Origin: Dehalococcoidia bacterium
GTDB taxonomy: Bacteria > Chloroflexota > Dehalococcoidia > Lucifugimonadales > Lucifugimonadaceae
Direction: 5' to 3'
NCBI GenBank assembly: GCA_965261995.1
Contig: CBDHEH010000001.1
Span: 6,036 to 70,035, forward strand
Length of the DNA stretch: 64,000 bases
The notes under the pieces are model-generated. The model searched no databases. It was not told where the DNA came from and saw only the letters and a program-made list of their open reading frames with translations. The position numbers and the translations under genes were made by a program. Position 1 is the first letter of the stretch. Every line of letters starts with the position of its first letter. Of the stretch, positions 1-64,000 are shown in pieces.

Positions 1-469
1 CAGCGGGATCGGCGCCGATGGCGTCGGCAAGAGATTCTGGCGTGGCTTCTTTGCCGCTGGCTTGCTTGTCGCTGAACGCGAACGGATGAATCGCGGACGT
101 GTCGCAGGTTGCGGCGAGGACGGAGAGTCCGGGTCCCTGTTCGAGTTCTCGTCCAGCGCCGATCACGCCAGATCCAGAGCAACCGATCAACACTTCGGGA
201 CCGAGTTGCCGGTGAAGTTCGGGCAGAATGCTCTCGAAATTCTGATACTTCGGAGCCGATGCGAATACTAGAGCAAGATCGGGAATTTCGCCGTCGAGTT
301 GTGCTCTGATGTCGTCGCACATCGCCTCGACTTCTGTTGGCTCATCGTAGTTTTCGCACAGTGCGGCGGCGAAACAATCAGAGCGCGTCCGCCGATTTGG
401 AGCCTCTTTAACAGAACTCGATCGCGCCAACACGTTGGAACTCGAGCCCCACGGAAACTCTGCTTGCAT
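1..469 (-). CDS. FIST-domain sensory protein, N-terminal part (gene runs off the left edge)
   Basis: Absent from the ORF track because it is open at the edge. Reverse-strand reading from ATG 469-467 has a GGAGAAGGA SD just upstream and an in-frame TGA 10 codons upstream. It gives MQAEFPWG...DLALVFASAPKYQNFESILPELHRQLGPEVLIGCSGSGVIGAGRELEQGPGLSVLAA, which resembles FIST_N domains. Confidence 0.55.
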   Translation of the reverse strand, partial: MQAEFPWGSSSNVLARSSSVKEAPNRRTRSDCFAAALCENYDEPTEVEAMCDDIRAQLDGEIPDLALVFASAPKYQNFESILPELHRQLGPEVLIGCSGSGVIGAGRELEQGPGLSVLAATCDTSAIHPFAFSDKQASGKEATPESLADAIGADPA

Positions 470-625
470 GAAGCGTCCTTCTCCAAATTCCTGCGTTCAT
501 CAGGCACCACGTAGATCCTCGTCCACCACGTCATCCTTTGTGATGCGTGATGTTGATTTTGGCAGAGCGAGCGGAGTCGAAACAATATCGACTGTGACGA
601 ATCACCCTCAATCTTGGCGGGTGGT

Positions 626-1951
626 TCACATCCGCGATAGTGCTCGCCGCGCCGCCTCGATGGTCGTCTCGATCTGTTTTTCGGTGTGGGCAGATGACAT
701 ATGCACGCGACCATTTGAGGAAAGACGGACTCCTTCCCTCATCATCTCGGACGCGAACTGCGCGTAGCGAACATCATCGCACTTTGTGGCATGGTCGCGA
801 TAGTTGCGGATAACGTCTCCGCTGCGATTAAACGAGATGCCAAAAACGCTGCCTAAACCTTGGACATGGATCTCGGTTTCGGTCTCCATTCCGACTTGGC
901 GAAGGCCATCGATCAATCGCTCGCCTCGACGATTCACGTCAGCGTAGAACGTATCGCCTTGCGATTTGATATGCGTGAGGGTTGCGTGGGCAGCGGCGAT
1001 CGACATGACATTTGAGTTGAAGCTTCCACCGTGGTAAACCTCTCCGCTGCCGAGCATGTCCATGATTTCGCGGCGCCCGGCGAGCATGGCGATTGGGAAA
1101 CCGGCGGCGATCGATTTCGCATAGGTGGCGAGATCGGGCGTGATTCCGAGGAACTCTTGGGCGCCGCCATAGGCGACGCGGAAGCCGGTAATCACTTCGT
1201 CGAAGATTATCAAGGCACCGTGTTCATGTGCAAGTTCTTTGGCTGCTTCGAGGTAACCCGGCTCGGGCATGATGCAGTTGGTGTTGGCGTTGATCGGTTC
1301 CATGATGACCGCGGCTACTTCGCCTCGGTTGCGTTCGAATGCGTCTTCCAAGCGATCTATGTCGTTCCACTGGCACGGAATCGCCTGTTGTGCGGCGCCG
1401 GGGTCCATACCTGCTGATTCGCCGACTGGCGTTGGGGCGTCAACATTTCCTGCTTGATCCAGCGAAGGGTGGACGGAATGGTTCACGCTGTCCATCCAGC
1501 CGTGGTAGTGGCCTTCGAATCTGATGAACTTCGATTTGCCGGTCCAGCCCCGTGCGAGACGGAGGACGAGTTGGACGATCTCGGTACCGGAGCCGGCGAA
1601 GCGGACGGTGCAGTCTTCGATGGGAATGGCGGCAGCGGCCATCTCAGCGACTTCTAGTTCGCGCTCGAATTGTGCGGCGAAGATGTAGCCGTTACCCATG
1701 TCCCCGGCGACTTGCTGGGAGACGAATTCGGGAGCGTGGCCGAAGAGGTTGGGACCCATGCCTTGGATGTAGTCGATGTACTCGTTACCGTCGGCGTCCC
1801 ACATTAGAGCGCCTTGGGCACGGTCGAAGAAGAGGGGTTCGCCGCCGGGTTCGTTGAGCCTTATCTGGGAGGAGATGCCACCGGCGACTACGCGTCGGGC
1901 GCGTTCCATGAGTTGGCGGGATTTGGTTCGGTTGGGTTGTGATTTTGACAT
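626..1951 (-). CDS. Class-III (PLP) aminotransferase, glutamate-1-semialdehyde aminomutase-like
   Basis: 441 aa with an ATG start. Motifs seen: GGISSQIR, DADGNEYIDY, GSGTEIVQLVLRLARGWTGKSKFIRFEGHYHGW, and a PLP-Lys context YAKSIAAGFP, all typical of the HemL/class-III fold. Confidence 0.85.
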   Translation of the reverse strand: MSKSQPNRTKSRQLMERARRVVAGGISSQIRLNEPGGEPLFFDRAQGALMWDADGNEYIDYIQGMGPNLFGHAPEFVSQQVAGDMGNGYIFAAQFERELEVAEMAAAAIPIEDCTVRFAGSGTEIVQLVLRLARGWTGKSKFIRFEGHYHGWMDSVNHSVHPSLDQAGNVDAPTPVGESAGMDPGAAQQAIPCQWNDIDRLEDAFERNRGEVAAVIMEPINANTNCIMPEPGYLEAAKELAHEHGALIIFDEVITGFRVAYGGAQEFLGITPDLATYAKSIAAGFPIAMLAGRREIMDMLGSGEVYHGGSFNSNVMSIAAAHATLTHIKSQGDTFYADVNRRGERLIDGLRQVGMETETEIHVQGLGSVFGISFNRSGDVIRNYRDHATKCDDVRYAQFASEMMREGVRLSSNGRVHMSSAHTEKQIETTIEAARRALSRM

Positions 1952-1957
1952 TGGTGG

Positions 1958-2326
1958 CTACTCGTCGTTATGCGGGTTGACAAGGCAGAATTCATTTCCT
2001 TCGGGATCTTGCATGACGATCCATTGGGTGTCGCCGAATTCGCGTTCCGCCACTAGTTTCGCGCCTAAGGCTACGATGCGCTCTGCTTCCGATTTGAGGT
2101 CGTCGGTTTTGAACTCCAGATGCAGACGATTCTTGGCGGTCTTGGTTTCCGGGACTTGGATGATGATGATGCGCGGGGCGCTCGAATGTTCTGAAGTCAC
2201 AACTGCGACATATGGATAGTGTGATTCGGTGATTTTGTAGCCCGCGACGGCGCACCAGAACTCGGCCAGCGATTGGACATCGTTGGCATCCATTGCTAGT
2301 CCATGGAATTCGAAATCAGATGGCAT
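1958..2326 (-). CDS. VOC/glyoxalase-like family protein
   Basis: 122 aa. Pattern HLEFKTDDL...GAKLV...WIVMQDPEGNEFCL is typical of glyoxalase-like domains. Confidence 0.7.
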   Translation of the reverse strand: MPSDFEFHGLAMDANDVQSLAEFWCAVAGYKITESHYPYVAVVTSEHSSAPRIIIIQVPETKTAKNRLHLEFKTDDLKSEAERIVALGAKLVAEREFGDTQWIVMQDPEGNEFCLVNPHNDE

Positions 2327-2382
2327 TGGTCAATCCTTTTGGCAAGAAGCGTCTGTCGAAAAATAGGTAGCGTAGGTGTGCT

Positions 2383-4044
2383 TCATGCGATCAATTCTGC
2401 GCTCGATTCTGCGTCAACTCCGAACGGCTCTCGTATGTCTTCCAACCCTCCTTGTCTACCGGTGTCGCGTTGTGTTCGCTGAGAGTCTTGGTACATCCCC
2501 GGATTGGGCGGCATCTCGAACTCGTCGTTCTTAAGGAGGTCTTCGATGGTGCGGATCTGGATTTTGGGATAGTCTCTCTGCCACAGTTCGGAATGGTAAA
2601 AACCCGCGCTTACTGCCTCTGAGATCATGGCGCGCGTCGGATTTTCCAAAGTGATGAAAAGCCCCAATGCGGCATCCTCTCGTTCCACAGTGCCAACTAA
2701 GTCGCGGATATGTGCGACTGACACTCTTCCGCTCTTGACTTGGATTATCGCTCGGTGTGTAGATCTACGAGGACCGTTGATGAAATGGAGTATGCCGTCG
2801 ATGCCTCTGTCAGCGCCGCGATGGTCGTATTGCTGAGGTCGTGCCCCCAACAATGACAAAGCCCAGAACTCGAACTGGTGTCTGTCCTGCTCTGCCAGTG
2901 CACGTGCGCTGCCGACATCGACGGGTTCGCCGATCACTGAGTAATCTTCGCTTTGGGAGATGCCAAAACTCGTTTTTAGGCGATGCTTCATCAGGGCGAC
3001 GGCCAAGTGGGTAATGTCAATCCCGATCCAGCTACGGTCGTGCCTTTCCGCTACTGCGACGGCGGTGCCGCAACCGCAGAACGGGTCCAGCACAACATCG
3101 CCCGGATTGGAAGACGCTCGAATAATCCGTTCCAGCAGAGCTTCAGGTTTCTGAGTCGGGTAGCCCAGCCGCTCCCTTGCTTGCGAGTTTATCGGCGGGA
3201 TGTCCTCCCACAACGATTGAACGGGTCTTCCTCTCCCTTCGTCCAAGTAACGCTTTCGGCGGATGCCGCCCGATTGAGTGAAATGCAACCTGCCTTCATC
3301 ATCCAAGCGCTCCATCGTTTCCAATGGCACTCGCCACAATGTCGTGACGCCTTTGTATTCGTATTCGTAGCCGCCCCCTGTCAATCCTTTCGCCGAGAGA
3401 CTATCGTCCTGCCAGAGTCGCCCGTCCGCATCCTCGTTGCGGAACCGAGATATGTAGCCGTCATCGTAGGGTTGATATTGCTGATGCCAAGTCCAGTTGT
3501 CGCTCTTGGTGTAGAAGAGGATGGTGTCGGTGTTCCTGCCAAAACGATTGGCGTCACTGTGGGCAAAGGTGCGCTTCCAAGTGATTTCGTTGCGGAAGTT
3601 GGCGATGCCGAAGACCGTATCCATCACGCTTTTTAGGTAATGACTGGCCGTTGGATCGCAGTGGAGATAGATTGAACCGGTGGGTTTCAAGACTCGGTGA
3701 AGTTCGACCAAGCGGGGTGTCATCATCACTAGGTATGCCATCAAAGCGTTGCGGCCCACAAAATCGCGGAACGCGGAGATCATGTCCTTGACGCTCGGCG
3801 GTACCTCCGGGTTCAGGATTATGTCTTGCTCGTAAGAGCGTTCCGTTTCTTGAGTCCATTCCCAAGAATCAGTGAATGCTTTGATCTGCGCGGGAGAACC
3901 CTGGCCGGTCTGCTCTTTGAAGAGCACGTTGTATGTGGCGTTGGAATTGAACGGGGGATCGAGATAAACGAGGTCTACCGACTCGTCATCAAGGTACCGA
4001 CGCAAGACCTCAAAATTGTCGCCGTAGTAAAGGGTGTTTTGCAT
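2383..4044 (-). CDS. Beta-class N6/N4 DNA methyltransferase fused to a C-terminal Mrr-like (PD-(D/E)xK) nuclease domain
   Basis: 553 aa. DPPF (motif [12 protein letters not shown]) near the N-terminus precedes DPFCGCGT (motif I). The C-terminal ~130 aa carry [10 protein letters not shown]...[10 protein letters not shown]...IIQVKSG...GLFITL, matching the Mrr D...QxK layout. Confidence 0.8.
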
Positions 4045-4171
4045 TTTCGAGGACTATGTAATTCGATGAACTTGCAACATGTGGCGTTGATGTAAATCAA
4101 GCGTACCACCGCGTTTCGAATTCGTCGGTCACCGTTGGCACAAACACCCGTTCACAGATTTGATGCACAAG

Positions 4172-4882
4172 TCAGACACCATCGGCAAACACCGTCCTGA
4201 GGGTTTCAATTTGGTCGGCGACCATCATCATGTAGTTGGGGGTCCAGAAGGGAAGAGTCTCGTGCCAGATGACGCCTAGTTCAAGGTCGTGGCCAGCTTT
4301 GGCGGGGTCGAACCATTCGAGAGTCCGTGGGCCAAGGTCCGCGTCTTCGTCATCGATGGGTGGCAGATCTGGGATGTTTGGGTTGAAGTAGCTGACGCAG
4401 TGCCATTTGGGGACGGTGATGAGGGTCGGTTCGTCGTTTTTGTCGTTTTTGACGCCGAAGACCCAGTTATGGTGGGACTGGCCGAACCAATAGTTGGAGC
4501 GCCAGTGGACGAACTCTCGGTGTTTGACTGGGAGGCCGATGAAACCGGCTTTGGCGATGCGGGGAAGCCAGTTGAGGCCGGTGATTGGGTCGCGAATGTC
4601 TTCCAATACATGGGAAATGATGGCGAAGTCGAAGGGTCCGTCGGCTTCGAGTTGTCGCCAGATGTCTTCGCTGTTTACATCACCGATGTAGAGTCTCTTG
4701 TCGGTATCGAATGGGTAGACATCCACATATGCGTCGACGAGTTCGTCTGCCCATGGGTTGTGGCGTCCGCCGATATCGACAACGGTGTAGTCGGGGTTGG
4801 CTGCTTTGTTGCGACGGATCTCATCGAGCATCTGGGCTCGGAAGGTGTCTTTGTCGCCGTCGGTGTAGTTGATTATCGGCAT
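4172..4882 (-). CDS. Class-I SAM-methyltransferase-fold protein (degenerate motif I), function unknown
   Basis: 236 aa. VVDIGGRHNPW and FDFAIISHVLEDIRDP resemble motif I and the post-III region of Methyltransf_11/23-type proteins. Confidence 0.5.
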   Translation of the reverse strand: MPIINYTDGDKDTFRAQMLDEIRRNKAANPDYTVVDIGGRHNPWADELVDAYVDVYPFDTDKRLYIGDVNSEDIWRQLEADGPFDFAIISHVLEDIRDPITGLNWLPRIAKAGFIGLPVKHREFVHWRSNYWFGQSHHNWVFGVKNDKNDEPTLITVPKWHCVSYFNPNIPDLPPIDDEDADLGPRTLEWFDPAKAGHDLELGVIWHETLPFWTPNYMMMVADQIETLRTVFADGV

Positions 4883-4889
4883 GTTGGTC

Positions 4890-5819
4890 TTAGACGAGGT
4901 ACTTTTTGTTGACTTTGCAGATGTAAGAGTAGGTGGGATTGACGAATTGGGTTACTCGGGCTTCGAGGCACTGGGCGAGGAAGATGAAGGCTTCACCTTG
5001 GGTCATTCCGTAGTCGGCTTCGAGCCAGAGGATCATTTCGGAGAGGGCGATGCGGAATGCATCTTCGGCTGGCTTTTCGATGCCGGTCGTCATGATGTGC
5101 GTATCGTTTTCGATGCGCGGCCAAGTCATCTCTTTCGGCATCGGGGAAAGTTCGACTTTCATCGTGACGGAGCCACCAGTTTCGATGCCGCCGCCACCGC
5201 AGATCTCGCCGTCGCCTTGTCGGGCGTGCATGTCGCCTACGTGGAGCAGTGCTCCGGGGTGGTAAACGGGGAGGTGGAGTTTTGCTCCGTTGGTGACTTC
5301 TTGGATGTCGAAGTTTCCGCCCCACTGCCCTGCCCAGCTGTTGGTTCGGGACTCGCGTTCGGGTGCTACGCCGACCACTCCGAGCATGGGTTCGACGGGG
5401 AATGTGAGTTTGTCGTTCCAGATAATCCATTGATTTTCGACGTCGATGCGGCAGATACGGAATTGTGGTCCGATGTTTGAGGGTCCGAGGTATCCGGGCA
5501 TTGCTCCGGTGGAGCCTCCGTATCTGGTCCAGCCGACGGGATGGGTTTTGATTTCGCCGATGTGGACGGTGAGCATTTGTCCGGGTTTGGCACCTTCGAC
5601 GTAGGTGCAACCGGACGATGCGTTGCCGCGGTCGGTGGGTTGGGAGTCGGATCGGTAGGTGTTGTAGAGGTCTCGGATGTCGTCTGGGACGAGTTCGGCG
5701 TTGGGGCCGCGGTTCATCTGAGTCTGGACTTCGAACCATTCGCCGGGTTCAACGCGGAGGGTTACGGGGTTGGCGGCGGAGTGTTCGTAGTAGAGGGTTT
5801 CTCGGGTTGCGATTTTCAT
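4890..5819 (-). CDS. Acetamidase/formamidase family amidohydrolase
   Basis: 309 aa. The segment YVEGAKPGQMLTVHIGEIK and the overall FmdA/AmdA-like pattern support the call. Confidence 0.75.
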   Translation of the reverse strand: MKIATRETLYYEHSAANPVTLRVEPGEWFEVQTQMNRGPNAELVPDDIRDLYNTYRSDSQPTDRGNASSGCTYVEGAKPGQMLTVHIGEIKTHPVGWTRYGGSTGAMPGYLGPSNIGPQFRICRIDVENQWIIWNDKLTFPVEPMLGVVGVAPERESRTNSWAGQWGGNFDIQEVTNGAKLHLPVYHPGALLHVGDMHARQGDGEICGGGGIETGGSVTMKVELSPMPKEMTWPRIENDTHIMTTGIEKPAEDAFRIALSEMILWLEADYGMTQGEAFIFLAQCLEARVTQFVNPTYSYICKVNKKYLV

Positions 5820-5872
5820 TTGTTCGTCTCAGCTAGAAAGGGTTTTGATCTACGTGAAGTTTAATGGTTGTG

Positions 5873-5910
5873 CCCTCACCCTAACCCTCTCCCGCCGAGC
5901 GGGAGAGGGA
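5873..5910. repeat. REP-like palindromic repeat, family A (CCCTCACCCTAACCCTCTCCC-N7-GGGAGAGGG)
   Basis: Read directly from the sequence. The 7-9 bp stem is CTCTCCC/GGGAGAG. It lies just downstream of the HAD gene stop. Confidence 0.85.
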
Positions 5911-5961
5911 AAACAGCACTCCCGAGTTAACTCTTTTGCTTCCCATGTTGTGTGGATCGGT

Positions 5962-6690
5962 TCATGCGAGGAGTTTTGTGGCTAGGTCTGGGAAGTCTGT
6001 GGCAACGAAGTCGATTTTGGGATCGGCGGTGGCGGTTGCTATGTCGGAATAGCCGGGTGTGACGTTGGATTCGCCTTCTCGGTGGACGTATGCGGTGGAC
6101 ATTCCGGCGGCTGTTGAGTTTTTGAGGTCGTTCATATGGGCGGCGACCATCATTGTTTCCGAGGGTTGTAGGCGTAGGAGTCGGATGGCTGTGTTGTATG
6201 CGTTGGGCGGGCCTTTGTAGGCTCCGAGGAATTCGCAGGAGAGGATGCCGTCCCAGTTGATGCCGTTGTGTTTCGAGCAGTCGACGGCGATAGCGTAGCT
6301 GAGGACGGTTAGGACGATCATGGTGTACCGGGTTCTGAGCCGGTGAATTGCGTCGGCAGCGCCGGGCCAGGCTCGGAGGCGATGCCAGATGTCGGCAAGG
6401 TCGTCTCGCTCTGATGTTGAAAGGGTGAGCGTTGAATGTTTTTGGAGGACATCGTCGAGGACTTGGCGGTGAATATGGTCGAGGTTTGTCCAAGGGAGTT
6501 CGGCTCGGTTGACTCGGCCGAGGATGTCAAATGACCATACGCGCCAATCGGTTGCGAACTGCTCGACGTCGACATCGGCTTCCTGATCGGTGGCCAAGCG
6601 GTGGACCTCATCTTGGACGGTGCCTCGCCAATCGAAGACGGTTCCGCCTATGTCCCATGTCAAGGCCTTGATTTTGGAGAGGTCGGTCAT
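5962..6690 (-). CDS. HAD-superfamily hydrolase (haloacid dehalogenase type II-like)
   Basis: 242 aa. The N-terminal WDIGGTVFDW is a motif I variant. The length and C-terminal region are HAD-like. Confidence 0.65.
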   Translation of the reverse strand: MTDLSKIKALTWDIGGTVFDWRGTVQDEVHRLATDQEADVDVEQFATDWRVWSFDILGRVNRAELPWTNLDHIHRQVLDDVLQKHSTLTLSTSERDDLADIWHRLRAWPGAADAIHRLRTRYTMIVLTVLSYAIAVDCSKHNGINWDGILSCEFLGAYKGPPNAYNTAIRLLRLQPSETMMVAAHMNDLKNSTAAGMSTAYVHREGESNVTPGYSDIATATADPKIDFVATDFPDLATKLLA

Positions 6691-6876
6691 TTCTTGTAGG
6701 CGCCTTTCAGAACTTGGGATGATGGAACGGAGTATAGATGCGGAGGATTATTGAGATTGTGTGTTGTTTGTGGGCGCGTTGAAAAGGTCTGCCGTTGAGT
6801 TGGCGAATATTTTGTTGATCGAGTCGGGTTTGACGCCCGCATTGTGTATGAGGTGAGGGACCGGCGGTCCGGCGGG

Positions 6877-6914
6877 CCCTCACCCTAGTCCTCTCCCGCC
6901 GAGCGGGAGAGGGG
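6877..6914. repeat. REP-like repeat, family A copy
   Basis: CCCTCACCCTAGTCCTCTCCCGCCGAGCGGGAGAGGGG. An additional outer hairpin pairs GGTGAGGG (6853-6860) with CCCTCACC (6877-6884). Confidence 0.85.
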
Positions 6915-7164
6915 ATCTGTAAGTCTTTTCGAATCATCGCCGCGTCTTTCGGGAGCGTGCGATTGTGGGTGAATGGTAGATAGATTTCCAGGACCTCCGA
7001 CGTCGCCAGACCGTCGGCTCTCCGGTCGACAGACTGAAAGTCGTGCCGCCCGGCGTTGCTCGATTCTTTCCTTCTCGCTAATCCTGTAGGTCACTCCAGC
7101 TCGCTCCGCTGGAATCGCTGCGTCGGCGTCGGAGAACGGCGTTCGCTCTGGACCTTGAACGGGC

Positions 7165-7220
7165 ACCCCTCCCTTGCCCTTCCCCTCTGGATTCCGGCTT
7201 TCGCCGGAATGACGGAGGGC
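7165..7220. repeat. REP-like repeat, family B (ATTCCGGC-TTTC-GCCGGAAT hairpin flanked by CCCTCC/GGAGGG)
   Basis: Perfect 8-bp stem at 7191-7198 and 7203-7210. Its reverse translation gives the VIPAKAGIQ-type pseudo-peptide typical of intergenic REP elements. Confidence 0.75.
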
Positions 7221-7750
7221 CCGCCGTGAACGACGGGGTTTGGCAAGGGTAGTTTGTCCGTCTGGCTTGCTGGTCGAAGTCGGCGTCTACTTCGCATCCG
7301 AGCCCTTACGCCACAACGGTCTCCATACCGAAATTTGTGATCCGCGTTTCGCCCGAACTTCCTAAGCTTCTAGTAGGTGCTGCGACAGGCCTCCGTCGGC
7401 TTCTGCCCTTGGCATTTGCCTTGGGCGTCGGCTTAATAGGCCTGGGTGCCTCCCACCCGCGGACCGGTGTTTGTAAGTTGTCAGTAGCAGCATCAATAAG
7501 GAAAGTGTGCACGCTTCCCGTATCGACACGGCGATGTTCTGGGCGCCTCGGCCAGTGGACCTGTTCGGTCTTGGTTTTTGACGCTTAGTTACTGTTGTAC
7601 TACATTAGTTGTGGGGGAGTCAAGGGGATTGGCATGTTTGAACTAGGATTTGAAGGATTGGGAATGATGGGAAGGATGGGTGTGGTGTGGGAGAGGGGTG
7701 TTGCGGTGATTTTCGTGCATCCCCTGCGTGTTGCGCTTCGCTCGCACGCG

Positions 7751-7773
7751 TCCCCTTCGCAAAGCGAAGGGGA
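7751..7773. repeat. REP-like hairpin, family C (TCCCCTTCGC-AAA-GCGAAGGGGA)
   Basis: Perfect 10-bp inverted repeat read directly from the sequence. Confidence 0.75.
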
Positions 7774-7921
7774 GGGCCGCCCGCCATCCGTCTCTTTCGT
7801 GGGGGGAGAAGGGACTGCGCTGTTGTGGGAGTGGGTGCTGCGGTTATGGCGACCGTATTTAGTGTGAAATTGGTGCGACGTCTTCGGTGCGAGTTTTTGG
7901 TGTTGGGTGGATAATTGGGGT

Positions 7922-8743
7922 ATGAGTGCTCCTAGGCAGCGTGTGACGGTCCGGCGTTTTCAGCAGATGAAGGCGCGGGGTGAGTTGATCGCGATGGTTA
8001 CGGCGTATGACGCCAACCAGGGGATGTTGGTCGACGCCGCTGGAATTCCGGCGATCTTGGTTGGGGACAGTTTGGGGAATGTGGTTTTGGGATATGACTC
8101 GACGGTGCCGGTGACGGTTGAGGATATGGTGCGTGCGACTGCGGCGGTTACTCGGGGTGCGAAGCGGGCGTTTGTGGTTGCGGATATGCCGTTCGGGAGC
8201 TATCAATCAGATGTTCCGACAGCGATCAAGAACGCAGCGCGGTTGATGAAGGAAGGTGGTGCACAGTCGGTAAAGCTGGAGGGTGGGATGTCGATGGAGA
8301 AGACGATAAGCGCGCTCGTGGACGCGGGGATGCCGGTGATGGGGCATGTGGGTTTTACGCCGCAGTCGATCCATTCCTTCGGAGGGTATCGGGTGCAGGG
8401 GCGTGGCGAGAATGCGGAGCGGGTGATTGAGGATGCGTTGGCAGTGGAGCGAGCGGGAGCGTATTCAGTGGTGTTGGAGTTGATGCCTTCGGAGTTGTCG
8501 AAGGAGATTACGGAGCGGTTGACGATTCCGACGATCGGGATTGGCGCGGGTCCGCACTGCGACGGTCAGATACAGGTGCTACACGACATGTTGGGGTTGG
8601 ACCCAACTTTCCGGCCGCGTCATGCGGGTCACTACGGTGATTTCGCGGAAGCGATCACGGATGCGGTCCGGCGTTATGTGGACGATGTTGGCGAGGGGAA
8701 GTTTCCTCGGGACCAAGAGTCGCACTACTCGCGTCAGGGTTGA
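7922..8743 (+). CDS. panB: 3-methyl-2-oxobutanoate hydroxymethyltransferase
   Basis: [31 protein letters not shown]...[16 protein letters not shown]...[10 protein letters not shown]. The ORF opens at GTG 7907, but ATG 7922 fits the family N-terminus better. Confidence 0.92.
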
Positions 8744-8881
8744 GGTGTGAACCGGAGATTTTGGTGTGGATTAGTCGCGGCGGTGACAACAGTGTGCGGT
8801 TTAGTCGGCTGTGTTTCGGGTTGCAAATCGCGATACGATAACGATTGATTGAGCTTACGCCTACGTCGAGGAGATGAAACG

Positions 8882-9208
8882 ATGATCTATGAGTTGCGAA
8901 TCTATGAGTGCTTTGCCGGGAAGTTGCCAAATCTGAATGCTCGGTTTGCGAACCACACGATGGAGTTGTTCGAGAAGCACGGGATCAAGAATGTCGGCTA
9001 TTGGACGCATGACGTCGGGCCTAACAGCAATGAGCTGGTCTACTTGGTGGCGTTTGAGGATGCCGGTCAGCGGGCGGAGGCTTGGGCGAGTTTCCGAGCG
9101 GATCCGGAGTGGCAGGAGGTTTTCGCGAAGTCGCACGAGGATGGGATCATCGTGAAGAATATCGAGAACCGGCTGCTGGCACCGACGGATTATTCGCCGT
9201 TGCAGTAG
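8882..9208 (+). CDS. NIPSNAP family protein
   Basis: MIYELRIYECFAGKLPNLNARFANHTMELFEKHGIKNVGYW...; ATG at 8882. Confidence 0.8.
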   Translation: MIYELRIYECFAGKLPNLNARFANHTMELFEKHGIKNVGYWTHDVGPNSNELVYLVAFEDAGQRAEAWASFRADPEWQEVFAKSHEDGIIVKNIENRLLAPTDYSPLQ

Positions 9209-9272
9209 AGGGAGGGTGTTCTTTTCCCCTCGGCATCTCGTCCTGGCATCACTCTCGATGGAGGAAAACTGA

Positions 9273-10091
9273 ATGGGTATCGTGTATGTCCTGACCAACC
9301 CCGCTATGGAAGGGCTGGTCAAGATTGGCAAAACCAGTCGATCAGCCTTAGAGAATCGTATGGGCGCACTCTATTCGACAGGAGTGCCGTTTCCGTTCAA
9401 TTGCGAAATCGCGGTTGAGGTTGATGACGATACAACTGTTGAGAGTGCCCTGCACAAAGCGTTTGACAAGTATAGAGTCAACCCTCGACGCGAGTTCTTT
9501 GAGGTCGATCCTGAACACATCAAGCCCTTGATTGCCTTGATGGGGAAGGAAATATCGCTAGATATTGATGCTGTGGACATTGATCCTGAATCGCAAGAAG
9601 CTGGTGATGACTATCAGCGCAAAAGGGCAACGCCGTCGCATTTTGAGTTCTTGGATCCTTTAGCCGAGGACCTCGACGATAGATATGGCATCCGTATACG
9701 CAGGCGCCGCAAAAAACAACCCCATTGGGATTTCCACTCTGGTGTCAAAGACATTCGGTACAACATCGGATTCCACTACGACGGTCTCAAAGTGCGTGTG
9801 CGATTATCGTTCCACCGGCGTGATGTTGAATTCAACCGGAAGTTATTCGATCGAATCAGTCCACGCCGATCGGAGATCGAAAACGCATTAGGCGAAGATT
9901 TGGAGTGGGAACGTGTTACCCGCTTCAAAAATAGCATGATAACGGCTTATGCTCCCGGCTCATTGGACGGCTCTGAAGATGAACTGGAAGACGCTAGAAC
10001 TTGGCTAGTGTCAACCACAGTTAAATTCAACGAAGTATTCGGGCCGCTTCTGGAAAAACTGGTGCCGCAGGTGGAAACCGAGTTAAGTTAG
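9273..10091 (+). CDS. GIY-YIG/T5orf172 (MUG113-like) domain protein with a DUF4268-like C-terminal domain
   Basis: The N-terminus GIVYVLTNPAMEGLVKIGKTS...RMGALYSTGVPFPF...FDKYRVNPRREFFEV is T5orf172-like. The C-terminal LEWERVTRFKNSMI region is DUF4268-like. A GGAGGA SD sits 7 nt upstream. Confidence 0.7.
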   Translation: MGIVYVLTNPAMEGLVKIGKTSRSALENRMGALYSTGVPFPFNCEIAVEVDDDTTVESALHKAFDKYRVNPRREFFEVDPEHIKPLIALMGKEISLDIDAVDIDPESQEAGDDYQRKRATPSHFEFLDPLAEDLDDRYGIRIRRRRKKQPHWDFHSGVKDIRYNIGFHYDGLKVRVRLSFHRRDVEFNRKLFDRISPRRSEIENALGEDLEWERVTRFKNSMITAYAPGSLDGSEDELEDARTWLVSTTVKFNEVFGPLLEKLVPQVETELS

Positions 10092-10117
10092 CGTCACATC
10101 ACAACTACTTATGGTTC

Positions 10118-10155
10118 CCCCTCACCCTAACCCTCTCCCGCAAAGGGCGGAGGAT
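10118..10155. repeat. REP-like repeat, family A copy (right arm degenerate)
   Basis: CCCCTCACCCTAACCCTCTCCCGCAAAGGGCGGAGG, between the convergent stops of the 9273 gene and vapC. Confidence 0.75.
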
Positions 10156-10174
10156 GTGTTGTGGGGTTTCGGAC

Positions 10175-10579
10175 CTAAATTGTGAGCAGTTCCAAGTTTG
10201 GGATGCCATCAAAATCGTTGTCGTCCGCGACCAAGGGACAATTTAGCAGGAGCGCCGTGGCGGCAATCCATGCGTCGGCTAGGTGTAATCTCCGTCCTCG
10301 TTGCTCACGTTGAGCGCGAATACGAGCCGCAATCTCGACCAATTCGGAGTTTGGCCAGATAACCGTGTATTGGCCTAGGTGGGCCGTCAACTCGTTCATT
10401 CGGCGCCCCTCCCAGCCGGCAAGATACGCCCCATACAACCGCTCTTCCAGCGTCTGGAACGAGATGAACGCTCTATTGCCTTCCAGGAATTCTGCGTACG
10501 CGTTCGATTTCATCCGATCGTTGAACAGGATGGACACCACACTTGTGTCAACCACGACCAACGCCGATTCTGCGTTCAT
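10175..10579 (-). CDS. vapC: PIN-domain ribonuclease toxin (VapC family)
   Basis: 134 aa. VVVDTSVV (first acidic residue), a C-terminal LVADDNDFDGI, and ADAWIAATAL fit the PIN fold. Confidence 0.85.
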   Translation of the reverse strand: MNAESALVVVDTSVVSILFNDRMKSNAYAEFLEGNRAFISFQTLEERLYGAYLAGWEGRRMNELTAHLGQYTVIWPNSELVEIAARIRAQREQRGRRLHLADAWIAATALLLNCPLVADDNDFDGIPNLELLTI

Positions 10580-11229
10580 GTATCCCGTCTGCCCTTGCGA
10601 ATTATCTCGTTGAACTTATCAACGTCGAAAGGTTCGCTGGCTACAACGACGTTGTCGCGGCGGAATACCTTAGGGTTTGGATCGTTCAAAACAGCATCCA
10701 AATCGAATGGTTCGGTCCGAGAATGAGTTTGACTTTTTCGTTCGGCATCGGTTTTGACGTTCGTCGTTTTTTCTGAGCGTCGGATTTCGATGGATTGACT
10801 GTTGCTCGGCGAAGTGATTATTACGACATCTACATCGTCCGACAGACCTTTACCGATTTCGTCGATTTCAGCTTTGAAGGTTGCAGACATTTTGACAGTC
10901 CCTCCGCCGGAACCATTGGTGAGATGAAACAGTGCCTGCACAGCCCTCGCGTTTGGCTGGTCCAGGGGGGTATAGAAATAAGGGTTGGGTGACAGCTCCC
11001 ACTCGGTGGTCGCCGAGCCTTCGGAACCACCAACTAAACGTAGTTTGGTTGGTTCAATCACAGGTCGCGCTGAGTGACCCAATGAAGATTCAGTGCCCTC
11101 GGAATCCCGAACCAACATACTGATTGCGCGTTGAAGATGCGAGATAGTACTCGCTAAATCTTCGAACGACACACCTTGTTCGTCGATCGACGGACCCTCA
11201 AAGGTCAATCTGAGTTTGTTCTCGTGCAA
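10576..11229 (-). CDS. Hypothetical protein translationally coupled to vapC (atypically large putative antitoxin/partner)
   Basis: 217 aa. TTG start with an AGGAA SD 6 nt upstream. Its stop overlaps the vapC ATG (ATGA). The C-terminus carries a duplicated EPFD[LV]D motif. No family recognised. Confidence 0.55.
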   Translation of the reverse strand: MHENKLRLTFEGPSIDEQGVSFEDLASTISHLQRAISMLVRDSEGTESSLGHSARPVIEPTKLRLVGGSEGSATTEWELSPNPYFYTPLDQPNARAVQALFHLTNGSGGGTVKMSATFKAEIDEIGKGLSDDVDVVIITSPSNSQSIEIRRSEKTTNVKTDAERKSQTHSRTEPFDLDAVLNDPNPKVFRRDNVVVASEPFDVDKFNEIIRKGRRDT

Positions 11230-11352
11230 CCAGCGTTCCTATTGATCAATCGCGTCCTTGAAATCTACTGTAATTGACCATCAGGTTCTGCGCCCGATTT
11301 CAGATCTGCGTTGACAAGACGCGACGATTGGTCTCTAATCATCCGTGTCCGC

Positions 11353-12327
11353 TTAGTAGCCGGCAACTTTGTCGCATTCGTAGATGAAGGGTTGGTTGGC
11401 TAGGTATCGGCGGAGGTTTTCTTTGAAGACTTCTCGGCGACCGAGGTACATGTCGGGGACTAGGGCTGAGGCGTGGGGGGAGAAGATGATGTTGGGGGTG
11501 GTCCAGAGGAGGGAGTCAGGTTCTGGGGGTTCGGGTGCCATGGCGTCTAGGCCGGCGCCGGCTAGTTTTCCGGCTCGGATGGCTTCGCACATGGCTTGTT
11601 CGTCGACGATGCCGCCTCGGGAGATGATGATGATGTGTGCGGTTGGTTTCATGAGGGCGATGCGGCGTTTGTCGATGGAGTTCATCGTTTCGTTGGTGTA
11701 TGGTGCGGCGACTACGAACCAGTCGGACATTGCGATGAGGTCGTCGAGTTTTTCTAGGCCCCAGACTTCTTCTGCATGTTCGGAAGGTCGGGGTGATTTG
11801 TCGACGGCGCAGACGTTCATGTCGAATCCCGATGCGCGTTTGGCTACACGTCGTCCGATGTTTCCGAAGCCGTAGATGCCGAGGGTTGCGCCTTCAAGTT
11901 CGATCTGGCGCCATTTGTAGGTATCGGGTAGCCACTCTCGGGCCATTTGTTGGGGGAGCATCTCGTTCAGGCGTTGGGCGAGCGAGGTGATGAGTGCGAA
12001 GACGTGTGTGGCCATGGGGCTGACGTGGGAGTCGCGGGAGTTGGTGACGGGGATGTCGGACTCGATGAGTTCCGGGATCTTCATGATGCCGTCGATGCCG
12101 GTTCCGGCGCAGTGTATCCACTTGAGGTTTTTGGCGGCGAGGAAGACTTTGCGTGTGGGCCATCCACAGTAGGCGTCAGCGTCTTCGATGGCGATGAGTT
12201 GATCTTCCTCGGTTTCGCACAATATGAAGTTGACTTCGGGGAATGTTGCTTCGAGGTCGCGGAGGACGGCGTCATCGGGTTCGCCGGGGGCTACGCCGCC
12301 GGGCATTGGGGTGACTATGACTTTCAT
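11353..12327 (-). CDS. D-isomer-specific 2-hydroxyacid dehydrogenase family (NAD-binding)
   Basis: GIYGFGNIGRRVAKRA Rossmann motif, ...RGGIVDE..., ...FSPHASA. The ATG at 12327 (MKVIVTP) has an AAGGA SD. The track ORF extends to 12402. Confidence 0.85.
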   Translation of the reverse strand: MKVIVTPMPGGVAPGEPDDAVLRDLEATFPEVNFILCETEEDQLIAIEDADAYCGWPTRKVFLAAKNLKWIHCAGTGIDGIMKIPELIESDIPVTNSRDSHVSPMATHVFALITSLAQRLNEMLPQQMAREWLPDTYKWRQIELEGATLGIYGFGNIGRRVAKRASGFDMNVCAVDKSPRPSEHAEEVWGLEKLDDLIAMSDWFVVAAPYTNETMNSIDKRRIALMKPTAHIIIISRGGIVDEQAMCEAIRAGKLAGAGLDAMAPEPPEPDSLLWTTPNIIFSPHASALVPDMYLGRREVFKENLRRYLANQPFIYECDKVAGY

Positions 12328-12495
12328 GGCGGGGAATCCTTTGACTAGAGATAGGAGGGATTTGTTGATATGTAATTTAGCAGGTAGAGCGGTAGACGTC
12401 ATGTGTGATCGGATTTGTGAGATTTAACGGCACGAGCCCCCTTTGTCCGGCGGACATTTCCCCCGCGACCGGGGGCAACCCTGCTGCCCGTCACC

Positions 12496-12969
12496 CTATG
12501 GCCGTCGCGCGGTGCCTTCTTTGACTCGCATCCACTCGTCGTGCGGAGGGACTGGTTCGCCGATGACGTAGAGGAGGAAGTAGCTTCCGGTGTCGCCGAG
12601 GAATTTGAACTGCTTTTTCAAGTCTTTGACGGCGGCGTAGAAGTCGCCGTGGGAGCGGAGGTAGTTGCGGAAGTCGCCGTGCTCGGCGTCGAGTTGGATG
12701 ATGCGTTGTGCGTTGTGGACGATGGCGGCGAGTTTGCGGCGGTTTCGGATGACGCGAGTGTCGTGTGCAAGTTCGTCTAACTCCTCTTCGGAGAGGGCCG
12801 CTACTCTTCCGATTTCGAAGTTTTGGAATGCTTCGTTGGTGTCGGGCCATTGGGCGTTGACGACTTGCCAAGACATGCCGCTCTGGAAAACGGCTTTGGA
12901 CATGACCTCGAGGTAGTCGTCAAGGGATTGGAATTGGACTTGGGGAGGAGCGCCTTTTTCGTTGGGCAT
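12496..12969 (-). CDS. tag: DNA-3-methyladenine glycosylase I
   Basis: YLEVMSKAVFQSGMSWQVVNAQW...FQNFE...IRNRRKL...FKFLGDTGSYFLL matches the Adenine_glyco family. ATG 12969 is chosen because the longer ORF would overlap the divergent thiolase gene. Confidence 0.85.
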   Translation of the reverse strand: MPNEKGAPPQVQFQSLDDYLEVMSKAVFQSGMSWQVVNAQWPDTNEAFQNFEIGRVAALSEEELDELAHDTRVIRNRRKLAAIVHNAQRIIQLDAEHGDFRNYLRSHGDFYAAVKDLKKQFKFLGDTGSYFLLYVIGEPVPPHDEWMRVKEGTARRP

Positions 12970-13111
12970 TTGATGGTTCTTGCTGGCGGAATAGTGGGCG
13001 AGGCGGTGAGGTTTGGTGGGCGGTTCAAGTTTACATATGGGATTGCGCGGGTAAAATGCTTGTTGCGCATATGCCGCATGACGACGACGTGAACCGAGTT
13101 GGACTTCAATC

Positions 13112-14275
13112 ATGCCAAACATCAATAAGCTGAAAGCACTTTCCGGTCAATCCGCAATCGTGGGCGTAGCCGAATCTGATCAGATCGGGAACGTGCCGGA
13201 CAAATCGCCGTTGGCGCACCATGCCGAGGCGGCTATCAATGCGCTGGACGATGCGGGGCTATCGCTTTCGGACGTCGATGGGTTGATGACGGCGGGATGG
13301 TCGACGTTGGACGTGGCGGAGTATCTGGGGATACAACCGAGGTTTACGGATAGCACTTCAGTCGGCGGCTCGTCGTTTGTTATTCACATCGCCCACGCGA
13401 TCGCGGCGATTCAAGCCGGGTACTGCGAGGTGGCGTTGATTACCCATGGTCAGTCGGGTAGGAGCGATCGTTCACCCGCAGCGCCGAATCTGGGTACGCC
13501 ACAGAACCAGTATGAGCGTCCGTACGGGATCATTGGTCCGCCGGTGTCGTATGCGATGGCTGCACGTCGCTACATGCACGAGTATGGCGAGGAACGGACA
13601 CGGGAGGCGATGGCGAACATTGCGGTGTCGACTCGCAAGTGGGCCAACATGAACGATAAGGCGTATTTCTACGACCGTCCGGCGACGTTCGATGATTACC
13701 ACGATTCTCGTTGGATCGTGTGGCCGTTCCATCTTCTGGACTGTTGCCTAGTGACGGATGCGGGCGCGGCGATTGTGGTGACGACTGCCGAGCGGGCGAA
13801 GGACTGTGCGAAGGGTGGAGTCGCGATATTGGGTGCGGCTGAGGGTCACGACCACTCGATGATTTCGCAGATGCCGGATCTGACGCGGGCGTTCGGTCGA
13901 AACACGGGCAAGCAGGCGCTGGATATGGCGGGTGTGTCGCACTCGGATCTGGACTTGATGATGATCTACGACTCCTTCACGTACACGGTGTTGGTTTCCT
14001 TGGAGAATCTCGGGTTCTGTGCGCCGGGTGAGGGTCCGGACTTGGTGGCTAACCAGCGGACGGCGCCGGGCGGCGATTTCCCGGTGAATACGTCTGGTGG
14101 TGGTTTGTCGTACACGCACCCCGGGATGTACGGGATATTTACCGTCGTCGAGGCGGTTCGGCAGTTGCGTGGCGAGACTGGCGAGCGGCAGTTGGACGAC
14201 TGCGACTTGGCGGTGGCGCACGGGACTGGCGGGTATCTGTCGTCGACGGGGACGGTGATCTTGTCGGCGCCTTAG
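13112..14275 (+). CDS. Thiolase-like protein (SCP-x / lipid-transfer type)
   Basis: 387 aa. AIVGVAESDQIG, ...DGLMTAG, and the C-terminal NTSGGGLSYTHPGMYG...VAHGTGG are typical of DUF35-partnered thiolases. Confidence 0.85.
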   Translation: MPNINKLKALSGQSAIVGVAESDQIGNVPDKSPLAHHAEAAINALDDAGLSLSDVDGLMTAGWSTLDVAEYLGIQPRFTDSTSVGGSSFVIHIAHAIAAIQAGYCEVALITHGQSGRSDRSPAAPNLGTPQNQYERPYGIIGPPVSYAMAARRYMHEYGEERTREAMANIAVSTRKWANMNDKAYFYDRPATFDDYHDSRWIVWPFHLLDCCLVTDAGAAIVVTTAERAKDCAKGGVAILGAAEGHDHSMISQMPDLTRAFGRNTGKQALDMAGVSHSDLDLMMIYDSFTYTVLVSLENLGFCAPGEGPDLVANQRTAPGGDFPVNTSGGGLSYTHPGMYGIFTVVEAVRQLRGETGERQLDDCDLAVAHGTGGYLSSTGTVILSAP

Positions 14276-14318
14276 GTCGGCGTAACAGTCGTTGAAAAAT
14301 CAACCGTAGAATGGGTGC

Positions 14319-15599
14319 ATGTCAGAAGGTGACGTGCCCCCGGATGGGGATTTAACTGATCGCGACCCTCAGTTCGTAGAGCGGATTCGGCGCGAGATCG
14401 AAGTTTGGCGGACCGAGGGGATTATTTCGTCGGAGGTTGCGGAGACCCTTGCTGGTCGTTACGGGGTAGCGGCAGATGATGGGCGTCCGTTCGCGTTGAA
14501 TCGACTTTCAGCGGCGATTGTGATCTTTGGGGCGATCTTGGTTGGGCTTGGCATCATCGCGGTGTTGGCGGCGAATTGGGATGCCATATCTGATGTGGCG
14601 AAGATCGGGTTGATGGTGGCTGCGTCGACGACTGCGTATGTTGCCGGTTGGTTGCTGGCGTACCGTTTTGAAACGCCACGCACTGGAATCGCGCTTATCC
14701 TGCTTGGGGCGATCATCTATGGCGCGTCGATCCACTTAATTGCTCAAGCATTCAACGTCGAAGTGAACCATCCATTGCTGATGCCGGCATGGTTCCTCGG
14801 TGTGGTACCGATTGCTTATGTCACTCGCTCGGTTGCGATTTTGGTGCTGTCGCTGATCTTGTTGCTCGTATCGCTTGGCTTCCGTATGCAGGTTTGGTTC
14901 GACGAGGAGTTTGCGAACTCCGATGAGGGCGCGGTGTTCATGTTGGTGGTGGCAGCATACGTTTTGTTTGGTGCGGTATTGTTCGCTCTGGGACGCTTAC
15001 ATGCGAGATGGGGCTCCTATCAACACTTCGCCCGTTACTTTGATGTGTTCGGAATCGGAACCGCGGCGGTCGGCACGTATGCATTGAGTTTCGCGTCGGC
15101 GTGGAGAACCATCGATCGCGTCGCGCTGCGAGATTTTGAGCCGGAGTTTTGGATCACTTTCGTGGTTGTGGTGACGGTGGCGACGCTTGCTTTGGCGGTG
15201 GCGTATAAACGCCGCGAAACCGGTGCAGACGATTCGGTGCGTTGGCTATGGATCGCGTCGGGCACTATCGTGATGGTCGGCATCGCGATCACTACTTGGA
15301 TCGCGTTGATCGCGTACGCGTCATGGTTCTGGATTCCCGTCAACGTGATCATTTTGATCAGCATCATCGCGATGTTGACGGCTGGTTTCCGGTTCAATCG
15401 GGCGTATCTGGTCAATACGGCGTTCATTATGTTCGGCGTTACTGTGATGACGCGATATTTCGAGTTCGGGTTCGATCTGCTTGATCAAGGGTTGGCGTTC
15501 ATCGTTACGGGCATTTTGCTGCTGGCGATCGGGTTCGGGCTCGAGCGACTGCGGCGCGGCATGATACGCGATATGCGCGAACGGGTACCTGCGCCATGA
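14319..15599 (+). CDS. Polytopic membrane protein, DUF2157/DUF4401-like
   Basis: 426 aa with a cytoplasmic N-terminal helix region and about 10 hydrophobic spans. It overlaps the downstream GDYXXLXY gene by 4 nt, which is the usual partnership. Confidence 0.65.
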   Translation: MSEGDVPPDGDLTDRDPQFVERIRREIEVWRTEGIISSEVAETLAGRYGVAADDGRPFALNRLSAAIVIFGAILVGLGIIAVLAANWDAISDVAKIGLMVAASTTAYVAGWLLAYRFETPRTGIALILLGAIIYGASIHLIAQAFNVEVNHPLLMPAWFLGVVPIAYVTRSVAILVLSLILLLVSLGFRMQVWFDEEFANSDEGAVFMLVVAAYVLFGAVLFALGRLHARWGSYQHFARYFDVFGIGTAAVGTYALSFASAWRTIDRVALRDFEPEFWITFVVVVTVATLALAVAYKRRETGADDSVRWLWIASGTIVMVGIAITTWIALIAYASWFWIPVNVIILISIIAMLTAGFRFNRAYLVNTAFIMFGVTVMTRYFEFGFDLLDQGLAFIVTGILLLAIGFGLERLRRGMIRDMRERVPAP

Positions 15600-16102
15600 A
15601 TCGCATCCTGACGATCGTTTTCTTCGCTGTCGTTGCCGTGCAGATGATCGGGTTGGTGACGTTGGCCGCGGTTAAGCAGTATGTCGTCAGTTCGGGAACG
15701 GAGGTTGTTTTGCAGGGGGCGCCGGTTGATCCGCGGTCGCTGATGCAGGGGGACTACGCGATTCTTGACTATGAGATTGCGGACATACCGGAAGACAGGA
15801 AAACGGATTTCGCGCCTGGGGGCGAAGTGATTGTCGTGTTGGTAAAACGAGATGAGGTCTGGGTAGCGTCTCGGTATTTGGGCGATGACCGCGTGCCGAG
15901 GCGGAACGGTGAGGTCTTCATTCGCGGTCAGATGCAGTCAAGTGGGAGGATCGATCTTGGGATCGGAACGTATTTCGTGCCGGAAGGAACCGGGCGGGAG
16001 ATTGAACGAGCGAGGGATTTGAAGATTCGTGTTTCGGTAAGTGATAACGGGGATGCGACGGTAACAGGTGTGATCGTGGATGGGGAGGACTTTGCACCTT
16101 AA
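15596..16102 (+). CDS. GDYXXLXY-domain protein
   Basis: 168 aa with an N-terminal TM helix and the literal motif GDYAILDY (MQGDYAILDYEI). Confidence 0.8.
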   Translation: MNRILTIVFFAVVAVQMIGLVTLAAVKQYVVSSGTEVVLQGAPVDPRSLMQGDYAILDYEIADIPEDRKTDFAPGGEVIVVLVKRDEVWVASRYLGDDRVPRRNGEVFIRGQMQSSGRIDLGIGTYFVPEGTGREIERARDLKIRVSVSDNGDATVTGVIVDGEDFAP

Positions 16103-16133
16103 TCCATTGACAGCAGTGGGAGAGTAGATCGGG

Positions 16134-16760
16134 ATGGATATTTGGTCTCGGCCAGTTGGTCGATTGACCGGCGTTGTGGTTGCGACGGTCAGCGTACCAG
16201 TTGCGATTATCGGGATTGTCGCCGTCGGTTCATTAGTAGCTGGGAAGTTGCCGGATGTTTTCGATTCGCTTCGTGGACCGGAGATGATCTCGGAGCGTTT
16301 TCCGCGGGAATGCCTCGAGCAAATGGGCGATTTGACCCCGCAGAGTGGTGATGTCGCTTGGTCGATCGTTTGGCTCGGGTCGGAAGAAGAATTGACAGCT
16401 TGCAACCAGACCTTGGACCCGGAAGGGTACGAAGCATCGCTAAACCCTGATAGCTGGAAAACCGTCGCTGGTCTCCGAATGGAATTCCACGAATCGGACG
16501 AATTTGAGCCGCCGTCATTTGAGGAACTACCCTTGCCTGAAGAGTGTGTCGGGTTGTACAACGTTGAATCGCAATGGGACGAAGACAGTTCGATGTGGGT
16601 GTTCGCATTCGAAGGGACGTATGAGGACTTTCTTGTCTGCAATCGAGCGATGTTCAGCGATGCGCTCAACGACCCGGCGTCGACTATCTATTCGATTGCA
16701 TATCGCGGCGTCGATTTAGTGGGTGGTTTTCGTTTCGTCACCCCTACGCCGACGCCTTAA
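16134..16760 (+). CDS. Hypothetical membrane-anchored, acidic, Cys-containing protein
   Basis: 208 aa. N-terminal TM LTGVVVATVSVPVAIIGIVAVGSLVAG and a C-terminal TPTPTP. No family recognised. Confidence 0.5.
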   Translation: MDIWSRPVGRLTGVVVATVSVPVAIIGIVAVGSLVAGKLPDVFDSLRGPEMISERFPRECLEQMGDLTPQSGDVAWSIVWLGSEEELTACNQTLDPEGYEASLNPDSWKTVAGLRMEFHESDEFEPPSFEELPLPEECVGLYNVESQWDEDSSMWVFAFEGTYEDFLVCNRAMFSDALNDPASTIYSIAYRGVDLVGGFRFVTPTPTP

Positions 16761-16823
16761 CCACGAAAGCAGAAACCCCGCGATAATGACGGTGGAGATT
16801 ACCGCGAAGGAAAGGTACTGGCG

Positions 16824-16940
16824 ATGGATCAATCTAAATTGGCGCAGGTTTTGCGACTCGTTGGAGTAATTGTTGCGCTTGCCGCCACGTTGGGTACTAT
16901 CGCCGTCATACTCGGGATTTTCGCCATCGCTGGCGGTTGA
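16824..16940 (+). CDS. Candidate 38-aa single-TM micropeptide
   Basis: Below the track cutoff. MDQSKLAQVLRLVGVIVALAATLGTIAVILGIFAIAGG, with an AAGGAAAGG SD ending 8 nt upstream of the ATG. Confidence 0.3.
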   Translation: MDQSKLAQVLRLVGVIVALAATLGTIAVILGIFAIAGG

Positions 16941-17072
16941 TTGGGTTTCGTTGCTGGCATCGGATTCGGTTCGGCGGCGTAATCTGATACGTCGTGAAAG
17001 GCGATGCGCGGTTACAATCTACTCACGACTTGACGCCTCTGAATGCGACCTTTTCTGCGGAGGGAACCCACG

Positions 17073-17492
17073 ATGACGACTGATGCGCCTGCACGACCCG
17101 AACCGGTATCGCAACCGGAATCTGACCGCTATTGGGAAGGGGCTCGTAATGGAGAGCTTTGGTTGCAGCGGGACAAGGTGACGGGCGAATTTCAGTTCTA
17201 TCCGCGGGCTTTCAGTTTGGCGACGCCGGGCGGCGAGGTTGAGTGGGTGAAGGCTTCGGGGAATGCGACGTTGCACACGTTCGGCATCGTTCACATCCCG
17301 CCGCACCCTGGTTTCATGGGCGAAGTGCCGTATATTGCGGCGATTGTGGAGTTGGAGGAGGGGCCGAGGATGGCGGCGAACATCGTGGGCGTGGATCCGG
17401 AGCCGGAGAATCTGGGCATCGGTATGGCGCTCAAGGTCGTGTTCACGAAGATCAGCGACGACTACACGCTGCCGAATTTCACGCCGGCTTGA
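17073..17492 (+). CDS. Zn-ribbon/OB-fold protein (DUF35), thiolase partner
   Basis: YWEGARNGELWLQRDKVTGEFQFYPR...ASGNATLHTFGIVH...YIAAIVELEEGPRM. ATG 17073 has a GGAGGG SD. Confidence 0.85.
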   Translation: MTTDAPARPEPVSQPESDRYWEGARNGELWLQRDKVTGEFQFYPRAFSLATPGGEVEWVKASGNATLHTFGIVHIPPHPGFMGEVPYIAAIVELEEGPRMAANIVGVDPEPENLGIGMALKVVFTKISDDYTLPNFTPA

Positions 17493-17530
17493 TGCCCTTT
17501 GGGGCGGCGCCCTACTAATCCCCCCAGATG

Positions 17531-17560
17531 GGGAAGGGCTAGGGTTCGAGGGAGAGGGGA
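17531..17560. repeat. REP-like repeat related to family A, inverted orientation
   Basis: GGGAAGGGCTAGGGTTCGAGGGAGAGGGG is the reverse complement of a CCCCTCTCCC...CCCTAGCCC-type unit. It lies just after the DUF35 stop. Confidence 0.6.
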
Positions 17561-17657
17561 TAAGAATCCCCGGTTCTCGGTTCGCATCTTACGTGTTGCA
17601 CAATTTAGGTATTGTTGCGCTTCGATTTTTCGCCGCGCTTGATCCGAGGAATCCGAC

Positions 17658-18575
17658 ATGAACAGGCACTTTTTGAAGTTTCGCGACCTACCACCGGCGG
17701 AGATTTCTCCGTTGTTGTACCGGGCGATTGAACTGAAGAGTGGTGCTGAGAGTCGAGCGTTGAAGGGGAAGTCGGTCGCTCTGATGTTCGAGAAGCCGTC
17801 CCTGCGCACGAAGTTGTCTTTCTGGATTGGGGCTGAAAAACTCGGTGCCAAGCCGGTGTACTTTTCTCCCGAAGAGGTCGGGCTTGGAAAGCGCGAGCCA
17901 GTTGCTGACGTAGCGAAGGTGATGGCGAGTATGGCGGATATGGCCATTGTTCGCACGTTCGCACAGGTTACGCTGGACGAGTTTGGGGAGAACAGCGAGA
18001 TCCCGGTCATCAACGCGTTGACTGATGGCGAGCATCCCTGTCAGGCGTTGGCGGACGTGATGACGATGTTGGAGATACGCGGGTATCTTGACGATGTGCG
18101 CGTCGCGTACATTGGCGACGGGAATAACGTTGCGGCGAGTCTCTCGTACGCGGTCGCCGGACTGGGCGGGGACATCTTGGTGGCATCGCCGAACGGTTAT
18201 GAATTGCCGTACGGCTTGCGCTCTGATGTCGGAGACTACACGTCAGGGGTTGCGAAGATGGGTAGTGTTATACAGATGCGTGACCCGATTGAAGCTACTA
18301 GGCATGCAGATTTCGTCTACACCGACGTGTGGACGAGCATGGGTCAAGAAGCTGAGACGGCGCAGCGTTTGAAGGATTTCCACGGTTACCAGGTGAATCC
18401 TGAGCTGATGGAGTTCGCGAAACCACAGGCGCGTTTCATGCATGACATGCCGGCCCATCCTGGTGAGGAGGTTTCTGAGGATATGCTGTCGCACCCGTCG
18501 TCAGTGGCATATCAACAGGCCGAAAACCGGATGTGGGCGCAGATGGCGTTGATGGAGCACATCGTCCAGAGTTAA
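17658..18575 (+). CDS. argF: Ornithine carbamoyltransferase
   Basis: KSVALMFEKPSLRTKLSF (STRT-type motif), HPCQALAD, and the DVWTSMG region. Confidence 0.92.
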   Translation: MNRHFLKFRDLPPAEISPLLYRAIELKSGAESRALKGKSVALMFEKPSLRTKLSFWIGAEKLGAKPVYFSPEEVGLGKREPVADVAKVMASMADMAIVRTFAQVTLDEFGENSEIPVINALTDGEHPCQALADVMTMLEIRGYLDDVRVAYIGDGNNVAASLSYAVAGLGGDILVASPNGYELPYGLRSDVGDYTSGVAKMGSVIQMRDPIEATRHADFVYTDVWTSMGQEAETAQRLKDFHGYQVNPELMEFAKPQARFMHDMPAHPGEEVSEDMLSHPSSVAYQQAENRMWAQMALMEHIVQS

Positions 18576-18580
18576 CGGTA

Positions 18581-18650
18581 CCCTCACCCTAACCCTCTCC
18601 CAGAGGGAGAGGGGACAATTAGAACCTTTCCCAGTGGGAGAGGGGACAAT
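18581..18650. repeat. REP-like family A copy plus an adjacent half copy
   Basis: CCCTCACCCTAACCCTCTCCCAGAGGGAGAGGGG, followed by CTTTCCCAGTGGGAGAGGGG. It starts 6 nt after the argF stop. Confidence 0.85.
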
Positions 18651-18668
18651 GCAGCAACCGCAATCAAG

Positions 18669-19988
18669 ATGTCGCTACCAGTAATAGCCATAGTCGGACG
18701 CCCCAATGTGGGGAAATCGACGTTGTTCAACCGCATCGCGGGCAGCCGGATCGCGATCGTCAGCGACACGCCGGGGACGACTAGGGACAGAGTTTCAGTA
18801 GACGCAGAGTGGCTAGACCGTCGTTTCATGCTGATTGATACGGCGGGCATCGAGGATGTGCCGTCGGCTGAGTTGCAGCTGTGGGACGAAGTCAGGACGC
18901 AGACGGAACGGGCGATCTACACAGCTGATGCGGTGATCATGCTTGTGGATTCAGCAGCAGGTGTGACGGCTTCGGATTATGACGCCGCGGATTTGTTGAG
19001 GCGATCGGGGAAGCCGTATGTGTTGGCGGCAAACAAAACTGACAACACAACGCGATTGGCGGAGTTATACACGTTTGCGTCGTTGGGCATGGGAGAGGCG
19101 ATTCCGATAAGCGCATATCACGATATCGGTGTGGCGGAGATGATGGATGAGGTGTTCGAACACGTCGATGATGATGTTGAGGATGAGATACCCGGGGATG
19201 TCATCCGTGTTGCAATCGCCGGGCGCCCGAATGTTGGGAAATCGGCGATCTTCAACGCGCTGACTCACGAACAGCGATCGATTGTAAGCGCGGTGCCGGG
19301 TACCACTAGGGATACGGTGGATGCCGTGTACGAGTACCAGAACAGACCGATGATGTTTCTAGACACCGCCGGGTTGCGCCGGCGCGGGAAGACCGAGCAG
19401 GGTATCGAGAAATACAGCGCCATACGCACCATCGGAGCTATCGAGAGGTCGGATGTTACGATCCTCGTCTTGGACGCCGCCGAGTTCGTGACCGCCCAAG
19501 ACACTCACATTGGGGGATATGCTCGTGACGCTCACAAGGCAGGGGTGGTCGTTGTCAATAAGTGGGACTTGTCAAGGGAGGTAGGAACGTCGTTTGACGA
19601 GGCGATGGACGAGATTAAGGATAGGTTCAAGTTCATCGTGGATGCTCCGGTGTTGTTGACCTCCGCGGTCACTGGCCGTGGTATCAACCGGATACCCGAC
19701 GCCGTTATTCGCACGTTTACCCAATTCACCAAACGCGTCGACGGTTCGGAGGTGTCAAGAACGCTGTACGCAGCACTGGGTGATCGGCCCTTGCCCGCGC
19801 ACGGTAGAAGGCGGGTTCGCATATCGGCAATCGAGCAAGTGGCGATACGTCCGCCGACATTCGTGATAACCTGCAAAAACGCTGAATATCTGCATTTCTC
19901 ATACAAGCGGTACTTGGAAAACAGGATGCGAGATGCGTTCGGATTCCAGGGATCGCCGATCAGAATGCTGTATCGTGACACTGCTTGA
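18669..19988 (+). CDS. der: Ribosome-associated GTPase Der/EngA
   Basis: Two G domains (GRPNVGKSTLFN and GRPNVGKSAIFN) plus a KH-like C-terminus. Confidence 0.95.
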   Translation: MSLPVIAIVGRPNVGKSTLFNRIAGSRIAIVSDTPGTTRDRVSVDAEWLDRRFMLIDTAGIEDVPSAELQLWDEVRTQTERAIYTADAVIMLVDSAAGVTASDYDAADLLRRSGKPYVLAANKTDNTTRLAELYTFASLGMGEAIPISAYHDIGVAEMMDEVFEHVDDDVEDEIPGDVIRVAIAGRPNVGKSAIFNALTHEQRSIVSAVPGTTRDTVDAVYEYQNRPMMFLDTAGLRRRGKTEQGIEKYSAIRTIGAIERSDVTILVLDAAEFVTAQDTHIGGYARDAHKAGVVVVNKWDLSREVGTSFDEAMDEIKDRFKFIVDAPVLLTSAVTGRGINRIPDAVIRTFTQFTKRVDGSEVSRTLYAALGDRPLPAHGRRRVRISAIEQVAIRPPTFVITCKNAEYLHFSYKRYLENRMRDAFGFQGSPIRMLYRDTA

Positions 19989-19994
19989 GACCAA

Positions 19995-20672
19995 ATGAAC
20001 GAATGGTTGGCGTGGGTGATAATCGCACCCGCAGCATATCTCATCGGATCGATACCGGTGGGCCTCATCGTCTGCAAGATGTTTGGAGGCGTCGATCCGC
20101 GTGAGCATGGCAGCGGTTCTATGGGTGCCACCAACGTGTTGCGAACCGCTGGCAAAAAAGCGGCGGCGTTAGTGTTCGCACTGGATTTGGGGAAAGGTGC
20201 CTTGGTTATTGCCCTTTCGTTGATTCTCGCGCCGGAATCATTTCTGCTGCATGGGATAGCGGGAACCTTAGTTATTTTGGGGCACACTTGGCCAGTGTTT
20301 GCGGGGTTCAAAGGTGGGAAAGGCATTTCGCCTGGTTGGGCTGCGCTGGTGGTGTTGTCGCCGACCGCGGGCGTCGTCACGATGATTGGTTTGGCGATTG
20401 CGCTGTTGACGCGGTATGTTTCGCTCGGATCGATTATCGGAGCGTCGTTGGGTATCTTGGCGTTGATCGTGATCGCGATCGTCGATGTCCCGATAACTGA
20501 CAGCTTCGTGCTGAGGGAGCCAATCGAATACTTGGCCTTTGCAATCCCTACGGTCGTCGTGATCCTCTTCAGCCATCGAGAAAACATAGCCCGACTACGC
20601 AAAGGGACGGAGAACCGCCTCGACATAAACGCCGCGGAGGGGCCATCGACCTCCGGCGGACAGGGAGCCTGA
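19995..20672 (+). CDS. plsY: Glycerol-3-phosphate acyltransferase PlsY
   Basis: GSIPVGLIV...GSGSMGATNVLR...GKGISPGW, with a polytopic profile. Confidence 0.92.
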   Translation: MNEWLAWVIIAPAAYLIGSIPVGLIVCKMFGGVDPREHGSGSMGATNVLRTAGKKAAALVFALDLGKGALVIALSLILAPESFLLHGIAGTLVILGHTWPVFAGFKGGKGISPGWAALVVLSPTAGVVTMIGLAIALLTRYVSLGSIIGASLGILALIVIAIVDVPITDSFVLREPIEYLAFAIPTVVVILFSHRENIARLRKGTENRLDINAAEGPSTSGGQGA

Positions 20673-20676
20673 TCCG

Positions 20677-21696
20677 ATTTCCGCAATCGGGATCATAGGT
20701 GCTGGTTCATGGGGTACTGCTTTGGCCGTGTTGCTGGGGTGGCAAGGGAACGAGACGCGGTTGCTCGCCCGGACTGAAGAGCGCGCTGCTCAGTTAGATA
20801 CGGACCGCGAAAATAAGCAGTATTTAGAAGGAATGATGTTCCCTGATTCGATGTCGGTCCACCACGAACCCAGGCGCGCGCTATCAAATACCGACTGCGT
20901 GATCATTGCCGTCCCGTCGGTTGCGATGCGGGAAGTCATCGAATCTCATGTTGCGGAGATTGCTCCAGATTCGATCGTCGTCAGCGCCACTAAAGGGCTT
21001 GAGATCGAGAGTGGCAAGCGGATGAGCGAGATTATTGCTGAATGCATATCGGCTCGCCATTCTCTGTCAGTCGAGGAAGCGATGACCAATATCTGCGCCC
21101 TCTCCGGTCCCAATCTTTCGGTTGAGATCGCGATTGGATTGCCGGCGCTTGCGACCGCTGCGTCGGTTTCGATCGAGACAGCTGAGCGGGTCCAGATGAT
21201 GACCAGTGGAGAGCGGTTCCGCGTCTATGCATCTGACGACATCATTGGTGTGGAGTTAGGTGGAACGTTGAAGAACATCATCGCAATTGGCGCGGGTTTC
21301 GTTGATGCATCAGGATTGGGTGCGAACCTGAAAGCGGCATATGTCACGCGAGGGTTGCACGAGATAACGCTGTTGGGATTGGCTCTCGGCGCGAAACCGA
21401 CCACATTTGCCGGTTTGAGCGGGATTGGCGACATGCTGACGACCTGTTACAGCCCTTTGAGCAGGAACTATCGGCTGGGCACGCGACTGGCGGAGGGGGA
21501 TAGTGTAGAAGAGGCGTTAGAGTATTTGGGTCAGACCGCGGAGGGGGTGCCGACGACTCGGGCGACGTTGCGGATCGCGCGGCAGCTTGGTGTCGAGATG
21601 CCGATAACGGAGACGGCGCACAAGGTGATGTTTGAGGGGGTACCGCCGACGGAGGCGATGGGGGATTTGATGCGACGGGAGTTGCAACGGGAGTAA
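20677..21696 (+). CDS. gpsA: NAD(P)H-dependent glycerol-3-phosphate dehydrogenase
   Basis: Resembles the GpsA family throughout. The Rossmann motif GIIGAGSWGTALA is encoded at 20689-20727, upstream of the first ATG/GTG/TTG (TTG 20722). After the in-frame TAA (20626), the only start candidates are ATT 20677, ATC 20686 and ATA 20695. GGGAG lies 9 nt before the ATT. The 5' coordinate is therefore tentative. Confidence 0.8.
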   Translation: MSAIGIIGAGSWGTALAVLLGWQGNETRLLARTEERAAQLDTDRENKQYLEGMMFPDSMSVHHEPRRALSNTDCVIIAVPSVAMREVIESHVAEIAPDSIVVSATKGLEIESGKRMSEIIAECISARHSLSVEEAMTNICALSGPNLSVEIAIGLPALATAASVSIETAERVQMMTSGERFRVYASDDIIGVELGGTLKNIIAIGAGFVDASGLGANLKAAYVTRGLHEITLLGLALGAKPTTFAGLSGIGDMLTTCYSPLSRNYRLGTRLAEGDSVEEALEYLGQTAEGVPTTRATLRIARQLGVEMPITETAHKVMFEGVPPTEAMGDLMRRELQRE

Positions 21697-21781
21697 CCGA
21701 AGTGCAAACGTTTGTTTCATCCAAACCCAGTGGTCATCGGGACCGATCAGGTATCATTTCGTTCACAGAGGTTAGCGCGCG

Positions 21782-21955
21782 ATGGTCGCAATCATTAAAA
21801 ATCACGAAGAAGTCACTCGGCAAGATGTTGTCGAGTTGATGCGCGAACTCCCCACGGACCAGCCATTGCCAGACACTCCTGAGACTAGGAAAGCAGTTGT
21901 CGAGTTCATAGCGGTGATGTACGGAGACGCTCTTCGAGAACTTGCGAAGCACTGA
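21782..21955 (+). CDS. Candidate 57-aa antitoxin upstream of doc
   Basis: Below the track cutoff. MVAIIKNHEEVTRQDVVELMRELPTDQPLPDTPETRKAVVEFIAVMYGDALRELAKH. Its position 75 nt upstream of a Doc/Fic gene on the same strand supports the call. The competing antisense track ORF 21734..21958 has no support. Confidence 0.45.
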   Translation: MVAIIKNHEEVTRQDVVELMRELPTDQPLPDTPETRKAVVEFIAVMYGDALRELAKH

Positions 21956-21980
21956 CACTGGGTGGTAACGTCGCTATTCG

Positions 21981-22007
21981 TTGAGCCCCTGGTTCTCAGG
22001 GGCTCAA
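21981..22007 (+). promoter_or_regulatory. Perfect 11-bp stem-loop between the putative antitoxin and doc
   Basis: TTGAGCCCCTG-GTTCT-CAGGGGCTCAA followed by TTAGTTGTTG. Read directly from the sequence. Confidence 0.5.
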
Positions 22008-22029
22008 TTAGTTGTTGCGCCGATCAGTG

Positions 22030-22689
22030 ATGAGTCAGGATCTCATAGTACCTAAGGCACCAGTGTGGTATCCAGACAGGGCTTTTGTTGAGTTCGCCAC
22101 TCAAATCCTCGTCCCTATCCTGTTCGAAAATTACGACGGCGGCGAACCGGACTTCCAGTACATCGGCGGCGATCAAGGCCGAGGGCTTTTGGAGTCATCC
22201 CGCGCTCGTCCCAAGCCGCTTTTTGGCCGGGAACGATATCCGGCAATCGAACAGAAAGCAGCCGCGCTGATCTGGTCAATAACGAAGAATCATCCGTTCA
22301 ACCACGGTAACAAACGCGCGGCTTTAACTACAGGGTTCTGTTTCCTAGTTTTCAACAGGGTGTTCGTGGTTGCCCAACAATCGGACGCGGTAGACATGTG
22401 TCTCGGCGTCGCTGCCGGTAAAGAAGGTTACGACGAATCGTACATCGCTTCATGGTTGCGTGAAAGATGCCAGTCGATCGACGAAGTCGCCGCAGGGGTT
22501 CTACGAGATTCGTTGGGCGTACTCGAGTCTCAACTTACGGATGAAGATGCTTCGGCGTGGAGTTACCTGTACGCGATCATCGCGGCCGTATTTCACGGAG
22601 ACGCTAGGATGTTGGAAGACCTCAATGCACGCGCAACTGCCGTAGTCTCGGATCAAACCAGTCGCGTAGCCAGTCGCCGAGGAAGTTGA
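22030..22689 (+). CDS. doc: Fic/Doc family toxin (death-on-curing-like)
   Basis: The Fic motif HPFNHGNKRAAL matches the HxFx[DN]GNKR core. ATG 22030 is used; the track ORF opens at TTG 22012. Confidence 0.8.
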   Translation: MSQDLIVPKAPVWYPDRAFVEFATQILVPILFENYDGGEPDFQYIGGDQGRGLLESSRARPKPLFGRERYPAIEQKAAALIWSITKNHPFNHGNKRAALTTGFCFLVFNRVFVVAQQSDAVDMCLGVAAGKEGYDESYIASWLRERCQSIDEVAAGVLRDSLGVLESQLTDEDASAWSYLYAIIAAVFHGDARMLEDLNARATAVVSDQTSRVASRRGS

Positions 22690-23548
22690 AGCCCATGACG
22701 ACGAGGAATATGGCGATTCCGGGCATGGTGCTGATCCACCAAGCGCGGGAGAGGTGTTGGCGACCGTCTGCGGCCATGATGCCCCATGCAGGGGTATCTG
22801 GTGGCACACCGACGCCGAGGAAGCTGAGGGTGGATTCGGTGAGGATGAGAGAGCCGACGCGGAGGCTGCCGATGACGAGGATGCTGCCGACAACGCCAGG
22901 AAGGATGTGGCGGAAGAGGATACGCGATAGGGATGCGCCTTGGATGCGGGCGTAGCTCACGTAGTCGGATTCGCGGAGGGTTAGGGTTTCGGCGCGAACT
23001 ACACGGGCGAAGTTGTCCCATCCGAAGAGTATGAGCAGGACGATGATTAGTTCGAGGCTCTGGCCGAATACGACAACGACGACGAGGGCGACGAGCAGGA
23101 ATGGCATTGCGAGGGTAAAGTCAACGGCTCGCATGGCGACTTGGTCTATCCATCCGCCCCGGAAGCCGGCCAATAGGCCGATAACGGTTCCCCCGATGCC
23201 GCCGGCGAGGATTACCGCGGTGGAGATGATTGTTGAGACGCGGGCGCCATAGATTGCGCGGCTGAGGATGTCACGGCCCTGGTGATCAGTCCCGAGCGGG
23301 TTTTCCCATGATCCACCCTCCATGAACACCGGAGGTGTAAATGCAGCCCTAAGGTTGCCCCTCAGGGGGTCATGCGGAGACAGTTGCTCGGCGAATAGCG
23401 CGCAGACGATCATCAGAACGAGGACGGCGAAGGGAACGACGGGGTAGCGTCGCGTCAACGACCAACCGACGCGCAACGCCCGCAATACCGGGTTGCTCGG
23501 CAGTGTGTCGTCGAGAGGCGACGGCACGTATGTTGCTTCAATCGACAT
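22622..23548 (-). CDS. ABC transporter permease (DppC/OppC type)
   Basis: 308 aa, six hydrophobic spans, and an EAA-like loop region ...YARIQGASLSRILFRHILP. Confidence 0.88.
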   Translation of the reverse strand: MSIEATYVPSPLDDTLPSNPVLRALRVGWSLTRRYPVVPFAVLVLMIVCALFAEQLSPHDPLRGNLRAAFTPPVFMEGGSWENPLGTDHQGRDILSRAIYGARVSTIISTAVILAGGIGGTVIGLLAGFRGGWIDQVAMRAVDFTLAMPFLLVALVVVVVFGQSLELIIVLLILFGWDNFARVVRAETLTLRESDYVSYARIQGASLSRILFRHILPGVVGSILVIGSLRVGSLILTESTLSFLGVGVPPDTPAWGIMAADGRQHLSRAWWISTMPGIAIFLVVMGFNFLGDWLRDWFDPRLRQLRVH

Positions 23549-23560
23549 TCGAACAGGTCG

Positions 23561-24478
23561 TTAATTCAGGCGGATTCTCGGGTCTAGCTGTGCGTAGAGG
23601 AGGTCGACGACGAGGTTGAGCAGGATGTAGAACGATGAGAAGAGAATCACGATGGCGCTGAGGACCGGGAAGTCGTTGTTTTTGATGGATTGAACAGCGA
23701 GGCGGCCGACTCCGGGCCAAGCAAACACGGTTTCAATCACTACGGTGCCGGTAAGGAACGCGGCGAATATGAGGGCGGCGACGGTGAGTGGTGGAATTAT
23801 CGCATTGCGAAAACCGTGGGACCAGATTATTTTGCCGGGTGAGACACCCTTGGCCCTGGCAAGTTTGATGTACTCGCTGTCGAGGACGTTTAACATGGCA
23901 CCGCGGGTTATGCGCATCAATCCGGCTGCTGGGAGCCAGCCGAGGGCGACTGCGGGCATGATGAAGTGATCCCAACCTTCATTTCGACTAGATGGCAACC
24001 ATCCCAGTGTCGCGGAAAAGATTAGGATCATCATTATCCCAATCCAGAAGACCGGAACTGACTGTCCAAGCAGCGCGAAACCGCGAACGCCGTAATCAAT
24101 GATGGAACCGCGTTGAACTGCAGAGATCACACCCATTGGAATGCCAATTAGGATCGCGACGCCGAACGCGACGCCTCCCAACTGCAGCGTGTTGGGAACT
24201 CGTTCTCGAACTAGACGGAGGCTTGGCACGTCGTAGTAGAGAGATTCGCCGAAGTCGCCTTGGAGGGTATCCCAGAGCCACACTCCGTATTGGACGTAGA
24301 GGGGTTTATCGAGTCCCATGCGCTCGCCCCAAGCGTCCCAGGCCTCAGGAGTGGCGTATTCATCGAGATAGATGTTGCGAGGATCGCCAGCGGCGCGGGA
24401 CAGGCCGAAGACGACGATCGTAATCAGCAACACGATCGCTACCCCGAAGGCTAGACGGTTAACGATGATCCGCCACAT
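23561..24478 (-). CDS. ABC transporter permease (DppB/OppB type)
   Basis: 305 aa. MWRIIVNRLAFGVAIVLLITIVVF..., ...YIKLARAKGVSPGKIIWSHGFRNA. Confidence 0.88.
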   Translation of the reverse strand: MWRIIVNRLAFGVAIVLLITIVVFGLSRAAGDPRNIYLDEYATPEAWDAWGERMGLDKPLYVQYGVWLWDTLQGDFGESLYYDVPSLRLVRERVPNTLQLGGVAFGVAILIGIPMGVISAVQRGSIIDYGVRGFALLGQSVPVFWIGIMMILIFSATLGWLPSSRNEGWDHFIMPAVALGWLPAAGLMRITRGAMLNVLDSEYIKLARAKGVSPGKIIWSHGFRNAIIPPLTVAALIFAAFLTGTVVIETVFAWPGVGRLAVQSIKNNDFPVLSAIVILFSSFYILLNLVVDLLYAQLDPRIRLN

Positions 24479-24581
24479 GGTCGTTGTTCAGCAGTCGGTG
24501 AGACTGCTGGAAACCTCTTTTCGACGTGCCGTGGCCACCCGTTTTCTGGGACCGAACCCCGATTTGGTGTGGCCACCGCGT

Positions 24582-24607
24582 GTCGGCCGGCTAATTCGCC
24601 GGCCGAC
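24582..24607 (-). promoter_or_regulatory. Intercistronic stem-loop just downstream of the binding-protein gene
   Basis: GTCGGCCGGC-TAATTC-GCCGGCCGAC, a perfect 10-bp stem, 17 nt after the SBP stop on the transcribed strand. A second 8-bp hairpin CAGCAGTC/GACTGCTG lies near 24491-24510. Neither has a U-tract. Confidence 0.5.
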
Positions 24608-24623
24608 ATCGATTTTCTCGTCT

Positions 24624-26543
24624 CTATCTGAGAACGATCGTCTCTGGGGAGTTGAATCCGCCGAATGTTTCGGTGTACGGCATCCATTCAACGATGGCGG
24701 GCGAGACCGCGTACAGCTGGCTTTGTCGCACCATCGACATCACCAACGAAGTCTCGGCGAGCCAGTCGGTGAGTAAGATGTTGTTTTCGATGCGTTGCTG
24801 CGCGTCGGTTTCAATCAAGTTCGCCCAATATGTACGCTGGAGTAAGTCATTGGGCAGTTCGATGCCGCGGTTGGCGCCACCTTTAGCCGCGGTCATCAAT
24901 CGACCCTTTGGTTCGTCGAAGTAACCCAAGTTCATGTGGTGGTACAGCGGTATGTCGATGGTTCGCCCGATAAGCTTCGGTCGATTTCCGGCATATGCGG
25001 TCGCATCGATTTCGACGTTTAGATTCAAGTTGGCGGCCCATTGCAACACCGCAGCTTCGGCGATGTCGAATGGCAGCGAACCGGAGTCTGGGGTCAGCCA
25101 CACCGGAATGCGGAAGCCTTCTGGGACGCCAGACTCGGCCATCAAAGCTCGTGCACCTTCGGGATCGAACGGAACTTCCCACTCGGGTTTCCAGAGGGGG
25201 TCGTTGCTAGTGAAACCGGTGAATGTGAAGTGGGGTGGGTAGAGACCTTGTCCAATCACTTCGTTGATCGCGACGCGGTCGACGGCCATGCTCAATGCGC
25301 GGCGGAACTTGTTGCCGCGTTCCATTGACGCCGGGTCGTTAGGGTCGCTAATCCAAGGGTGTTCGGCGTCGGGTTTCCAGCCTTCCCTCGGAAACTCTGT
25401 TGAAGGGTCTACCGGATCTGACGTCTGCCAGAAGTTGCCGCCCATGTAAATGTGCAGTGTCTGGCCTTCGCCGAGTGGTTGGACGCGTGATCCGTCAACC
25501 TGCTCGGTGGCCTCAAGCACGAATTGTGCTGACATGACTGAGATGTGGACCTCGTCGTTGACAAATGCCGCAACTCGTGTCGCAGGTTCGGGGATGGCAA
25601 CCATTCGAATTCCTTCGATCGACGGGATTTTTCGATAGTGCTCAGTGACAGCCTTGAACTCGATGAAGTTATCGGCTTCGCCTTCGATCATCTCGAACGG
25701 ACCCTGTCCGATCTTTCTGCCGCCGGTCCCTGATCCAAGTTCGTCGATGGCTTTCTTTGATGTCGCGGTCAAAGTGTTGCGCCAGACGTTAGAAGTCTCG
25801 AGTAGCCATACTGGACTAAGGGTCGCGCCTTCTTTGACGTGCATGATGACCGTGTTATCGTCAACAGCTTCCCATGAGCCTTGGTATTCGCCTACGAAAC
25901 CCGAGCGTGAGTTTGTGTTGCCTTCACGTAGTGCGTCGTTGAACGACCAAGCGACGTCTTCGGCGGTCAGCTCACCCCAACCGTGATGGAATTGGACGCC
26001 ATCGCGGATGTTGAAGATGATTGACCTCCCATCTTCGGCAACCTTCCAGCCATTGGCGATGCTGATCGCGGGGTTGAAAGCTCCGCGTTGTGGAATCGGC
26101 GCAGGGTCGGCGAAGATTATCGCGTCTGCAACACCGATGTTGTCGCTGGTGTAGTCGTCATACGGGGAACTTGTGAACCAACCGGCTCCGATGTCGGGCG
26201 ATACGACAACCAACTTGCCAGATTGCGCAGTCGGCGCTTCGACGACTGCGGTGGCCGCGGCTAATGTTTCAGCACCGGCTCCCGCTCCGTAGGCCTCAGC
26301 TGTCGCGGTCACGACGACCTCGACTTCAACCTCGCGGGTGACTTCAACCTGAACTTCCTTTTGGACCTCGACAGTTACCTGCTTCTCGACTTCTACCTGG
26401 ACTTCTTTCTCGACCTCAACGGTGACTTGCACTTCACGTGTCACCTCGACGATCGTCTCGCCTCCGCAAGCGAAAACCACGGCGGACAACACGAGTGCTA
26501 TCGCCAGGGCAGCGCCAGATTTGGATATCCATATTCTTCGCAT
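24624..26543 (-). CDS. ABC substrate-binding lipoprotein, family 5 (peptide/nickel type) with an N-terminal alternating (E/Q/K/T)-V repeat tether
   Basis: 639 aa. Signal peptide plus lipobox LSAVVFAC|GG, then TREVQVTVEVEKEVQVEVEKQVTVEVQKEVQVEVTREVEVEVVV, then an SBP_bac_5-like body. Confidence 0.85.
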   Translation of the reverse strand: MRRIWISKSGAALAIALVLSAVVFACGGETIVEVTREVQVTVEVEKEVQVEVEKQVTVEVQKEVQVEVTREVEVEVVVTATAEAYGAGAGAETLAAATAVVEAPTAQSGKLVVVSPDIGAGWFTSSPYDDYTSDNIGVADAIIFADPAPIPQRGAFNPAISIANGWKVAEDGRSIIFNIRDGVQFHHGWGELTAEDVAWSFNDALREGNTNSRSGFVGEYQGSWEAVDDNTVIMHVKEGATLSPVWLLETSNVWRNTLTATSKKAIDELGSGTGGRKIGQGPFEMIEGEADNFIEFKAVTEHYRKIPSIEGIRMVAIPEPATRVAAFVNDEVHISVMSAQFVLEATEQVDGSRVQPLGEGQTLHIYMGGNFWQTSDPVDPSTEFPREGWKPDAEHPWISDPNDPASMERGNKFRRALSMAVDRVAINEVIGQGLYPPHFTFTGFTSNDPLWKPEWEVPFDPEGARALMAESGVPEGFRIPVWLTPDSGSLPFDIAEAAVLQWAANLNLNVEIDATAYAGNRPKLIGRTIDIPLYHHMNLGYFDEPKGRLMTAAKGGANRGIELPNDLLQRTYWANLIETDAQQRIENNILLTDWLAETSLVMSMVRQSQLYAVSPAIVEWMPYTETFGGFNSPETIVLR

Positions 26544-26632
26544 GATGTCTCCTCCTCGGAGCGATGCAGCGTGTTTGGGTTGTTGTGGGTTCGTTCAGGT
26601 ATAAGAGACAGGTTCTGAAACAGGTTATCCCA

Positions 26633-28627
26633 TTACGGCTTGAGATACCAGTCCGGATCTTCGAGCGCTTCGTAGACGATACCGCCTTCGACGTTTTTTG
26701 GCATTGGCCATCCCAATAGATGGCACAGCGTTGGCGCGACATCGACCACTTGGACTTTGCGCTCGAGCTCAACGCCTTGGCGGACGCCTGCCCCAGCGAG
26801 CACAAATGTGGAGTGTTGGCTACCGATGCCGAAGACGGACGAAGGGAGGTGCTTACCATGCACGCCGTCGAATTCGGGGCGCATGGCGTAAACGACGTCG
26901 CCGGCGGAGGTGCCCCAGATGTTTAGCATCTCGGCATCTTGGCGGCTCAACACCACGGAGAATGGGTGTTCACCCGTATCCGGGTCTGTGTAGGACATTA
27001 GCGTGTCGATGATCTTACGTTGCACCTTGTCGTAGTCTTCGGGTTCAACGTGACCTTCAGGGTCGCGGCCTTTGACGGGGATGAAGATGTCGATGGAGTT
27101 CATCGGGATCGCGACGCTCTTCTCAAAATCGACATCAATTTTGTTCTGCATCATGACGTCCCACGAGACGCGGTCGGGAACTTCGCCGGGACCGAAGGGA
27201 CCGGTGCGTGCGGCGTCTTGGTCGGATGGGGTGTCGGTGAAGATGAGCAGTCCTGCATCGACGAGAATGTCTTTGATGTCGGGGGGATTGCTCCGATTTG
27301 GTGTCGCGCCGTGGTCGGAGACGATACAGATCACGGTGTCTTCATCGGCCAGCGCCATTAGTCGGCCGATCATTTTGTCAGTCGACTCGTAGGTGTCCTT
27401 CAAACCGTTGAGGCATCGTTCTACGACTTCAGGTGGTGCACCGCTGATGGGATCGGCGGAGCCCATGAAGAAGTGATCGGAGTAGTCCGTGGCGTGGGTC
27501 TCCGCCATTAGGATGTCCCAATCGTGGTCGCGCGTTAACATCTCGGCGATATCGGCGATGCGACCGTGATGGAAATCGCAGAGTTCGATATAGGTCTGGT
27601 CGTCGACGAAGCCCAGAGCGTCACGGGCCGGGTTCTGGAGGAAATTGCCGACCTTTTCGTCTATCTCGTCGGAGACTGATGCAGGATTGGAGTAGCCGCG
27701 CCGAGGCCAGATTTGGGGGAAGAATAGCTCGAAGTTATCAGCGTTCGGCGTCAGCGTGATGAGCTTGCAAGAGACGTAACCCTCGACAGCTTCGCCATCG
27801 ATCTCGAATGAATTCAGGTTCCACTCGGACCACTCCCCTGCACTGATGTCGCCAAACGGATTAGCGGCGTCTTTGGATTTGGAGACCAAAACCCGGTCGT
27901 AACCGTCAGCGCCTGATGCGTAGACGAGCACGTTCCAATCTTGCGACGTGCCGACGTGCCCGCGGTGGAGGATTGTGCGGCCCCGTTTGAGCGGTGTCAG
28001 CGTGATTGTGGCTTCTAAAAGGTTTAGCGAGGATGCAGGAGAGTTGGTCCATCCTTGTGCGGGGTTCAACTCGACGTAGTCGTACGGTGCATCGGTACCG
28101 CCGCGGCTCGGATCTGTTGCTTCGGGGTCGATGGTTCCGCCCACGGGTCGCGGTCGCCAGTTGCCGGAGACGAAGAGGTGGTATCCGGCGATCTGGTGGT
28201 AATTGGAGACGCCGGGACCGGAGCCTTCGATCTGCATTCCGCGTTCGAGGGTTGCGGGCCAGGTGATCTCCTGTTTGATCATGATCGGGGTTTTGCCCGC
28301 GCGCTCCGCGGTCGCCCATATCTGCTCAGATTCAGAAGTGTGAGCAGCCATCGTCCACTGCGCCGTCTTCATCGATTCGCCTTCGCGATGAGACCCCCAC
28401 CACATGATGCCGTGAGTCCCCTGCCAACTGCCGCTGAATAACGATGTCCATCCGCAAGGCGTCAGCGTGGGATGTGTACCTAGCATCGGGCGTGAGACAC
28501 CGTTTTCTAGGAGCTTCTTCATGTTGGGAGCGCGGCCCCACGCCGCCATGCGTCGCCAAAATTCCATGCTAGCACCGTCGGTGCCGATCAAGATCGCTTT
28601 CTTCGCTGGCCCAGGCCGTAATTTCAT
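26633..28627 (-). CDS. Alkaline-phosphatase-superfamily protein (type I phosphodiesterase/nucleotide pyrophosphatase-like)
   Basis: ILIGTDGAS..., a nucleophile region HPTLTPCGWTSLFSG, and ...IVSDHGA. ATG 28627 (MKLRPGPAKK) is chosen; the track ORF extends to 28732. Confidence 0.8.
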   Translation of the reverse strand: MKLRPGPAKKAILIGTDGASMEFWRRMAAWGRAPNMKKLLENGVSRPMLGTHPTLTPCGWTSLFSGSWQGTHGIMWWGSHREGESMKTAQWTMAAHTSESEQIWATAERAGKTPIMIKQEITWPATLERGMQIEGSGPGVSNYHQIAGYHLFVSGNWRPRPVGGTIDPEATDPSRGGTDAPYDYVELNPAQGWTNSPASSLNLLEATITLTPLKRGRTILHRGHVGTSQDWNVLVYASGADGYDRVLVSKSKDAANPFGDISAGEWSEWNLNSFEIDGEAVEGYVSCKLITLTPNADNFELFFPQIWPRRGYSNPASVSDEIDEKVGNFLQNPARDALGFVDDQTYIELCDFHHGRIADIAEMLTRDHDWDILMAETHATDYSDHFFMGSADPISGAPPEVVERCLNGLKDTYESTDKMIGRLMALADEDTVICIVSDHGATPNRSNPPDIKDILVDAGLLIFTDTPSDQDAARTGPFGPGEVPDRVSWDVMMQNKIDVDFEKSVAIPMNSIDIFIPVKGRDPEGHVEPEDYDKVQRKIIDTLMSYTDPDTGEHPFSVVLSRQDAEMLNIWGTSAGDVVYAMRPEFDGVHGKHLPSSVFGIGSQHSTFVLAGAGVRQGVELERKVQVVDVAPTLCHLLGWPMPKNVEGGIVYEALEDPDWYLKP

Positions 28628-28762
28628 TGCGGGTAGCTCCGTACCAATGCGCGCGACTCCGGTGTTGCAACGCGGATGCATATTAGCACGATTCGGGCAA
28701 CCTGTTGCCGTTCGACGGCCGTTTCGAATCAAACCGAGGTGTATTGGATACGAAACAAGGTG

Positions 28763-29521
28763 CTATCGAAGGATTTGAGCCACAACGGACATCGTGGCGA
28801 TGGCGGCGGTTTCGGTTCGCAGTATTCGGGCACCCAAACTTGCAAGCTGGGCGCCCTGCTCTGCCGCGCGTCTCGCTTCGTTTTCCGAGAATCCGCCTAC
28901 CGGTCCTAGAATGAGGGCCATGTTGTTCGGCGTTTGATCATCGTTCCGCAGATCGGTAAGAAGATCGGACAGCATCGGTTCGTTTGCGCCTTCCCAGAGG
29001 AAGATGATTGCCGTGTTTTGGGAGGATAATTCCGTTAGAACGGTCGAAATCGGTGCGGCTTCGGTGATCGCGGGTAGTCGCACGCGGCCGGAAAGCTCGG
29101 CGGCCTCGACAACGATGCGGCGCCACCGGACCATACGATTGGTCCCGATGGTGGCGTCGGACTTCAGAACGCGTTCCGTGGTGATGGGGCGAAATTCAGA
29201 TGCCCCGAGTTCGGTACATTTAGCCAGCGCAACTTCGAAACGCTGAGTGCGAGTGAGCGCCATGACCATTGTCACTTTGGTGCTCATCTCGACGTCTGGA
29301 TCGGTAACTGTCAGCAGTTCGGCAGTTACGTGCCGTCGATCGGCTGCTTGTGTCAGGTTGGCTGTCCATTCCCGGCCATCGCCGCAAAATATGTTGAAGT
29401 TTTCGCCGACCCGCAATCGCACAACGTTTCGAATCTGATGAGAGACGTCTTCGGGTAAATCGATTCGTGCGCCGACTTCTAACTTGGGCGAAAGAGAAGA
29501 GTCGACGAAAAAACGGTGCAT
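28763..29521 (-). CDS. rsmE: 16S rRNA (uracil1498-N3)-methyltransferase
   Basis: MHRFFVDS...HQIRNVVRLRVGE...LILGPVGGFSENE matches the RsmE family. ATG at 29521. Confidence 0.88.
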   Translation of the reverse strand: MHRFFVDSSLSPKLEVGARIDLPEDVSHQIRNVVRLRVGENFNIFCGDGREWTANLTQAADRRHVTAELLTVTDPDVEMSTKVTMVMALTRTQRFEVALAKCTELGASEFRPITTERVLKSDATIGTNRMVRWRRIVVEAAELSGRVRLPAITEAAPISTVLTELSSQNTAIIFLWEGANEPMLSDLLTDLRNDDQTPNNMALILGPVGGFSENEARRAAEQGAQLASLGARILRTETAAIATMSVVAQILR

Positions 29522-29532
29522 TCGTAGCCGTC

Positions 29533-30492
29533 CTACGAGTCGCTGGTTTTGATCATCCGCAACATCATCCAATCGCCTTCTTGTTTGGTGTCGGTGATAG
29601 ATAGCGGTCCGGCGTTCAAAAATGCTTCCTCGACCGTTTCGATCTGTTCGTTCATGATGCCGGAAACCAAGATGACGCCTCCAGATTTGGCATGGCCGAC
29701 GATGGGTTCGGCGAGGTCGATCAGAACCCGAGAAGTGATGTTGGCGAATACATAGTCGAACTTGATATTCGGCAGATCAGGGTTAGGTATCGAGCCTTCG
29801 ACAACGTGGGAGTTTTCGGAGACGCCTGACATGATGAGATTGTCGCGGACGGCCCGGACAGCGGTTTCGTCGATGTCAACACACCAAGCTTCGGAGGCGC
29901 CCATCTTCAAAGCGACGATGGATAGGACTCCGGACCCACATCCAACATCGAGGATTCGGCTGCCGGACAGATCACCCGAGTCGGCTTCAGCGACGATCTG
30001 GTTTAAGCAGAGGCGGGTTGTGGGATGGTTGCCGGTGCCAAATGCCAGCCCTGGCGATAGGTAGACGTGGACATCGTCGGTTGGCGGTTCGTCCGGCGGC
30101 ATTTCGTGATCGAGGGCCGACGGGGATATGACGATCCGGTTGCCGACGCGGATGGTTGGGAATGTCTGGTTCGACCATTCGTCGGCGGTTACGACTCGCT
30201 CTTGATGTGGCGACACATCGGCGAGTTCGGACATGAGTCGCAGACCGATTTCGATCATACCCTTACGGGTTTTGACTGTGTCGTCGATTATCAGATAGCA
30301 AAATACCGTGACATCGTCGGTGGGAGTGTAGTCGGGGCCAACCTCGTCTGCATCCCAATCGCCGGATTGCGAAACGAACACACGCTCGTCGCTATAACGC
30401 GAGAAGAGATGGGTGACCGGTTCCGCGAACTCTGAGGGTAGCTCGACGCTGATTTCGAGCCAGCGATCCGTTTGGGCGTCCTGCCGACTCAT
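29533..30492 (-). CDS. prmA: Ribosomal protein L11 methyltransferase
   Basis: WLEISVE..., FGTGNHPTTRLCL, ILDVGCGSGVLSI. Confidence 0.9.
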   Translation of the reverse strand: MSRQDAQTDRWLEISVELPSEFAEPVTHLFSRYSDERVFVSQSGDWDADEVGPDYTPTDDVTVFCYLIIDDTVKTRKGMIEIGLRLMSELADVSPHQERVVTADEWSNQTFPTIRVGNRIVISPSALDHEMPPDEPPTDDVHVYLSPGLAFGTGNHPTTRLCLNQIVAEADSGDLSGSRILDVGCGSGVLSIVALKMGASEAWCVDIDETAVRAVRDNLIMSGVSENSHVVEGSIPNPDLPNIKFDYVFANITSRVLIDLAEPIVGHAKSGGVILVSGIMNEQIETVEEAFLNAGPLSITDTKQEGDWMMLRMIKTSDS

Positions 30493-30536
30493 TGAACGGG
30501 GATGGTGAGGATGTCAGTCGCGCTTGTGGACGTTAG

Positions 30537-31715
30537 TTACTGTCCAGAGAATGTGCCTTTTAGCCAGCTCCAGATGCCATTGTCGCTGCCGTTGTGTGCC
30601 GACCGCGCTCCGTACGAAACATCATTTTCGACGATGACGGGATCGAGTGCCCGGTCGTCGGTGGCACGCATTGTGTCGCCGAGTTTTCGGACAAGGTCTT
30701 TCTGTTCGGTGGTAAGCGAACGCGGCGTTACCACGGCGAATTGGATGATTTGGTCGCCGCGCGGTCCGTCGTTGCGGAGCCGCGGCACGCCCAATCCCGT
30801 GAGCACCCTCTGGTTGCCCGTTTGAACGCCGGGTTCGATTCTGACCGTTTTGTCGTCCTCCAATGTGGGGACGGTGATATCTCCACCGAGCATTGCCGTT
30901 ACGACGTTTAATTCTGCACGGATGAGGACATCATTGCCGCTACGGGTGAAGACGCGGTCCGGCTCAACGTGCACTCGAACGTAAAGGTCACCAGCTTGAC
31001 CGCCGAGTTCACCAACATCACCGTGACCCCGCATTACGATGCGGTTGCCGTCGTCGACTCCCGAGGGGATGTCGATCGAGATCTTGCGACGATTGTTGGC
31101 GACACCGGTAGCGTTGCATTGGACACATGCGCGGTCGACTCGGGTTCCGATGCCGCGGCAAGTGGAACATTCGCCGATCTGTTCAAAGTTACCGAACAAC
31201 GTTCGTTGCGCGCGGCGTACCTTTCCGTTGCCGTTACATGTTTGGCACGTCGTCTTTTTGCTCCCGGGTTCACCGCGTGATCCGCTGCATCGAGAACAGA
31301 TTTCACGGCGCATGACATCGGTTTCGCGGCTGGTACCGAATATTGCGTCGCGGAACGAAATGCTCAATGCGAGCTCGACGTCTCGCCCGCGGCGGACGCG
31401 TGTGCCCGAGGCACCACCGAAGAACGATTCGAATATATCGCCGAATCCGCCAAAGTCGCTGAAACCTTCGAAGCCATTGCCAGCGTTGCCGTTGACGCCT
31501 TGGTGACCGAAGCGATCGTAACGAGCGCGGCTCTCCGAATCGCTGAGAACTTGGTACGCTTCGTTGATCTCCTTGAAGCGTTCGGTCGCGCCCGCTTCCC
31601 GGTTTCGATCCGGGTGGTACTGCAAAGCCATCCGACGAAATGCTTTTTTGATATCTTCCTCGTTTGCGGAGCGAGGAATTTCAAGCACCTCGTAGTAGTC
31701 GCGCTTTTCGCTCAT
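30537..31715 (-). CDS. dnaJ: Chaperone DnaJ
   Basis: J domain DYYEVLEI...YHPDRN, a G/F region, and four CxxCxGxG-type zinc motifs. Confidence 0.95.
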   Translation of the reverse strand: MSEKRDYYEVLEIPRSANEEDIKKAFRRMALQYHPDRNREAGATERFKEINEAYQVLSDSESRARYDRFGHQGVNGNAGNGFEGFSDFGGFGDIFESFFGGASGTRVRRGRDVELALSISFRDAIFGTSRETDVMRREICSRCSGSRGEPGSKKTTCQTCNGNGKVRRAQRTLFGNFEQIGECSTCRGIGTRVDRACVQCNATGVANNRRKISIDIPSGVDDGNRIVMRGHGDVGELGGQAGDLYVRVHVEPDRVFTRSGNDVLIRAELNVVTAMLGGDITVPTLEDDKTVRIEPGVQTGNQRVLTGLGVPRLRNDGPRGDQIIQFAVVTPRSLTTEQKDLVRKLGDTMRATDDRALDPVIVENDVSYGARSAHNGSDNGIWSWLKGTFSGQ

Positions 31716-31778
31716 GGGGTTACGGCCGTTCTTTCGATATCGTGAGTTAGATCTGGAGTAGTGTTGGTTCCGACCGAC

Positions 31779-32801
31779 TCAACCGCGGTTTACCATCGCG
31801 TCCAACGTTTCGGCCGCGAACGTAACGGTAGGTATCGACGTGCCGTACGCGGTCCGCATCGGGGAAATCAATCCCACAACACCGCGGGCATCGACTTCTC
31901 CGCCGTAGCCGCACATGATTACGCTGTAGTCGCAGAGTTCGGGGCGAATGTTGTCAGTTCCGATGGAGACTATTGGTTGATTGCGGTAGGTCACACCGGA
32001 AATCAGTTCTGTGAATGCGTCATCGTTTTCGAGCGCAGACATCGCCAATGCGCCTTTTGCCGGTTGCGCGGCCGACTCGGGATCTGACATGAAGTGGCCA
32101 AAACCACTCATGTAACGCTCGCCAGGGACGGAATCGGCGTGCATCAACGCGTCGATCGTGGCGTGCCACACCTGGCGCTCGAGATCGTCTTCGATATCTT
32201 CACGGTCTTTTCGCGCAACCAGTTCTCGGACACCCTTGCCGGAGACTTCCGCAGTTACTTTGTTGCGGGCTTGCTCCAATTGGGAGTCGTTGACGTTTTG
32301 ATCCAACTCGATCACGCGGCGGTATACGCGTGCTTCTTGGAGCACGAGTACCAGCATGACCAACATGTCTTGCAGTCGCAACAGTTCAATCTGTTTGACG
32401 TCTGGCATCTTCACGCGTGGTGCTGTGATGAACGCGAGAGCACCGATCAAGTCGGCGATGACGGACGCTGCGATTCGCACCCACGCGTCGATGTCGTCTG
32501 GTGCGACATCGATCTGGCGCTGCAGCATGGTGACCAGGCCTTCAGGCGGAGGCGATGTTAGGTCCAAACCGCCGACGAAGTGTCGGTATCCCATCTCGGC
32601 CGGAACCGCACCCGAAGATGAGTGAGGCCGCAGCAAGTAGCCTTCTTCGACCAGAGCACCGACTTCATTTCGTATCGTGGCAGAGCTGACGTTGAAGCCA
32701 GCGGAATTCGCAACCGCGTTCGATGAAACCGGCAACGCGGACGATATGTAGTCGTCCACGATGAAGGTCAGGATGGTGCTTCTTCGTTCTGGCAGAGGCA
32801 T
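31779..32801 (-). CDS. hrcA: Heat-inducible transcription repressor HrcA
   Basis: RRSTILTFIVDDYISSALPVSSNAVA...SSATIRNEVGALVEEGYLLRPHSSSGAVP. ATG 32801 is preferred; the track ORF extends to 32870. Confidence 0.88.
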   Translation of the reverse strand: MPLPERRSTILTFIVDDYISSALPVSSNAVANSAGFNVSSATIRNEVGALVEEGYLLRPHSSSGAVPAEMGYRHFVGGLDLTSPPPEGLVTMLQRQIDVAPDDIDAWVRIAASVIADLIGALAFITAPRVKMPDVKQIELLRLQDMLVMLVLVLQEARVYRRVIELDQNVNDSQLEQARNKVTAEVSGKGVRELVARKDREDIEDDLERQVWHATIDALMHADSVPGERYMSGFGHFMSDPESAAQPAKGALAMSALENDDAFTELISGVTYRNQPIVSIGTDNIRPELCDYSVIMCGYGGEVDARGVVGLISPMRTAYGTSIPTVTFAAETLDAMVNRG

Positions 32802-32976
32802 GTTTCGAGGCGAAAAATCGACGGATCCGGATAACAGTCCCGACATGAGACATAGTACGCGATCCGCCAATACTATGGACCGCCCTTCTACTTAGAGAAT
32901 CTATCACGAGCCAAAGGTTCAGCGATGAAGGGGCGTTCTGTGGCTAACGGCCAAGCAGTGGAACACCGGGTGGTCA

Positions 32977-33705
32977 TCAACCGGGTCTTGGCACCTTAGA
33001 CGAATGTATCGCGGTGATTTGAGCCCAACATTGTTCAGGACCGGTAGCTGACCACGGCCGCGTCAATCCGACTCGCAGGTATAGCTCTGGAATTCTCGAG
33101 ATCCTGCCATTGATCTCAGATTCAATCGCTTGGTGAGAATTTCCAGCCGCACATCGCTCCGTAACATAAGTTGCCAACGCCAAGTCATTGACCGCCCATC
33201 TGACGTAACGGGCTTCAGATTGGTCACGAAACGAAAGGCGGAGAGCCGGTTTTTCAGGATCTTCGATCCGTAATTCGATGCTTGATGAAATGGGAATGAT
33301 TGTTCCCAGTGATCGTGTCTCTGAGCCGGGCGGGACAAATCTACCGTTTCTGATGAATCCATCGAAAATATCCGAAACGCTCGGAAACGTTGTGCAAACT
33401 AATGCACGAAGCCATTCCGAATCGTTGGCGTGACGAACCACATTCATTCGTCGGCGATAAACGAAATCCTCAATGTGTGGTGGTGTCTTATCGACTTTGG
33501 GCTCGCCGAAAAATTCAACGACTGAACCCGGCCCAACATTAACCCCGTCGTCCATTTTCAGATCCGCGCGCCTCACACCGGCCGCGGATCCAGGTTCTGG
33601 CCTCCAGGTAAAACCATCGGGATCAACGCCTGCAACGCAAACCCGGTCACCACCCATCCGCGTGAGATCGGTGACCACGATATGAACAGGGGTTGATTGC
33701 CTCAT
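32977..33705 (-). CDS. Uncharacterised 242-aa protein, third gene of the DUF488 operon
   Basis: MRQSTPVHIVVTDLTRMGGDRVCVAGVDPDGFTWRPEP... It looks beta-rich, with no catalytic or binding motif I can recognise. The ATG is 3 nt after the stop of the upstream DUF488 gene. Confidence 0.6.
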   Translation of the reverse strand: MRQSTPVHIVVTDLTRMGGDRVCVAGVDPDGFTWRPEPGSAAGVRRADLKMDDGVNVGPGSVVEFFGEPKVDKTPPHIEDFVYRRRMNVVRHANDSEWLRALVCTTFPSVSDIFDGFIRNGRFVPPGSETRSLGTIIPISSSIELRIEDPEKPALRLSFRDQSEARYVRWAVNDLALATYVTERCAAGNSHQAIESEINGRISRIPELYLRVGLTRPWSATGPEQCWAQITAIHSSKVPRPG

Positions 33706-33708
33706 AAC

Positions 33709-34179
33709 TCACAAGTGAACGATTTCACATTCTGGGAAGCGTTGCTTTTTGATTTGCTCGGCTGCCAGCCTGCGATGGCACCGTTCAGGTTCAACCTCGC
33801 TACAGAGGAGCACTAATCCTTTGTCGATTAATTGTTCATCGACCGCTTCAATCGCTCCTCGTTCTTCCAACAGATCCAAATATCTCTCGGAATAGAAGGC
33901 CCACGCCTCGTCGCGGCAGGCCTTGCGCTTCGAGGCTTCTCTGTAGGTTTTGAGCATCTCAGAAGTAGGAGCCAAATCCGGGAGTTCTACGTAGTTCCAA
34001 TTGGGAAATCCTTCAAGATTTGCAATGAACCAGCCAAGGTCTATGCCTACAGTGAACCGCGCGAGTTGACTTGTATTGCTGCGCCGAATGTCCGCGAGAA
34101 CTGACGCTTCCGTTTCTCGCAAAAGTTCAAAAAACTGTTGGGCTGTCTTCCGCGTGAAACCAATCGTGTAAATTTTCAT
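33709..34179 (-). CDS. DUF488 family protein (paralog 2, YeaO-like subtype)
   Basis: MKIYTIGFTRKTAQQFFELL...LADIRR...LLCSEVEPERCHRRLAAE. ATG 34179 lies 4 nt after the upstream stop. Confidence 0.75.
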   Translation of the reverse strand: MKIYTIGFTRKTAQQFFELLRETEASVLADIRRSNTSQLARFTVGIDLGWFIANLEGFPNWNYVELPDLAPTSEMLKTYREASKRKACRDEAWAFYSERYLDLLEERGAIEAVDEQLIDKGLVLLCSEVEPERCHRRLAAEQIKKQRFPECEIVHL

Positions 34180-34183
34180 GGGA

Positions 34184-34711
34184 TCAGAACAAGGAAATCG
34201 GCGCACCGACATCTGCACGTTTTGTTCGGTGAGCAAGTCCGTCACCGCGGATGTGCAAGAGTTCGTAACCTGCCTCTTCAAGTGAAGGTCCTAACAAATG
34301 TTGACGATGGCATTTCGCTGGGTTTTCCTCTGAGCACATTATTGCGACGCGCCGATCAAACGCGATGGCACATAAATCACCGATTGCGTCATCGTACAAC
34401 GGGTCGGCTTCCTCACCAAACTCACCGTTCCCACGCCTGATGTCGTACGATCGCAACATGTCAACGAATTCCGGTTTCCCATCCCATGCCGCTCCGCTCG
34501 GCATACCGCCGAGCCGATCACCCATGTAGAGGTATTCGATCCCACGCTTGGGCAACCAAGCGTTAAGAGTACGCTGGTCTGCATATTTCGCGAATCTCGA
34601 CCACGGGTTAGAACGCACGTCAACGACGGTTTCGATTTGATGCTGTTCCAACAACCGAACGAACGTATCGAAATCGTGATTACTATGGCCGATTGTGAAG
34701 ATCTCGTTCAT
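34184..34711 (-). CDS. DUF488 family protein (paralog 1)
   Basis: MNEIFTIGHSNHDFDTFVRLLEQHQIETVVDVRSNPWSRF...IMCSEENPAKCHRQHLL. ATG 34711 is used; the track ORF opens at TTG 34738. Confidence 0.75.
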   Translation of the reverse strand: MNEIFTIGHSNHDFDTFVRLLEQHQIETVVDVRSNPWSRFAKYADQRTLNAWLPKRGIEYLYMGDRLGGMPSGAAWDGKPEFVDMLRSYDIRRGNGEFGEEADPLYDDAIGDLCAIAFDRRVAIMCSEENPAKCHRQHLLGPSLEEAGYELLHIRGDGLAHRTKRADVGAPISLF

Positions 34712-34825
34712 GGGTAGGATTCTACACCTGACGGGCAATTCGAACTACCGGCAAGTTCTCCATATAAAAGTACACTCGATATCGGAACTCACCCTCATCC
34801 TTACGATCGGAGCCGGACACGAAAC

Positions 34826-35470
34826 ATGGAGATATCTCTTAACGGACAAAAAGCATTCCTAGTGAAGACTGCCTCCGGGACGGTAATTTGCGATCCAGCG
34901 AACGAGGAGGAAGCGACGTTCGTGCCTTCGTCCGCCGCGGATGACACGGTCGTGACTGCGGTTTTGAGAAGTCGGCCGGCAAATTCAAGTTTCCGGAAGT
35001 CGGGGCGATTTGGCGGATCGGATGTGATTTCGCATCCGGGGGAGTATGAGATCGGGGATTTGGGCTTGCGGGGTATCGCTTTGCCGGTAGAAGACGAGGG
35101 GAAGAAAACTGTAACTTCGTTCCGGATAGATGCGGATGGATTGGCGACCTATATGTTAGGTCGGCCCCAAGCATCTCCGGATTCCCGGACAGTTCAGATC
35201 ATCGGCCATGTTGATGTCTTGTTGTTGGACGCGGCGCGGCTCGAGATGGACGTCAAGGAGCTTTCGTCGCTGATTGGAGCGTTGGACCCTTCGCTTGTCT
35301 TGGCAAATGGGCTTGATGCTGAGAGCGGAGAGCCTAACCCGATGTTGAAGTCGCTGCGCGGCGAGATGGGTGGGGATCAGACGAGTCAGGAGCCGCAGCC
35401 ACGCGTCAGCGTAACTAGGAGCAACCTGCCGGCCGATAGGCAGTTGATTGTATTGCGCCCACGCGCATAG
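34826..35470 (+). CDS. Hypothetical protein, possibly a degenerate MBL-fold (UPF0173-like) protein lacking HxHxDH
   Basis: The N-terminus MEISLNGQKAFLVKTASGTVICDP mimics MBL-fold starts, but no His cluster follows. Confidence 0.35.
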   Translation: MEISLNGQKAFLVKTASGTVICDPANEEEATFVPSSAADDTVVTAVLRSRPANSSFRKSGRFGGSDVISHPGEYEIGDLGLRGIALPVEDEGKKTVTSFRIDADGLATYMLGRPQASPDSRTVQIIGHVDVLLLDAARLEMDVKELSSLIGALDPSLVLANGLDAESGEPNPMLKSLRGEMGGDQTSQEPQPRVSVTRSNLPADRQLIVLRPRA

Positions 35471-35484
35471 TTCCATTCAGCTCA

Positions 35485-35528
35485 AAAACACAGCGACCGC
35501 CGGGATGAACCTGGCGGTCGCTTTTTGT
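35485..35528. terminator. Bidirectional intrinsic terminator between convergent genes
   Basis: AAAAACAC-AGCGACCGCC-GGGATGAACCT-GGCGGTCGCT-TTTTGTT. A GC-rich 10-bp stem has an A-tract on one side and a T-tract on the other. Confidence 0.75.
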
Positions 35529-35562
35529 TAGGGCTGGATAAGCTTTGCTTTAGTGATCCGAA

Positions 35563-36966
35563 CTAGACCTGCTCTTCGCCGGCCTTTCGGCTGTGCTGGT
35601 ATCCGAAGTACCCTGCGATACCGAGAATGACGAGCACGAGGATGATGGCGAGCGGCAGAGTTGCGTTGAAACCACCGCCGGTCTCTTCAGGCTCGAGCGT
35701 TGCGGTTGGTGGTATCGCGGTTGCTGTAGGTGGAACCGAGGTCGCGGTTGGTGGCACCGAGGTCGCGGTCGGCGGCACGGAAGTTGCCGTAGGTTCTGGC
35801 GTCGCTGTCGGTGGTACCGGTGTCGGTGGGATTGGCGTCGGCGTGGGTGGCACGGGTGTCGGCGGGATTGGCGTCGCCGAGGGTGGCACCGGTGTCGGCG
35901 GGATTGGCGTAGCGGTCGGTTCGGGCGTCGCAGTTGGCGGTACCGGTGTCGGAGTCGGTGGAACCGGCGTCGGAGTTGGCGGCGGTGGGGTAGCCGTTGG
36001 TTCGGGTGTAGGTGTTGGAGGTACTGGCGTCGGAGTGGGTGGTATTGGTGTCGCCGTCGGTTCTGGAGTCGCGGTCGGTGAGATCGAAGGGAAGAATAGA
36101 CGTATATCTGCAGGTTGTCCCGAGGTGAAAATGCTCGGTGTCTCAGCCTCAAGCGCCTTGTTCGGGTCTGTCGGGTCACCCTTGTCGATCAGGTAGAACT
36201 TGATCGGGGCACCGTTCAAGCTTTCGTCGGTGGTGTCGACAGCCAGATTGTATGTGCCTTCAAAAACGGTAACGTTGTTCGTCCGCAGGGAAGCTCCAAC
36301 AACTGCGAAGATTTGGTAACCGTCAGGCACAAGACCTTCCGATGTAAATGCCTGGCCGGAGAATAGTGTCACCGTTGAGTCGACCGGGTCCGGCTGTCCG
36401 ACCGGAGCTACCGGGCCACCGGCCGGCAGCATCGGGAAGTCGATGATGATATCGCGAAAATCTGGAAAGCCGAATTCACAGGTTAGGCAGAAGTTGCCAT
36501 CATCGCCGATTAGCGCATAGTAAGAGTTAGTGGTGGCTTCAACCGTTCCGTTGAGCACGAACTTGATCTCGTTTCCGACGAGTTCGCTCGGCGGGTTCAC
36601 GGTGAGGTCTTCAAAGCCGTTAGCATCCGCGGTCCCTTGGCCAACTGCGACGGGTTCAGAAACCCAGTCGCCGATCTTGGCCGTGAGTTGCATCCCTTCT
36701 ACACCTAGTGGGGAGTTTTGAACCGTTACCCAACCGTTGAAGATGACAGCCGCTAGGTTTGGCGGCAACTGTGTCTGGGCTTGGACATCGTTTCGCGTGT
36801 CCACGAATGCTGTCGTCACCCCAATCAGAGCGACCGCTACGATTGCGAGCGCTAATGCCCACTTGTGCACGTTTTGAGCACCAGGTCGTTTTTGGATGCC
36901 CATACTCTCAGGCGCGGTCGCTGCGCGGTCGGTACGGATCGCGTTACGCTCGGTGTCATCGTGCAT
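35563..36966 (-). CDS. Envelope protein P1: N-terminal anchor, two beta-sandwich-like modules, Pro/Thr repeat stalk, C-terminal TM anchor
   Basis: 467 aa, paralogous to the next gene. About 130 aa of (P-T-A/P-x)n repeats. It ends GGGFNATLPLAIILVLVILGIAGYFGYQHSRKAGEEQV. Confidence 0.75.
   Translation of the reverse strand: MHDDTERNAIRTDRAATAPESMGIQKRPGAQNVHKWALALAIVAVALIGVTTAFVDTRNDVQAQTQLPPNLAAVIFNGWVTVQNSPLGVEGMQLTAKIGDWVSEPVAVGQGTADANGFEDLTVNPPSELVGNEIKFVLNGTVEATTNSYYALIGDDGNFCLTCEFGFPDFRDIIIDFPMLPAGGPVAPVGQPDPVDSTVTLFSGQAFTSEGLVPDGYQIFAVVGASLRTNNVTVFEGTYNLAVDTTDESLNGAPIKFYLIDKGDPTDPNKALEAETPSIFTSGQPADIRLFFPSISPTATPEPTATPIPPTPTPVPPTPTPEPTATPPPPTPTPVPPTPTPVPPTATPEPTATPIPPTPVPPSATPIPPTPVPPTPTPIPPTPVPPTATPEPTATSVPPTATSVPPTATSVPPTATAIPPTATLEPEETGGGFNATLPLAIILVLVILGIAGYFGYQHSRKAGEEQV
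35708..35791 (-). repeat. Tandem 21-nt coding repeat (4 units, encoding TSVPPTA-type heptads) inside P1
   Basis: The units GGTGGTATCGCGGTTGCTGTA, GGTGGAACCGAGGTCGCGGTT, GGTGGCACCGAGGTCGCGGTC and GGCGGCACGGAAGTTGCCGTA were read directly. They sit in a wider PT-coding tract at about 35671-36069. Confidence 0.85.
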
Positions 36967-36977
36967 CTGGGATCACC

Positions 36978-38453
36978 TCATGATTCCTGATTCAGGGCGT
37001 AGTCATCTTCAGGTTCTAAAAGCATGGATTCGTCTTTGCGAGACACCGCAATGCGCCACGCAAAGATGCTCAATAAAGCAACGATGCCCAATGGCATAGT
37101 CGCTTCCATCGATCCGTTTTGGTTCGGCGACGCGTTGCAGAAACCAGAGCCGTTCCCGCCATCGGTTGGCGGTGTTGCGTCACCATTGCCACCGGGAACG
37201 AACTGCGTCGGGCTCGCGATTATTGATACCGCCTGTGTCGCTTCGCCAGCAGTGTCCGTTGGTCTCGGCGTTCTCGTGGGCTCAGGTGTATTCGTCGCAG
37301 TGGGAACGTCGGTTGGCGTCGGCGATGCGAATACCGTCGGCGTAGGAGGCACGGGTGTGTTCGTAGGCGTCGGTATGGGCGTCTCGGTAGGAGTAGGTGT
37401 TGGTGTCACCGTTGGGGTATCCGTCGGCAACGGCGTGGCCGTGTGCGTCGGGGTTGGTGTAACCGTTGGGGTATGAGTTGCGGTTGGTGAAGGCGTTATC
37501 GTCGGAGTGTATGTAGGAGTAGCGGTCGGCGTGAGCGTCGGCAGCAGGTCTGGGAACACCAAGGACACGTTTTCGAAATTGGCACCACTAACCATCGCGC
37601 CGGGCGGTGACAGAGCTTTCAGGAATCTCGGCGCACCGGAAGGGTCGTTTCGGTCTACCAGATAAAAGACCACGGGCGCATTACGGTATTTCTTGTCGGT
37701 GACATTGACAGTGATGAAATATTCACCGCCGAACACCTCGATGTTTTGCGATCGAAAGTCTTCGCCGACGGTGACGTAGATTTCCGATCCGTCGGGCAAG
37801 ACGCCGCGCGGCGTACGCGCTCGCCCCGAGAAAAATGCTGGGGTTAGGACTTCCGGCGACGGTGTCCAAGTGGGCGTCACCGTAGGCGTTGGCTCTGGCA
37901 AATTAGGAAAGTCGAGATCCAGTTCCCTCAAGATCGGGAACGTCCAAGTGCAACCGCCGCAAATCTCGCCGGAAAACTCATTGATTACCGCGTACCAGTC
38001 TGACGAAGTGGACAGCACGGTATCTTCCAACAAGAACTCGATTTGCGACCCGAAGAGGTCAAGCTTAGGATCTGGCGCAACTACTAGGTGTGCGTATCCA
38101 GACGGTCGGTTTGGCAATGAGCCGACGACGACCGGCGCGGATTCGTACTTAGTCCCAATGCGGGCAGTGATTTTGAACCCGGAGTATTCCGGTTGTTCGC
38201 CGTTGATAGTCACGTAGCCGTTGAACACGATCGCTGGAAATGTCGGTGGGACGCCGGGGTTTTGCGCTGCGAGTTGCTGTCCATCACGATTCGCTAACGC
38301 GATTAGGATGACGGCGACCATTGCCGCACCTGCCAACACTGCGCTCCAGCTCCGTAGAGACGTGAACAAGTTGCGTGCAGACACAGGCATGCATAGCTTC
38401 CCAATAAGAATTGTGCGATTTTCCATAGCGAAAATCCTAGGGATTCGATGCAA
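36978..38453 (-). CDS. Envelope protein P2 (paralog of P1)
   Basis: 491 aa with the same module order as P1. The PT stalk lies at about 37254-37541. It ends GNGSGFCNASPNQNGSMEATMPLGIVALLSIFAWRIAVSRKDES... The exact start is uncertain (M1, M10 or M22). Confidence 0.75.
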   Translation of the reverse strand: MHRIPRIFAMENRTILIGKLCMPVSARNLFTSLRSWSAVLAGAAMVAVILIALANRDGQQLAAQNPGVPPTFPAIVFNGYVTINGEQPEYSGFKITARIGTKYESAPVVVGSLPNRPSGYAHLVVAPDPKLDLFGSQIEFLLEDTVLSTSSDWYAVINEFSGEICGGCTWTFPILRELDLDFPNLPEPTPTVTPTWTPSPEVLTPAFFSGRARTPRGVLPDGSEIYVTVGEDFRSQNIEVFGGEYFITVNVTDKKYRNAPVVFYLVDRNDPSGAPRFLKALSPPGAMVSGANFENVSLVFPDLLPTLTPTATPTYTPTITPSPTATHTPTVTPTPTHTATPLPTDTPTVTPTPTPTETPIPTPTNTPVPPTPTVFASPTPTDVPTATNTPEPTRTPRPTDTAGEATQAVSIIASPTQFVPGGNGDATPPTDGGNGSGFCNASPNQNGSMEATMPLGIVALLSIFAWRIAVSRKDESMLLEPEDDYALNQES

Positions 38454-38468
38454 GGTTCAGACATTCCA

Positions 38469-38498
38469 CCGCGTGATTAGCATCGGATAATCACGCGG
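38469..38498 (-). terminator. Stem-loop downstream of rpsI (possible operon terminator, no U-tract)
   Basis: CCGCGTGATTA-GCATCGGA-TAATCACGCGG, a perfect 11-bp stem. Confidence 0.4.
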
Positions 38499-38524
38499 CG
38501 CACAGGTACAAACAGCGTGTCGAT

Positions 38525-38929
38525 TTAACGCTTGGTGTACTGCGGTGCTTTGCGAGCTCGCTTGAGGCCGTACTTCTTCGACTCTCGCATTCTGGAATCG
38601 CGGGTCAGAAGCTTGTAGGTCTTCAATGCGGATCGCAACTCAGGATCGAATGAAACTAACGCGCGCGACAGACCGTGCGAAAACGCCACTGCCTGTCCGT
38701 GGACCCCGCCGCCGTGCGTCTTGGCGACAACGGTTACCTTGCCTGCAAGATCGGTTACGTTAAGCGGCATGAGAGCGTCGGATAGCCATTCATCGACGGA
38801 AATAACCTCGTTAAGCGGCTTACCGTTGAGGGTCACTCCCCCAGCACGGTTGTAGAGGCGGACGCGTGCAATGGAGGATTTGCGCCTTCCCGTGCCGTAG
38901 TAGTAATGATTTTCGTTGTCGGTGGTCAA
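38525..38929 (-). CDS. rpsI: 30S ribosomal protein S9
   Basis: GTGRRKSSIARVRL...KKYGLKRARKAPQYTKR. TTG start with a GAGGAG SD. Confidence 0.96.
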   Translation of the reverse strand: MTTDNENHYYYGTGRRKSSIARVRLYNRAGGVTLNGKPLNEVISVDEWLSDALMPLNVTDLAGKVTVVAKTHGGGVHGQAVAFSHGLSRALVSFDPELRSALKTYKLLTRDSRMRESKKYGLKRARKAPQYTKR

Positions 38930-39110
38930 TGTGCGCTCCTCACGCGGCCGTATCGCCGCTCAGAATGGATTGTGCTCGCGAGCGAAGATCGTCTAGGTAC
39001 TGTTCAATCGTCCGCATTGCACTGCTGGGTGCATGTAAGCCCGTTTCGTCATACGGTAGTTGTCACGCGTTCGGATTGCGGGAATCGACCAGACGCTGCG
39101 CGAAAATGCC

Positions 39111-39584
39111 TCAGTCTTCGTTTTCTTCATCCCTGTCGCGTGTTTCGGCGCGTTCTGAACCGATCACTTGCGCCGTGTGCGGGTGTTCCGGACCTTCGTA
39201 CACCTTCAGACGTGTAAGCATCTTGCGCCCGAGCTTATTTTTCGGGAGCATCCCCCGAACCGCAAGTTCGATAATCCGCTCCGGAGTCCGTTCCATCATC
39301 CGCGAATACGGAATCTGCTTCAGGTTACCCGGATATTGGCTGTGGCGCTTGTAGATCTTCTGCTCCGACTTTTTGCCGGTCACTTCGATTTTCGACGCGT
39401 TCACAACGATCACGAAATCGCCAGACGGCAAATGCGGTACGAAGTCGGCTTTGTGTTTACCCATCAACACCATCGCGATCTCGCTGGCGAGTCTGCCAAG
39501 AACTCTGCCTTCGGCGTCGAATACACGCCATCGATTCTTCAGATCCGATGCGCTCGGGTTGTAGTGCTTCAATTTGGTGGGCAT
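39111..39584 (-). CDS. rplM: 50S ribosomal protein L13
   Basis: WRVFDAEGRVLGRLASEIAMVLMGKHK..., with an acidic C-terminal tail ETRDRDEENED. Confidence 0.96.
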   Translation of the reverse strand: MPTKLKHYNPSASDLKNRWRVFDAEGRVLGRLASEIAMVLMGKHKADFVPHLPSGDFVIVVNASKIEVTGKKSEQKIYKRHSQYPGNLKQIPYSRMMERTPERIIELAVRGMLPKNKLGRKMLTRLKVYEGPEHPHTAQVIGSERAETRDRDEENED

Positions 39585-39659
39585 AACAGATTGATTCTAA
39601 TTTGCGCGAGCGCGATAGTCATCTCTATTGGCGCACGACGTGTCAACAGCCAAAAACGC

Positions 39660-40430
39660 TCAGTCGAGCGGCGGTTCTCGTTCGAAATTGATTTCGTATA
39701 CAACCCGTTGCAGCGTCAATCCCTGTGGAGGTGCATTTTGTGTTGCACCGTCACGGCGCGGCGTCGCTACCAACGAGGCGACCCATTCCTTCGTTCGGGA
39801 ACCGCTACCTACGGCGACAAGCGTTGCGACCATTCTCCTGATCTGTTGGCGCACGAATGCGTTGGCGCGGATGTCGAAAACAATCCTTCCGTCGTCCGTC
39901 CGTCTGATGTTTGCGGTCTCGACGTCTCGGACGTTGGAACCACCGTCGATTGAGGCTGCGGCGAACGATGTGAAGTCGTGCACGCCGATAAAGGCTTGTG
40001 CACAGTCTGCCATCGCCACATCATCGAGAGGGCGATGAACGTGGTACTCGTGTCTTCGCCGGGTTGGCGTAGGCACAGGGCCATCGCTGATAACGTATCG
40101 GTACTCTCGTGCGATTGCCGCGCGCCGAGGATCGAAGTCTGCTGGAACGCTCCGGGCCAGCCTGACACAAACGTCTTCTGACAGGTTACCGTTCATTGCG
40201 TTACGGATTTCTCCATGAGACATCTCAGTAACGGCATCGAGAGACGCGACTTGCCCAACCGCATGCACGCCGGCGTCGGTTCGGCTTGCCATTCGGATGC
40301 GACCGGTTTGGGAGCCGAAGATTGTCGTTGCTGCGTCTTCCAATACGCCTTGAACTGTGCGGGCGTTGAGTTGAAATTGCGAACCGCTAAAATCGGTGCC
40401 GTCGTACTCTACGATTAGCGCCAATCGCAT
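39660..40430 (-). CDS. truA: tRNA pseudouridine(38-40) synthase
   Basis: MRLALIVEYDGTDFSGSQ...ASRTDAGVHA. Confidence 0.93.
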   Translation of the reverse strand: MRLALIVEYDGTDFSGSQFQLNARTVQGVLEDAATTIFGSQTGRIRMASRTDAGVHAVGQVASLDAVTEMSHGEIRNAMNGNLSEDVCVRLARSVPADFDPRRAAIAREYRYVISDGPVPTPTRRRHEYHVHRPLDDVAMADCAQAFIGVHDFTSFAAASIDGGSNVRDVETANIRRTDDGRIVFDIRANAFVRQQIRRMVATLVAVGSGSRTKEWVASLVATPRRDGATQNAPPQGLTLQRVVYEINFEREPPLD

Positions 40431-40470
40431 ATCGGGACCGCGCCACTGATTGGGACGCGCGCGTCAGAGG

Positions 40471-40824
40471 TCAGTCGACGAGTTCGATGAGCGCCATTTC
40501 GGCCCCGTCGCCTGCGCGCTTACCGAGTTTGATGACACGGGTGTAACCGCCGTTGCGATCGCGATAGCGGTCTGCCAATTCATCGAAGGCCTTGGAGAGC
40601 ACTTTTTTGTCGGTGATGAACGCCGCTGCTTGTCGCCGGTTATGGAGGTCGCCCCGTTTGGCGTGGGTGACCATTTTTTCTGCCAGCGGCGCGACTTCTT
40701 TGGATTTGGCATGCGTCGTGCGTATCACTTCGTGCCGCAGCAGGTCGGTGACCATGATGCGGTACATCGCTTTGCGCGGGGCTGATGCTCTTCCAAATTT
40801 TCGTCCTGATCGGCGATGTCGCAT
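40471..40824 (-). CDS. rplQ: 50S ribosomal protein L17
   Basis: MRHRRSGRKFGR...GGYTRVIKLGKRAGD. ATG 40824 is used; the track ORF is longer. Confidence 0.95.
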   Translation of the reverse strand: MRHRRSGRKFGRASAPRKAMYRIMVTDLLRHEVIRTTHAKSKEVAPLAEKMVTHAKRGDLHNRRQAAAFITDKKVLSKAFDELADRYRDRNGGYTRVIKLGKRAGDGAEMALIELVD

Positions 40825-40858
40825 GATGTCCAGATTCTCCCGATTCGGTCGCCAGAGG

Positions 40859-41857
40859 TTAGATTTGCTCTTCTGTATCTTCTTCGTCTTCAGGCGGCCA
40901 AAGCTCTTTGGCAACCATGAAGTCGCGGAGCTCTCGGAACGAGACTTCTCCGAAGTTCCGCACCTCTTGTTTCAATGTGTCTGGCGTGAAGCGCACTAAC
41001 TCGCCCAACGTCCGGATGGGGTAACGCGAAAGCGCATTGATGATCCGCGAGCTCAGTTGATCTCCCAGATCCTTGATCTCGGTCTCCAACAACTCGGCCA
41101 TTGCGTCGGATGCCGGTTGGTCTTCAGATTCCGGCTGCTCGGTAACCATGTCGAGCTTGGACTTGAAAATGTCCGCAGCAGTTCGCAGAGCGTCGATCGG
41201 TTCAACCGTACGGTCGGTCCAGATCTCGATCGTCAAAAGGTCTCGCCCAGACAGACGTCCAGACATGCCTTCAACTTCATAGGTGGCCTTCAAAACCGGT
41301 GTAAAAACGGCATCGACCGGAAGCACGCCGTGACCTGGAGTGTCTTCGTGGTCGAAGGCTAAGTAACCTTCGCCCTTCTCGACGCCAAACGTGACGACGA
41401 GTTCACCGTCATCGCTGTCGAGCGTGGCCAAGTGGTGCTCGGGGTTTACGATCTCGAAGACGCTATGTGGCTTGATGTCGCCGGCCACGACCTCACCTTC
41501 ACCGGATGCATAAAGCGTGAGTACCTTTTGCGTCGTCTCCGCGCGCGCCCTGATTCGGATGCCTTTGGCGTTGATGAGGAATTCACCAATCCCCTCCCGC
41601 ATGCTCGGAACTGAGCCGTATTCATGCTGCTGCCCGACGATGCGAGCCGAGGTAATCGCAGTCCCTGGCATTGCGCCGAGGAGAACTCTCCGGAGACCGT
41701 TGCCCAGAGTCGTGCCCCAACCGCGCTCAATTCCTGCGATTTGGAATTTGCCGTAAGTCTCGTTGGATTCGACAACCTCGAGTTGAGGCGTGAAGTCCTC
41801 CGTCTCGTCCGCGAACTGGACGGTGGTTGAGATTGGCGAGCGAATACCGCCTATCAT
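40859..41857 (-). CDS. rpoA: DNA-directed RNA polymerase subunit alpha
   Basis: 332 aa. GTTLGNGLRRVLL in the NTD and ...LSSRIINALSRYPIRTLGELV in the CTD. Confidence 0.95.
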   Translation of the reverse strand: MIGGIRSPISTTVQFADETEDFTPQLEVVESNETYGKFQIAGIERGWGTTLGNGLRRVLLGAMPGTAITSARIVGQQHEYGSVPSMREGIGEFLINAKGIRIRARAETTQKVLTLYASGEGEVVAGDIKPHSVFEIVNPEHHLATLDSDDGELVVTFGVEKGEGYLAFDHEDTPGHGVLPVDAVFTPVLKATYEVEGMSGRLSGRDLLTIEIWTDRTVEPIDALRTAADIFKSKLDMVTEQPESEDQPASDAMAELLETEIKDLGDQLSSRIINALSRYPIRTLGELVRFTPDTLKQEVRNFGEVSFRELRDFMVAKELWPPEDEEDTEEQI

Positions 41858-41866
41858 ATTTCTCGT

Positions 41867-42523
41867 CTATCTCCTTGAGTAGTATTCCGTGATCAATCGG
41901 GTATCGATCGTGCTGTCGACGTCATCTTCATTTGGAGTCGAATCGATCGCTGCCGTCAGGTTCTCGGAATCGACCGTTATCCAGTTTGTAGCTTGCCGAC
42001 GTCGGCCGACATTGTCGTTGGCTGCCTTGTAGAGGCCCGAACTCTTTGATGGTTCGCGCCAAGACACTACATCGCCAGGTTTGACGATGAACGAGGCAAT
42101 GTCGACCTTGCGGCCATTGACTTGAATGTGTCCGTGATTGACGGCTTGGCGTGCCTGAGGTCGCGAGGTCGCAAAACCTGCGCGGTAGACCACGTTGTCG
42201 AGTCGCCGCTCCAGTAATTTGAGCAGATTGACACCAGTGACACCTTCGAGTCGGGCAGCTTCGTCGAACATTCCGCGGAACTGCTTTTCGTAGATACCGT
42301 AGATGTGCCGAGCTTTCTGTTTCGCCCGAAGTTGGATTCCATGATCAGACAACCGACGACGACGACGTTGTCCGCCTGGGGGTCCCGACGCACCTCGGCG
42401 ACCAGAGCTGTCCCGCGAACGATCGACTGCACACTTGGGCGTGTAACAGCGTTCGCCCTTTAGGAAGAGCTTCTCGCCTTGTGATTTGCAGATCTTGCAA
42501 ACTGGATCTGTGTTTCTTGCCAT
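41867..42523 (-). CDS. rpsD: 30S ribosomal protein S4
   Basis: MARNTDPVCKICKSQGEKLFLKGERC... plus the S4 RNA-binding domain. ATG at 42523. Confidence 0.95.
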   Translation of the reverse strand: MARNTDPVCKICKSQGEKLFLKGERCYTPKCAVDRSRDSSGRRGASGPPGGQRRRRRLSDHGIQLRAKQKARHIYGIYEKQFRGMFDEAARLEGVTGVNLLKLLERRLDNVVYRAGFATSRPQARQAVNHGHIQVNGRKVDIASFIVKPGDVVSWREPSKSSGLYKAANDNVGRRRQATNWITVDSENLTAAIDSTPNEDDVDSTIDTRLITEYYSRR

Positions 42524-42729
42524 TACCGTCTCTGTTTTCTCGTAGCGTTCCGAATTCAATGTTCTCAGAATCAGAAGCGGGACCCGTCAAACACGGGCCA
42601 AGTGCTAACTTACCGATTCTAAATTGGGTGGAGCGTTCCAATCCCTCGAATTGGCGTGATTCCGTGGTTCGAGTGACGAATCGCGACACTCGCGCCCAAC
42701 GCGCCCGCATGACTAGACAAATCGCCCGA

Positions 42730-43113
42730 TCAGACTCGTCGTCTCTTCGGTGGTCGACATCCGTTGTGCGGTATCGGTGTCTGGTCGGTGATCGAACTGA
42801 CTCGAATACCGGCTCCAGCGATAGCGCGAATCGCTGATTCGCGGCCATTGCCCGGACCTTTGATGAGTACGTCCACCGTCCGCATCCCGTGGGTGACCGC
42901 GGAGCGTGCCGCGGTTTCCCCAGCGCGTTGCGCGGCAAAGGCCGTCTTCTTGCGTGAGCCCCGGAAACCCATGGCTCCAGAACTGCTTTGCGAGACGACG
43001 TTGCCGTTCGGATCTGTGAACGTGATCAACGTGTTATTGAACGTAGCAATGATGTACGCCCGACCTTGCGGAACAAACTTCCGCTCTCTGCTTCTTCGAC
43101 GAGTTCTCGGCAT
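42730..43113 (-). CDS. rpsK: 30S ribosomal protein S11
   Basis: [18 protein letters not shown]...[11 protein letters not shown]. Confidence 0.96.
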
Positions 43114-43168
43114 AGCCTAGATTGTCGCTCCTACTTTGTTGACGGTCCCGATGAGACCGCCGCTATAT

Positions 43169-43552
43169 CTAATGCGATGGCGCACGGCGCCTGCCGGCCA
43201 CGGTTTGGCGACGGCCTCGTTTCGTGCGTGCGTTTGTCTTGGTTCTTTGACCCCGAACCGGCAACCCCCGGCGATGCCGCAGGCCACGGTAGCTCTGGAT
43301 TTCGACCAACCGTCGGACGTTCATCTGATTTTCACGTCGAAGATCACCCTCGATCGCGATTCCAGCGCGCTCGACGCTGTTCCTGATCGCAGCCAAATCC
43401 TCATCGCTCAGGTCACGCATGCGCGTGCCCGAAGCGATGCCGAGGTTGGCCGTGATATCGGTGGCGCGTTTCGGGCCTATCCCGTAAATCCCGGTGAGGC
43501 CGATAACGACGCGTAGATTGTCAGATATGTTTACTCCGGCGATGATTGCCAT
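43169..43552 (-). CDS. rpsM: 30S ribosomal protein S13
   Basis: MAIIAGVNI...IYGIGPKRA...[23 protein letters not shown]. Confidence 0.96.
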
Positions 43553-43571
43553 TGCAAATCTCCTTAGATTC

Positions 43572-43688
43572 TTAGCCTTGCCGCTGCTTGAAGCGCGGAT
43601 TCTGCTTGTTAATTACGTAGACGCGACCCTTACGCCGCACCACACGGCTCCCAGGTTGCTTCGCTTTGACGGAAGCTCTAACTTTCAT
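43572..43688 (-). CDS. rpmJ: 50S ribosomal protein L36 (Cys-less form)
   Basis: Below the track cutoff. Reverse-strand [41 protein letters not shown], in the canonical position between infA and rpsM. Confidence 0.9.
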
Positions 43689-43711
43689 GCTGCTGTTACC
43701 TCGCTTGATTT

Positions 43712-43930
43712 CTAACGGAAGCGGTACGTGATCCTGCCGCGCGTCAAGTCATAGGGAGACAGCTCCACCATGACGTTGTCTCCCGGCAAGATGCGGATGT
43801 AGTTCTTCCGGATTCTGCCAGATGCGTGTGCCAGGACTTCGTGATCGTTGGGCAGCTTCACCCGGAAGTATGCGTTCGGGTGCGCTTGCGTCACCGTTCC
43901 CTGTACTTCTATTGCTTCTTTTTTGGCCAT
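43712..43930 (-). CDS. infA: Translation initiation factor IF-1
   Basis: [26 protein letters not shown]...[14 protein letters not shown]...[10 protein letters not shown]. Confidence 0.95.
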
Positions 43931-43956
43931 TTTTGCACCAGACTGGTGATTTGTCA

Positions 43957-44754
43957 TCAAACTTGACGAGCCAGCGTTAAAATTTCCGGTCCGTCAGCGG
44001 TTATTGCCACGGTATGTTCAAAATGCGCTGACAACGAGCGATCTGCAGTGACAACGGTCCATCCATCGTCCATGACCTCGGTCTCCCAAGATCCCGTCAT
44101 TATCATCGGCTCGATTGCGATGGTCATACCTTCCATCAATAGCGGACCCGTTCCAGGGGTGCCGAAGTTCGGCACCGGCGGTGCTTCATGCAACGCGCGC
44201 CCCACGCCGTGTCCTACGTACTCGCGTACCAATTCGAAGCCCGCGTCGCGAACATATTGTTCAACGGCATCCGAAACGTCGCCGATGCGATTGTGCGGCA
44301 TGCATTGCGCGATGCCACGCACCAGCGACTCGCGGCAAACATCGACCAATCGGCTACTTTCCTCGTCGGCGGATTCGCCGGCGACGGCGGTACGCGCGCA
44401 ATCGCTGTAAAAGCCATCTACTATCGCGCCGCAATCTACGCTAACCAAGTCGCCATCGGAGACTACGCGCTGCCCAGGAATGCCATGGACAATCTCGGCG
44501 TTAAGCGAGATGCATGCCACTGCGGGGAAACCGTAGAGACCGAGAAACGCGGGTTTCGCTCCCTCGGCGCTGATCTTTCGCCTTGCGATGTCGTCTAGCT
44601 CAGCGGTTGTGACACCGGGTTCCAAAGCGTCGAAAACCGCATCCAATGCGACGGCCACAACATGGCCTGCCGATCGCATCGCATCCAGTTCACGCGTGCT
44701 TTTCAGCGCGATACGGCGAGCCGTATCCACGTTGCTCGTGAGACTATCCTTCAA
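43957..44754 (-). CDS. map: Type I methionine aminopeptidase
   Basis: ...[13 protein letters not shown]...[10 protein letters not shown]...IEPM. Confidence 0.93.
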
Positions 44755-44831
44755 AACGCAACTTCATTCGCAATTGTAACCGAACCTTCGCTCTTCGTCC
44801 GTTCGATCCGATCGCAGCTTAATGCTCTGCT

Positions 44832-45383
44832 TCAAGCAACAGCACCCATCAAACGTTCTTGTACATCGTTTATCGTGCCCAAGGCATCCACCTCAATCAC
44901 TCGACCGCCGTCACGATAGTAATCCACCACCGGCGCTGTCTCGCGGTTGTAGACACCCATGCGATTCCGAATCGCTTCCGGTTCATCGTCGACACGACCT
45001 TCGATTTCACGGCGCTTTTCGAGCCGGCCAACCAGTTCGTCGACATCAACGTTGAAGAAGATGACCTTGTCTAGGGACACGCCGGCTGTGGCCAGTTGGT
45101 CGTCCAAAGATGCAGCTTGGATAACAGTGCGCGGGAAACCATCTAGGATCACGTTTTCGGTTTCGGCCAAGCGGGCTTTGATCATGTCGATCACGGTTTC
45201 GTCGGGAACCAAATCGCCCTTGTCATAAAAGGTCTTGGCGAACTTGCCCAGTTCGGTTTCACGAGTCATCTCGTCTCTGATCAAATCGCCAGTCGAAAGG
45301 TGTACGTAACCGAGTTTCTCGGTCAGAATGGCGGCCTGCGTCCCTTTGCCGGCGCCAGGAGGTCCTAGAAACACGATTCGCAT
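44832..45383 (-). CDS. adk: Adenylate kinase (short-lid form)
   Basis: MRIVFLGPPGAGKGTQA...; 183 aa with no Cys4 lid. Confidence 0.95.
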   Translation of the reverse strand: MRIVFLGPPGAGKGTQAAILTEKLGYVHLSTGDLIRDEMTRETELGKFAKTFYDKGDLVPDETVIDMIKARLAETENVILDGFPRTVIQAASLDDQLATAGVSLDKVIFFNVDVDELVGRLEKRREIEGRVDDEPEAIRNRMGVYNRETAPVVDYYRDGGRVIEVDALGTINDVQERLMGAVA

Positions 45384-45440
45384 CTCACTCCCCCCGAGCG
45401 AACGGCGCGCTCAACTCTTCAACAATTCGGGAAGCGACGA

Positions 45441-46796
45441 TCACGATCGGACAAAACCCTCGTAATTGCGCATCATCAGTTGCGCTTCGAGCTGGCGCAT
45501 GGTGTCTAATGCGACCCCGACCATGATGATCATGCTCGTGCTCTGGATCAATGTCAGCGATGCTTCCAAGTTAGTGATCAGATTGGCTATCCATGGAGTG
45601 ATAGCGATAACGCCTAGGAAGATCGCGCCCGCCCACGTGATTCGCAACACAATGCGCATCAAGTATTCCCGCGTCGGTTGTCCAGGTCGAATGCCGGGCA
45701 CGAAACCGCCGTTCCGCTGAAGATTTTCGGCGAGGTTCTGTTGGTTGTGCACAACCAGTGCATAGAAAAAGGTGAAGCCGACGGTCAATACAAATATCAA
45801 CGCCCAATAAGGGTCGCTCGTGAATGTCAGCGTTCGCGTGACCCAACTTGCAGCCTGAGCTGTGAAGCTGCTGCTGCTCGGGTCCGCGAGGTAGGTGGCG
45901 ATAGTCGCCGGCAGGGTGACGATGGAAAAGGCGAAGATTAGCGGAATCATACCGGCGGCGTTAACGCGTAGCGGTATGAAAGAAGCGCCCGTTTGCCTGT
46001 ACATCTGACCACCGCGGAACACACTTCGTCCGTACTGCACCGGTACGCGCCGTTGAGCCTCATTGAAGATCACCACCACGAAGATGATGATGAGCATCAT
46101 CGCAACCAGCATCGTGACTTGGAACGCCTGGTCACGAAGCGCCCACATCTGACCAGCGGTCTGTGGGAGGGAGGCGACAATGCCAGCAAAGATGATTAAC
46201 GAGATACCGTTGCCGATGCCCTTCTCTGTAACGATTTCGCCCATCCACACCAAGAGCATCGTCGTCGCGGTCATGCAGAGGATGATTGTTGTGGTATTCA
46301 TCCACTCGCCGCCGCCAAGACCGATACCGGTGATGGCTCCTTGCAGTTCGAGGGTGTTCAGCAACGCCCAACCTTGGAGAATTGCCAACGGCACTGTGAG
46401 GTAATGGGTATACCGGTTGAGCGTGCGACGTCCGGCTTCCCCACCTTCACGCGAGAGTTCTCGGAGTTGCGGAATGACCGGAGTCAATACCTGCAAGATA
46501 ATCGATGCGGTGATGTAGGGATAGACACCCATCGCGGCGATGCTGAGTTGGCTCAACGCGCCACCGCTGAAGAGGTCCAAAACTCCGAATACCGGGTTCG
46601 CCTCGAACGCTCGTTCGAGCAGTTCGAGGTCTACGCCCGGGTTCGGGACATGCGCCAAGAATCTGAACGCTACGAGGATGCCGAGCGTGAAGAGAATTCT
46701 GAAGCGCAGGTCCGGGACACGCCACGAATCGACGACAGCTCGGAAGAGTGCCGGCAGTGCGGATTCGCGTCCGGTTTGGGCTCCAGTAGTTTGCAT
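45441..46796 (-). CDS. secY: Preprotein translocase subunit SecY
   Basis: 451 aa, 10 TM helices, in the canonical position between rplO and adk. Confidence 0.95.
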   Translation of the reverse strand: MQTTGAQTGRESALPALFRAVVDSWRVPDLRFRILFTLGILVAFRFLAHVPNPGVDLELLERAFEANPVFGVLDLFSGGALSQLSIAAMGVYPYITASIILQVLTPVIPQLRELSREGGEAGRRTLNRYTHYLTVPLAILQGWALLNTLELQGAITGIGLGGGEWMNTTTIILCMTATTMLLVWMGEIVTEKGIGNGISLIIFAGIVASLPQTAGQMWALRDQAFQVTMLVAMMLIIIFVVVIFNEAQRRVPVQYGRSVFRGGQMYRQTGASFIPLRVNAAGMIPLIFAFSIVTLPATIATYLADPSSSSFTAQAASWVTRTLTFTSDPYWALIFVLTVGFTFFYALVVHNQQNLAENLQRNGGFVPGIRPGQPTREYLMRIVLRITWAGAIFLGVIAITPWIANLITNLEASLTLIQSTSMIIMVGVALDTMRQLEAQLMMRNYEGFVRS

Positions 46797-46820
46797 TGGG
46801 TTTTAAGATGCCGCTTTGGC

Positions 46821-47300
46821 TTACTCGTCTGAGGTCGAGTCTTCGGACGCACTCGCGCCGCCGATAAGCGTAATGCTGCCACCTGCGGCTTCGATTTTAA
46901 CCCGTGCGCTGGCGGAACAGGCATGCACCGTCAGGTGGACGCTTCCTCCAATTTCGCCATCACCTAGAAGCTTGATGTTCACCCCTGTATTGCGGACGAT
47001 GCGGTTCGCCACGAGTTCATCCGGCCCGATCTGTGAGCCGTTCTCGAACATGTTCAAACTAGCGACGTTGACGGGGGAGTATTCAACGCGAAACTTGTTC
47101 GTGAAGCCGCGCATAAATGGCAGTCGCTTGACCAAGCGTAGCTGACCGCCCTCGAACAGGAACGGTACCTTGCCGGTCTGCAGCTGACCTTTGCTGCCTC
47201 GCCCGGAGTACGAGCCGCTACCGCTGCCATCTCCACGCCCAACACGCTTGCGCTTGCGGCGCGAACGATCGGCCGGTCTTAGTTGATGCAATCCTGGCAT
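46821..47300 (-). CDS. rplO: 50S ribosomal protein L15
   Basis: L..LRPADRSRRKRKRVGRGDGSGSGSYSGRGSKGQ. Confidence 0.95.
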   Translation of the reverse strand: MPGLHQLRPADRSRRKRKRVGRGDGSGSGSYSGRGSKGQLQTGKVPFLFEGGQLRLVKRLPFMRGFTNKFRVEYSPVNVASLNMFENGSQIGPDELVANRIVRNTGVNIKLLGDGEIGGSVHLTVHACSASARVKIEAAGGSITLIGGASASEDSTSDE

Positions 47301-47320
47301 TTCGTTAACTCGTCTTTGCT

Positions 47321-47497
47321 TCAGGAAACGATTTCGACCAAGTGGGAGACCCTCTTGACCATTCCACGTATCTGAACGGTGTCTTGCTTCGTAACGACGT
47401 GATTGATGCGCCGCAGGCCGAGAGCTTTGAGCGTCGCGCGTTGTTTGGGAATAGACCCGATCCCGCTACGAACTTGTTTGATGCTTATCTCGCTCAT
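47321..47497 (-). CDS. rpmD: 50S ribosomal protein L30
   Basis: Below the track cutoff. [58 protein letters not shown]. Its ATG overlaps the rpsE stop (ATGA). Confidence 0.92.
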
Positions 47498-48291
47498 GAC
47501 GAATTTTCGCTCTCGTCTTCAGCGGTTGGGACATCAACGACAGGTTCGGTCGTCGCCACTACCTCGCCTGAAACTTCTTCGCTTACAGGTTCGCTAGTCT
47601 CGGCGTTCGCGTCATCTGCCGGAACTTCAGTTGATGTTTCAGTCGATGCCTCAGTAACTTCGACCGGTTCGGCCTCCGTTGATGCGGCTTCGACAGGTTC
47701 AACTTCGGGAGCCGTCACCTCAGGGGTGTGAATTCGGTCGAGCCCGAGCCTTCGAGCGCGTTCCCTCTGTGGGTCTTTCAGCAGCGACAATGCCTTCAAG
47801 GTAGCCCGCACGGTATTAACCGGATTGCTGCCACCGTACGTCTTCGATAGCACATCTTGGATACCGGCTGCTTCGATCACCGCGCGCACACCGCCGCCAG
47901 CGATAACGCCCGTTCCAGGCTTAGCTGGCAACAGCAATACTTTGGCGCTGCCGTACTTCGCAAAAACCTCATGCGGGATTGTGCCACCTAAGGTCGTAAC
48001 CGGCTCCATCGCCCGTTCCGCGTTTTGCCGTCCCTTCCGGACGGCGTCGGGAACGGAAGCAGCTTTGCCGAGGGCTGCGCCAACTCGGCCGTTGTAATCG
48101 CCAACGACCATCATGGCGCTAAACGAAAGGTTCCTGCCGCCCTTGACGACCTTGGAGACACGGCGGATCTTGACCGCGCGCTCGAAAAGTTCGGGCCCTT
48201 CGGGGGCCTCATCTCGGCGCGGTCGACGTCGTTGTCTACCGCGACGGTCACCATCTGAACGTCTATCGCGAGTGTTGGTTTGAGTAACCAT
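47494..48291 (-). CDS. rpsE: 30S ribosomal protein S5 with a long acidic C-terminal extension
   Basis: S5 core [23 protein letters not shown]..., then about 90 extra residues rich in E/T/V/P. Confidence 0.95.
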
Positions 48292-48293
48292 GG

Positions 48294-48650
48294 TTAAAAC
48301 TTGAGGCCTTCCGCACGGGCAGCTTCGGCCAATGCCTTCACGCGTCCGTGATATCGATATCCGCCGCGGTCGAACACCACCTGTTTGATGCCCAGCTCAA
48401 TCGCACGTTGCGCGACTGCGGTGCCAACGCTCTTGGCGGAGTCAATTTTTCCAGCGTTATCAACACCAGACTCAACTGAAGACGCAGCGGTCAACGTGTG
48501 ACCTGCGCCATCGTCGATAACTTGGGCGTAGATCTGTTTGTTGCTTCGGAACACCGAGAGTCGCGGTCGATCGTTGAGTCCAATTACTCGCCGACGTAAG
48601 CGGCGGTGGCGTATCCAACGTGGTCGATTGTCGAACTTCCTGTTAGCCAT
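48294..48650 (-). CDS. rplR: 50S ribosomal protein L18
   Basis: [22 protein letters not shown]...[21 protein letters not shown] at 48650. Confidence 0.95.
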
Positions 48651-48657
48651 CTTTCGA

Positions 48658-49227
48658 TTAACCTCCGACACCCGCGACGGTCTTGCCCACGCGTAGCCGC
48701 AGTTGTTCGCCTTGATAAGTGATCCCGAAGAGGGGAACCCGCCCAGCCTTGCTCTGGAATCGGCTCGGTTTGCGGACGGCGCGAATCGTCGCCGCTTGCT
48801 GGCCAACTTCCTGTTTGTCTGGACCGGTGACAATGATCGTAGTGTTTCCGTCGACGCTCAAAGAGTTCTTGCCGATCGGCTCGACTTCAACCGGGTGCGA
48901 AAACCCGGCGAGCAGTTCCAAGCCGTTGCCTTTCTGCGCGGCACGATATCCGGTGCCGTACATGATCAGGCGCTTCGTGAAGCCTTCGCTGACGCCGACC
49001 ACCATATTGTTGACTAAGCTGCGTGTCAGACCATGCTTCGCACGTTGGTCTCGAGTTTCGTTGGACCGGGTCACAAGGATTTGAGAATCTTCGATCTCAA
49101 CGTTGATACCGTCATGGAGATTTCGGCTGAGTTCGCCCAACTGTCCCTTTACCGTGACTTCACGACCGGCGACTTTTACGTCGACGCCGTTAGGCACCGT
49201 GATTGGGTTTTTTCCTACTCTGGACAT
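48658..49227 (-). CDS. rplF: 50S ribosomal protein L6
   Basis: [19 protein letters not shown]... Confidence 0.96.
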
Positions 49228-49265
49228 CTTGATATATCCCGTTCGAATTGATCTGATTGCTCAGA

Positions 49266-49667
49266 TCACCAGACGTAAAAGAGCAACTCTCCGCCGACAC
49301 CGGAACGGCGCGCTTGATCCGAAGTCATCACGCCTTTGGAGGTCGAAAGAAATGCTACGCCACGACCGCCAAAATATCGCGGTATCTCGTGTTTGCCAAC
49401 GTAGACGCGTCGTCCCGGTGTGCTGATCCGCTTGAGTCCGGTGATCACCGATTCGTCGTCTTCTTCGTAGTAACGAAGCTTGACTTCGAAATCGGCCTTC
49501 ACGCCGTCTCGGTGCGTTTCAACGTTCACGATGAAACCTTCGTCGCGCAATAGGCGCAGAAGTGAACGCTTCATCTTCGAATGCGGTATCGACACCGTGT
49601 CGTGGTGTGACATGACGGCATTTCGAATGCGCGTCAGCATGTCTGATATTGGATCGGTAACTGGCAT
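49266..49667 (-). CDS. rpsH: 30S ribosomal protein S8
   Basis: DPISDMLTRIRNA... Confidence 0.96.
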   Translation of the reverse strand: MPVTDPISDMLTRIRNAVMSHHDTVSIPHSKMKRSLLRLLRDEGFIVNVETHRDGVKADFEVKLRYYEEDDESVITGLKRISTPGRRVYVGKHEIPRYFGGRGVAFLSTSKGVMTSDQARRSGVGGELLFYVW

Positions 49668-49709
49668 ATCTCTGTTGGTTCGATGTCCTCGCCTGTCGGC
49701 GTTCGGTGT

Positions 49710-50015
49710 CTAGAGGCTGGCCTTCCGGATCCCGGGCAAATTGCCGAGATGCGCTTGTTGGCGGAAGACAATTCGGCACAAACCGAAAAATCGGATGTAT
49801 CCATTCGGTCGGCCGGTTGCAAAGCACCGGTTCCGCTGTCGAATACGGCTCGAGTTCTTTGGGAGCAGGTGCAACAAGCGCCTTGCTTCCATCTGTTCTT
49901 CGAATGAACGACTGGTATCGTTGGCCACCCGTTTCAGTTCTTCGCGTCGCTGCGCGTACTTCTCCACGAGAAGAGCACGCTTTTTTTCACGTTCGATGAT
50001 TGCTTTGCGAGCCAT
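49710..50015 (-). CDS. rpsN: 30S ribosomal protein S14 (long form)
   Basis: MARKAIIEREKKR...RNRCFATGRPNGYIRFFGLCRI. Confidence 0.95.
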   Translation of the reverse strand: MARKAIIEREKKRALLVEKYAQRREELKRVANDTSRSFEEQMEARRLLHLLPKNSSRIRQRNRCFATGRPNGYIRFFGLCRIVFRQQAHLGNLPGIRKASL

Positions 50016-50075
50016 TGGTTTTTTCGTCTACTTTTCGTGCCGAATCTAGCGGCGGTTAAGTTTTCGGTGGGCAGA

Positions 50076-50651
50076 TCAGCGTCCTGTCGCAAACGGCATG
50101 CCCAAAAGTTCGAGCAACCTGCGACCTTCCTCGTCGGTGCGAGCAGTGGTCACAATTGCAACCTGCAACCCGCGCAACCTGTCTATCTGATTGTAGTCAA
50201 TCTCGGGGAAAACAACCTGCTCGGAGAGTCCCAAACTGTAATTGCCATTACCGTCGAACGAGTTCCGATTGGTGCCGCGGAAGTCGCGGACGCGGGGTAG
50301 TGCTACACTCACCAACCGGTCGTAGAACTGCCACATTCGGTGCGAACGCAACGTGACCGATGCGCCGATCGGCATGCCTTCCCGCAGTTTGAAGTTCGCA
50401 ATCGACTTCTTGGCGCGGTTCACGATCGGCTTTTGTCCCGTGATCGTCGCGATGTCACCAGTCGCTGCGTCAAGCGAGTTCGAGTTGTCGATCGCCTCGC
50501 CAAGTCCAATGTTGACGATGATCTTGTCAAGAACTGGCAACTGCATCGGGTTGGTGTACCCGAATTCACGGGTGAGCACCGAAGTAACTTCCGATCGGTA
50601 CCGCGACAATAGACGCGGCATCGTCGTTGCGCTGCCGTTTGAACTAGCCAT
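50076..50651 (-). CDS. rplE: 50S ribosomal protein L5
   Basis: [11 protein letters not shown]...[14 protein letters not shown]. The start could instead be the internal ATG at 50621. Confidence 0.95.
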
Positions 50652-50955
50652 TGCGCGCCCCCTTTATCGTTCTGACGCGGGTACCGTCTTCGAGTTCTCG
50701 CCATCGGACGCGGCCAGCCTCACCAGTGTCTGCATCGACGAGCACGACATTCGAGATGTGTATCGACGCTTCCCCTTCGACGATGCCGGTCTGCATGACG
50801 CCGCGGCGACGGCCCATGTGACGCTTGACCATATTCACGCCTTCGACGAAGACGCGTTGCTTCTTGAGGTTGACCGCGATAACGTTGCCGCGCGATCCTC
50901 GGTCCTTACCGGACACAACGAGGACGGTGTCCCCTCTTTTGATCTTGTTAGGCAT
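50644..50955 (-). CDS. rplX: 50S ribosomal protein L24
   Basis: [19 protein letters not shown]; KOW motif. Confidence 0.95.
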
Positions 50956-50965
50956 TGGGTTTCTT

Positions 50966-51334
50966 CTACAGAACTTCAGGAGCTAACGACACGATGCGGT
51001 TAAATTCGCGCTCGCGCAGTTCGCGAGCTACCGGGCCAAATATGCGCGTGCCACGCGGGTTGCCGTCGTCAGCAACGATCACGCAGGCGTTGTCATCAAA
51101 CTTGATGTACGAGCCGTCGACCCGCCGGTATTCCTTGGACGTTCGAACGATGACCGCCTTGACTACTTCGTGCATACCGACCGCTCCACCCGGTTGTGCG
51201 TCTTTGACCGCGCATGTGATTACGTCGCCTAGCCCAGCGTACCGGCGGTTGCCAGATCCGGTCAAGTTGATACAGAGAACCTCTCGTGCACCCGAATTGT
51301 CGGCTACTCGAAGGCGTGACTCTCGCTGAATCAT
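50966..51334 (-). CDS. rplN: 50S ribosomal protein L14
   Basis: [19 protein letters not shown]. Confidence 0.97.
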
Positions 51335-51651
51335 TGCTGCCCATCTCCAATCGCAACGTCTTGTTGGTCGATCTCCGACGGAGCGTCATCAGGAGCGACG
51401 ACATCGACACGATCCACGATTTGACGCAGACGCCAACGCTTCGTCTTTGACAACGGGCGATGCTCCTCGATGACAACGCGGTCGCCAATTGACGCTTCGT
51501 TGTTTTCATCGTGAGCAACGAACTTTGTAATACGTCGACGACTGCGCTTGTAAATTCGGTGCCGTTGCGACCACGAATAAGCGACGACAATCGTCTTGTC
51601 GTTCTTGTCGCGGATCACCGTACCGGTGCGCGTTTTCCGTATGCCTGCCAT
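51331..51651 (-). CDS. rpsQ: 30S ribosomal protein S17
   Basis: [18 protein letters not shown]...[17 protein letters not shown]. Confidence 0.95.
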
Positions 51652-51698
51652 CTACTTGAATATCCTCAACTCTGTGATGTTTATTCTGGTCGCCAAAC

Positions 51699-51920
51699 TT
51701 ATGACGAACTCTCGTCCAAGCCCAAGTCTCTTACGATCTGTCGCTCTTTAAGGACGGTGTGAATACGTGCGATCGTTCGACGTGTGTCTCGCAACGCATT
51801 GGTGTTCGTCAATTGGCGCGTTGTCTTCTGAAAACGTAGATTCATCAACGCTCGCTCCTGTTGGGACAACTCCCGGTAGAGCTCGACGTTATCCAATTCT
51901 CTAACTTCTGTGATGTGCAT
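51699..51920 (-). CDS. rpmC: 50S ribosomal protein L29
   Basis: 73 aa, LREL...ALMNLRFQ pattern, in the canonical position. Confidence 0.92.
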   Translation of the reverse strand: MHITEVRELDNVELYRELSQQERALMNLRFQKTTRQLTNTNALRDTRRTIARIHTVLKERQIVRDLGLDESSS

Positions 51921-51958
51921 TTGATCAATACCTGTTAGGTTTCAAACCGCGATCGCGC

Positions 51959-52375
51959 TTACAGTTCGTCAGCACGCGAGACGATTTTGACCGCCATCGG
52001 AAATTTGGCCCCGGCGCGGCGCAGTGCCTCGCGAGCAGCCGCTTCCGAGACGTCGGCAATTTCGTAGATGATCCTCCCGCGTCGCACTGGCGCAACCCAG
52101 TGATCTACGGCACCCTTGCCGCCGCCCATTCGGGTCTCCGCTGGTCGTGACGAAACGGGTTTGTCGGGGAAGATGCGGATCCAAACTTGACCGCCACGTT
52201 GGACGTAACCAGTGATTGCTCGTCGGCCTGACTCGATCTGTCGAGACGTAACCCAACTCGCGTCAACGGCCTTTAGGCCAAAATCACCGAACGCCAACGC
52301 GCTACCACGATTCGAAACGCCTTTCATTTTCCCGCGGTGCTGCTTGCGGAACTTTGTTCTCCTTGGTTGTAGCAT
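51959..52375 (-). CDS. rplP: 50S ribosomal protein L16
   Basis: [19 protein letters not shown]. Confidence 0.97.
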
Positions 52376-52425
52376 CTCTAAGGACCCTCAATCGTTTCAT
52401 CGAAATGACACGATTCTTCAGTCGG

Positions 52426-53136
52426 TTATCGGCGGTGCCTCGGTGCGCGACCCAGTCCGATGGGCGACACGCCGGAATTCCCCTCGCGTTGCAATCGGCC
52501 TTCCGCGGGCATGTCTCCAGTAAAAATCCAGACCTTTATGCCGATAACGCCGAAAGTCGTGTACGCCTCCGAAACCGCGTAGTCGATCTTGGCGCGCAAC
52601 GTGTGCAGGGGGACTCGCCCCTCCATCTGCTTGTCAACGCGGGCAATCTCGGCTCCGCCCAATCGGCCGGACACCACTACCTTGATTCCTTCGGCACCCG
52701 AATCCATCGTCCGTTGCATCGACATCCGCACCGCTCGCCGGTAAGGTATTCGTCGCTCGAGCTGTTCCGCCAGGCTCTGGCCCACCAGTTTCGCATCGAG
52801 TTCTGGAACCTTGATCTCGTTGGCCGATATTCGGACGCGTCGACCAGTTGAGCGTTCAATCAAATGTCGCAAGCGATCGATCCGTTGACCATTGCGACCG
52901 ATGATGATTCCGGGCCGACTCGTGAATACGTTGATGCTGATCTCGCCACCGCCGCGGTCGATGTCGACGCGTGATATCGCGCCCTCGCCTTGATATTCGC
53001 GGGCGACAATCTCACGAATCTGGTAGTCCTCTTGAACCAGTTCACGGTAACCGTCTGGTTTCCCGGCAAACCAATTCGAACGCCAATCAGCTGAAATGCC
53101 GAGGCGAAATCCTATCGGATGTATCTTCTGTCCCAT
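52426..53136 (-). CDS. rpsC: 30S ribosomal protein S3
   Basis: MGQKIHPIGFRLGI... Confidence 0.97.
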   Translation of the reverse strand: MGQKIHPIGFRLGISADWRSNWFAGKPDGYRELVQEDYQIREIVAREYQGEGAISRVDIDRGGGEISINVFTSRPGIIIGRNGQRIDRLRHLIERSTGRRVRISANEIKVPELDAKLVGQSLAEQLERRIPYRRAVRMSMQRTMDSGAEGIKVVVSGRLGGAEIARVDKQMEGRVPLHTLRAKIDYAVSEAYTTFGVIGIKVWIFTGDMPAEGRLQREGNSGVSPIGLGRAPRHRR

Positions 53137-53183
53137 GTATTGTCCGTTCGTTCGGAATTAGGCGACGTATCGTCGCCATGGTC

Positions 53184-53513
53184 CTATGCCTCGTCTACCT
53201 CGATAGTGATAAGTGCGGTCGGGCGGTTGAACGCACCGGCACGACCACGCGCCTTAGGCCGAAATCGCTTCATCGTAACCGTCTGGTCGGCGACAATGCG
53301 CTTGATTACCAGCGCCTCGCGATCCTGCAAATCATTGTTTTCAGCGTTCGCAGCGGCCGCATGCAAGACCTTGAAGATCTCCCCCGCACTCGGCGAGGTC
53401 ATATATCGCAGATATGCCAGCGCGTCGTCCACTTTCATGCCGCGCACCTCGTCCATCACAAGCCGCAGCTTCTTGGCGGAGATTCCGATGTTCTTGGCTC
53501 GTGCGATTGCCAT
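53184..53513 (-). CDS. rplV: 50S ribosomal protein L22
   Basis: ISAKKLRLVMDEVRG... Confidence 0.95.
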   Translation of the reverse strand: MAIARAKNIGISAKKLRLVMDEVRGMKVDDALAYLRYMTSPSAGEIFKVLHAAAANAENNDLQDREALVIKRIVADQTVTMKRFRPKARGRAGAFNRPTALITIEVDEA

Positions 53514-53525
53514 CTATTCAGTTCC

Positions 53526-53789
53526 TCAGCGGTTCCCTGCGTGAGAACGAAATACTCTCGTCGCCGAGAACTCGCCCAAACGGTGACCTACCATGTTCTC
53601 GGTTACCAACACTGGTACGAACGTGCGCCCGTTGTGCACGGCAAACGTCAGGCCAACCATGTCCGGCATGATCGTCGACGCACGCGCCCAAGTGCGGATC
53701 GCTCCGCGCGTCCGTTCGCGCCTGGCCTTGTCGACCTTTTTCATCAGCTTGGGATCCACGAATGGTCCCTTCTTGACTGACCTGCTCAT
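53526..53789 (-). CDS. rpsS: 30S ribosomal protein S19
   Basis: [12 protein letters not shown]...HNGRTFVPV. Confidence 0.97.
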
Positions 53790-53836
53790 ATGCTTGTAAC
53801 CCGTCTATCGATTCGATTTCGTCTTGACCGACACGA

Positions 53837-54664
53837 TCAGCGTTGGTCACGCCTTCGTCGGATGAATTTGTCAGTGCGCTTGTTGCGGCGCGTCTTGTAG
53901 CCCAGCGTGGGCTTGCCCCAAGGCGACTTCGGATTCGAGAATCCGATGCCTGATCGACCCTCGCCACCGCCGTGCGGGTGCGCGTCCGGAGACATCGCTG
54001 TACCGCGGACATGCGGTCGTCTGCCGCGGTGCCGGGAACGTCCAGCCTTGCCGAGCTTGATGTTTTTGTGGTCCGGGTTAGAAACAACCCCGATGGTCGC
54101 CCTACACTCTTGTCGGACCTGGCGCATTTCGCCGGACGGCAAGCGCACCAAGATGAACGAACCTTCGTGAGCCATAACCTGTGCGCCGGTGCCCGCACCT
54201 TTGGCGAGTTGGCCACCGCTGCCAGGCGTCATCTCGATGTTGTGAACCATGGTTCCTTGAGGAATGTCCATCAACGGCTTCGTGTTGCCCGGCAAATCGG
54301 GAACCTCGGAGCCCGACTCGACCTTGCGGCCAACCGTCAATCCCTGAGGTGCAACGATGTACGACTTTTGGCCATCTTCATATTGGATAAGCGCGATTCG
54401 GGCGCTGCGGTTGGGATCGTACTCGATCGCCATAACCTCGGCCTCGCCACTTCGGGCGCGTTTGAAATCGACCATCCGGTATCGACGCTTGTGTCCACCA
54501 CCTCGACGACGAACCGTGATCCGGCCCGTGTTGTTGCGCCCGGCCTTTTTGACCAACGGTGCAAGCAACGACTTCTCGGGCTTCTTCTTGGTAATGTCCG
54601 AAAAATCGTCGACAACATTGTTGCGACGACCCGGAGATGTTGGCTTGTGTTCTTTCAATGGCAT
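53837..54664 (-). CDS. rplB: 50S ribosomal protein L2
   Basis: ...GGGHKRRYR...[13 protein letters not shown]. Confidence 0.97.
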
Positions 54665-54681
54665 GTCGAGAAATCCGTTAA

Positions 54682-54966
54682 CTATGCGCCCTCAAACAGG
54701 ACGATCGTGTCGCCCGGCACCAGCGTCACAATCGCTCGCTTAACGTCGGGTCGCTTCTTCTCTCGGAAGCCGCGGCGCTTCATCTTTCCACGCCGGCGGT
54801 ACGTGTTGACAGACACGACGTTCACATCGAACGCCCATTCGACAGCACGCGCGATTTCATATTTGTTGGCCTTCATGGCCACATCAAAAACGTATCGATT
54901 CTGTTCGTTCAGCAGCGTCGACTTTTCCGTGATAACCGGTCGCAACAATGTCCGTGCGATGTTCAT
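54682..54966 (-). CDS. rplW: 50S ribosomal protein L23
   Basis: [11 protein letters not shown]... Confidence 0.95.
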
Positions 54967-55637
54967 TCTGACACCTCCACAGCATCACCAGAAGCGTCCA
55001 TGGCCTCGCCATCAGTGACGTCCCAAAGTGACTCGATGCGCTCCACTGCTCCGCGCGTTGCAACGATGTGCGCCGCACTGACGGTGGTTGTCACGTTCAA
55101 ACAATCAGCAAACGTCACTTCGACGCGTTCGGCACCACGGGCGGAAAGCACCACAACGGGTTCATTCGCCTCGGTTACCAGCAACGTTCGACCAGTGACA
55201 CCGAGAGCTTGAACCAACTCAACGACCTGCTTCGTCTTTGGCGTATCTATGGTGAACTCGTCAAGGATCGTCAAACGATCTTCTCGCACTTTTTCACTAA
55301 GCGCAACGCGGAGCGCCTGTTGACGCATCTTCTTAGGAACTCGTTGGCGGTAGCTGCGCTTGTGCGGACCAAATATGACTCCACCGCCGACCAATGTGGG
55401 CGATTTGCGGCTACCGAGGCGGGCGCGCCCGCTGTGCTTCTGCGCGTGCAGCTTACGGGTCGAGTAATTCACTTGACCGCGCGTCTTAGTCTCATGCGTA
55501 CCCTGGCGGCGATTCGCCAACTGTGCTTGAACAATTTGATGCAAGAGCGAGTCGTTAGAAGGCGCAGACCACACCCGGTCGCTCACATCGACGCTGCCGA
55601 CAACGTCGCCGTTTCTGTTTTTTACTGATAACTCCAT
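54963..55637 (-). CDS. rplD: 50S ribosomal protein L4
   Basis: MELSVKNRNGDVVG...QRQGTHETKTRGQV...GGGVIFGP. ATG at 55637. Confidence 0.95.
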   Translation of the reverse strand: MELSVKNRNGDVVGSVDVSDRVWSAPSNDSLLHQIVQAQLANRRQGTHETKTRGQVNYSTRKLHAQKHSGRARLGSRKSPTLVGGGVIFGPHKRSYRQRVPKKMRQQALRVALSEKVREDRLTILDEFTIDTPKTKQVVELVQALGVTGRTLLVTEANEPVVVLSARGAERVEVTFADCLNVTTTVSAAHIVATRGAVERIESLWDVTDGEAMDASGDAVEVSE

Positions 55638-55650
55638 AGCGAGTCCTACT

Positions 55651-56346
55651 TCAACCCTGCTTCTCGATGCGCACAAGGCTGTTACGAGCCCCGGGCACCG
55701 GACCTTTGACCAAAATGTAGTTTTGAGCAGGATCAACACCTGCAACCGACAGTCCGCGGGTCGTCACGCGGCGGTCGCCCATATGGCCCGCCATGCGAGT
55801 ACCCGGCCAAACGCGGCCAGGATATGTGCCGGCTCCTACGGAACCAGGGGCTCGATGACGATCCGATTGACCGTGGGTCTTCGGTCCGCCCGCGAAGCCA
55901 TGTCGTTTCACGCCGCCTTGGAAACCCTTACCCTTCGATACACCTGTCACTTTGATGGCATCGCCCGTCGAAAAGACGTTGGCTCGTATCTCCTGTCCGA
56001 CCTCGTACTCGCCGAGGTCCGACACCTTGAACTCCTGCAAATGCCGGAAGTTACCGTTTGCGCGCTCGAAGTGACCACGCATCGGCATGTTCACTTTGCT
56101 CGCCCGCATGAAACCGATCTGTACCGCTTGGTAGCCATCGCGCTGCTCGGTCTTGACCTGAGTCACCACGCACGGGCCGACCTCGACCATTGTTACCCCG
56201 TTGGCCCGGCCTGCGTCGTCGTAGATGACGGTCATGCCAATCTTGCGCCCTAGCAATCCGGGCATGGATTGCGGCGCTTCCGGAATGGCGATGTCAACCG
56301 CCACCGTCGATTCGTCGACCACTTGTTCTTGTTCTTGCGTCGTCAT
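55651..56346 (-). CDS. rplC: 50S ribosomal protein L3 (about 25-aa acidic N-terminal extension)
   Basis: ...GLLGRKIGMT...FQGGVKRHGF. Confidence 0.95.
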   Translation of the reverse strand: MTTQEQEQVVDESTVAVDIAIPEAPQSMPGLLGRKIGMTVIYDDAGRANGVTMVEVGPCVVTQVKTEQRDGYQAVQIGFMRASKVNMPMRGHFERANGNFRHLQEFKVSDLGEYEVGQEIRANVFSTGDAIKVTGVSKGKGFQGGVKRHGFAGGPKTHGQSDRHRAPGSVGAGTYPGRVWPGTRMAGHMGDRRVTTRGLSVAGVDPAQNYILVKGPVPGARNSLVRIEKQG

Positions 56347-56398
56347 CTCTCGCCGTTCAGATCATCAAGCCGAGGGCCATGTAAAGGCCGCTGCGGCT

Positions 56399-56716
56399 TC
56401 ATTGAATTACTTTTACGCTGACCTCCACGCCATTCGGGACGTTCAATCGTTGGAGGACATCCATCGTCTTCGAACTCGGTTCCACAATGTCTACTAGACG
56501 CTTGTGCAGCCAAAGCTCGAAATGTTCTTGCGAGTCCTTGGTGATGTGCGGTGATCGAATCACCGTGAATCGGCGGCGCCGGGTCGGCATCGGAACCGGG
56601 CCCGAAATCTGCGCGCCCGTCCGCGTCGCCGCGTCTAATATCTGCTCCGTAGCCTGCTCCAACAAGGGTGCATCGTAACCACGAAGCATTATGCGCATTT
56701 TGCCGCTTGCCATCAA
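56399..56716 (-). CDS. rpsJ: 30S ribosomal protein S10
   Basis: KMRIMLRGYDAPLLEQ...GPVPMPT. Confidence 0.96.
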   Translation of the reverse strand: MMASGKMRIMLRGYDAPLLEQATEQILDAATRTGAQISGPVPMPTRRRRFTVIRSPHITKDSQEHFELWLHKRLVDIVEPSSKTMDVLQRLNVPNGVEVSVKVIQ

Positions 56717-56724
56717 TTTATTGC

Positions 56725-58881
56725 CTACCTATCCAATGTTTCCAGAACGTGCTGCGGCATCACGTCGTAGTGATCAAGTTCCATATTGAAATCGCCGAAC
56801 CCTGAGGTTAACGATCGCAGATCCGTCGAGTAGTTAAAGGTCTCGGAGAGCGGGACGAATGCCATCACGCTACCAATGCCTGCCTGCCCTGGCTTTGGCT
56901 CCGAGGTCTCCATCGACTGGATCTTCCCGCGCCGTGAGTTCAGGTCGCCGATAACCGGGCCGAGCATGTCGGCCGGCATCACAACTTCTTGTCTCATGAT
57001 CGGTTCAAGTAGTCTTGGCGATGCCTTGTGCATCGCGGCTTTGAACGCCAATGATCCGGCGATCTGGAAAGCCATCTCCGAAGAGTCGGTGTCGTGTTGC
57101 GCACCGTCAGTGAGCACCGCTTTGACATCGACTACCGGGTAAGAAGCAACGATCCCAGATCGCGCCGCCTCCCGGAATCCTTTTTCAATCGGGCCGTACC
57201 ACTCGGTGCTTAGGGTTGCGCCGGTGATCTCGCTTTCAAATTCAAGGCCCGAACCGCGCGGCAAAGGTTCGACTCGCATTGAGCAGACACCATATTGGCC
57301 TCGTCCGCCGGTCTGGCGCACGAAACGACCCTCAGCTTCCGCAGATTTGCCGATCGTCTCACGGTATGCGACTCTTGGTCGACCGCGGGTGCAATTGACG
57401 CCGTACTCGATCCTCATGCGGTCCAGAATGATTTCCAGATGCAACTCTCCCATACCGGCCAGCAAGAGTTGTCCGCTCTCATCGTCAGTCGAAAGTATCA
57501 GAGTTGGGTCTTCATCCACCAATTTCATCAACGTGGTCGTTAACTTATCTTTGTCGTAACGGCTTGCGGCTTCAACAGAGATCGACAGCACCGGTTCTGG
57601 GAATTGGATCTGCGCCATCGCCACCGGCGCGTTCACCGCACATAGCGTATGCCCGGTTTTCGTTGACTTCAATCCAATCGCCGCAACGATCTCGCCAGCT
57701 CCCGCTTCATCAACCGGCTCTCGGACATCGGCTCGCATCCGCAACAGTCGTCCGATGCGCTCTCTGCCTCTGACTGACGGATTGTAGACGGTCATGCCCC
57801 GCTTCAACACACCCGAGTAAACACGTACGAAGATCAGTCGGCCGGCATGCTCGTCGGAAATTACTTTGAAAGCAAGTGCGCTGAGCGGTTCATCGTCGTT
57901 AGGGTGTCGCTCCAACTTGCGGTCCGGATGCAGCGGTTCGAAGCCCTCCGCAGGCGGCAAGTCCATCGGCGACGGTAGATAATCCAAGACCGCGTCCAAC
58001 AACTGGTGTGTGCCGCGGTGTCGCAGCGCAGCCCCAGCCAAGACGGGGAAGAGTTTGATGTCGATCGTTGCCTGCCGAATCGACGACTTCAATAGGTCTG
58101 CCGGTACTTCCTCGCCCATTAAGTAGAGTTCGGCCAAGTCGTCGTCGAATTCCGCAACCTTGGCAACTAGCTCCTCGCGGGCGGCGTTGGCAAGATCTAG
58201 GTGATCCGCGGGAATTTCGGCTTCACGCGGCTCAAGACGACCATTTCGGTCAACCTCAGCAGAAGGGTCTTGCCACTCGTAGTAGAACGCCCGCATGTCG
58301 ACTAGATCGATCACGCCTTGGAAATCCGCTTCTTGCCCGATCGGAATCTGGATCGGGACGGCATTCGCGTAGAGGCGGTTTCTCAGCGTCGACACTGCAT
58401 ATTGGAAATCCGCGCCGATACGGTCCATCTTGTTGACGAACACAATCCGCGGAACGCGATGTTTGTCGGCCTGTCGCCAAACCGTCAACGATTGTGCTTG
58501 CACACCGGCGACGGAATCGAGCACGACGGTAACGCCGTCGAGCACGCGCAAGCTACGCTCCACCTCGGCAGTGAAATCGACGTGACCCGGAGTATCGATG
58601 ATATTGATCTGGTGGTCGCGCCACGAGACGTTCTGCGCCGCCGCGGTGATTGTGATTCCACGCTCGCGCTCTTGCGGCATGTAGTCGAGGAGCGCGGTGC
58701 CATCGTCAACGCGGCCGATCTTGTAAGTCTCGCCGGTGAAATACAGCACGCTTTCGCTGACCGTAGTCTTACCCGCGTCGACGTGCGCGATAAATCCGGT
58801 GTTTCGCAGATTCCGCAGGTCTCGGCCGTTAGCGGCGGGAGCCGGTTCAGATGCAGTTCTTTTTTTAGATGTCGTTGTCAT
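56725..58881 (-). CDS. fusA: Elongation factor G
   Basis: NTGFIAHVDAGKTT...DTPGHVDF...NKMDR and domains II-V. ATG 58881 is preferred; the track ORF extends to 58929. Confidence 0.93.
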   Translation of the reverse strand: MTTTSKKRTASEPAPAANGRDLRNLRNTGFIAHVDAGKTTVSESVLYFTGETYKIGRVDDGTALLDYMPQERERGITITAAAQNVSWRDHQINIIDTPGHVDFTAEVERSLRVLDGVTVVLDSVAGVQAQSLTVWRQADKHRVPRIVFVNKMDRIGADFQYAVSTLRNRLYANAVPIQIPIGQEADFQGVIDLVDMRAFYYEWQDPSAEVDRNGRLEPREAEIPADHLDLANAAREELVAKVAEFDDDLAELYLMGEEVPADLLKSSIRQATIDIKLFPVLAGAALRHRGTHQLLDAVLDYLPSPMDLPPAEGFEPLHPDRKLERHPNDDEPLSALAFKVISDEHAGRLIFVRVYSGVLKRGMTVYNPSVRGRERIGRLLRMRADVREPVDEAGAGEIVAAIGLKSTKTGHTLCAVNAPVAMAQIQFPEPVLSISVEAASRYDKDKLTTTLMKLVDEDPTLILSTDDESGQLLLAGMGELHLEIILDRMRIEYGVNCTRGRPRVAYRETIGKSAEAEGRFVRQTGGRGQYGVCSMRVEPLPRGSGLEFESEITGATLSTEWYGPIEKGFREAARSGIVASYPVVDVKAVLTDGAQHDTDSSEMAFQIAGSLAFKAAMHKASPRLLEPIMRQEVVMPADMLGPVIGDLNSRRGKIQSMETSEPKPGQAGIGSVMAFVPLSETFNYSTDLRSLTSGFGDFNMELDHYDVMPQHVLETLDR

Positions 58882-59030
58882 TGCCCTTTGGGTCTTTAGA
58901 TTGGGGATCAACTCCCATCCGTCGTTCACTCGACGGCGTTCGTGCTCGAATCAATCCTTGTGTGACGTGCTGGCTTTCCTGTCGTTCTCAAAATCGTGCC
59001 GACTTTAACATCGGCAACGACCGTCTTGGT

Positions 59031-59501
59031 TTACCACCTGAAGTGGGCGTATGCCCGGTTCGCTTCAGCCATTCGCTGCAACTCGTCTTTCCGCCGCACC
59101 GCCGCACCAGTGTTGTTGGCAGCATCCAACAATTCCGTAAACAATTTTCTGGCGATCGGTTGTCCCTTGCGCGCCCGTGCGGCGCTGACTAACCAGCGTT
59201 GCGCAAGCGCCTCCCGGCGTTCCGGCCGGACTTCGTTCGGCACCTGATAGGTGGCGCCACCAACTCGACGAGGCCGGACCTCCAAAAGCGGAGTCGAGTT
59301 CGACATCGCCTGATGGAACGCATCCAGCGGGTTCATGTTCATACGTTGGCCCAGAAGACCAAGAGCGTCGTAAACCGCTCGGCGCGCGGTACTCTTTTTT
59401 CCGCCGAGCATCACGCGATTAATGAATCGCGCAAGCTCCTCGTCGCCGTAACGAGGATCTGGTTGGGTTATGCGCCTTTCGGCCCTTCGTCTTCGTGCCA
59501 T
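59031..59501 (-). CDS. rpsG: 30S ribosomal protein S7
   Basis: MARRRRAERRITQPDPRYG... Confidence 0.96.
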   Translation of the reverse strand: MARRRRAERRITQPDPRYGDEELARFINRVMLGGKKSTARRAVYDALGLLGQRMNMNPLDAFHQAMSNSTPLLEVRPRRVGGATYQVPNEVRPERREALAQRWLVSAARARKGQPIARKLFTELLDAANNTGAAVRRKDELQRMAEANRAYAHFRW

Positions 59502-59736
59502 CTTTTGGTTCGTTTCGTGGTGCCGCGATACGTGCTTGGTAATCGATATTTCTTTAACCGGAGTCGGGTGCCATTTCGGCTGCGTCCCGATAAGGGTCGC
59601 GTCTGCAGACGTTGCGAGATTAAGGTGTTGACATTCCGCTCGGCGCTACGGATTTCGACGGCGACGACGCGCCAATCAGCTTCGCCTAAGCGTTTCGCTA
59701 CGAATTCTGCAACAAATTATATACCCACCACCCCGT

Positions 59737-60165
59737 TCAAACTCCTCGCGGAGTCCCATATTTGCTGCGGCCCTGGCGTCGGCCTTCCACACCTTCAGTG
59801 TCCTTGGTTCCACGGATAACGTGGTAGCGGACACCCGGCAAGTCACGGACTCTTCCTCCCCTGATCAGAACCACTGAGTGCTCTTGCAGGTTGTGGCCTT
59901 CGCCCGGAATGTAAGCCGTCACTTCGACGTTGTTGGAGAGTCGTACCCGTGCCACCTTGCGAAGAGCCGAATTCGGTTTCTTCGGCGTAACGGTCCGAAC
60001 TTGTAAGCAAACTCCTGCCTTCTGAGGCGAACCCTTTTGAAGCTCACGAGTGCGACCCGTGAACGAGTTACGAATCGCGCGCAACGCCGGTGTCTTCGGC
60101 TTCTTGCGCGTCCGCTTGCGGGGGTTTCTTACGAGTTGGCTTAGCGTCGGCAACGCGTTCTCCAT
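59737..60165 (-). CDS. rpsL: 30S ribosomal protein S12
   Basis: [12 protein letters not shown]...[13 protein letters not shown]. The start is ATG 60165, or TTG 60153, which would give the classical MPT... N-terminus. Confidence 0.96.
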
Positions 60166-60259
60166 CTGTTTGGCTTGTAACGTAATTCGATTCGTCGGTT
60201 CACGCCAAATGGCGCGCGAACACCCGAACCACAGTTACGCAACAACCGCTAAACGTTAA

Positions 60260-60288
60260 ATCATACAAATCTCAATGTGCATCGTCAA
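60260..60288 (-). promoter_or_regulatory. Sigma-70-type promoter candidate for the rpsL operon
   Basis: On the reverse strand: TTGACG, a 17-nt spacer, then TATGAT. It lies about 95-110 nt upstream of the rpsL start. Confidence 0.5.
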
Positions 60289-60465
60289 CCAACTCTCGAC
60301 CGTCAAACACCCTTGACGCCCGCAGGATTTCAAACCCCTTTTCGACTGTAATATCCTAAGTCCATCGCGCTGACGTACGCTGCACGTCCTAGTTCTGCTC
60401 TCAGTAGCTCGCGATCCTGCTAATCCCAGTACCATCGACGGTTCGGAAAAACCAACTCACACGGC

Positions 60466-61185
60466 ATGACGACTCTCATCCTCTATGGGTTCAATAACCC
60501 GCACTCGAACGCCTTGATTGATGAGTTGCGTTTCCATGACGAGTCGCTGGTAGTGATCGATGCGGTGTGGGGCCAAGAAGTACAACACAAAACGTCAATG
60601 CACGATGAAGTTGCGATGATTTGGTGCATTGGCTCTTCCATCCCTCTACCGATCGCAGTCACCAACGAGATTGCCAGCCACGGAACGCCGGTAATCGCGA
60701 TCACCGAAGAATCGTGCGCCGACCTTTTCGATTTCAACTCCGGTTACATCGAACTGTGCTTCAACTACCCGTCTGCAAGCGAAGTCAAAGCGCGAATCAA
60801 GGCGGTACGGGCGCGCGCTACGATCCAATCGGAACCGATGATCGTGCACGGCGATTTGACGATCGACGTAAGCAGTTTCGCTGTCTCGTTGAATGGTCGC
60901 AACATCGAGCTCACTTACAAGGAATACGAACTACTGAAACTCTTCGCCTCAAATCCGGGTCGCGTGTTTCGTCGGGAAGACATCCTTAATCGGATATGGG
61001 GAGATGACTACTTCGGAGGTACTCGAACCGTCGACGTTCACGTGCGACGGTTGCGCAGCAAATTAGACGACGTTAGCCACAACGTGATCGAAACAATGTG
61101 GCGAGTTGGATATCGCTTTAGCGTTCCCGAAGTGCGTGCAAATCCCGCCAATGACGGTGGTAGGGCGATGGCGGGCGCAGTGTAA
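60466..61185 (+). CDS. OmpR/PhoB-type winged-helix regulator with a degenerate (pseudo-)receiver domain
   Basis: The C-terminus LTYKEYELLKLFASNPGRVFRREDILNRIWG...TRTVDVHVRRLRSKL...VGYRF fits the family. The N-terminal 115 aa are receiver-like, but the DD pair (LILYGFNN), the phospho-Asp (AMIWCIG) and the conserved Lys (FNYP) are all substituted. Confidence 0.8.
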   Translation: MTTLILYGFNNPHSNALIDELRFHDESLVVIDAVWGQEVQHKTSMHDEVAMIWCIGSSIPLPIAVTNEIASHGTPVIAITEESCADLFDFNSGYIELCFNYPSASEVKARIKAVRARATIQSEPMIVHGDLTIDVSSFAVSLNGRNIELTYKEYELLKLFASNPGRVFRREDILNRIWGDDYFGGTRTVDVHVRRLRSKLDDVSHNVIETMWRVGYRFSVPEVRANPANDGGRAMAGAV

Positions 61186-61348
61186 CTGGGACTTGACGAT
61201 TTTTATAAAATTATCGCTTTCTCAAACGGGGAATGAGGTGTTGTCGCCTACGGTGCGAGGCGCCGCCGCGAATTTGGTTCCCCACGTCGCAATTGAGTTC
61301 AGGTTCGCGCAACCTCACTACAACTGAACCTACCGCCAGGACGAAATC

Positions 61349-62776
61349 GTGCAGACTGCGTCAAATACTCAGAGACCCACCGCTAGATCGTTCGACGACG
61401 AGGCGAAAGAGTTCGTCCTGCGGTCGGCGAAGGAACAAGACGTTCGTTTCATCCGACTGTGGTTTACAGACATTCTCGGGTCGGTAAAAGGCTTTGCAAT
61501 AACGATCGACGAGCTGGAGCATGTGCTCAATACCGGTGCCAGCTTCGACGGTGCTGTTATCGACAGTCTCGCCCGTAGCGATGAAGTCGACACGGTCGCG
61601 GTGCCCGACCCAACCACTTGGCAGATACTACCTTGGCGCCCAAGTCAAGACGCCGTCGCCAGCATGTTCTGCGACCTCAGCACACCCGACCGGCAACCGT
61701 TGCCAACTGATGGTCGGCACATTCTCAGAACGGTGATGCGCAGGGCCAGAAAACTCGGCTACAACTTCTACGTCGCTCCTGAACTCGAGTTCTACTACGC
61801 GGACGACAGCGACGAGTACTACAAATCCGCGAACGACCGAACATCCATGAACAGCGGCGTTGATTACCAGGACGCCAATATGTCGGCGCGTTTCAACCGC
61901 GCCAGTCGTTATTTCGATCAAACTTCACCAGACCTCGGCGGGGCGGAACTTCGTCGAGAAGTCGTTTTGGCCCTCGAAAAGATGGGGATTCCTGTTAAAC
62001 ACAGTCATCACGAAGTGGGCCAAGGTCAGCACGAAATCGACCTCCGACACACGAACGCGCTTACTATGGCTGATTCGGTCGTCACGTATCGAGTTGTTGT
62101 TAAAGAGATCGCGGCGCGCATGGGTGGGCATGCGACGTTCATGCCGCAACCCTTCTCTGACCGTCCCGGCTCCGGTATGCACACCAACATGTCGCTCTTT
62201 AGCGGCGACGATAACGCTTTCTTTTCCGCCGACGAAGACGAGTTTCATCTCTCCGAAGTCGGCAAGAAATTTATCGCCGGTTTGGTGACACACGCACCAG
62301 AAATCACCGCAATTACCAACCAGTGGGTCAACAGTTACAAGCGTCTAGTTCAAGGCTCGGAAGCTCCGATCTTTGCATCGTGGACGGCCGGCAACATGAA
62401 CGACCTTATCCGAGTTCCCGCATTTCGGCCTGGTCAAGAAGCCAGTATGCGAGTGGAATATCGAGCGCCAGACGCCGCATGCAATCCTTACCTCGCGTTT
62501 ACCGCATTGCTTGCCGCGGGTCTCGAAGGCGTCGAGAACGATTATCCCCTCTCAACGCCAATCACTGACACTAACTTTGCAGGGTCCCATACGTTGCCAA
62601 GATTGCCCAGCTCGCTACAAGAAGCGGTCGCCATCGCGGACAAAAGCGAACTGTTGAGGAAGAGCCTCGGCGACCGAGCGGTCGACAGTTTCTGCCGCAA
62701 CAAATACCTCGAGTGGGACGAGTTCAACCGAACCGTCACTGACTTCGAGACCAACCGATATCTCGACGTTCTCTAA
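61349..62776 (+). CDS. glnA: Glutamine synthetase, type I
   Basis: VRFIRLWFTDILGSVKGF...HHEVGQGQHEI...; GTG start. Confidence 0.92.
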   Translation: MQTASNTQRPTARSFDDEAKEFVLRSAKEQDVRFIRLWFTDILGSVKGFAITIDELEHVLNTGASFDGAVIDSLARSDEVDTVAVPDPTTWQILPWRPSQDAVASMFCDLSTPDRQPLPTDGRHILRTVMRRARKLGYNFYVAPELEFYYADDSDEYYKSANDRTSMNSGVDYQDANMSARFNRASRYFDQTSPDLGGAELRREVVLALEKMGIPVKHSHHEVGQGQHEIDLRHTNALTMADSVVTYRVVVKEIAARMGGHATFMPQPFSDRPGSGMHTNMSLFSGDDNAFFSADEDEFHLSEVGKKFIAGLVTHAPEITAITNQWVNSYKRLVQGSEAPIFASWTAGNMNDLIRVPAFRPGQEASMRVEYRAPDAACNPYLAFTALLAAGLEGVENDYPLSTPITDTNFAGSHTLPRLPSSLQEAVAIADKSELLRKSLGDRAVDSFCRNKYLEWDEFNRTVTDFETNRYLDVL

Positions 62777-62853
62777 CAGTCGCGGCGGCCAACGAACGAT
62801 TTCGCTGGCACGATATTAAGATTCAAGTTTGAACTTCCAGAGATACACGGTCG

Positions 62854-64000
62854 ATGACGTTGGAAAACACAACCAGTGAAATGCGGCGACGCGCTGCCGA
62901 ACGCGACGCCGAATTTCGACGATTGGAACAAGAGGGGCTCTATCTCAAAAGCCACGAGCACGACGCATGCGGCGTCGGTGTCGTAGCCAATATCGACGGT
63001 CAAGGGTCCCACGACATCATCCAACACGGTTTGGAAGTTCTCCGCAACCTCGGGCATCGCGGCGCTTGCGGTTGTGACCCGGAAACCGGCGACGGCGCAG
63101 GCATCCTCGTGCAAATGCCCCACCAATTCATGGACAAGGTCGCCGCCGAGGCCGGTATACAACTGCCAAAATCGCCCAACTACGCGGTCGCGATGTGCTT
63201 CCTCCCGCAGGACGAAGAACTCCGCGAATTCTGCAAAACAGCGCTCGAAAACAGCGCCCGTGAACACGATGCCCAACCACTGGGATGGCGCGACGTGCCA
63301 GTCGACCCCGACGCCGTTGGTGTCTGGGCCCGCGCCCGCATGCCTCACATCGCGCAGCTCTTCCTGAAAGCACCTGAAGGCATCGGCGAAAATCTACTCG
63401 AACGACGACTTTATGTAATCCGGAAATCTACCGAAAAGGTAATCCGGTCACGCATCGACGAGATCGAAGCACGATCCAGCGGAAATCTTGACGACAAAGA
63501 CGCCGCTGTCGTAAACGCCCTGCTCAACGAGTGGTACATACCGTCCCTCTCCGCCCGGACCATCGTCTACAAGGGCATGTTGATGTCGGAACAGACCGAC
63601 AAGTTCTACATAGACCTAACGGACCCCGATTTCCAGTCCCACTTCGCAATGGTCCACTCGCGATTCAGCACCAACACGCTAGGCTCTTGGAAACTCGCTC
63701 ACCCTTATCGCATGTTGGCGCACAACGGCGAGATCAACACCGTTCGCGGCAACCGCAATTGGATGTCTGCTCGGGAACTCACCCTAGAATCAGACCTCTT
63801 CGGCGACTACATCTCTGACATCCTGCCGATCTGCGAGACGGATGAACCGTCTGACACGGCGTCGCTCGACAACGCCTTCGAAGCGGTGTACATGGGCGGC
63901 CGATCCGTAGCCCACACCGCGGCTATGATGATGCCCGCGGCATGGTACGGCCACGAGTCGATGCCGCAAAACGTCAAAGATTTCTACGAGTACCACGGCG
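62854..64000 (+). CDS. gltB: Glutamate synthase large subunit, N-terminal amidotransferase domain (runs off the right edge)
   Basis: Absent from the track because it is open-ended. ATG 62854 gives ...HEHDACGVGVVANIDGQGSHDIIQHGLEVLRNLGHRGA...HSRFSTNT...LAHNGEINT. Confidence 0.9.
   Translation, partial: MTLENTTSEMRRRAAERDAEFRRLEQEGLYLKSHEHDACGVGVVANIDGQGSHDIIQHGLEVLRNLGHRGACGCDPETGDGAGILVQMPHQFMDKVAAEAGIQLPKSPNYAVAMCFLPQDEELREFCKTALENSAREHDAQPLGWRDVPVDPDAVGVWARARMPHIAQLFLKAPEGIGENLLERRLYVIRKSTEKVIRSRIDEIEARSSGNLDDKDAAVVNALLNEWYIPSLSARTIVYKGMLMSEQTDKFYIDLTDPDFQSHFAMVHSRFSTNTLGSWKLAHPYRMLAHNGEINTVRGNRNWMSARELTLESDLFGDYISDILPICETDEPSDTASLDNAFEAVYMGGRSVAHTAAMMMPAAWYGHESMPQNVKDFYEYHG

Follow-up and report, generated by a model that had tools for sequence, protein, structure and literature searches.

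A Probable Divergent Member of the DuOB–DUF488 Cassette Family (PDC-M45) at a Chromosomal Locus of a Dehalococcoidia Bacterium

Gene Content of the Locus

The window, i.e., the whole 64,000-nucleotide stretch of Dehalococcoidia DNA that was analyzed, contained three closely packed ORFs on the minus strand. Gene A (34184..34711) encoded a long canonical DUF488 paralog (PDC-M45B-type subunit) of 175 aa, read from an ATG start. A length of 184 aa, as initially proposed for this protein, is obtained if the upstream TTG at 34738 is used, but public gene calls give 175 aa from the ATG. Gene B (33709..34179, minus strand, 156 aa) encoded a short DUF488 paralog belonging to the DUF488-N3a subclade (PDC-M45C-type subunit), and gene C (32977..33705, minus strand, 242 aa) a DuOB (dual OB-fold) protein of the PDC-M45A family. 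Reading of the sequence bore out the tight spacing given in the preliminary description, with 4 nt (34180..34183, minus strand) between the stop codon of gene A (34186-34184) and the ATG of gene B at 34179, and 3 nt (33706..33708, minus strand) between the stop codon of gene B (33711-33709) and the ATG of gene C at 33705. At homologous loci the A–B junction consisted of gaps of 2–4 nt or overlaps of 4 nt, and a 4-nt overlap was common at the B–C junction of relatives. A fixed stoichiometry of the three products is plausible from these sequences, because the junctions were tight or overlapping in most homologous loci and natural A–B fusions exist.

Upstream of gene A, an unstranded intergenic region of 114 nt (34712..34825), presumed from its position to hold the operon promoter, separated the trio from a divergent Lactamase_B_3 gene (34826-35470, plus strand). 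A promoter and terminator scan detected neither a sigma-70-type promoter consensus at the operon nor, between gene C and hrcA, a terminator signal exceeding chance. The Lactamase_B_3 gene was considered as a fourth component and rejected; it adjoined the trio only in two syntenic genomes and had no PADLOC match.

DUF488 is a large family in bacteria and archaea, to which E. coli YeaO belongs. Genes A and B both exceeded the cut-off (22.2) of the Pfam DUF488 model PF04343, with 67.5 bits (2.1e-18) and 62.5 bits (7.5e-17), respectively. Only gene B passed the DUF488-N3a model PF22751 (37.5 bits, 3.4e-9; gathering threshold 27), while gene A, at 14.8 bits, fell under the threshold and was a non-member, in line with the earlier assignment of the two proteins to different subtypes. 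Together with the ORFs and their spacing, these matches showed that the operon-like trio with its heterotypic DUF488 pair is real. The family hallmarks TxG(H/F), D-x-R and C-x-E...P..C-H-R, recognized at the outset, were all present in both proteins. Counted on the translations, they fell on T6-I-G-H9, D31-V-R33, C126-S-E128 and C134-H-R136 in A, and on T5-I-G-F8, D30-I-R32, C126-S-E128 and C134-H-R136 in B, and these residues coincided with columns at least 90% conserved among 33 A–B fusion proteins.

Such fusions of the two paralogs into one polypeptide occurred naturally at two of the loci (L038 and L049) and formed about 50 clusters (90% identity clustering), with identities to the L038 fusion ranging from 98% down to 31%; motif residues were retained in both halves. 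Since the paralogs are fused in at least 50 protein clusters, the sequence evidence indicates that the two DUF488 proteins work together, and the fusions predict an obligate heteromer. Gene A kept the TxGH, DVRS, CxE and CHR motif residues of the natural fusions and, by its sequence, has the look of a canonical DUF488 of the active type and not of an evidently inactive partner. In the AF2 model of a natural A–B fusion both domains folded well; their relative placement was not predicted confidently (pTM 0.52), and no claim on a heterodimer interface was possible. Foldseek searches with this model returned weak matches to RapZ (5o5o, E 3e-3), the KAP phosphatase (1fpz, 3.7e-2) and, at about 1e-2, CbiL, SonM and PH0725 (diphthine-synthase-like methylases among the matches), all ranking below artefactual KaiC alignments (rmsd 16–18 Å). 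The RapZ, KAP and diphthine-synthase-like matches agree weakly with the placement of DUF488 in the rhodanese-phosphatase superfamily. The RapZ C-terminal domain and the cysteine phosphatases may have a Rossmann-like alpha/beta domain in common with DUF488, at marginal Foldseek scores, whereas the classical C-X5-R loop of the phosphatases was not evident in DUF488, which has C-x-E...C-H-R.

Gene C had been regarded as unassignable, a view that did not survive comparison with Pfam: it matched DuOB (PF22557) with 33.7 bits (gathering threshold 27), residues 20–233 aligning to model positions 13–210 of 210. In total, 104 homologs were found, most of them annotated as PF22557, and NCBI names relatives "dual OB domain-containing protein". 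The AF2 model (pLDDT 95.2, pTM 0.92) was beta-rich, as suspected from the sequence. The best Foldseek analogies were tandem-OB ssDNA binders (TEBP-alpha, Teb1, LEF-3, CST, and RecO), with TM scores of 0.24–0.37 and E ≥ 2e-3, a likeness at fold level only; no characterised structure was matched at E ≤ 1e-3, and a comparison with PDB sequences gave no match. The model may have tandem beta-barrels like those of Oxytricha TEBP-alpha, Teb1, CST, baculovirus LEF-3, RecO and SSB/RPA, and DuOB resembles SSB/RPA/TEBP-type binders in fold without significant match (E > 1e-3) and without being a member. It differs from the tandem-OB binders in having a distinct set of invariant polar residues (PHxED, RSxGT, and others). 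RNA-binding OB folds were also listed (CspA, eIF5A, the LysRS anticodon-binding domain, and ribosomal proteins); OB folds bind RNA, oligosaccharides, and proteins too.

The DuOB family had 15 invariant residues, including C23, R35, P76-H77-x-E79-D80, S132, T135, D161, D174, R211 and R216, and all invariant residues were retained in the trio proteins of the window. The conserved C-terminal tail "YTFPDY...FADF" was absent from the window's DuOB. Given its unusually large number of polar invariant positions (C, H, E, D, R, S, and T), DuOB may itself be catalytic and not a passive binder. Fusions of DuOB to RecQ-type modules recurred in other lineages: it was fused to a RecQ helicase, and further fusions joined it to HRDC, to RQC plus HRDC, to DEAD plus Helicase_C, and to a glyoxalase/bleomycin-resistance domain. 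The fusions with RecQ helicase, HRDC or RQC point to DNA and predict a DNA-targeting subunit, and DuOB is predicted to recognize ssDNA or junctions.

Profile searches included, no PDB relatives were found for DUF488, DUF488-N3a or DuOB, and literature and PDB searches gave no biochemical, genetic or structural data on the three families. The literature searched gave no function for DUF488 and, among 32 papers mentioning the family, none that named it in the title (the sole abstract mention concerned Lactobacillus metabolites), and a search of main texts for DuOB, PF22557, PF04343 and PDC-M45 gave nothing relevant.

Relationship to Catalogued Systems

The trio had been thought not to correspond to a described system. 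The cassette proved to be the PADLOC phage-defence candidate PDC-M45, and Pfam holds dedicated DuOB and DUF488-N3a models. Gene A matched PDC-M45B (7e-35), and the adjoining gene B matched PDC-M45C (2.1e-42); gene C had no match to PADLOC models at E ≤ 1. In a PADLOC scan of 12 DuOBs from Chloroflexota, Bacillota and archaea, PDC-M45A likewise gave no usable match (L056 weak, 0.0023). DuOBs of L070 and L077 matched PDC-M45A at 2.5e-132 and 5e-36, and sequence comparison through the proteobacterial DuOBs showed that PDC-M45A is the DuOB family.

PDC-M45 is a three-gene cassette (CAS_00153, 68 RefSeq instances) in the order FAM_01974 >> FAM_00888 >> FAM_01897, DuOB first, which was picked because it occurs within BREX, DISARM or type I RM systems and is a predicted candidate outside the seven validated systems (Payne et al., bioRxiv 10.1101/2024.01.29.577857). 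All three protein families and the tight three-gene packing are common to PDC-M45 and the window trio. The gene order differs, being M45A > M45B > M45C in PDC-M45 and M45B-type > M45C-type > M45A-type (long DUF488 > N3a > DuOB) in the window; the DuOB-first order occurred at seven of the surveyed loci (L044, L047, L054, L070, L080, L081, and L082). The window's DuOB, which lacks the C-terminal tail, is too divergent for a match to the PDC-M45A model, and the window copy is chromosomal among housekeeping genes, whereas PDC-M45 is embedded in defence systems. On these sequence comparisons, the trio is very probably a divergent, order-permuted, Chloroflexota-type member of the DuOB + DUF488 + DUF488-N3a system, or PDC-M45. 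The cassette as such was already known from computational cataloguing (Pfam DuOB/DUF488-N3a; PADLOC PDC-M45), to which the window copy adds a divergent branch that present defence finders would overlook.

The DuOB/DUF488-N3 system lies behind PF22557 and PF22751, of which gene C passed the former and gene B the latter. Its source is reportedly the treatment of the RapZ-C/DUF488/DUF4326 clade by Burroughs and Aravind in NAR Genom Bioinform in 2023. The domain fusions observed in this analysis agree with the role predicted for this system, namely DNA-end processing in conflict systems, while gene A of the window appears to be of the canonical active type and is no obviously inactive partner. A plasmid variant, DuOB > DUF488-N3a > DUF4326 (or mSLOG-DUF4326), resembles the trio in its DuOB, its N3a-type DUF488 and its tight packing, and differs in that the long DUF488 gives way to the sister family DUF4326, which in some cases carries a fused minimal SLOG domain. 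It was carried by small plasmids of Acinetobacter, Klebsiella, Citrobacter, Salmonella and Moraxella. According to a published prediction, DUF4326 acts on ribose-linked phosphates.

Conservation, Genomic Context and Composition

The genome survey was queried with a 13-sequence subset of the 46-sequence DuOB alignment and was biased to the Chloroflexota branch. The trio was complete at 40 of the 43 genome loci that could be assessed, arranged in four different orders, and its hosts comprised Chloroflexota, Bacillota, Armatimonadota and archaea, in addition to proteobacterial plasmids; genomic-context look-ups showed it in nine cases out of nine. Conservation of the trio as a neighbourhood, on which its reading as one system depended, was therefore established, and the adjacency is not due to chance because it recurs in so many loci and in four orders. 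The phyletic distribution of the cassette was patchy. Mean pairwise identity over 37 loci was 55.7% for B, 48.4% for A, and 42.0% for C, gene B being the most conserved of the three and DuOB the fastest evolving.

In two genomes the trio locus was syntenic between hrcA-dnaJ and a ribosomal-protein cluster. The relative L004 carried the trio at the same locus, with HrcA and DnaJ 79–80% identical to those of the window. Its syntenic ortholog of gene A was 79% identical and thus as conserved as the flanking HrcA and DnaJ, in contrast to its DuOB (53% vs. 79% for the flanks). In the present sponge-associated Chloroflexota genome, the cassette has been kept long-term at one chromosomal site, adjoining hrcA-dnaJ.

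The GC content of the trio was 0.514, compared to 0.562 for the window (z = -3.1), and only 1.45% of equal-length windows were as GC-poor. GC3 ranged from 0.48 to 0.55, compared to 0.645 ± 0.047 for long ORFs. The computed composition thus agreed with the impression of an AT-rich block, and cassette GC was below host GC in most genomes. Horizontal acquisition, suggested in the preliminary description on this ground, is consistent with the differing composition, but a recent transfer was rejected given the synteny with the 79–80% identical relative and the 79% identity of gene A.

Genomic contexts differed among lineages. In Proteobacteria the cassette was embedded in type III CRISPR-Cas loci, and lay beside CBASS and an integrase at one locus and beside a NotI-type RM system at another. 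It was also cargo of small plasmids, adjoining ParA, Rep and toxin-antitoxin genes; 14 of 18 DuOB-carrying plasmids were typed as non-mobilizable, and a search of 50,697 phage records and of BFVD yielded no DuOB homolog. A defence role is unsupported in Chloroflexota, since 132 flanking ORFs showed no recurrent partner and few defence matches. Location in defence islands applied to the proteobacterial copies, while Chloroflexota contexts were mostly housekeeping. The cassette thus leads a double life: in Proteobacteria it occurs in defence islands and is borne by plasmids, and in Chloroflexota it occupies a stable chromosomal site. SSB genes adjoined the cassette, with SSB and PcfJ-domain genes immediately upstream. 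Links to DNA repair came from DUF488 genes outside the cassette or from its neighbours: a solo DUF488 overlapped an HhH-GPD glycosylase gene, a formaldehyde island contained an N3a-like DUF488 next to a UvrA paralog, and in Meiothermus Endo_dU and RecO were near the cassette. In Rhodovastum it followed a run of small hypothetical genes and preceded a giant SNF2-related protein.

Proposed Role and Alternative Explanations

The trio most likely serves conflict or genome maintenance in an accessory capacity, and a PDC-M45/DuOB–DUF488 member with such a role is, tentatively, the best overall explanation. The DuOB fusions to RecQ, HRDC and RQC modules, as well as the defence-island and plasmid contexts, accord with the earlier, broad proposal that the trio is a nucleic-acid-directed accessory module serving repair, modification or defence. 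In the likeliest mechanism, put forward with a little more reserve, a DuOB-targeted DUF488 heteromer would process a sugar-phosphate group at ssDNA or junctions. Proteins A and B, both of which keep the D-x-R, C-x-E and C-H-R signature, would form an obligate heteromeric enzyme, which the two OB barrels of DuOB would bring to ssDNA, DNA ends or junctions. At such sites the DUF488 pair would remove or transfer a phosphate or phospho-sugar group, amounting to DNA-end or lesion processing, and DuOB would be the specificity subunit, because it evolves fastest. If the chemistry were solved, the PADLOC candidate would be confirmed or dropped from defence catalogues, a function could be assigned to both DUF488 and DUF4326, and a new DNA-end or adduct processing activity might emerge.

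A dedicated DNA-repair module, housekeeping-like in this lineage and without any role in phage defence, is a less probable but serious alternative. DuOB would then sense single-stranded gaps or ends that are blocked, and phosphate or sugar groups that obstruct 3' or 5' termini following glycosylase, lyase or crosslink damage would be cleared by the DUF488 heteromer. The stable locus, syntenic in two genomes, with gene A as conserved as its flanks, the Chloroflexota contexts without defence enrichment, and the glycosylase, UvrA, Endo_dU and RecO neighbours are what such a module would predict, as are the DuOB fusions to RecQ-type modules and the glyoxalase/bleomycin-resistance domain. It accords poorly, however, with the patchy distribution and plasmid carriage, the embedding in type III CRISPR loci and proximity to CBASS and RM systems in Proteobacteria, a cassette GC that remains below that of the host, and the fast divergence of DuOB. 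Akin to it, and rather unlikely in our estimate, is a more specific reading for Chloroflexota, in which the cassette would be a vertically kept three-subunit DNA-processing enzyme outside defence. The DUF488 heteromer, with a rhodanese-phosphatase fold, would remove or transfer a phospho-sugar or ADP-ribose-type adduct at ssDNA or DNA ends, and DuOB would be catalytic or read the adduct via C23, R35, H77, E79, D80, S132, T135, D161, D174, R211 and R216, a chemistry without characterised precedent. If true, this would be the first biochemical function for DUF488.

Plasmid cargo beside ParA, Rep and toxin-antitoxin genes, the SSB and PcfJ-domain genes upstream, the Rhodovastum arrangement, and the discussion of SLOG-type domains, like that fused to DUF4326 in Moraxella, in an anti-Avs context would suit a function in mobile-element establishment or anti-defence. 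The proteins would then protect or process the element's own incoming ssDNA (conjugation, early replication) against host restriction, and chromosomal copies would be domesticated remnants. This is improbable, given that most of the DuOB-carrying plasmids were non-mobilizable, that phage records and BFVD held no homolog, and that instances were mostly chromosomal with no adjacent mobile element evident. Slightly more improbable still is an RNA-directed system, in which DuOB would bind ssRNA and the DUF488 pair would heal or modify RNA termini (2',3'-cyclic, 3'- or 2'-phosphate), on the model of the RapZ C-terminal domain, which binds sRNA. The RNA-binding OB folds among the DuOB matches and the weak RapZ match of the fusion model are consistent with it, and a published summary of the clade reportedly mentions RNA termini. 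Against it, DuOB has been joined independently to RecQ helicase, RQC and HRDC modules and has SSB, glycosylase and UvrA-type neighbours, all of which point to DNA. Hardly credible, finally, is chance adjacency of unrelated genes, or of decaying genes without joint function, for which no supporting evidence was found and which the conservation data refuted: the trio was kept across phyla in four arrangements, gene fusions (A–B; DuOB–RecQ modules) exist, and the window's proteins have kept every invariant residue.

The trio and its DuOB protein

The trio comprised, as read from the window sequence, three minus-strand genes arranged head to tail: gene A (DUF488, 34184–34711, 175 aa from ATG), gene B (DUF488 and DUF488-N3a, 33709–34179, 156 aa) and gene C (DuOB, 32977–33705, 242 aa). 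The tight packing reported in the preliminary description was confirmed, with the TGA of A (34186–34184) separated by 4 nt from the ATG of B at 34179, and the TGA of B (33711–33709) by 3 nt from the ATG of C at 33705. The length of 184 aa given there for the first ORF holds if the upstream TTG at 34738 is used, whereas public gene calls give 175 aa. Both A (67.5 bits) and B (62.5 bits) passed the Pfam DUF488 model (cut-off 22.2), and B only passed DUF488-N3a (37.5 bits; cut-off 27), in agreement with the two subtypes proposed; judged by these profiles, A and B are true paralogs of different DUF488 subtypes.

The AT-richness first seen by eye proved to be a real dip. GC content was 0.514 in the trio and 0.562 across the window (z = -3.1); a value this low occurred in just 1.45% of windows of the trio's length, and GC3 was 0.48–0.55 in the trio genes against 0.645 ± 0.047 in the long ORFs of the window. 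The sole other stretch of the window matching this low GC (9273–11229) appears to be a small islet of accessory or toxin-antitoxin genes, with a T5orf172/MUG113 + DUF4268 protein (9273–10091, plus strand), a PIN-domain toxin (10175–10579, minus strand) and, immediately upstream of the toxin gene, a 217-aa gene without family (10576–11229, minus strand).

The product of C, previously regarded as unassignable, passed Pfam PF22557 (DuOB, dual OB-containing domain) at 33.7 bits against a cut-off of 27. It had 104 homologs in a collection of 5.8 billion proteins, some already named "dual OB domain-containing protein" by NCBI, and a DuOB profile search retrieved 1,754 clusters at E ≤ 1e-3 from 1.84 billion representatives. 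The AF2 model was beta-rich and of high confidence (pLDDT 95.2, pTM 0.92). Foldseek found no solved or viral structure matching it at E ≤ 1e-3, and the closest analogies (Oxytricha TEBP-alpha, Teb1, LEF-3, CST and RecO; TM 0.24–0.37) were tandem-OB single-stranded-DNA binders. No solved structure was found for the A, B or C families, profile searches included. Fifteen residues were invariant among 46 diverse DuOB homologs (C23, R35, P76-H77-x-E79-D80, S132, T135, D161, D174-L175, R211, G213, R216, and Q229), a polar set richer than passive binding would require. The C-terminal tail GIYTFPDYLxGxxFADF, kept in nearly all other family members, was absent from the window DuOB and its three closest relatives (P0002–P0004), which stop right behind the last beta-strand; inspection of all frames downstream of C revealed no remnant of it.

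Conservation of the cassette and relation to PDC-M45

Genomic-context look-ups from DuOB or N3a homologs found the three families side by side in nine of nine cases, at identities to the window proteins down to 31–33% and in unrelated surroundings. Scanning a single genome from each species recovered 57 loci, mostly from Anaerolineae and Thermomicrobiales, the remainder from Ktedonobacteria, Bacillota, Chthonomonadales, Acetothermia, Methanotrichaceae, and Bathyarchaeia; these loci were scored with custom HMMs for the three families. Flanking sequence was long enough for assessment at 43 loci, and at 40 of these both DUF488 types adjoined DuOB, in the order A > B > C (30 loci) or C > A > B (3), with A-B divergent from C (5), or with A and B fused (2). 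Junctions in homologous loci were typically 2–4 nt gaps or 4-nt overlaps. The recurrence of the trio in both the look-ups and the assessable loci excludes its being a chance adjacency. Mean identity across 659 locus pairs was highest for B (55.7%), followed by A (48.4%) and C (42.0%), the N3a subunit being the most constrained of the three and DuOB the most variable.

The trio had been thought not to be a described system, yet it is already catalogued, both in PADLOC and in the Pfam DuOB and DUF488-N3a models. In PADLOC-DB, A matched PDC-M45B (7e-35) and B matched PDC-M45C (2.1e-42), two components of a phage defence candidate. Such candidates were selected for having at least one instance embedded in BREX, DISARM or type I RM; PDC-M45 corresponds to the three-gene cassette CAS_00153, which has 68 RefSeq instances (Payne et al., bioRxiv 10.1101/2024.01.29.577857). 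The third model, PDC-M45A, was matched by the DuOBs of an Accumulibacter cassette (2.5e-132) and of a Moraxella plasmid (5e-36), indicating on profile evidence that PDC-M45A is the DuOB family. However, the window DuOB matched no PADLOC model, and DuOBs of Chloroflexota, Bacillota and archaea gave no usable M45A match. With its A and B matching M45B and M45C, but with a permuted gene order and a divergent DuOB, the window trio can be classed by sequence as a divergent, order-permuted member of PDC-M45, which PADLOC itself would probably miss. The existence of the Pfam models shows that domain analysis, too, had singled out the system. Burroughs and Aravind reportedly described in 2023 a DuOB/DUF488-N3 system within a RapZ-C/DUF488/DUF4326 clade, with predicted DNA-end processing. 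The finding adds a divergent new member to a known predicted system and would not surprise specialists in defence-system genomics.

Domain fusions and predicted mechanism

In the two A-B fusions of the scan (L038 and L049), a complete A domain was joined to a complete B domain in one chain by a linker of about 25 residues; a protein search found about 50 distinct fusion clusters, 31–98% identical to the L038 fusion. Both fusion halves, like A and B of the window, retained the D-V-R, C-x-E, and C-H-R residues, which argues that the paralogs function as an obligate heteromer, neither being an obviously dead copy. The AF2 model of a natural fusion had a pTM of 0.52, and its A-B interface was not confident.

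In Candidatus Syntrophoarchaeum (L074 7432–10134; L075 7444–10134), a DuOB-RecQ fusion with a complete RecQ part (DEAD, Helicase_C, RecQ_Zn_bind, RQC, and HRDC) lay directly behind the two DUF488 genes. Nearby genes encoded a Dam-like methyltransferase, a HerA-like ATPase and an XPG/FEN-type nuclease. Other DuOB fusion partners were HRDC, RQC+HRDC, DEAD+Helicase_C, RQC+HEAT, HEAT repeats, and a glyoxalase/bleomycin-resistance domain. RQC and HRDC are DNA-structure-binding modules of RecQ enzymes, and these fusions make DNA the most likely ligand of DuOB; in this respect the early interpretation as a nucleic-acid-directed accessory module was right.

Links to DNA damage were found around DUF488 genes, outside the trio and within it. 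In L006, a genome carrying the trio, an HhH-GPD DNA glycosylase gene overlapped by 4 nt a third, solo, canonical-type DUF488, the pair (4441–5648) lying about 1.3–2 kb upstream of the trio. On the Escherichia coli IncX5 plasmid NZ_CP086392.1 (L076, 4158–7432), a solo N3a-like DUF488 matching PDC-M45C at 1.1e-67 followed immediately after the gene for an 883-aa UvrA paralog, and both genes were part of a formaldehyde-detoxification island (frmR, fghA, and alcohol dehydrogenase), which suggests a link of N3a-like DUF488 to DNA adduct or crosslink repair. This island arrangement was seen on plasmids of Enterobacter, Citrobacter, Klebsiella, Escherichia, and Salmonella, the majority typed as conjugative; N3a-like DUF488 genes occurred on 122 plasmids, chiefly from enterobacteria. 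In Meiothermus, an Endo_dU gene abutted the trio and a RecO-like gene lay a few kb off.

Beyond the parts observed directly (cassette conservation, A-B fusion and fusion of DuOB to RecQ modules), the proposed mechanism is conditional: A and B would form a heteromeric enzyme, DuOB would dock it on ssDNA, DNA ends or junctions, and the DUF488 pair would process a phosphate or phospho-sugar at the bound site. The last step is based on the reported assignment of DUF488 to the rhodanese-phosphatase superfamily, on weak Foldseek matches of the A-B fusion model to RapZ, KAP phosphatase and diphthine-synthase-like methylases, and on the replacement of the long DUF488 in some cassettes by DUF4326, for which action on ribose-linked phosphates is a published prediction. 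The window trio offers a well-defined entry to DUF488 biochemistry, with concrete predictions from the fusions.

Genomic context

In Proteobacteria the cassette was mobile and had defence genes as neighbours (CRISPR-Cas, CBASS, and RM), a different lifestyle from that in the Chloroflexota and other genome-survey contexts. In Allochromatium pAt1 (L080 4990–8695) and Accumulibacter (L070 4636–7438), the order PcfJ-domain protein > DuOB > DUF488 > DUF488 was embedded in type III CRISPR-Cas loci with cas1, csx16, csm6, and RAMP genes; an SSB gene was upstream of the Accumulibacter cassette. The cassette adjoined CBASS, TcmP/DUF5131 and an integrase on an Agrobacterium plasmid. On small IncFII plasmids its neighbours were a NotI-type RM system and toxin-antitoxin genes, and a 10-kb Acinetobacter plasmid carried it as a main part of its cargo. 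DUF4326 took the place of the long DUF488 in four plasmid loci (L077 5351–7049, L078 4998–6686, L079 5992–7655, and L083 5989–7652); in Moraxella the replacement was an mSLOG (minimal-SLOG)-DUF4326 fusion, with SSB, an AlkB-like 2OG-Fe(II) oxygenase and a methyltransferase upstream. Eighteen plasmids carried DuOB; no phage record did.

Among 132 ORFs immediately flanking the genome-survey loci (Chloroflexota and others), no recurrent partner was found and PADLOC matches were scattered and mostly generic; Pfam-annotated contexts were mostly housekeeping. The window trio was flanked by a divergent Lactamase_B_3 gene on one side and by hrcA-dnaJ-prmA-rsmE on the other, with the ribosomal-protein/rpoA cluster a few kb away. 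The arrangement was identical in the syntenic relative L004, with protein identities of 80% (HrcA), 79% (DnaJ), 79% (A), 68% (B), and 53% (C), showing that the cassette has been vertically inherited since the two genomes split. The low GC of the trio was kept in both.

Two tandem paralogs of 467 and 491 aa (35563–36966 and 36978–38453, minus strand) had no Pfam match, and orthologs were at the same place in L004. Both have an N-terminal hydrophobic segment, a common globular region, a long Pro/Thr-rich repeat tract reading PTPTPVPPTATPEPTAT... and a C-terminal hydrophobic anchor; local GC reached 0.64, with strong skew. The host is a sponge-associated member of the Chloroflexota with a genome of about 2.8–2.9 Mb. 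The 90%-identity cluster of the window DnaJ (30537–31715) held "Geodia barretti" (sponge) entries and "Chloroflexi bacterium" MAGs, indicating that the window is from a sponge symbiont and that symbiont contigs are present in the sponge genome assembly.
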